Below, one piece after another: positions 1 through 20,000 of a stretch of 20,000 nt of DNA. Numbering within the stretch: the first letter of the stretch is position 1; each line of letters starts with the position of its first letter. The notes beneath the pieces are model-generated. The model was given only the letters and a program-made list of their open reading frames with translations. It ran no database searches and was not told the origin of the DNA. The position numbers and the translations under genes are program-made. The stretch is from the IMG/VR virus record IMGVR_UViG_3300043427_003288; one strand, 5' to 3'. This DNA is from an uncultured virus (IMG/VR IMGVR_UViG_3300043427_003288). Taxonomy: Duplodnaviria; Heunggongvirae; Uroviricota; Caudoviricetes.

Positions 1-180
1 AGGCTTTCATGGCAAATGAAGCTTATGCACTTTAGAGAAAAGGGGTTAAAGACTAACCAAGCATTCCTTTTGAAACATTTTGGTATTGACCATGATCCTT
101 CAAAGCTTCACAATGCCCTGTACGATATCACAATGAATTATAAGATTTTCCGCAAGCTTATTATGGGGGTAGAAGTATGA
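1..180 (+). CDS. 3' end of a DEDDh 3'-5' exonuclease (DnaQ/Pol III epsilon-like); 5'-partial
   Basis: Frame 1 (not in the ORF track) reads RLSWQMKLMHFREKGLKTNQAFLLKHFGIDHDPSKLHNALYDITMNYKIFRKLIMGVEV*. HNALYD matches the ExoIII HxAxxD motif. The TGA at 178-180 overlaps the dnaE ATG (ATGA). Confidence 0.8.
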   Translation, partial: RLSWQMKLMHFREKGLKTNQAFLLKHFGIDHDPSKLHNALYDITMNYKIFRKLIMGVEV

Positions 181-2744
181 AGATTTTCCAAGAGTCATTT
201 GAGAAGTATAAGAATCCAGTACCTCCTGGCGTTCGTCTTCCAGAAATCAAGATTGATCAGAGATATTATGCGTCTCTTGGTATCGATCCAACAGTTTCAA
301 ATTTTGAATTTCTACGGCAGCTTTGCCTCAAGGCTGTCAAAACAAAAGGTATAGATAAACTACAAAATAAGAAAGATTATTATGAAAGAGCCAAATATGA
401 ACTGGCGATCTTTGAAGAGCTTGGTTTCGTCGATTATGTTCTGCTTAATTGGGACATTCTTAATTATGCTCATGAGCACAATATTCCTACTGGTTATGGT
501 CGTGGGTCTGCGGCTGGCTCTTTGGTTCTTTTTTTGATTGGCGTTACCAATGTAGATCCAATCAAGAACGGACTGTTCTTTGAGCGGTTCGTTTCAAAAA
601 GCCGTGCCAAAAAAATTGTCGTCGAGGGAATCACCTACCTCGACGGCTCTTTGATGCCTGACGTTGATAATGATATCGAGTTCTCGAAACGTCAGGAAGT
701 TATTAATTATATTAAAACAAAGTACCAAGGTAAGACTTGCAAAATTCTTACCATGAATACTTTAACTGGCAAACTCTGCATTAAAGAATGCGGCAAGATC
801 GTTGCGGAAATGACAGAGGATGAAGTCAATGCTGTAAGCGACGTTATCCCAAAACAATTCGGCAAGGTCTTCGCGTTGAAAGATGCTTATGATGAAAGCG
901 AGCAGTTCAAAGCTTTCTGCGACAAGAATCCAAAAGTATTTAAAATAGCAAAAAAGATTGAGGCTCTAAATAAAAATACCGGAGTTCACCCATCAGGCAT
1001 CTCTATCTCTTACTATGACAATGAAGAGATTATGCCCCTGCAAAAGACTGGCGACGGAGAAATCGTATCGGCTTATGATATGAATAACGTCTCCGAAATT
1101 ACTGTTAAGTTTGATATTCTTGGACTTAGAACGCTGACAGTAGTTTTCGATACTTGCCAGCGTCTTGGTCTAGACTTTAAGAATCTGGATTTCGACAACT
1201 CTTCTACGTACAAGTTTCTTCAAGACTTGTCTAATCCAAAAGGGCTATTTCAGATTGAAGCCAACACCAACTTTCACGTTTGCAAAAAGGTAAAACCTCG
1301 GAATATGCTTGAGCTTGCCTGCGTACTTTCACTTGCTCGCCCCGGTGCTTTGGACTTCTTAGATCAGTATGCCACATACGTTAGAACAGGAGAGTTCCAA
1401 TCAGTACATCCATTTTTTGATGATATCCTTAGTGTGACTGGCGGAATCCCTATCTTCCAAGAGCAGTTGATGAAGATGATTGTTAAGGTAGGATTTACGC
1501 TAGATGAGGCGGAAACAGTTCGCCGTATCGTTGGCAAAAAGAAAGTGAGCGAAATGCCAGCTTGGCAGCAAAAGATTAGGGAAAAGATTGCAGAGAATAA
1601 TCTTGATCCAGTCATCGCTGACGTTCTTTGGAAAGTGGCGGAAGATAGTGCAAATTACTCCTTCAACGCTTCTCACGCATTTAGCTATGCAACCCTAAGC
1701 GCACTAACTACTTACCTCAAGTTTAATCATCCCAAAGAGTTCTTTTTAGCTCTACTTAGATCATCTAGACACGAACCAAATCCGCACGAAGAGATCGAGT
1801 CAATTTCTCAAGAGCTTAGTTTTTTTGACATTCGTCTTCTTCCTCCCGATTTGTCTAAATCTAAGGCTGATTTTGAAATTCAAGGAAATGATATTCGATT
1901 TGGACTTAATGCCATCAAGGGCGTATCGGACAAAGTTCTTTGCAATCTGCTTGAGTTTAGAGATGTTGAGTTCTCAAATAAAATTGATTGTTTCGATGCC
2001 GCTAAAGAAGCAGGGGTAAATATCGGCGTCCTATCATCCTTGATTCAAGCTGGAACGCTTTCGAGCTTCAGCGAAAGACGGTGCAGGCTCGTCCTTGAGG
2101 CTCAGACATACAATATTCTTACCGATAGAGAAAAGAGAAACGTAAAGCTTTTGGCTCCAAAGTACAACTTCGACGTTCTTAACACGATAGCAGAAACTGT
2201 AAAAAGCAAAACCGCTGGAGATGATGGAAAGATTTTTATGAAAGATTCTCGCTACGAGACTTTCAAAAATAAATATCAGTCGTATAAAAAAATCTACGAC
2301 ATGAATAAGCAGTATGAGAAGTTTGCTAATTGGTTTTTTGAACGTCAGCTTCTTGGGTATAGCTATACCCATAAACTCAAGGAAGTTTTTTCAGAAGATG
2401 ATTCTGAGCGGCTTTCTACAACATACGAAGTCTCTCAGGTAGACATTCGCCAGAATGTCAAAATGGTTGGGGTCGTCAAAGAAGCTCGGAAGAAAGTTAG
2501 CCGTGCCGGTCGCCCATATTTATTTGTTAAAATATCAGATGAATATGGGGAAATGGTTTGCCGACTAACAGACGGAGGAAGAGACGACAAGTTCACAATG
2601 TATTATGAAGGCGGCGGCAAAACCCCCAAAGAGGACGATATTGTTATCGTTTATGGCTCAAAAGCAGAGGATTCTATTTTCCTAAATGGCTTGACAATCC
2701 TGAGCGAAAAGATTTACACAAGGATGTCACAAGTAGAATCTTAA
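177..2744 (+). CDS. dnaE: DNA polymerase III alpha subunit (family C, DnaE-type) lacking the N-terminal PHP domain, 855 aa
   Basis: Motifs GYGRGSAAGSLV, LFFERF, catalytic PDVDND and KFDILGL, GVHPSG, YSFNASHA, IRFGLNAIKGV (HhH) and a C-terminal OB-fold-like segment (VKMVGVVKEARKKVSRAGRPYLFVKISDEYG). Confidence 0.95.
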   Translation: MKIFQESFEKYKNPVPPGVRLPEIKIDQRYYASLGIDPTVSNFEFLRQLCLKAVKTKGIDKLQNKKDYYERAKYELAIFEELGFVDYVLLNWDILNYAHEHNIPTGYGRGSAAGSLVLFLIGVTNVDPIKNGLFFERFVSKSRAKKIVVEGITYLDGSLMPDVDNDIEFSKRQEVINYIKTKYQGKTCKILTMNTLTGKLCIKECGKIVAEMTEDEVNAVSDVIPKQFGKVFALKDAYDESEQFKAFCDKNPKVFKIAKKIEALNKNTGVHPSGISISYYDNEEIMPLQKTGDGEIVSAYDMNNVSEITVKFDILGLRTLTVVFDTCQRLGLDFKNLDFDNSSTYKFLQDLSNPKGLFQIEANTNFHVCKKVKPRNMLELACVLSLARPGALDFLDQYATYVRTGEFQSVHPFFDDILSVTGGIPIFQEQLMKMIVKVGFTLDEAETVRRIVGKKKVSEMPAWQQKIREKIAENNLDPVIADVLWKVAEDSANYSFNASHAFSYATLSALTTYLKFNHPKEFFLALLRSSRHEPNPHEEIESISQELSFFDIRLLPPDLSKSKADFEIQGNDIRFGLNAIKGVSDKVLCNLLEFRDVEFSNKIDCFDAAKEAGVNIGVLSSLIQAGTLSSFSERRCRLVLEAQTYNILTDREKRNVKLLAPKYNFDVLNTIAETVKSKTAGDDGKIFMKDSRYETFKNKYQSYKKIYDMNKQYEKFANWFFERQLLGYSYTHKLKEVFSEDDSERLSTTYEVSQVDIRQNVKMVGVVKEARKKVSRAGRPYLFVKISDEYGEMVCRLTDGGRDDKFTMYYEGGGKTPKEDDIVIVYGSKAEDSIFLNGLTILSEKIYTRMSQVES

Positions 2745-2751
2745 GTGTAAA
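2745..2751 (+). promoter_or_regulatory. GTGTAAA motif directly before the clp start codon (partial copy of a putative phage late-promoter motif)
   Basis: Fills the whole 7-bp dnaE-clp gap and shares its core with the copies at 6392 and 7045. Confidence 0.35.
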
Positions 2752-5163
2752 ATGAATAAAGTGCAAGACATTAACTTTACTCCTAGAGTTAAGAGAGCAT
2801 TGGATGTAGCCAAGCAGAGATGCTTGGAGAACAACTGGCATGAAATTACTGATGAATTTTTATTGCATGCTATTCTCTTTTCGGAGTCAATGATAGTAAA
2901 TCTTGCCTTTCAAAGCGTTAAAATTGAAATCAAAGATGTAGTACTTGCTCTTTCCAAGACTTTGCCCACTGGAAAGAAGAAAGTTAGCGAAAAAAATGTT
3001 AACTTTAGCTCGTCCGCTAAATCAATTATTGATAATTCGTATAAAATTTCTCAAGGCTTTAAGCAAAATTATACTGGAGTAGAGCATTTATTCTTATCGA
3101 TCCTTAGACATTCGCCTAGCGTTGCCAAATTCTTTAAGAAGCATGGTCTTGATATCGCATTTTTTGCTGATAAAGTAGAGAAGGAGTGCAAGCATTTATC
3201 CAATCCAGTAAAAAAGCCCATTGAATCCCAGTCTTCTAAATCTCAAGATTCGCTATCAGAGTTTTGTGAAGACTTTAATGAAAAAGCTTTGGCTGGAGAA
3301 TTTGACCATATCTCTTTTAGAGAAAAAGAAGTAGACCAACTTTCAGAAGTTCTGTGCCGTAAACAGAAAAGAAATCCAATTCTCATTGGTCATCCAGGCG
3401 TTGGCAAGAGCGCCGTTGTTGGACTTATCGCTAAAAAGATTATTAGCTGTCAATGCACAGAGTTTCTTCTCGACAAGAAGATTATCAGCGTTAATCTAAG
3501 CGCGCTTATTGCTGGAACAAAACTGAGAGGAGAATTTGAAGAGCGTTTGACTAAAGTAATGGAGCAAATAAAAAAAATTGGTAATGTTATTGTATTTATC
3601 GACGAGGTTCATAACTTAATAGGTCTTGGTAATGATGCTGGTTCAATGGATGGCGCCAATATCTTAAAGTCTTATCTTACTTGCGAAGATATGTCTTTTA
3701 TTGGAGCTACTACTGAAAAAGAATATGAGGCTTATTTTGCTAAAGATGCTGCGATGAATCGCCGCTTTGAACCCGTATTTATCAAAGAGCCCAATAAAGA
3801 ACAGACTCTCGATATCCTTAAGAACTTAAAGGGCTACTATGAATCATTTCATATGATTCTTTATCCAGATAGCGTTCTTGTAGATATTGTTAATGTATGT
3901 GACAAATATATCACAAGCAAATATTTTCCTGATAAGGCTATTGATCTAATGGATCAGGTTGGTGCGAAAGTTAAAATTAAAGCTTTCGCCCGCCCTCAAG
4001 AGATTAAAAACATGGAAAAGCTAATCTTGGAGTTTGAGAAGATTGCTCCAGACGATATCAAAGAAGAGCATCTCGATGACATCATCGAAGATTATCAAAA
4101 GAAATACGATGCTTGGGCAGAAGTAATAAAGAATAAAAAAGAAAAAGCGAAGACAAAAGACGTTTACCAAGCATTGTCTGACAAGATTGGTAAGGTCATT
4201 GATATGGAGTCTGAGAACTCTGGCATCAAGAACATTTACTCTAATCTTAAAAAGCATGTCTTTGGTCAAGATGATGCAGTAAAAAAGATATCAGACTGCA
4301 TCCTTCGTAGCTCTTTTGGTCTGGCAAAGAACTCGCGCCCACTTGGAAACTTCATGTTTATCGGACCAACAGGTTCTGGTAAAACACATTTAGCTAAGAC
4401 GCTAGCAAAAGAAGCGTTTGGCTCAGACTCTAATCTCTGCATTATCGATATGTCAGAGTTTATGGAAAGCCATGCGGTCTCTAAATTGATTGGCGCGCCT
4501 CCAGGTTATGTCGGCCATAAAGAGCCCAGCATATTCTTTACTCAGCTACAAAAGCACCCATCTACAGTTTTCCTATTCGACGAAATAGAAAAGGCTCATC
4601 CAGATGTAGTAAATATTTTGCTCCAAATCATGGACCGTGGAGAGCTTACTGACTCAGTAGGTAATAAGCTAAACTTTAAAAACTCTATTGTGATCATGAC
4701 TGGTAATGTTGGCTTTCAGATTAACGATAATAAAAGAATGGGTTTTGGAGCAGTATCTAACCCAAAGCCAACAAAGGATAGTATCATGGATAGCTTAAAG
4801 AAATTCTTTAGGCCAGAATTTTTAGCCAGACTAAATGAAGTCGTTATTTTTCAAGAACTTTCAACAGACAGTCTTGTCAAGGTAATCGAAACAGAACTAG
4901 ATTTTATTAAGACATCTTTAGCGAACAACGGAACAACGATTTCTTTCTCTTCAGAAATTATTGATTATGTTATACATAAGACAAAAGACTCTAATTCTGG
5001 GGCTAGAAAAGTAGTATTTTTTATAGAGAACGAACTAAAGACTAAAATAGTTGATGTTTTATCCACTGCTAAGTATAATCAAATTAAGGTCTCTATCAAA
5101 GATGGAGAAATACAAGTAGATGGAAAAACAAAAAAACTTCTTGCAGTACACGGTAAACAATAA
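2752..5163 (+). CDS. clpC: ClpC/ClpA-like Hsp100 AAA+ unfoldase, 803 aa
   Basis: Two Clp_N repeats (FTPRVKRALDVA; NYTGVEHLFLSIL). D1 has Walker A GHPGVGKS, Walker B FIDEVH and FPDKAIDLMD. The middle domain is short. D2 has GPTGSGKT, IDMSEF..KLIGAPPGYVG, LFDEIEKAHPDV, FRPEFL and an MGF ClpP-docking tripeptide. Confidence 0.9.
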   Translation: MNKVQDINFTPRVKRALDVAKQRCLENNWHEITDEFLLHAILFSESMIVNLAFQSVKIEIKDVVLALSKTLPTGKKKVSEKNVNFSSSAKSIIDNSYKISQGFKQNYTGVEHLFLSILRHSPSVAKFFKKHGLDIAFFADKVEKECKHLSNPVKKPIESQSSKSQDSLSEFCEDFNEKALAGEFDHISFREKEVDQLSEVLCRKQKRNPILIGHPGVGKSAVVGLIAKKIISCQCTEFLLDKKIISVNLSALIAGTKLRGEFEERLTKVMEQIKKIGNVIVFIDEVHNLIGLGNDAGSMDGANILKSYLTCEDMSFIGATTEKEYEAYFAKDAAMNRRFEPVFIKEPNKEQTLDILKNLKGYYESFHMILYPDSVLVDIVNVCDKYITSKYFPDKAIDLMDQVGAKVKIKAFARPQEIKNMEKLILEFEKIAPDDIKEEHLDDIIEDYQKKYDAWAEVIKNKKEKAKTKDVYQALSDKIGKVIDMESENSGIKNIYSNLKKHVFGQDDAVKKISDCILRSSFGLAKNSRPLGNFMFIGPTGSGKTHLAKTLAKEAFGSDSNLCIIDMSEFMESHAVSKLIGAPPGYVGHKEPSIFFTQLQKHPSTVFLFDEIEKAHPDVVNILLQIMDRGELTDSVGNKLNFKNSIVIMTGNVGFQINDNKRMGFGAVSNPKPTKDSIMDSLKKFFRPEFLARLNEVVIFQELSTDSLVKVIETELDFIKTSLANNGTTISFSSEIIDYVIHKTKDSNSGARKVVFFIENELKTKIVDVLSTAKYNQIKVSIKDGEIQVDGKTKKLLAVHGKQ

Positions 5164-6109
5164 GAAGCTTCTTCCTATAGAAGAAGAATTTTTATCGTCG
5201 ATATGCGGAAAGCTTGAATCTAAATTCAAATTTAAGATATCGAACATCTTAAAAGAAAACTCAAGCCCTCTTTATGATTGTTTTGCTCTAATTGCAGACA
5301 ATCGACCATTTTTTTTAAAAGTCAACGTGTCTCCAGACACGCCTAATTCTTGGGATGTTTTATCTCAAGAAAAACCTTCTTTTCATCCTTTAATAATAGA
5401 CTCCTCCTCCCCCGAAGAGGAGTTTAAATATATTTTTTTTGAATTGCCAAAAGGCGTGTTTGCAAACGATATTTCAAATTATATTTTAAGCCATAAGCTT
5501 AATTTGACTGACGCCTTTACGAGAGATTATAAAAAAATTCATTCTTGCAGCTTTTCTTCTGAAGACGAAACTGTCGCCATGTACAATTCTCTTCTTCCAA
5601 TAGAAGCGATGAGAATTTATAGAAAATATCCAATAGTCGATGTATTCTCAATTTTAAAAATACTTTTTGCTGAAACTTACAAAAAAAATCCAACGCATTG
5701 CAATTTTTGCCATTTCGATCTTTGCTTAGAAAATATTATATACACTGGTTCTGAATTTAAATTTATTAACTTTGAGTATTCGTGCAATGGCAATAGATAC
5801 TTAGATATTTGGTTAACAAAAACTCTTTTGAATTGTTCTGATGACACATTCAATAGATTCGTTGAAACTTATAATAAACATGAATTAGACTTGATATATA
5901 ATTACGAAGAATTGTCGAATTATTTTATTTTTGCCTATTTCAATTCAAAAATAATTTCTGAATACATGACATTTGGCCTTAGAGATCCTGTGAAATTAAA
6001 ATATTGGATTGGACAATCTTCTATATTTTATTCAAAAATTTCAGACAAACTTTATCTAGAAAAAAATATTGACAAATCAATAAGAGACTTTTACTATCTC
6101 TGGAAATAA
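5120..6109 (+). CDS. Choline/ethanolamine kinase or APH-like phosphotransferase-fold protein with an atypical Mg-binding motif, 329 aa
   Basis: FFLKV (ATP-binding Lys), Brenner motif FCHFDLCLENII, and FINFEYS at the position of the usual IDFEY. Overlaps the clp gene by 44 bp, so the start is uncertain. Confidence 0.7.
   Translation: MEKQKNFLQYTVNNKKLLPIEEEFLSSICGKLESKFKFKISNILKENSSPLYDCFALIADNRPFFLKVNVSPDTPNSWDVLSQEKPSFHPLIIDSSSPEEEFKYIFFELPKGVFANDISNYILSHKLNLTDAFTRDYKKIHSCSFSSEDETVAMYNSLLPIEAMRIYRKYPIVDVFSILKILFAETYKKNPTHCNFCHFDLCLENIIYTGSEFKFINFEYSCNGNRYLDIWLTKTLLNCSDDTFNRFVETYNKHELDLIYNYEELSNYFIFAYFNSKIISEYMTFGLRDPVKLKYWIGQSSIFYSKISDKLYLEKNIDKSIRDFYYLWK
6069..6097 (+). promoter_or_regulatory. 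Sigma70-type promoter embedded in the 3' end of the kinase gene
   Basis: TTGACA (6069-6074), 17-bp spacer, TACTAT (6092-6097), with an A-tract upstream and AAGGA just before the ATG at 6118. Confidence 0.8.
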
Positions 6110-6117
6110 GGAAACTT

Positions 6118-6339
6118 ATGGCAAAAACAAATAACACTGCACTCAACGTGATCCGAAATAGCGCTGGCCGCTATTTTGGTCTTGAAACTAAGAATGAAAC
6201 TATCAATGCCCGCTACATTGGCGAATCAATCGCTACTATTGTTGTAGAGGACCGTAACGCTGGCGAAGTTCGACGAATCGCAAAGTCTAGCATTACTTCT
6301 GTATCGTTCAAGGGTCGCACTTATACTACAAAGCGCTAA
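6118..6339 (+). CDS. Small basic protein, possible SH3/Sm-like beta-barrel (WYL_2-like), 73 aa
   Basis: Clean ORF with its own promoter, RBS and terminator. The pattern GRYFGL..INAR..IVVEDRNAGEVRRIAKSSITSVSFKGRTY recalls small phage Sm-like barrels; the fold is inferred. Confidence 0.65.
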   Translation: MAKTNNTALNVIRNSAGRYFGLETKNETINARYIGESIATIVVEDRNAGEVRRIAKSSITSVSFKGRTYTTKR

Positions 6340-6361
6340 ACTCTTGTAGGATAAAGACTTC

Positions 6362-6391
6362 AACCCACAGGAAACTGTGGGTTTTATTTTT
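6362..6391 (+). terminator. Rho-independent terminator
   Basis: Perfect 9-bp stem AACCCACAG / CTGTGGGTT with a GAAA tetraloop, followed by TTATTTTT, starting 22 nt after the stop of the 73-aa gene. Confidence 0.9.
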
Positions 6392-6403
6392 GTGTAAATA
6401 TAT
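6392..6403 (+). promoter_or_regulatory. GTGTAAATATAT motif, putative phage late promoter
   Basis: Lies immediately after the terminator and upstream of the ATG at 6421. An identical 12-mer occurs at 7045-7056. Confidence 0.6.
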
Positions 6404-6420
6404 AGTACCGCACAAAATTT

Positions 6421-7029
6421 ATGAAGTTTTTATCTTATTTATTTTTTTGGGTGGCTTTCTCATTATCAGTTTTAGCCCAAGATAAAATTGTTTACAAGCA
6501 AACCAACCACACAATTTCAGTTGCAGATGAAGATGCTATGATCACTTTTGCCGATGTAAAATCTAAAGATGTTACTGTATACGTAGCTCCTCCGACTGGG
6601 AGAATCCAATTCAAGACTGGTGATAAAATTTATTTTTCAGCGTTAACGGACAAAACGATAAAAATATCTGCAATAAAAGGAGCGGTTTTAATTAGCCCAG
6701 ATAATTCATTTACTGTATCAGGCTACGGATCTCAATGGCAGTTATTGCATTTAGGCAAAAATATATGGCTGGCTTCTGGTGATTTATACAGCTTGGAAGT
6801 AGATGCCTATCTGAACCAAGATATCACGCTTAGAGCCAGAGTTGATTCGCAAGCCACAGGACCGTTTACATTCGTTTGGAGAAAGAATCAAACTATCATA
6901 CCTAATGCAATAGGACCAACTTTAAAGTTAGAAAGACTGAAACTCTCAGACGCTGGAATATATACCGTTACCGTATCCAATCCTGCTGGGGTTGTATCTA
7001 GTGAAGGTATGCAGCTTATCGTTCGTTGA
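6421..7029 (+). CDS. Signal-peptide protein with a tail-fibre-like beta domain and a C-terminal Ig (I-set-like) domain, 202 aa
   Basis: N-terminus MKFLSYLFFWVAFSLSVLA|Q looks like a Sec/SPI signal. The C-terminus GPFTFVWRKN..LKLERLKLSDAGIYTVTVSNPAG has the Ig Trp and DxGxY motifs. Confidence 0.75.
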   Translation: MKFLSYLFFWVAFSLSVLAQDKIVYKQTNHTISVADEDAMITFADVKSKDVTVYVAPPTGRIQFKTGDKIYFSALTDKTIKISAIKGAVLISPDNSFTVSGYGSQWQLLHLGKNIWLASGDLYSLEVDAYLNQDITLRARVDSQATGPFTFVWRKNQTIIPNAIGPTLKLERLKLSDAGIYTVTVSNPAGVVSSEGMQLIVR

Positions 7030-7044
7030 TTGCAGTCTATTTTA

Positions 7045-7056
7045 GTGTAAATATAT
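7045..7056 (+). promoter_or_regulatory. GTGTAAATATAT motif, putative phage late promoter
   Basis: Second exact copy of the 12-mer, in the 30-bp gap, ending 3 nt before the ATG at 7060. Confidence 0.6.
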
Positions 7057-7059
7057 TAT

Positions 7060-7275
7060 ATGCCATTACCAACACCAAAAAAGAATCAAGAAGAAGATGA
7101 TTTCATTGCCTCCTGCATGGGCTCAGAGACAATGAATAAAGAATATCCAAACCAAAAGCAAAGAGCTGCAATTTGCTATTCTCAATACAAAAGAAAAAAG
7201 AAAAAATCAGAGGGCTCGATGGACGAGAAAACAGAGTGGAAAGAAGAGGACGTTTCTAGAGTAATCATAGAGTAA
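7060..7275 (+). CDS. Small phage protein of unknown function (MPLPTP..FIASCM..EYP..KQRAAICYSQ type), 71 aa
   Basis: Fits between its neighbours behind the GTGTAAATATAT motif. The two-Cys helical pattern is one I recognise from uncharacterised phage proteins. Confidence 0.7.
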   Translation: MPLPTPKKNQEEDDFIASCMGSETMNKEYPNQKQRAAICYSQYKRKKKKSEGSMDEKTEWKEEDVSRVIIE

Positions 7276-7282
7276 TAAATAG

Positions 7283-7310
7283 TTTAAAACATAAAGGGCG
7301 CATTTATCAT
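7283..7310 (+). promoter_or_regulatory. Possible sigma70-type promoter for the 7327-15515 gene run
   Basis: TTTAAA, 16-bp spacer, TATCAT in the 51-bp gap. An ATCATC/GATGAT inverted repeat (7306-7324) overlaps the -10 and +1 region. Confidence 0.35.
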
Positions 7311-7326
7311 CTTAAAACGATGATTT

Positions 7327-7779
7327 ATGCGCCTTAATTTTTATAAACCAAATAGATCGAATACAGGTACAGCCGTATCCTTTAATACGGTAGACAAGAA
7401 AGAAGAAAAGGGTGTAGATCTTTATGTCAGCTTTATTAAGCAAGCTGGCTGGAACGATCAGACAAAGAAAGGTTCTTTTAGCGAGAATGCAAAGAACCCA
7501 GAGAAGACCGCTTCTCTAAAGTTTAATGAAGCCGAGGCTGCATCCATTATCCGAGCAGTCCGTCTTGGGTCAAAGTTCTCGACGGTTCATGCTTTTCAAG
7601 GCTCCACTACATCTATTATGTTTGGGCCTTACCAAAAGAAAAATGGCGACGCTGCTCTTTCTTTTTCTATCAAGAAAGGCGAACAGTCATTCCTTATTGG
7701 CTTTGAGCTTGGAGAAGGCGAGCTTATCGCCCAATACTTAGAGAACTATCTCCGTAAGTCATTCGATCTTTCTGAATGA
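7327..7779 (+). CDS. Putative Whirly/PC4-fold single-stranded nucleic-acid-binding protein, 150 aa
   Basis: Two beta-sheet-plus-helix units ending in LKFNEAEAASII and IGFELGEGELIAQYL, similar by eye to plant Whirly domains. ATGA-coupled to the next gene. Confidence 0.55.
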   Translation: MRLNFYKPNRSNTGTAVSFNTVDKKEEKGVDLYVSFIKQAGWNDQTKKGSFSENAKNPEKTASLKFNEAEAASIIRAVRLGSKFSTVHAFQGSTTSIMFGPYQKKNGDAALSFSIKKGEQSFLIGFELGEGELIAQYLENYLRKSFDLSE

Positions 7780-9677
7780 AAAAGACTGTAGTTTTCCATA
7801 GCAATCATAGCCGAATGTTTACAGGATTCGGCAAGAACGCTAAAAATGTTCTGAGATATCTTTATCGAACTGGCAAATACAACATCATTGAGTTTGCCAA
7901 TTCAAAGACTAAGAACGCCGAAGACCTAAAGACGCTTCCTTGGAAGGCTTTTGGCACTCTTCCAGAACAGGGAAAGCTACAGGCACTTTCTTCTGATCAA
8001 ACAAAGATCAGAATGGCTAGCTATGGAGTAATTGAAATTGACGAATTAATTAAAGAAGCGAAGCCTGATTTTTATATCGGCGTAGAAGATATCTGGGCTT
8101 TATCGCCTTTAGTTGATAAAAAGTGGTGGAACGAAAACTGCATGATTTGGACCACACTTGATTCTTTACCAATCTATCCAGACGCTCTTAAAATTATCCC
8201 CAAGGTAAAGCATTACTATGCTTGGAGCGCATTTGTCGAAAAAGAAGTTAAAAGGCTCGGACATCCAGAAGGCTCAATCAAAACACTGAGAGGAGCAACA
8301 GAAACTTCTTGCTTTTTCCGACTCAAAGACGATGAGAGAAAACTCATCAGAAAAGAATTCGGCCTTACTGATGAATTCGTTGTTGGATTTGTGTTTAGAA
8401 ATCAATTGAGAAAAAGCGTCCCAAACTTAATGCAAGGCTTTAAGATTTTTAAAGATAAAAATCCAAAACTAAAGCCAAAACTTCTATTGCATACTCACTG
8501 GTCAGAAGGCTGGGATATTCAAAGGCTTATCAAAGATAATGGATTAGAAAATTCAGATATTTTGACTACGTATTTTTGTAAAAAATGCAAACAATATGAA
8601 GTTAAATCTTTTCGCGGCCAAAAAATTCCATGCAGATTTTGCGATGGGAAAGATACGGTAGAAACTACAAATATTCATAACGGAGTAAGCGAAGAGCAGC
8701 TTAATGAAGTTTATAATTTGATGGATGTTTATTGCCATCCATTTACAAGCGGAGGTCAGGAGATTCCAGTAACAGAAGCCAAACTTACTGAATTAATCAC
8801 CTTAGTCACAAACTATTCTTGCGGAGAAGATTTCTGCACAGAGGAAAGCGGCGGCATGCCTCTTTCTTGGAAACCGTATTTTGAACCTGGTACAAATTTT
8901 ATTAAAGCGACTACGCTACCAGAATCTATTGCGGACAAGTTGGAAAGAGCGGCTTATACTCCGATCTCCAAACGAAATGAGATGGGCAAAAAGGCAAGGC
9001 AATTTGTACTAGATAATCTTTCTGCTGAAGTTATCGGGAAACAAATAGAAAAAATTATAGACGAAGCGCCCTCTGTTTCGTGGAACTACTCTTCGTCTTT
9101 CGAGCTTAGAAATCCTAATTATGATCCACCAGAATCAAGCGATGACGTTAGTTGGGTAATTGACCTGTACAAAAACATTTTAAAAACAAATGTTGACGCA
9201 GAAGATAATGGCGTCAAAAGCTGGCTCAATCAAATAAAAAATGGAATCTCTAAAGAAAATATTTTAAATTATTTTAAGCAGACCGCTATCAAAGAGAATC
9301 AAGAAAATACTAGAGTTGAGCTTTCGGATCTCTTGGATAAAGATGATAAAGGAAGAAGAATTTTGTTCGCTATTCCGCAAAGCGCAGGAGATGTTTTTCT
9401 CTGCACTTCATTGCTTCCATCAATCAAAAAGACTTATCCAAACCATAACATATACTTTTCAACAAAGCCAGAATTTTTTGAAATCCTTGACTGCAATCCA
9501 TACATTCATAAAAAGATAGTCTTCAGTCCGTTTATGGAAAACCTTTTGACTATGGAGGGCCATGCTGGGGGAGAGGGGTATTTTGACATCGCTTTCCTTC
9601 CGCACGTGGGAACTCAAAAAGTTTTCGACTATCAGCATAACGGCAAGGATATTATTCAATTCGACACGAAAGCTTAA
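7776..9677 (+). CDS. Multidomain glycosyltransferase: GT4-like GT-B with a CxxC..CxxC insert, a DUF4214-like helical domain and the N-terminal lobe of a GT9, 633 aa
   Basis: TGFG N-terminal loop, VFRNQLRK, YNLMDVYCHPFTSGGQEIPVTEA; CKKC..CRFC; WVIDLYKNIL..DNGVKSWLNQIKNGISKENILNYF; RILFAIPQSAGDVFLCTSLLPSIKKTYP..EILDCNPYI. Confidence 0.85.
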   Translation: MKKTVVFHSNHSRMFTGFGKNAKNVLRYLYRTGKYNIIEFANSKTKNAEDLKTLPWKAFGTLPEQGKLQALSSDQTKIRMASYGVIEIDELIKEAKPDFYIGVEDIWALSPLVDKKWWNENCMIWTTLDSLPIYPDALKIIPKVKHYYAWSAFVEKEVKRLGHPEGSIKTLRGATETSCFFRLKDDERKLIRKEFGLTDEFVVGFVFRNQLRKSVPNLMQGFKIFKDKNPKLKPKLLLHTHWSEGWDIQRLIKDNGLENSDILTTYFCKKCKQYEVKSFRGQKIPCRFCDGKDTVETTNIHNGVSEEQLNEVYNLMDVYCHPFTSGGQEIPVTEAKLTELITLVTNYSCGEDFCTEESGGMPLSWKPYFEPGTNFIKATTLPESIADKLERAAYTPISKRNEMGKKARQFVLDNLSAEVIGKQIEKIIDEAPSVSWNYSSSFELRNPNYDPPESSDDVSWVIDLYKNILKTNVDAEDNGVKSWLNQIKNGISKENILNYFKQTAIKENQENTRVELSDLLDKDDKGRRILFAIPQSAGDVFLCTSLLPSIKKTYPNHNIYFSTKPEFFEILDCNPYIHKKIVFSPFMENLLTMEGHAGGEGYFDIAFLPHVGTQKVFDYQHNGKDIIQFDTKA

Positions 9678-9678
9678 T

Positions 9679-10881
9679 ATGCATATTTTAGATAGATACG
9701 CTTTGTCCTGTGGGGTAAAAATTGATAAACCGTTTATAAACTTGCATTATTATCCAATGACTTTGGATAAATATGTTGCATTTCAAACCAGCGGAAAAGG
9801 CAATTCCCGCCAATATGATTACTGGCACAAGGCATTTTCTTTTATAAAGGAATACGCTCCAGAATACAAGATAGTTCATGTCGGCGTCCCTTCCGACCAG
9901 TCAGTTTATGGGGTTGATCTTGATTTGAGAGGCAAAACTTCAATCAATCAGTTAGCCTACGTTATTAAAAATTCATCCATTTATCTTGGCGTAGATAGCC
10001 TTTCTGCTCATTTAGCCAGTGCTAATAATAAAAAAATTGTTGCGCTTTACTCTTATTGCTACGCTCAAAATTGTAGTCCAGTTTGGGGAGATAAAAAAGA
10101 CCATTCGCTTTTAGAAGTTGATTGGTCTAAGCATGGCAAGCCTTCGTTTTCATTAAACGAAACTAATAAAAAAATTAATAAAATCAATCCAGAAATTATT
10201 GCCAAGGCCGTTTTGGACCAACTCCAAGTCCCCAATGATCTTGATAAAATCCAGACTATTTATATTGGAAGCTCATTTCATAATCCAACTATTGAAGTGA
10301 TTCCTGATGATGGCCCGATTCCAGTCATTATCAAAGATAAAGTTTGCAATGTAAGATTGGACTATCTTTTTAACGAAAAAAAGCTTTTGCAACTAGCTTC
10401 AGTTGCTTTTTTGAATATCATTTCAAATAAAATGGTCGATTTGAACATTTTAAGTATGATCAAATCAAAAGTTTCTGGGATAACCCTAATAGTCGATGAG
10501 TCTTTTGATTTAATTTACCTTAAACAATTAAGAGATCTTGGAATTAAATTAGCCTTAACCGCGCCAAACGACGCCAATTGGGGAGCTTTAGCAGAAAAGT
10601 TTTTTGACTTTGGGCTAGAAAAAGAAGAGGTCGTTACGAAAGAAAGCGTGAAAGATTCAGATAAATTGGACGAACAGTGGATTTTTTCATCTGAAAAAAT
10701 TATAATTTCAAATGGGAAAATCTTTGCCAGCAAAGCAAGTTGGAAAAACAACCAACCAAAGCTTGACAAGTTCTCAAAAGTCGTAGACACTCCTGACTTC
10801 TGGGAAGAATCAGATCACTTTCACATATTAAAAGATGAACGACCAAACTGGAACAGCGCAAAAGCCACACTCTCTCCGTGA
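9679..10881 (+). CDS. Protein with the C-terminal (nucleotide-sugar-binding) lobe of a GT9 heptosyltransferase-like enzyme plus an unknown C-terminal domain, about 400 aa
   Basis: DLRGKTSINQLAYVIKNSSIYLGVDSLSAHLASANNKKIVALY is the GT9 C-lobe signature. Start moved from 9562 to the ATG at 9679, 1 nt after the upstream stop (TAAtATG). Confidence 0.8.
   Translation: MHILDRYALSCGVKIDKPFINLHYYPMTLDKYVAFQTSGKGNSRQYDYWHKAFSFIKEYAPEYKIVHVGVPSDQSVYGVDLDLRGKTSINQLAYVIKNSSIYLGVDSLSAHLASANNKKIVALYSYCYAQNCSPVWGDKKDHSLLEVDWSKHGKPSFSLNETNKKINKINPEIIAKAVLDQLQVPNDLDKIQTIYIGSSFHNPTIEVIPDDGPIPVIIKDKVCNVRLDYLFNEKKLLQLASVAFLNIISNKMVDLNILSMIKSKVSGITLIVDESFDLIYLKQLRDLGIKLALTAPNDANWGALAEKFFDFGLEKEEVVTKESVKDSDKLDEQWIFSSEKIIISNGKIFASKASWKNNQPKLDKFSKVVDTPDFWEESDHFHILKDERPNWNSAKATLSP
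10763..10791 (+). promoter_or_regulatory. Possible internal sigma70-type promoter upstream of the annealase-like gene
   Basis: TTGACA, 17-bp spacer, GACACT, ending 43 nt before the ATG at 10835. The -10 is imperfect. Confidence 0.35.
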
Positions 10882-11608
10882 CGAGAAGGGTTTAATTAAG
10901 AACGTTAATTATATTTTTAAAAAGGACGGGACTGTGGATTGGCGCGCAATGGTCAATCCAGCCCACCTTTATCCAAATAAGGACTGGTTTGCCCGTAGAA
11001 ATATGGCAGTACCGGAAACTTCTGACGGTCTCCGTGATGACCAGCTTCTGATTAAGTTGGCTGGAATCAAAGAGGTTGCAAAGCTTCGCGGATTCAACAG
11101 AGTAAGCTTTAACTTTCCTAAGCTCGACAATGATTATGTTGTCGCAACTTGCCAAGTCGATTGGATTGAGAATTTTGAAACATCGTTCGACGAGAATGCA
11201 TTCAATGTCATTTCGTCAATGGACGTAGCAAATGCTACGTTTGAAAATACCGATGGATTTGGTCAAAAGTTTTTAGAGACCATTGCTGCCAATCGAGCTT
11301 TTGTTCGTACAGTTCGTAATTATCTTGGCATCCATATTGTTGGTGAAGATGAGATCGCCAAGGGAAATGGAGCCAAAATGTCTGGTGCCAGCGAAGGCTC
11401 TGCGGATGTTTCGCCTCAAGGTATTCTTTCCAAGAAGTTTGCCGACTCTTCTCATTGCCACTCTGGAGCGGAATGGCCCGACTTCAAGGAATGGCTTAGA
11501 GAGCTTTGGAAGTCAGAGACCTATAGAAATGAAGAAGCCAAGAACTGGAAGTCTTGGAGCGATATTCCTGCAAAAGATGCGCGCACTCTGCTAAAGTTTG
11601 TAAAATAA
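10835..11608 (+). CDS. Putative Rad52/Sak-like single-strand annealing protein, 257 aa
   Basis: LLIKLAGIKEVA helix, three beta strands (VVATCQVDW..), then ANATFEN..FLETIAANRAFVRTVRNYLGIHIVGEDEI, resembling the A-x-x-R-A-x-x-R closing helix of Rad52-superfamily annealases. A linker and a small Trp-rich C-terminal domain follow. Confidence 0.55.
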   Translation: MNDQTGTAQKPHSLRDEKGLIKNVNYIFKKDGTVDWRAMVNPAHLYPNKDWFARRNMAVPETSDGLRDDQLLIKLAGIKEVAKLRGFNRVSFNFPKLDNDYVVATCQVDWIENFETSFDENAFNVISSMDVANATFENTDGFGQKFLETIAANRAFVRTVRNYLGIHIVGEDEIAKGNGAKMSGASEGSADVSPQGILSKKFADSSHCHSGAEWPDFKEWLRELWKSETYRNEEAKNWKSWSDIPAKDARTLLKFVK

Positions 11609-11612
11609 AATT

Positions 11613-12086
11613 ATGACTAAAAGAATTACCAGCGCTACAGAACTTCGCCAAGCATTAGAAATAATGAAAAAAGGCGAAAGGCTGGCTAAAGTCATCAGTC
11701 ATCAAAAACATATCGCAGGAGACTGGAATCTCGATCATCTGCGAGATCAGCTAATTCAGCTTCTTTTGGTATTCAAACAGAATGCAGTAATTTTTATTAA
11801 TTATGAAAAAGACAAGCAGCCAGTCTCTCTTTTCGCTGGAATGATCACAGAAGACTGGGCTTGTGGAAAGCTTGGTCTCAATGAAATTGTGTGGATTACT
11901 GTTGACAAGTCTCAGCTTGGTGGCGTAAAAGTCCTTCAAGCAGTAGAGAACCTGATTAAAGAATTAAATATAGATTTTCTATCTTGCAATTATATGTGCA
12001 ACGGAGGAGATCCAAGAGTTCAAGGTTTTTATTTAAATAATGGGTTCAGACTGGATACACTTACTTTTGTAAAGAATTACAAATAA
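11613..12086 (+). CDS. GNAT-fold acetyltransferase-like protein, 157 aa
   Basis: EIVWIT..QLGGVKVLQAVENLIKELNIDFL (degenerate motif A) and VQGFYLNNGF (motif B, FYxxxGF). Confidence 0.7.
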   Translation: MTKRITSATELRQALEIMKKGERLAKVISHQKHIAGDWNLDHLRDQLIQLLLVFKQNAVIFINYEKDKQPVSLFAGMITEDWACGKLGLNEIVWITVDKSQLGGVKVLQAVENLIKELNIDFLSCNYMCNGGDPRVQGFYLNNGFRLDTLTFVKNYK

Positions 12087-12156
12087 TTCCTAACCCATTT
12101 TTTTTCCTTTTTAGGCTCTACTAAAACTGTAAAGCCTTTTACCTTATTTTACTTTT

Positions 12157-14457
12157 ATGAAAAAAACAATGTCTGTTAAGAAGAGAAGCGGAGAAGTCGT
12201 AAAGTTCGATGCTGACAAGATTAATAAAGTTTTAGCTTGGGCTTGCGAAGACATTCCAGATACCTCTTTTGAGGAAGTTGCGATGAACGCTAACCTTTCA
12301 TTCTTTGACGGTATTTCTTCTAAGGATATCCACAATACCCTTATTGAAGCTGCGGCAGGATTGATATCCGAGGAAAAGCCTCAGTATCAATACGTTGCGT
12401 CTAAGCTTCTTAACTTTCAGCTTAGAAAGGAAGTTTGGGGAGGCAAGAATGCCCCAAAGCTCATTGATTTTGTCAAGGAGAATATCAAGCTAAAGGTTTA
12501 TGATCCAGATATTTTAAATTGGTATGACGAGCGCGAGTTCCATAAGCTCGATGAGTTCTTGCGCCATAATAATGATTTTAATTTCACATATGCTGGCATC
12601 AAGCAGCTTTGTGAAAAATATCTGGTTCAGAACAGAACCACAAAGAAAATCTACGAGACTCCGCAGTTTGCCTATATGCTTATTGCTATGACGTTCTTTA
12701 AAAATTACAAGAACGACAGAATCAATTACATTAAAAAGGCTTATAATTATTTCAGTCAGCACAAGATCAATCTGCCAACCCCAATTATGGCGGGCGTTCG
12801 CACAACACTGAAGTCTTATGCTTCTTGCGCTCTATTTACAGTAGACGATGCTCTTAGTTCGATCTTTGCAAACAATAGTGCGATTGGATTTGCCACAGGT
12901 AATCGTTACGGTATTGGCATCAATGCTAGCCGCATTCGCGCTGTCAACAGCCCAGTAAAGGGCGGAATGGTCAGCCATACCGGCCCAGTACCATTCTTGA
13001 AGATGTTTGAATCTACCGTAAAAAGTTGCCATCAAAATGGCATTCGCGGAGGCTCTGCAACAGTTAATGTTGCTTGGTTCCATCATGATATCGAAGACAT
13101 CCTTGTTCTGAAGAACAATGCTGGTACAGACGATAATCGTGTTCGCAAGTTAGATTATTGCATTGGTTTTGATCGCGTGTTCTATGACCGCGCAATGTCT
13201 AACAAGAATGTTACTCTGTTTTCATATCACGAAGTTCCTGAGCTTTGGAACAATTTTGGGATGCCAGAGTTTAAAGAGCTTTACGAGGCCGCAGAGAATA
13301 ACCCTAAAATCAAGTTCAAAAAGATTGTAAACGCCAGAGAGCTTCTGTTCCTCTTCTCAAAGGAGCGGGTAGAGACTGGACGTATTTACGCAATGAACGT
13401 AGATCATGCAAACTCTCATGGCGCTTGGCTAGAACAAGTTGACACATCTAATCTTTGCCTTGAAGTAAACCATCCCTTAAAAGCGATCAGCGATGTAAAT
13501 GATCCAAATGGTGAAATCGGCGTCTGCATTCTTTCTGCCGTTAATCTGGTAGAGGTTTCTGAGAATGAAATGGAATCAGTTTGTGACGTTATTGTAAGAA
13601 TGCTTGATGAACTTATTGACCATCAAGATTATTTCGTTCCTGCTGCGGCAAATTTTGCCAAGAACCGCCGCAGTCTTGGAGTTGGCGTTACAAATCTTGC
13701 CGCCTACTTTGCTAAGAATAAAATCAAATACTTTGATAAGCAGGCTCCAAATAAGGCGGCTGCGATAATGGAGCTTGTTAGCTACAATCTTATCAAGGCT
13801 TCTATTGGCTTGGCAAAAGAAAAAGGCACTTGCGCTAAATTTAATCTCACTAAATATTCAAAAGGCATTCTTCCTATTGATAACTATTGCAAGAGCGTTG
13901 ATGAGTTTGTAAAGGAAAAGCTGCATTGTGATTGGGAGGCTCTTCGTCAAGACATCAAACAATATGGCATGCGACATAGTACTCTTACAGCTTTGATGCC
14001 AGTTGAGTCTAGCTCTGTTATTCAATCGTCTACCAATGGTATCGAACCTCCACGGTCTCTTATCTCTTTTAAGAGATCAAAGGCAGGAGTAATGCCAGTC
14101 GCTGTTCCCGCCATCAATAAGTATAAGGATGATTACACTCTTGCTTTTGAGATGCCGAGTAACGAAGGCTATCTCAAGGTAGTTGCCGCTCTCCAGAAGT
14201 TTGTTGACATGAGTATCTCAACAAATCTTTACTATAACACTACTCGTTATCCAAACAAGATTCCGCCTCAGACAGAGCTTGTAAAGGACATCCTTCTTGC
14301 TTATAAGTACGGGATCAAGAACCTTTACTATACAAATACATTTGACGGAGATACTCAGACAGTACTGCACACCAAAAAAGAAGTAGAGCAACCACAACCA
14401 CAATCAGAACCGCAAGAAGAAACCGAAGGATGTGCCGGTGGAGCTTGCACCTTATAA
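12157..14457 (+). CDS. nrdA: Ribonucleotide reductase class Ia alpha subunit with an ATP cone, 766 aa
   Basis: VKKRSG ATP cone, PTPIMAG, ASCAL, QNGIRGG, SNLCLE (thiyl Cys), GVCILSA, LMPVESSS, KNLYY and C-terminal CAGGAC. Confidence 0.98.
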   Translation: MKKTMSVKKRSGEVVKFDADKINKVLAWACEDIPDTSFEEVAMNANLSFFDGISSKDIHNTLIEAAAGLISEEKPQYQYVASKLLNFQLRKEVWGGKNAPKLIDFVKENIKLKVYDPDILNWYDEREFHKLDEFLRHNNDFNFTYAGIKQLCEKYLVQNRTTKKIYETPQFAYMLIAMTFFKNYKNDRINYIKKAYNYFSQHKINLPTPIMAGVRTTLKSYASCALFTVDDALSSIFANNSAIGFATGNRYGIGINASRIRAVNSPVKGGMVSHTGPVPFLKMFESTVKSCHQNGIRGGSATVNVAWFHHDIEDILVLKNNAGTDDNRVRKLDYCIGFDRVFYDRAMSNKNVTLFSYHEVPELWNNFGMPEFKELYEAAENNPKIKFKKIVNARELLFLFSKERVETGRIYAMNVDHANSHGAWLEQVDTSNLCLEVNHPLKAISDVNDPNGEIGVCILSAVNLVEVSENEMESVCDVIVRMLDELIDHQDYFVPAAANFAKNRRSLGVGVTNLAAYFAKNKIKYFDKQAPNKAAAIMELVSYNLIKASIGLAKEKGTCAKFNLTKYSKGILPIDNYCKSVDEFVKEKLHCDWEALRQDIKQYGMRHSTLTALMPVESSSVIQSSTNGIEPPRSLISFKRSKAGVMPVAVPAINKYKDDYTLAFEMPSNEGYLKVVAALQKFVDMSISTNLYYNTTRYPNKIPPQTELVKDILLAYKYGIKNLYYTNTFDGDTQTVLHTKKEVEQPQPQSEPQEETEGCAGGACTL

Positions 14458-14459
14458 CA

Positions 14460-15515
14460 ATGAAAACTGTCCTTAATACCGTTAATTTAGATTCGCTCAA
14501 GCAGCCGCTTTTCCTTGGAGAAGATTTGGCTATTCAGCGATATGATCGTCTTAAGTATCCAAAGTTTTATGAACTGTACGACCAGCAAATTAATTTTTTC
14601 TGGCGTCCACAGGAAGTAAATCTGACAAAGGATGCTGCTGATTACAAGACACTGTCTCCAGAAGAAAAGTTTGTTTTCGACAGCAATTTGCGATTCCAAA
14701 CAATGACAGACTCAATGCTGTCTCGCAGCATTAATTCGCTATCAGATTACGTAAGCAATCCAGAGCTTGAAATCTGCATGAATGTTTGGTCTTTCTTTGA
14801 GACGGTTCATAGCAACAGCTATACGTACATTCTCCAGAATGTTCACCCAGATGCCACAAAATTCTTTGATTCAATCTTAGAAGACAAGGAGATTGTAAAG
14901 AGGGCTCAAGCTATCTCCAGCCGTTATGATGCCCTACTTAATACAAAGAGCGATGATCCAAAACAGCAGATATTTGAAGCTCTTCTTGCGACTCAGATAA
15001 CCGAAGGGGTAACCTTTTACGTTTCTTTTGCCTGCTCTTTCTATTTTGGCTATCGCGGAAAGATGGAGGGGAATGCCAAGATCATTAACCTCATCTCCCG
15101 TGACGAAAATCTTCACGTTGCTATCACTCAGAATCTTCTTAAAATTCTTCGTGATCAGCCCAAGGAAGGCTTTCAAGACATTGTTAAAAAGAATGAAGAC
15201 AAAATTTATGAAGCTTATAGAATGGCTGTTGAATCTGAAAAGGAATGGGCTGATTATCTTTTCTCAAAGGGCAGTCTAATTGGCCTCACTGCTGATTCCC
15301 TAAAGCGTTATGTCGAATGGCTTGCTGACAATAGACTCCATTCCATGGGTTATAAAAAGATTTATAATGTAAAGGGCAATCCACTTGCTGGCTGGCTAGA
15401 CAGCTTCTATGACAGCAAAAAGATCCAAGTTGCTCCTCAAGAGACAGAAATATCTTCTTATGTCAAAGGCGTTGACAATAAGATTGACGAATCTGTCTTT
15501 GATATGAAGTTTTAA
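14460..15515 (+). CDS. nrdB: Ribonucleotide reductase class Ia beta subunit, about 351 aa
   Basis: FFWRPQE, QTMTDS, ETVHSNSY (radical Tyr), EGVTFYVSF, RDENLH, QVAPQETEISSY. Start moved from 14430 to the ATG at 14460, 2 nt after the nrdA stop. Confidence 0.97.
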   Translation: MKTVLNTVNLDSLKQPLFLGEDLAIQRYDRLKYPKFYELYDQQINFFWRPQEVNLTKDAADYKTLSPEEKFVFDSNLRFQTMTDSMLSRSINSLSDYVSNPELEICMNVWSFFETVHSNSYTYILQNVHPDATKFFDSILEDKEIVKRAQAISSRYDALLNTKSDDPKQQIFEALLATQITEGVTFYVSFACSFYFGYRGKMEGNAKIINLISRDENLHVAITQNLLKILRDQPKEGFQDIVKKNEDKIYEAYRMAVESEKEWADYLFSKGSLIGLTADSLKRYVEWLADNRLHSMGYKKIYNVKGNPLAGWLDSFYDSKKIQVAPQETEISSYVKGVDNKIDESVFDMKF

Positions 15516-18500
15516 TTATACGTAAATCGCATCTCCTCTAGGGTCGAGCCACTCAGATTCATCTCTGATTAGCTCGGCCTTATCGTTTTTACGGACAATG
15601 GAAATAAGATTTCTATTTGCATCTTCTACGTAGAGATCGTTTTGATTCCTTCTGTTGATAATTATAACTTTCGAGCCCTCTGGCACATCAGATGGCAGAA
15701 TCAACGTGGAATCACTTTGCAAGGAAATTAAAATAATTGAATTAAGATAACTGGGTAAAAGCGTAGTTTTAACTTCTACTCTTTTTACAAAGCCTCCACT
15801 ACCAGTTATGGTTCGTGCGTTATAAATAAATTCTGTTCCGACAATAGCAGACTCTGCTCCTATTTGCGTCCAGTTTACATTGCTTCCTAAAACCCTAATT
15901 TGATATTTTCTTCCTCTAATTAAAGAGGCTTCTTTATGAATATCTATTAGATTATTTTCTCCCCTACCGCCATCTAATGATAGAGTATTTGGTTTTGTTA
16001 TTACGGGCTCACCTGGTTCAACTTCTAAATATCCGCTTACAACATCAGACATTTCTCCTTCGCCAAAATCATCCCAAGGTCTAAATTTAAAATAATACCA
16101 AATACCAGTTTCAAGTCCCGCTCCCAAAGCTATAGTATTAGAGTAAGCCCTCGTTTTTTCAAGAGGCATGTACATGAACATATTAGACAATGCTTCAGAA
16201 GTATCTGGTTCAAAACTTGGCGAACTTCCAGTAAAAATATCAACGCCGTATACATCTTTATTTGATGTTACAGCATAACAATTAAATATAATTTCACCCT
16301 TTGATACATTTTCTGTTAAAGTAGTGAAGGCGATTCCAGAAAAACCAGTGGTATTTGGAGCAGTAATTTCACTTAAGTTGGCAATTCCTAGTGGATTATT
16401 TTTTGTCCTAGGCAAAACTCTTGGCTCGTTATTTCCACCTATTACGTTTTCTTCGTAGTGCTGTTTAGCCCATTCGGCAAGTGGTATGCTTTTGTTTACG
16501 TATGTATTATAATGAGTTATTAAGTCATCATAAGCATAAGCGTATGCTTCATAATCTGGCTCTCCCGTTCCTCTGAAATTTATTCCAACTCCTTTTCTTG
16601 TAGCCGTTGCTGCTATGCCCGTTCCGTTGTAGCCTGTTGCGCTTAGAAAAGCTCCAGAAATATCTTCAAAATACACCTCTCTTGTTTCATCCTCGCTTCT
16701 TAAAAGATAATTATCTCCTCCGGTCCAGTTCCTTACGCCAGATCCTGAGATTATTCCTGTGGTCGTATTGTTCTGTGGATTCCAAAGCGCTATTCCAGTA
16801 AATGTACTGTGCCCATAATATCCAGAAAGTATATAGTAAGGAGAGTTCTGATAAGAATCAATTACTTCAATATTTGTATATTGTGGTAAAATATTATAAG
16901 CGTATAAAGTTCCAGTTTTTGTTTGATTCGTGTTGTCTGTTACGGTTAATCTGAGCCCCAAATATCTAGAAGCTTCGACATCTCTTGGATTGTCTTTTTC
17001 TCTACTAAAAAGCTTTGCGTTTTGTTTTTGAGTAATAGTGTAAGAAAAGCCTTGGTATTCTTTTATTTCGTCAACTATATTGCCAGCTTGATCTAAAACA
17101 TGAAGGGTTATCTTTGGAGGTAAATCTACAAATGGATTTTCAAGCATTTGCTCTACTGTACTAATTACTCCTCCAGTTGGATCAATATATTTCCACCGGA
17201 ATGTTACATCTGAAGACGTAAAATTACCAGCGCCCAGCCCAGAATGAGTGCCTTCATAAGTTAATTGATAGTATACACTATCTACATCTGCTGTGTCAAT
17301 AGTTAATCCGCTTGGTATTGTAGAGGTTAATGTCGCTCCTCCAATCGATAGTGTTGGAGTTGGCAAAAGCACTACTCCTGTTGACGCTGGATCGGTTGAA
17401 AGTAATTTATATTGAACCCCCTGCGAATAAACATTTATGTCGTAAGCTCCATATATTCCGTTGATTGGAATAGTTAAAATCTCTGTGCCAGATGGAACAA
17501 AATAAGATTCAGTTATAGAATCATATTCATTTGTCGTAGAGTAATCTGGCCTACTTACATATACCTTGTATCCCGTAATTGGGCTTACGCTGGCATTCCA
17601 AGTAAAATATAAACCAGTTTCTTCGTATACTCCAGTAGAAGTTATCGCGCTTGGCTTTTCTGGTTTAATTACAACGTCATACGGACCCCTGACATAATAG
17701 CTTGGGGACGTATCGATAATATCTTTTTCTATAAATTCTTCCTTATCTGCAATGTATTCAATTCCAACTACTCCATACTGATTAGCTTCTTCTTCTTTTA
17801 TAGCAATAGTTTTGTATAATTTTGGTTCGACGCCAGAACCGCTTAATACATAAAGAGAACCTTCTTTGATTAAATCAAGATTTCTTGGGTTTGTATCAAC
17901 TGATAAATTATAAAACCCTCTTGGATACCCAGTTCCGTAAATAAGGCCACTGTAACCAATTCCATTTGATTCCGCTAATGTTCTTAAATCTGTTTGGCCG
18001 AGAGCGCCCTCTCCAACATAAATGTCTAACCCTAAAGACTTAAAGGCGTTAGAGACATGAGTAGAAGTCAAAGAAGTATCTAGATAAATTTTTTCTGTAC
18101 CGTAAAAATTTTTTGGCAACCCAACTGTATAAAAACCTAGATTATTTCCTAAGCTCCATTTTGATTTTGATGCGCTTCCTGCGTCATAATCTTCTGCAAA
18201 TGTGTTACTAGAAGTATGCGCTTTTGTACATATGTATGGAACTGAACTTACCTTTACTACATCTCCTACAGAATAAGCAACGCCCTTTGCCCATTCTAAA
18301 TGGCTAGATTCATTTCTGTTTCCAAAATCAGCTTGAACAAAAGTGTAGTATGGTCTTAATCTAGAAAAAGCTAAAAGGTCTCTATAAGTAAATAATACGT
18401 TTCCGTATTCTCCAATAGTTTTTGATGCTCTTTCTAAAACTCTATACCCGCCTTTGATTAATGCACAGGCATAGCCATAATTAGCTGTCGCGGAACTAGT

Positions 18501-20000
18501 ATCGTCTTTGCCAATTTTAAATATTTCTGTGGCAGCAAAAGAGGCCCAAGTTGAATTCGGTACAAATTGATTACTTATTTGTGCTCCTCTTGTAAATACA
18601 ATAATCACATCTCCATCGCTTGCGCTAGTATATATGGAATTAGAAAATATTGCATTTAAATCAGATATTGCTCCAGATGCAGTCACCGTCCCAGCGGCAT
18701 TTATTCTTGCCGCATAAGTCTGACTTGTTCCTATAGATAAAGCTGTTGAACCATTAATATTAAAAACTGAATTTGAAGAAATTGAATAAGCGATATTGCC
18801 AGTCCAATTCGTTTCATTTCCAATCACTTGTCCAGTTCCAGCAGTTCCAAGAAAATCGATATCTATTTCAAAATCAGAAAGAACACCAGAGACATCAGAG
18901 AAGCTTAAAGAATCCCATCTTGGATTACCTCCAGCAACGACATGATTTGGGAAATCATATACAGATCCAGTCAAAAGCGTCTGACCAGTATAACTTGCGC
19001 CAGAAATTCTTCCCTCTATGGCGTATACATCAGTTACAACGTTCTGAAGGCAAAAATCTCCTGTTAATGTTAATGTTGCTCCGTATGGATCATCGCTTAC
19101 CGTATGTATATTAAATTTTCTTGTTTGCGTCTGCCTTCTTGATCTAATTTGAGCGAGAGTTCCGGTAAAATCTCCATCGCTGCCAGTAAGAGCGTTTAAA
19201 TCCGAAACAGCAAAATTTCCAGATGGAATGTGAATATATACGCCCGAATCTAGACCATAAGGATCTTCCGCTGTTGGAGCCTTAAACTCTCCATCAATCT
19301 TGATTGAATTTGAAGACTGGTCAACTGCTAATATTCTTCCGAAAGTTCTGCCAACATTTCTAACTTCATCGCTAACGCCAAAAATATCTCCTGGTTGCAG
19401 ATATGCGGCTTCGATTCCTGCTGTAAAACTTACATTGTCAGCTTCAAATATTGAACTATATAATATGTATCGACCAATTCTTTTTGCTTCTGATCTTGAA
19501 GTGCAGCCAGCGGCATTAACTTTAAATGGATTTAATCCATATTTTCTTATACCATCAACGTCCTCTACAAACTCCATTTTTGTTTTGTAGTCGTCATATC
19601 TATCGTTGTATACAACTTCAACTGCGGTATATCGTTTATTTCTTGCTGTTTCGGTATATTGAAAAGCTCCATCTTTAATATTCGCGTTTGCGAAATACAT
19701 TATAGGATCTTTTGGCCTATCAGCAAAAAAAGAAAACCCTTCTGTATTCCAATAGACTATACCCTTAAAGATAGCAGCTACGTCTTTTAATATATTGTAA
19801 GCTTCGTCTTTATTATAAAAAATAATGTTGCACGTATATCTTGGTTCAAGTCCTCCTTTACCATCTGGAACTCCTTTAAATCTACCATCATCATCTACTG
19901 CATCGCAGTAACGCCCAATATCATATAAGCTCCATTTGTCAACAGATCCTAAATCTATAAAATTTCCAAGGCCATAATTAAAATCTGTAATTATGTCATA
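15516..20000 (-). CDS. Tail-tip / central fibre protein, lambda gpJ (TipJ) family; 5'-partial, at least 1494 aa
   Basis: The frame stays open from 19700 to the window edge and reads YDIITDFNYGLG..VDKWSLYDIGRYCDA..VPDGKGGLEPRYTCN..ADRPKD, then GCTSRSEAKRIGRY, VSFTAG..LQPGD and LYKTIAIKE. All match gpJ motifs. FN3-like segments follow. Confidence 0.92.
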   Translation of the reverse strand, partial: YDIITDFNYGLGNFIDLGSVDKWSLYDIGRYCDAVDDDGRFKGVPDGKGGLEPRYTCNIIFYNKDEAYNILKDVAAIFKGIVYWNTEGFSFFADRPKDPIMYFANANIKDGAFQYTETARNKRYTAVEVVYNDRYDDYKTKMEFVEDVDGIRKYGLNPFKVNAAGCTSRSEAKRIGRYILYSSIFEADNVSFTAGIEAAYLQPGDIFGVSDEVRNVGRTFGRILAVDQSSNSIKIDGEFKAPTAEDPYGLDSGVYIHIPSGNFAVSDLNALTGSDGDFTGTLAQIRSRRQTQTRKFNIHTVSDDPYGATLTLTGDFCLQNVVTDVYAIEGRISGASYTGQTLLTGSVYDFPNHVVAGGNPRWDSLSFSDVSGVLSDFEIDIDFLGTAGTGQVIGNETNWTGNIAYSISSNSVFNINGSTALSIGTSQTYAARINAAGTVTASGAISDLNAIFSNSIYTSASDGDVIIVFTRGAQISNQFVPNSTWASFAATEIFKIGKDDTSSATANYGYACALIKGGYRVLERASKTIGEYGNVLFTYRDLLAFSRLRPYYTFVQADFGNRNESSHLEWAKGVAYSVGDVVKVSSVPYICTKAHTSSNTFAEDYDAGSASKSKWSLGNNLGFYTVGLPKNFYGTEKIYLDTSLTSTHVSNAFKSLGLDIYVGEGALGQTDLRTLAESNGIGYSGLIYGTGYPRGFYNLSVDTNPRNLDLIKEGSLYVLSGSGVEPKLYKTIAIKEEEANQYGVVGIEYIADKEEFIEKDIIDTSPSYYVRGPYDVVIKPEKPSAITSTGVYEETGLYFTWNASVSPITGYKVYVSRPDYSTTNEYDSITESYFVPSGTEILTIPINGIYGAYDINVYSQGVQYKLLSTDPASTGVVLLPTPTLSIGGATLTSTIPSGLTIDTADVDSVYYQLTYEGTHSGLGAGNFTSSDVTFRWKYIDPTGGVISTVEQMLENPFVDLPPKITLHVLDQAGNIVDEIKEYQGFSYTITQKQNAKLFSREKDNPRDVEASRYLGLRLTVTDNTNQTKTGTLYAYNILPQYTNIEVIDSYQNSPYYILSGYYGHSTFTGIALWNPQNNTTTGIISGSGVRNWTGGDNYLLRSEDETREVYFEDISGAFLSATGYNGTGIAATATRKGVGINFRGTGEPDYEAYAYAYDDLITHYNTYVNKSIPLAEWAKQHYEENVIGGNNEPRVLPRTKNNPLGIANLSEITAPNTTGFSGIAFTTLTENVSKGEIIFNCYAVTSNKDVYGVDIFTGSSPSFEPDTSEALSNMFMYMPLEKTRAYSNTIALGAGLETGIWYYFKFRPWDDFGEGEMSDVVSGYLEVEPGEPVITKPNTLSLDGGRGENNLIDIHKEASLIRGRKYQIRVLGSNVNWTQIGAESAIVGTEFIYNARTITGSGGFVKRVEVKTTLLPSYLNSIILISLQSDSTLILPSDVPEGSKVIIINRRNQNDLYVEDANRNLISIVRKNDKAELIRDESEWLDPRGDAIYV

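Follow-up and report, generated by a model that had tools for sequence, protein, structure and literature searches.

Naturally split GT-B glycosyltransferases are textbook rarities and, to our knowledge, are essentially limited to Alg14/Alg13 and EpsE/EpsF. In these pairs, as is predicted for the locus described here, a GT-B N-lobe and C-lobe lie on two chains encoded by neighbouring genes, with the active site between them. The GT9 enzymes WaaC, WaaF and WaaQ (1psw, 3tov), together with TibC (4rap), which is a protein heptosyltransferase, are single chains of about 320–400 aa; the phage pair has their fold and motifs in common, but is split and has a shorter N-lobe. Part of a published account describes the Alg14/Alg13-EpsE/EpsF family as split, with later re-fusions (PMC8993221), and in part of another, engineered GT-B half-enzymes are described in which separately made N- and C-domains assemble to an active dimer (PMC10937113). 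In the open-access literature searched, we found neither a described split GT9 nor a phage heptosyltransferase.

The window, i.e. the whole stretch analysed, comprises 20,000 nucleotides of an uncultured Caudoviricetes virus (IMG/VR record IMGVR_UViG_3300043427_003288), and all features discussed here are on the plus strand. We consider it probable that its two adjacent glycosyltransferase genes reflect a conserved gene fission, yielding a GT9-like heterodimer with a GT4 enzyme attached. A first-pass annotation, made from the sequence, had proposed one GT9 enzyme working in trans beside a GT4 site and an additional domain. This proposal is supported because the split is conserved, fused homologues are contiguous, purifying selection is evident, and a model of the complex passes its controls; binding is predicted from modelling, and catalysis is presumed.

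Domain content of the two genes

Gene 1 (7776..9677, a 633-aa ORF) encodes a GT4-like GT-B domain, DUF4214 and part of a GT9-like N-lobe, and gene 2 (9679..10881, a 400-aa ORF in the next frame) encodes the last helix of that N-lobe, a GT9 C-lobe and a C-terminal domain. The two meet at TAAtATG (9675..9681), in which the gene 1 stop, one base and the gene 2 start follow one another, as the first-pass annotation had given. Upstream, the stop of a 150-aa ORF (7327..7779) that is syntenic in relatives overlaps the gene 1 start, and two further syntenic ORFs of 257 and 157 aa (10835..12086) lie between gene 2 and nrdA. None of the neighbouring ORFs (150, 257, 157, 73 and 71 aa) has a family match in Pfam, PHROG or NCBIfam. 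The locus sits within a replication/nucleotide module, and an APH-fold kinase adjoins it. Among isolated phages, none of 50,697 records was matched by blastn of positions 7700–11000 or by tblastn of either gene, and a ClpB-like query found in these records only matches of ~35% identity, to unrelated records. The related phages are large, uncultured aquatic phages, and the split is common to a large group of them; related 67-kb contigs are 46% complete according to CheckV.

Across 16 relatives, gene 1 has a mean column identity of 82%. Its first ~430 residues (7776..9065) probably form a complete GT4-like GT-B domain, as suggested by phrog_2170, a glycosyltransferase family matching residues 2–430 (E 5.4e-15), by Foldseek, in which the AF2 model (mean pLDDT only 61) finds the GT4-type structures 3oy2 (E 1e-10), PimB' 3oka and MshA 3c4q on top, and by PF00534 (Glycos_transf_1) at 24.6 bits, under the cut-off of 26.4. 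Inserted in this domain is a four-Cys motif (C268, C271, C286, C289), every residue of which is invariant in the 16-sequence alignment. The helical domain DUF4214 follows at residues 456–503 (9141..9284; PF13946, 24.3 bits, cut-off 23.2), where the model places helices at 457–510.

The tail of gene 1 (residues 524–633, 9345..9674) is assigned to a GT9-like N-lobe minus its last helix on the basis of TIGR02201, 3tov and the model. Taken on its own, the sequence of this half gives a GT9-like signal that appears only marginal: positions 1–52 of TIGR02201 (heptosyltransferase III) match residues 524–579 with an E-value of 0.005 when the last 133 aa are the query and 0.047 when the whole protein is, full-length NCBIfam heptosyltransferase models match gene 1 at model positions 1–58, and a 16-sequence profile has the GT9 structure 3tov (residues 9–65) as its top PDB match at only E 0.067. 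The N-lobe assignment is firm because single-chain relatives carry the domain together with GT9; an HMM of the domain likewise retrieves single-chain proteins containing GT9. In the model, residues 528–593 follow a beta-alpha-beta-alpha-beta-alpha pattern, and residues 510–633 have low confidence in the monomer (pLDDT 25–58). The tail includes the SAGD loop (residues 536–539, 9381..9392), which aligns to 'LGDV' of 3tov, and whose Asp would be the catalytic Asp of GT9 enzymes, a role known from work on HepI. G538, D539 and V540 are invariant in 16 of 16 sequences, and in a more diverse set of 21 sequences at least 90% keep the Asp; in a few distant members it is replaced (by E in one), or the residues before it are altered. 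The reconstituted N-lobe is short, at about 125 aa vs roughly 160 in WaaF. The first-pass annotation saw a GT9 N-lobe in the last ~105 aa of gene 1; about 110 aa there resemble the start of such a lobe, and its last helix lies in gene 2.

Gene 2 opens with this helix and a linker (residues 1–19, 9679..9735), which the model packs onto the gene 1 half-lobe. The N-terminus reads MHxLxRYALSCGV without variation, has a pLDDT of 45–52 in the monomer model, and aligns to 'HLVETYANMC' of the fused relative P0180 right after the part matching gene 1. The start at 9679 is supported because M1 and H2 are invariant and in-frame stops lie 3–23 codons upstream in the relatives except L001. The first ~18 residues are the last N-lobe helix and complete that lobe, so the cut falls ahead of this helix and not in the linker between the lobes, as a plain division into N-lobe and C-lobe would have it; of the ~180 aa that had been assigned to the C-lobe, residues 19–185 belong there and residues 1–18 belong to the N-lobe.

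The C-lobe (residues 19–185, 9733..10233) is recognized by PF01075 and by the structures 1psw and TibC 4rap. Comparison of both halves with PF01075, as had been suggested, gave a match to gene 2 (residues 81–144 to positions 166–228 of 247; 32.4 bits vs a cut-off of 22) and none to gene 1, and in gene 2 and the fused forms only profile positions 103–232 are matched. Residues 83–137 match TIGR02201 positions 245–298 (E 3.2e-7). The best solved match of the gene 2 AF2 model is E. coli WaaF 1psw (Foldseek E 2.4e-5), to residues 161–345 of which model residues 19–184 align in VIA-align with Z 13.8 and rmsd 2.9 over 146 aligned residues; the C-lobe gives Z 12.5 with TibC 4rap. Residues 104–113 hold the donor-site-like motif GVDSLSAHLA (DSxSxHLA), with G104, D106, S107, H111 and A113 invariant in the 16-sequence alignment, and the homologous loop of P0180 aligns to 'NDSGPMHV' of 3tov. 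Against PDB sequences, the whole gene 2 profile found nothing at E<=1, and residues 1–200 found only PnsB1 7wff (E 0.27).

The additional ~200-aa domain seen by the first-pass annotation corresponds to residues 195–400 of gene 2 (10261..10878), an alpha/beta core followed by a low-confidence tail. The core (200–310) is modelled as alpha/beta and Rossmann-like (pLDDT about 72–94). Family matches are only weak: the window's copy has no Pfam family at E<=10, 17 members of the domain yield 7 weak Pfam families, each in 1–2 members (best E 0.038), and PDB sequences gave no match. The only lead is PqqE 6c8v in VIA-align at Z 8.9, which is near background, and Atlas feature matches score 0.78–0.82, lead level only. 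A relationship to radical SAM proteins is not supported: hhalign to the radical-SAM part of P0217 gives a probability of 0.3%, and reading 'CN[VI]R' as a decayed CxxxCxxC motif has no backing beyond the PqqE score. The domain is kept in the fused relative P0131.

Conservation of the junction

GT9 enzymes are single polypeptides; here, a stop at 9675–9677 is followed by a new start at 9679, and the break recurs at the identical point in all 48 related viral contigs with a visible junction, the remaining 8 of 56 related loci being too short to judge. Related phage loci therefore keep the split point, as had been proposed for checking. The junction takes the form TAAnATG in 23 loci, TAAnnATG in 1, and a 14-nt overlap in 24, gene 2 lies in the +1 frame relative to gene 1 in 47 loci and in the +2 frame in the other one, and the same break point holds down to 57% identity in gene 2. 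In a word search covering lengths up to 1108 aa, all 83 homologues (419–655 aa) end at the split point, and none was near 1030 aa. Among the matches listed, the homologues with less than 66% identity (n = 49) all end 0–20 aa past the N-half domain, and 127 of the best 150 representatives of 50%-identity clusters stop at most 25 aa from it. Purifying selection acts on both halves, with dN of 0.02–0.24, saturated dS and, for the 4 pairs that allowed its computation, omega of 0.02–0.09.

It is hardly credible, in light of this conservation, that a true single ORF has been broken in the window's copy by an indel from sequencing or assembly, or by a mutation that inactivated it recently. A one-base change at TAAtATG would unite the frames, in this window the 43 codons that precede the ATG in the +1 frame contain no stop, and the in-frame stop that one relative (L011) has elsewhere in gene 1 shows that these contigs are not free of errors or mutations. 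However, the same break is found in 48/48 loci, 83/83 homologues and the 127 representatives above, both halves are under purifying selection, and contigs from three other studies (assemblies X2, X5 and X7) cross 9675–9681 without an indel, the X7 junction reading TAAcATG. Run X11 does not reach the junction, and the sequencing runs listed as carrying the sequence include none of RNA. The +1 frame, reported by the first-pass annotation as stop-free from 9550, is indeed so in this genome and its twin (43 codons), but in other relatives it is open for only 3–23 codons. With no indel in independent assemblies, three junction types, two relative frames and an open frame before the ATG that is not conserved, fusion of the genes by a frameshift or indel, which had been offered as an alternative, does not hold.

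Programmed ribosomal frameshifting or stop bypass, producing a fused GT4-DUF4214-GT9 protein as a main or minor product, is very improbable. It would suit adjacent genes in fold order and in different frames, and relatives with fused proteins exist; against it, junction sequences vary without a conserved slippery sequence, the frame before the ATG is open for only 3–10 codons in 34 of 48 relatives, the relative frame is not constant (+1 in 47 loci, +2 in 1), and the invariant Met-His start of gene 2 fits independent initiation.

Single-chain relatives and a model of the complex

More distant relatives are single chains with the order GT4-DUF4214-GT9 (P0180, 855 aa; P0195, 836 aa), some of which add a GT2 domain (P0202, P0198, P0218) or a radical-SAM domain (P0217); no name or publication for this architecture was found in the open-access literature searched. 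They have the domain order of the pair and are homologous to all of gene 1 and to the GT9 part of gene 2. Gene 1 residues 2–633 align to P0180 4–668 (E 8e-59) and gene 2 residues 2–138 to P0180 662–798 (E 3e-22), while gene 2 residues 2–356 align to P0131 159–516, directly behind its N-half at 33–146. PF01075 is above cut-off in 7 of 7 fused forms scanned, P0180 559–801 aligns in one piece to records annotated as LPS heptosyltransferase III, and 3tov is matched by the GT9 region of P0180 in two colinear segments (residues 16–76 and 247–308 of the chain). Because genes 1 and 2 align end to end on single chains, this constitutes Rosetta-stone evidence. Homologues that are single fused ORFs, which had been expected to speak against the split, occur only among distant relatives, and they indicate that the halves belong together, supporting rather than refuting it. 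The fused forms differ from the pair in having a loop, 'HNGHGTH', where the pair has its stop/start junction, a Cys-rich, metal-finger-like segment after the C-lobe that gene 2 lacks, and other C-terminal domains in place of gene 2 residues 195–400 (kept by P0131).

A quick tree of the N-half domain (116 columns) was built from rows whose HMM match began at position 8 or earlier and reached at least position 100; it requires at least 2 state changes and leaves 54 of 118 inner branches open. The filter dropped the fused P0195 and P0217, and rows with tails of 26–60 aa and P0184 were also omitted. The tree is poorly resolved and would not settle the number or direction of fission and fusion events.

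Modelling both proteins together, as had been proposed, gave a complex scoring 0.87 (runs 0.80, 0.87 and 0.90) vs 0.00 for the best of 3 controls, a mark attained by 116 of 157 complexes with solved structures and by 2 of 215 mismatched pairs. At least 83% of contacts are shared between runs, partner pLDDT is at least 85, and the modelled interface joins gene 1 residues 536–550 to gene 2 residues 3–21 and 107–115, so that the SAGD loop faces the DSxSxHLA loop. Together, TIGR02201, 1psw and the complex model place two lobes in N-to-C order around one cleft, an arrangement reached in trans only. Since the halves are of a known fold, the score may echo solved single-chain GT9 structures that the model has learned.

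Possible activity and comparison with known systems

Under the fission reading, the ancestral form would have been one chain with a GT4-like GT-B, DUF4214 and a complete GT9-like GT-B, sometimes with GT2 or radical SAM, which in this lineage was presumably cut inside the GT9 N-lobe just ahead of its last helix. Gene 1 would retain the GT4 enzyme, DUF4214 and the truncated N-lobe with its SAGD loop, and gene 2 would bring the missing helix, a nucleotide-sugar-binding C-lobe (DSxSxHLA) and a further domain. Both genes, their stop and start touching or overlapping, would be translated from one message, and the products would assemble as a heterodimer with the GT9 active site between the chains, making one particle with two glycosyltransferase sites that could act in succession on the same acceptor. 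The donor would be ADP-heptose-like or another NDP-sugar, and our guesses for the acceptor are, in descending order, a surface glycoconjugate or a protein of phage or host and, with lower likelihood, DNA.

The halves might instead no longer form an active GT9, the pair serving not as a second catalyst but to scaffold or regulate the GT4 enzyme; the gene 1 tail could be a remnant kept for docking or as an adaptor, or gene 2 could work with its own alpha/beta domain, or only bind a nucleotide sugar. We regard this as unlikely. The N-lobe is reduced and folded with low confidence, and gene 2 has lost the Cys cluster found in the fused forms and has a second, confidently modelled Rossmann-like domain (residues 200–310), but the SAGD and DSxSxHLA loops are invariant in the 16-sequence alignments and lie opposite each other in the complex model, and selection on both parts is strong.

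A bolder version of the fission reading, which we think quite unlikely, is that the fission is adaptive rather than neutral. The C-lobe and its extra domain would then be an exchangeable module that hooks into the GT4-linked half-lobe by its donated helix, and the enzyme with its two sites would assemble a heptose-containing glycan on an acceptor of an uncommon kind, for instance proteins of the virion or the DNA of the phage itself. If true, phages could exchange donor or target specificity among themselves, with the GT-B enzyme as a natural 'mix and match' system. On the side of DNA, part of a published account reports a heptosyl-5hmC gene cluster (bioRxiv 10.1101/2023.12.21.572611) that, in that part, has an APH-fold kinase as a neighbour, as here. 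In the related records, at most 46% complete, a thymidylate-synthase-like family had no match in G002 and G003, and C5-methyltransferase and cytidylyltransferase had none in G001, G002 and G003. A search for Tet/JBP was also without a match in these three, at most 46% complete, and its control was silent everywhere, so these negatives carry no information on DNA modification.

Compared with WaaC/WaaF/WaaQ and TibC, the phage family aligns with 3tov at both its N-terminal 'GD' loop and its 'DSxxxH' loop. The best NCBIfam model is heptosyltransferase III, at 29.7 bits vs an equivalog cut-off of 170.2; with scores so far under equivalog cut-offs, the pair is orthologous to none of the Waa enzymes, and no Waa function can be transferred.

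The Alg14/Alg13-EpsE/EpsF family is of the GT1/GT28 kind, whereas the phage pair is GT9 by PF01075 and the NCBIfam heptosyltransferase models. A Pfam scan at E<=0.01 found only PF00534 and PF13946 in gene 1 and only PF01075 in gene 2, with the Alg13, Alg14 and GT28 families absent. Judged from these families, the phage pair would work like Alg14/Alg13-EpsE/EpsF but is not a member of that family. Alg13 contacts Alg14 via its C-terminal helix; in the phage pair the cut precedes the last N-lobe helix, and the C-lobe protein would donate this helix to the N-lobe. The phage N-half, moreover, carries a whole GT4 and DUF4214, a further domain is attached to the C-half, and the context is a phage. 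The mix of split and fused forms resembles the pattern reported for Alg14/Alg13-EpsE/EpsF in the part of that account considered here (PMC8993221), and the constructs of Bretagne et al. 2024, as described in part of that work (PMC10937113), are artificial and GT1-type, whereas the phage split is natural, conserved and GT9-like.

With split and one-piece forms both at hand for comparison, the locus offers a ready test system for asking how GT-B lobes recognize each other, whether an active site made of two parts can withstand being split, and what leads a virus to keep the split. It belongs to an abundant multi-domain glycosyltransferase module in large aquatic phages, with a virion, host-surface or DNA glycan as its candidate product. 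Beside Alg14/Alg13 and EpsE/EpsF, it would be a second, independent natural GT-B split, in another family (GT9), and with a different cut point, within the N-lobe, so that a helix is donated in trans and each half is joined to other domains.

Domain content of the two genes

Gene 1 (7776-9677) encodes a protein of 633 aa. The phage glycosyltransferase family phrog_2170 matches its residues 2-430 (E 5.4e-15), its structural model resembles GT4-type GT-B enzymes (3oy2 at E 1e-10, PimB' and MshA), and the Pfam GT4 model scores slightly under its cut-off (24.6 vs. 26.4 bits). A DUF4214 domain is matched by Pfam at residues 456-503. Inserted in the GT4-like domain is a four-Cys motif (C268, C271, C286, C289; window 8577-8645) that is invariant in 16 relatives and looks like a zinc ribbon. 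The last ~110 residues had been read in the first-pass annotation as the N-lobe of a GT9 enzyme, with the C-lobe on the following gene. With the tail alone as query, they match positions 1-52 of a heptosyltransferase III model (E 0.005), and the top PDB match of a tail profile of 16 sequences is the GT9 structure 3tov (residues 9-65), at only E 0.067. From these tail matches alone, the N-lobe assignment is not convincing.

Gene 2 (400 aa) begins one base past the gene 1 stop, shifted to the next frame, and ends at 10881. Here the GT9 assignment held directly: PF01075 matches residues 81-144 with 32.4 bits against a threshold of 22 (profile positions 166-228 of 247), and the heptosyltransferase III model that matched the gene 1 tail is matched here too, at positions 245-298. 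The AF2 model of gene 2 has a mean pLDDT of 68.9, and its best match is E. coli WaaF (Foldseek E 2.4e-5; VIA-align Z 13.8, rmsd 2.9 Å, 146 aligned, model 19-184 on chain 161-345), followed by the protein heptosyltransferase TibC (Z 12.5, rmsd 3.2, 150 aligned). In this model, residues 200-310 form a second alpha/beta unit that is confidently folded, and the last 90 residues are poorly predicted.

To find relatives of the GT9-like part at the end of gene 1 (the N-half), a domain HMM from 21 sequences was run against 1.84 billion cluster representatives, giving 896 matches at E<=1e-3. Among the best 150 of these 896, 127 stop no more than 25 residues beyond the domain, 31 of them being proteins of 560 aa or more; a tail of 26-60 residues is present in 7, the profile match is partial in 8, and another 8 continue for more than 60 residues. 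The Pfam scan took in seven of the eight continuing proteins, the eighth (P0184) being a 175-aa fragment, and PF01075 was above cut-off directly after the N-half in 7/7. P0180 and P0195 have the order GT4-DUF4214-GT9 (DUF4214 passes the scan in P0180 only); P0202, P0198, and P0218 carry an additional GT2 domain, and P0217 an additional radical-SAM domain; P0131 joins the N-half to a counterpart of gene 2 in which the C-terminal domain of gene 2 is also present. Whole-length gene 1 aligns to P0180 4-668 (E 8e-59), P0180 662-798 aligns with gene 2 residues 2-138 (E 3e-22), and P0131 159-516 aligns with gene 2 residues 2-356 (33% identity, E 9e-52). A short loop, 'HNGHGTH...', takes the place of the window lineage's stop/start in the fused proteins. 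In addition, P0180 residues 559-801 align in one piece to records annotated as LPS heptosyltransferase III (~25% identity, E 5e-7), and the alignment of its GT9 region to 3tov falls into two colinear parts (chain residues 16-76 and 247-308; E 0.0027). Through these alignments the weak N-lobe signal of gene 1 becomes a firm assignment, and the fused relatives show, on the level of sequence comparison, that the two halves belong together.

These relatives have further features of note. A CxxC...CxxC segment comparable to the four-Cys motif of gene 1 is present in fused relatives, and the distant fused relative P0198 (1564 aa) has an intein (Pfam Intein_splicing, Hint) within its GT4-like domain, at residues ~76-450. 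TibC-type heptosyltransferases have a Cys finger that binds iron. P0180, P0195, P0202, and P0217 have a Cys-rich segment (C-x3-C-x4-C-...-C) after the GT9 C-lobe; gene 2 has lost every one of those Cys, and its matching residues 154-167 (window ~10135-10180) are a low-confidence loop of the model. A related genome (contig record G002) also encodes a second GT9-like ORF elsewhere, at 1231-2178 of locus L060 on the minus strand, which is single-chain (315 aa) and scores 19.5 bits with PF01075, below cut-off.

Conservation of the break

The genes meet at TAAtATG (9675-9681), and the sequence preceding the gene 2 ATG shows no Shine-Dalgarno-like motif. Because the downstream frame is open before this ATG, the first-pass annotation had allowed that a sequencing indel or a frameshift might join the two frames. 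Assemblies of runs X2, X5, and X7, from three other studies, span 9675-9681 without inserted or missing letters, the spacer base in the X7 assembly being the sole change. An IMG/VR scan gave 56 related loci (gene 2 identity 57-100%), of which eight begin within or just before gene 2; in all 48 with a visible junction the genes are separate and the break point is the same, which answers in the affirmative the annotation's question of whether homologous phage loci keep the split at one point and, with the assemblies, speaks against an indel. As for a frameshift, the frame upstream of the ATG stays open for 43 codons in the window and its twin, for 23 codons in 13 loci, and for 3-10 codons in the remaining 34; 47 loci have gene 2 in the +1 frame relative to gene 1, and a single one has it in +2; and the junctions, whose sequences vary from group to group of loci, comprise 23 TAAnATG, one TAAnnATG, and 24 with a 14-nt start/stop overlap. 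This variation in frame, open-frame length, and junction sequence is evidence against a conserved frameshift site.

Gene 1 residues 505-633 served as query in a word-based search that covered lengths of 348-1108 aa. It recovered 83 proteins, all of 419-655 aa, not one of them close to the ~1030 aa that a fusion would have; 49 of them, at <66% identity, all end 0-20 residues past the motif HNGKDxIxFDL. Divergence among relatives is 0.02-0.24 at non-synonymous sites, with synonymous sites saturated, and omega is 0.02-0.09 in the four computable pairs, which holds for the N-half, the gene 2 GT9 part, and the GT4 part. We therefore rejected the sequencing or assembly artefact and frameshift readings. 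The split of a GT9-like fold across two genes is confirmed by the ORFs, domains, conserved break, one-chain relatives, and selection, and it is real and old. Unrelated to the junction, the gene 1 homologue at L011:2098-3996 has an in-frame stop at codon 365, replacing the invariant Trp365, and locus L017 has an uninterrupted version of this protein. Either a sequencing error or a broken gene copy would account for the L011 stop.

Position of the cut and the modelled complex

The break had been assumed to fall at the inter-lobe linker. However, the WaaF match of the gene 2 model begins only at residue 19 (chain residue 161), and the invariant residues 1-13 of gene 2 are a helix that the monomer model places poorly (pLDDT 45-52) and that directly follows the N-half in fused relatives. 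The break thus lies inside the N-lobe, before its last helix.

Modelling gene 1 residues 520-633 with gene 2 residues 1-200, from a 16-row alignment each, gave a score of 0.87 (runs 0.80, 0.87, and 0.90), against 0.00 for the best of three controls; the mark used is reached by 116/157 solved complexes and 2/215 mismatched pairs. The runs agree on 83% or more of the contacts, with a partner pLDDT of 85 or higher. On the gene 1 side the confident interface comprises residues 531-553, 567-576, and 607-613; on the gene 2 side it comprises residues 3-21, 88-90, 107-115, and 135-136. In the model, the helix donated by gene 2 lies against the half-lobe, and the SAGD loop (gene 1 residues 536-539) sits opposite the DSLSAHLA loop in a GT-B cleft-like arrangement. 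The halves are of known fold, and the pass may come from likeness to solved single-chain structures. The modelling, which the first-pass annotation had suggested, supports a predicted binding of gene 1 to gene 2, and the annotation's main proposal, that the two proteins would make one GT9 in trans, is supported by computation.

We propose that the two products would form a heterodimer through the modelled interface, and that their touching or overlapping stop and start may couple their translation. The composite GT9 active site would have its base-carrying loop on gene 1 and its nucleotide-sugar site on gene 2, and the GT9 and GT4 sites might act consecutively on one acceptor. Since scores are far below the Waa equivalog cut-offs, LPS function is not transferable to the pair.

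Genomic setting and comparison with known systems

Gene content across the window is phage-like. A DnaE-type polymerase (177-2744) comes first, then a ClpB-like AAA+ protein (2752-5163) and proteins with an APH/choline-kinase fold (5120-6109) and an Ig domain (6421-7029); the gene 1/gene 2 pair is next, followed by a class I ribonucleotide reductase (12157-15515) and, on the opposite strand, a J-type tail protein. Synteny around the pair is constant: ClpB-like, kinase-like, small ORFs, a 150-aa ORF, gene 1, gene 2, a 257-aa ORF, a 157-aa ORF, and nrdA. The ClpB-like protein, between polymerase and kinase-like gene, is a full-length, double-AAA+ protein of ClpB/ClpA type (phrog_4871, E 2e-194) and an unusual cargo for a phage. 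The kinase-like gene overlaps its end by 44 bases; the 329-aa product has a Choline_kinase match below cut-off (25.1 bits) and weak matches to thiamine kinase, CotS, and APH(3') models, and its substrate might conceivably be a sugar. It is syntenic yet fast-diverging, at 42-72% identity where relatives' nrdA is at 81-98%. The Ig-domain protein has a hydrophobic N-terminus and matches Hoc-like and tail PHROGs; tblastn found it in 9 of the 56 related loci, many of which stop short of the region, and its gene looks like a variable cassette within a conserved block. The 157-aa ORF (11613-12086) is 100% identical in some relatives and ~71% identical in others with flanking genes at 96-98%, an identity pattern that suggests local mosaicism. 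Two related records, G002 and G003 (67 kb each), are 46% complete by CheckV, which implies genomes of ~145 kb for this phage group, and runs from freshwater, marine, and crustacean-associated metagenomes contain near-identical sequence.

We found no description of a split GT9 or of a multi-domain phage architecture of this kind in the open-access papers and preprints searched. The pair offers a clean natural experiment on how modular GT-B enzymes are, set in a phage group that is abundant and uncultured. Self-assembly of engineered GT-B half-enzymes is reported in PMC10937113, which makes the proposed heterodimer mechanism plausible. The closest functional analogue is the split GT-B enzyme Alg14/Alg13, with its prokaryotic relatives EpsE/EpsF, for which one split followed by several re-fusions is inferred in PMC8993221. 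The gene pair falls outside that family: it groups with GT9, and it has a different cut point and extra domains on both halves.
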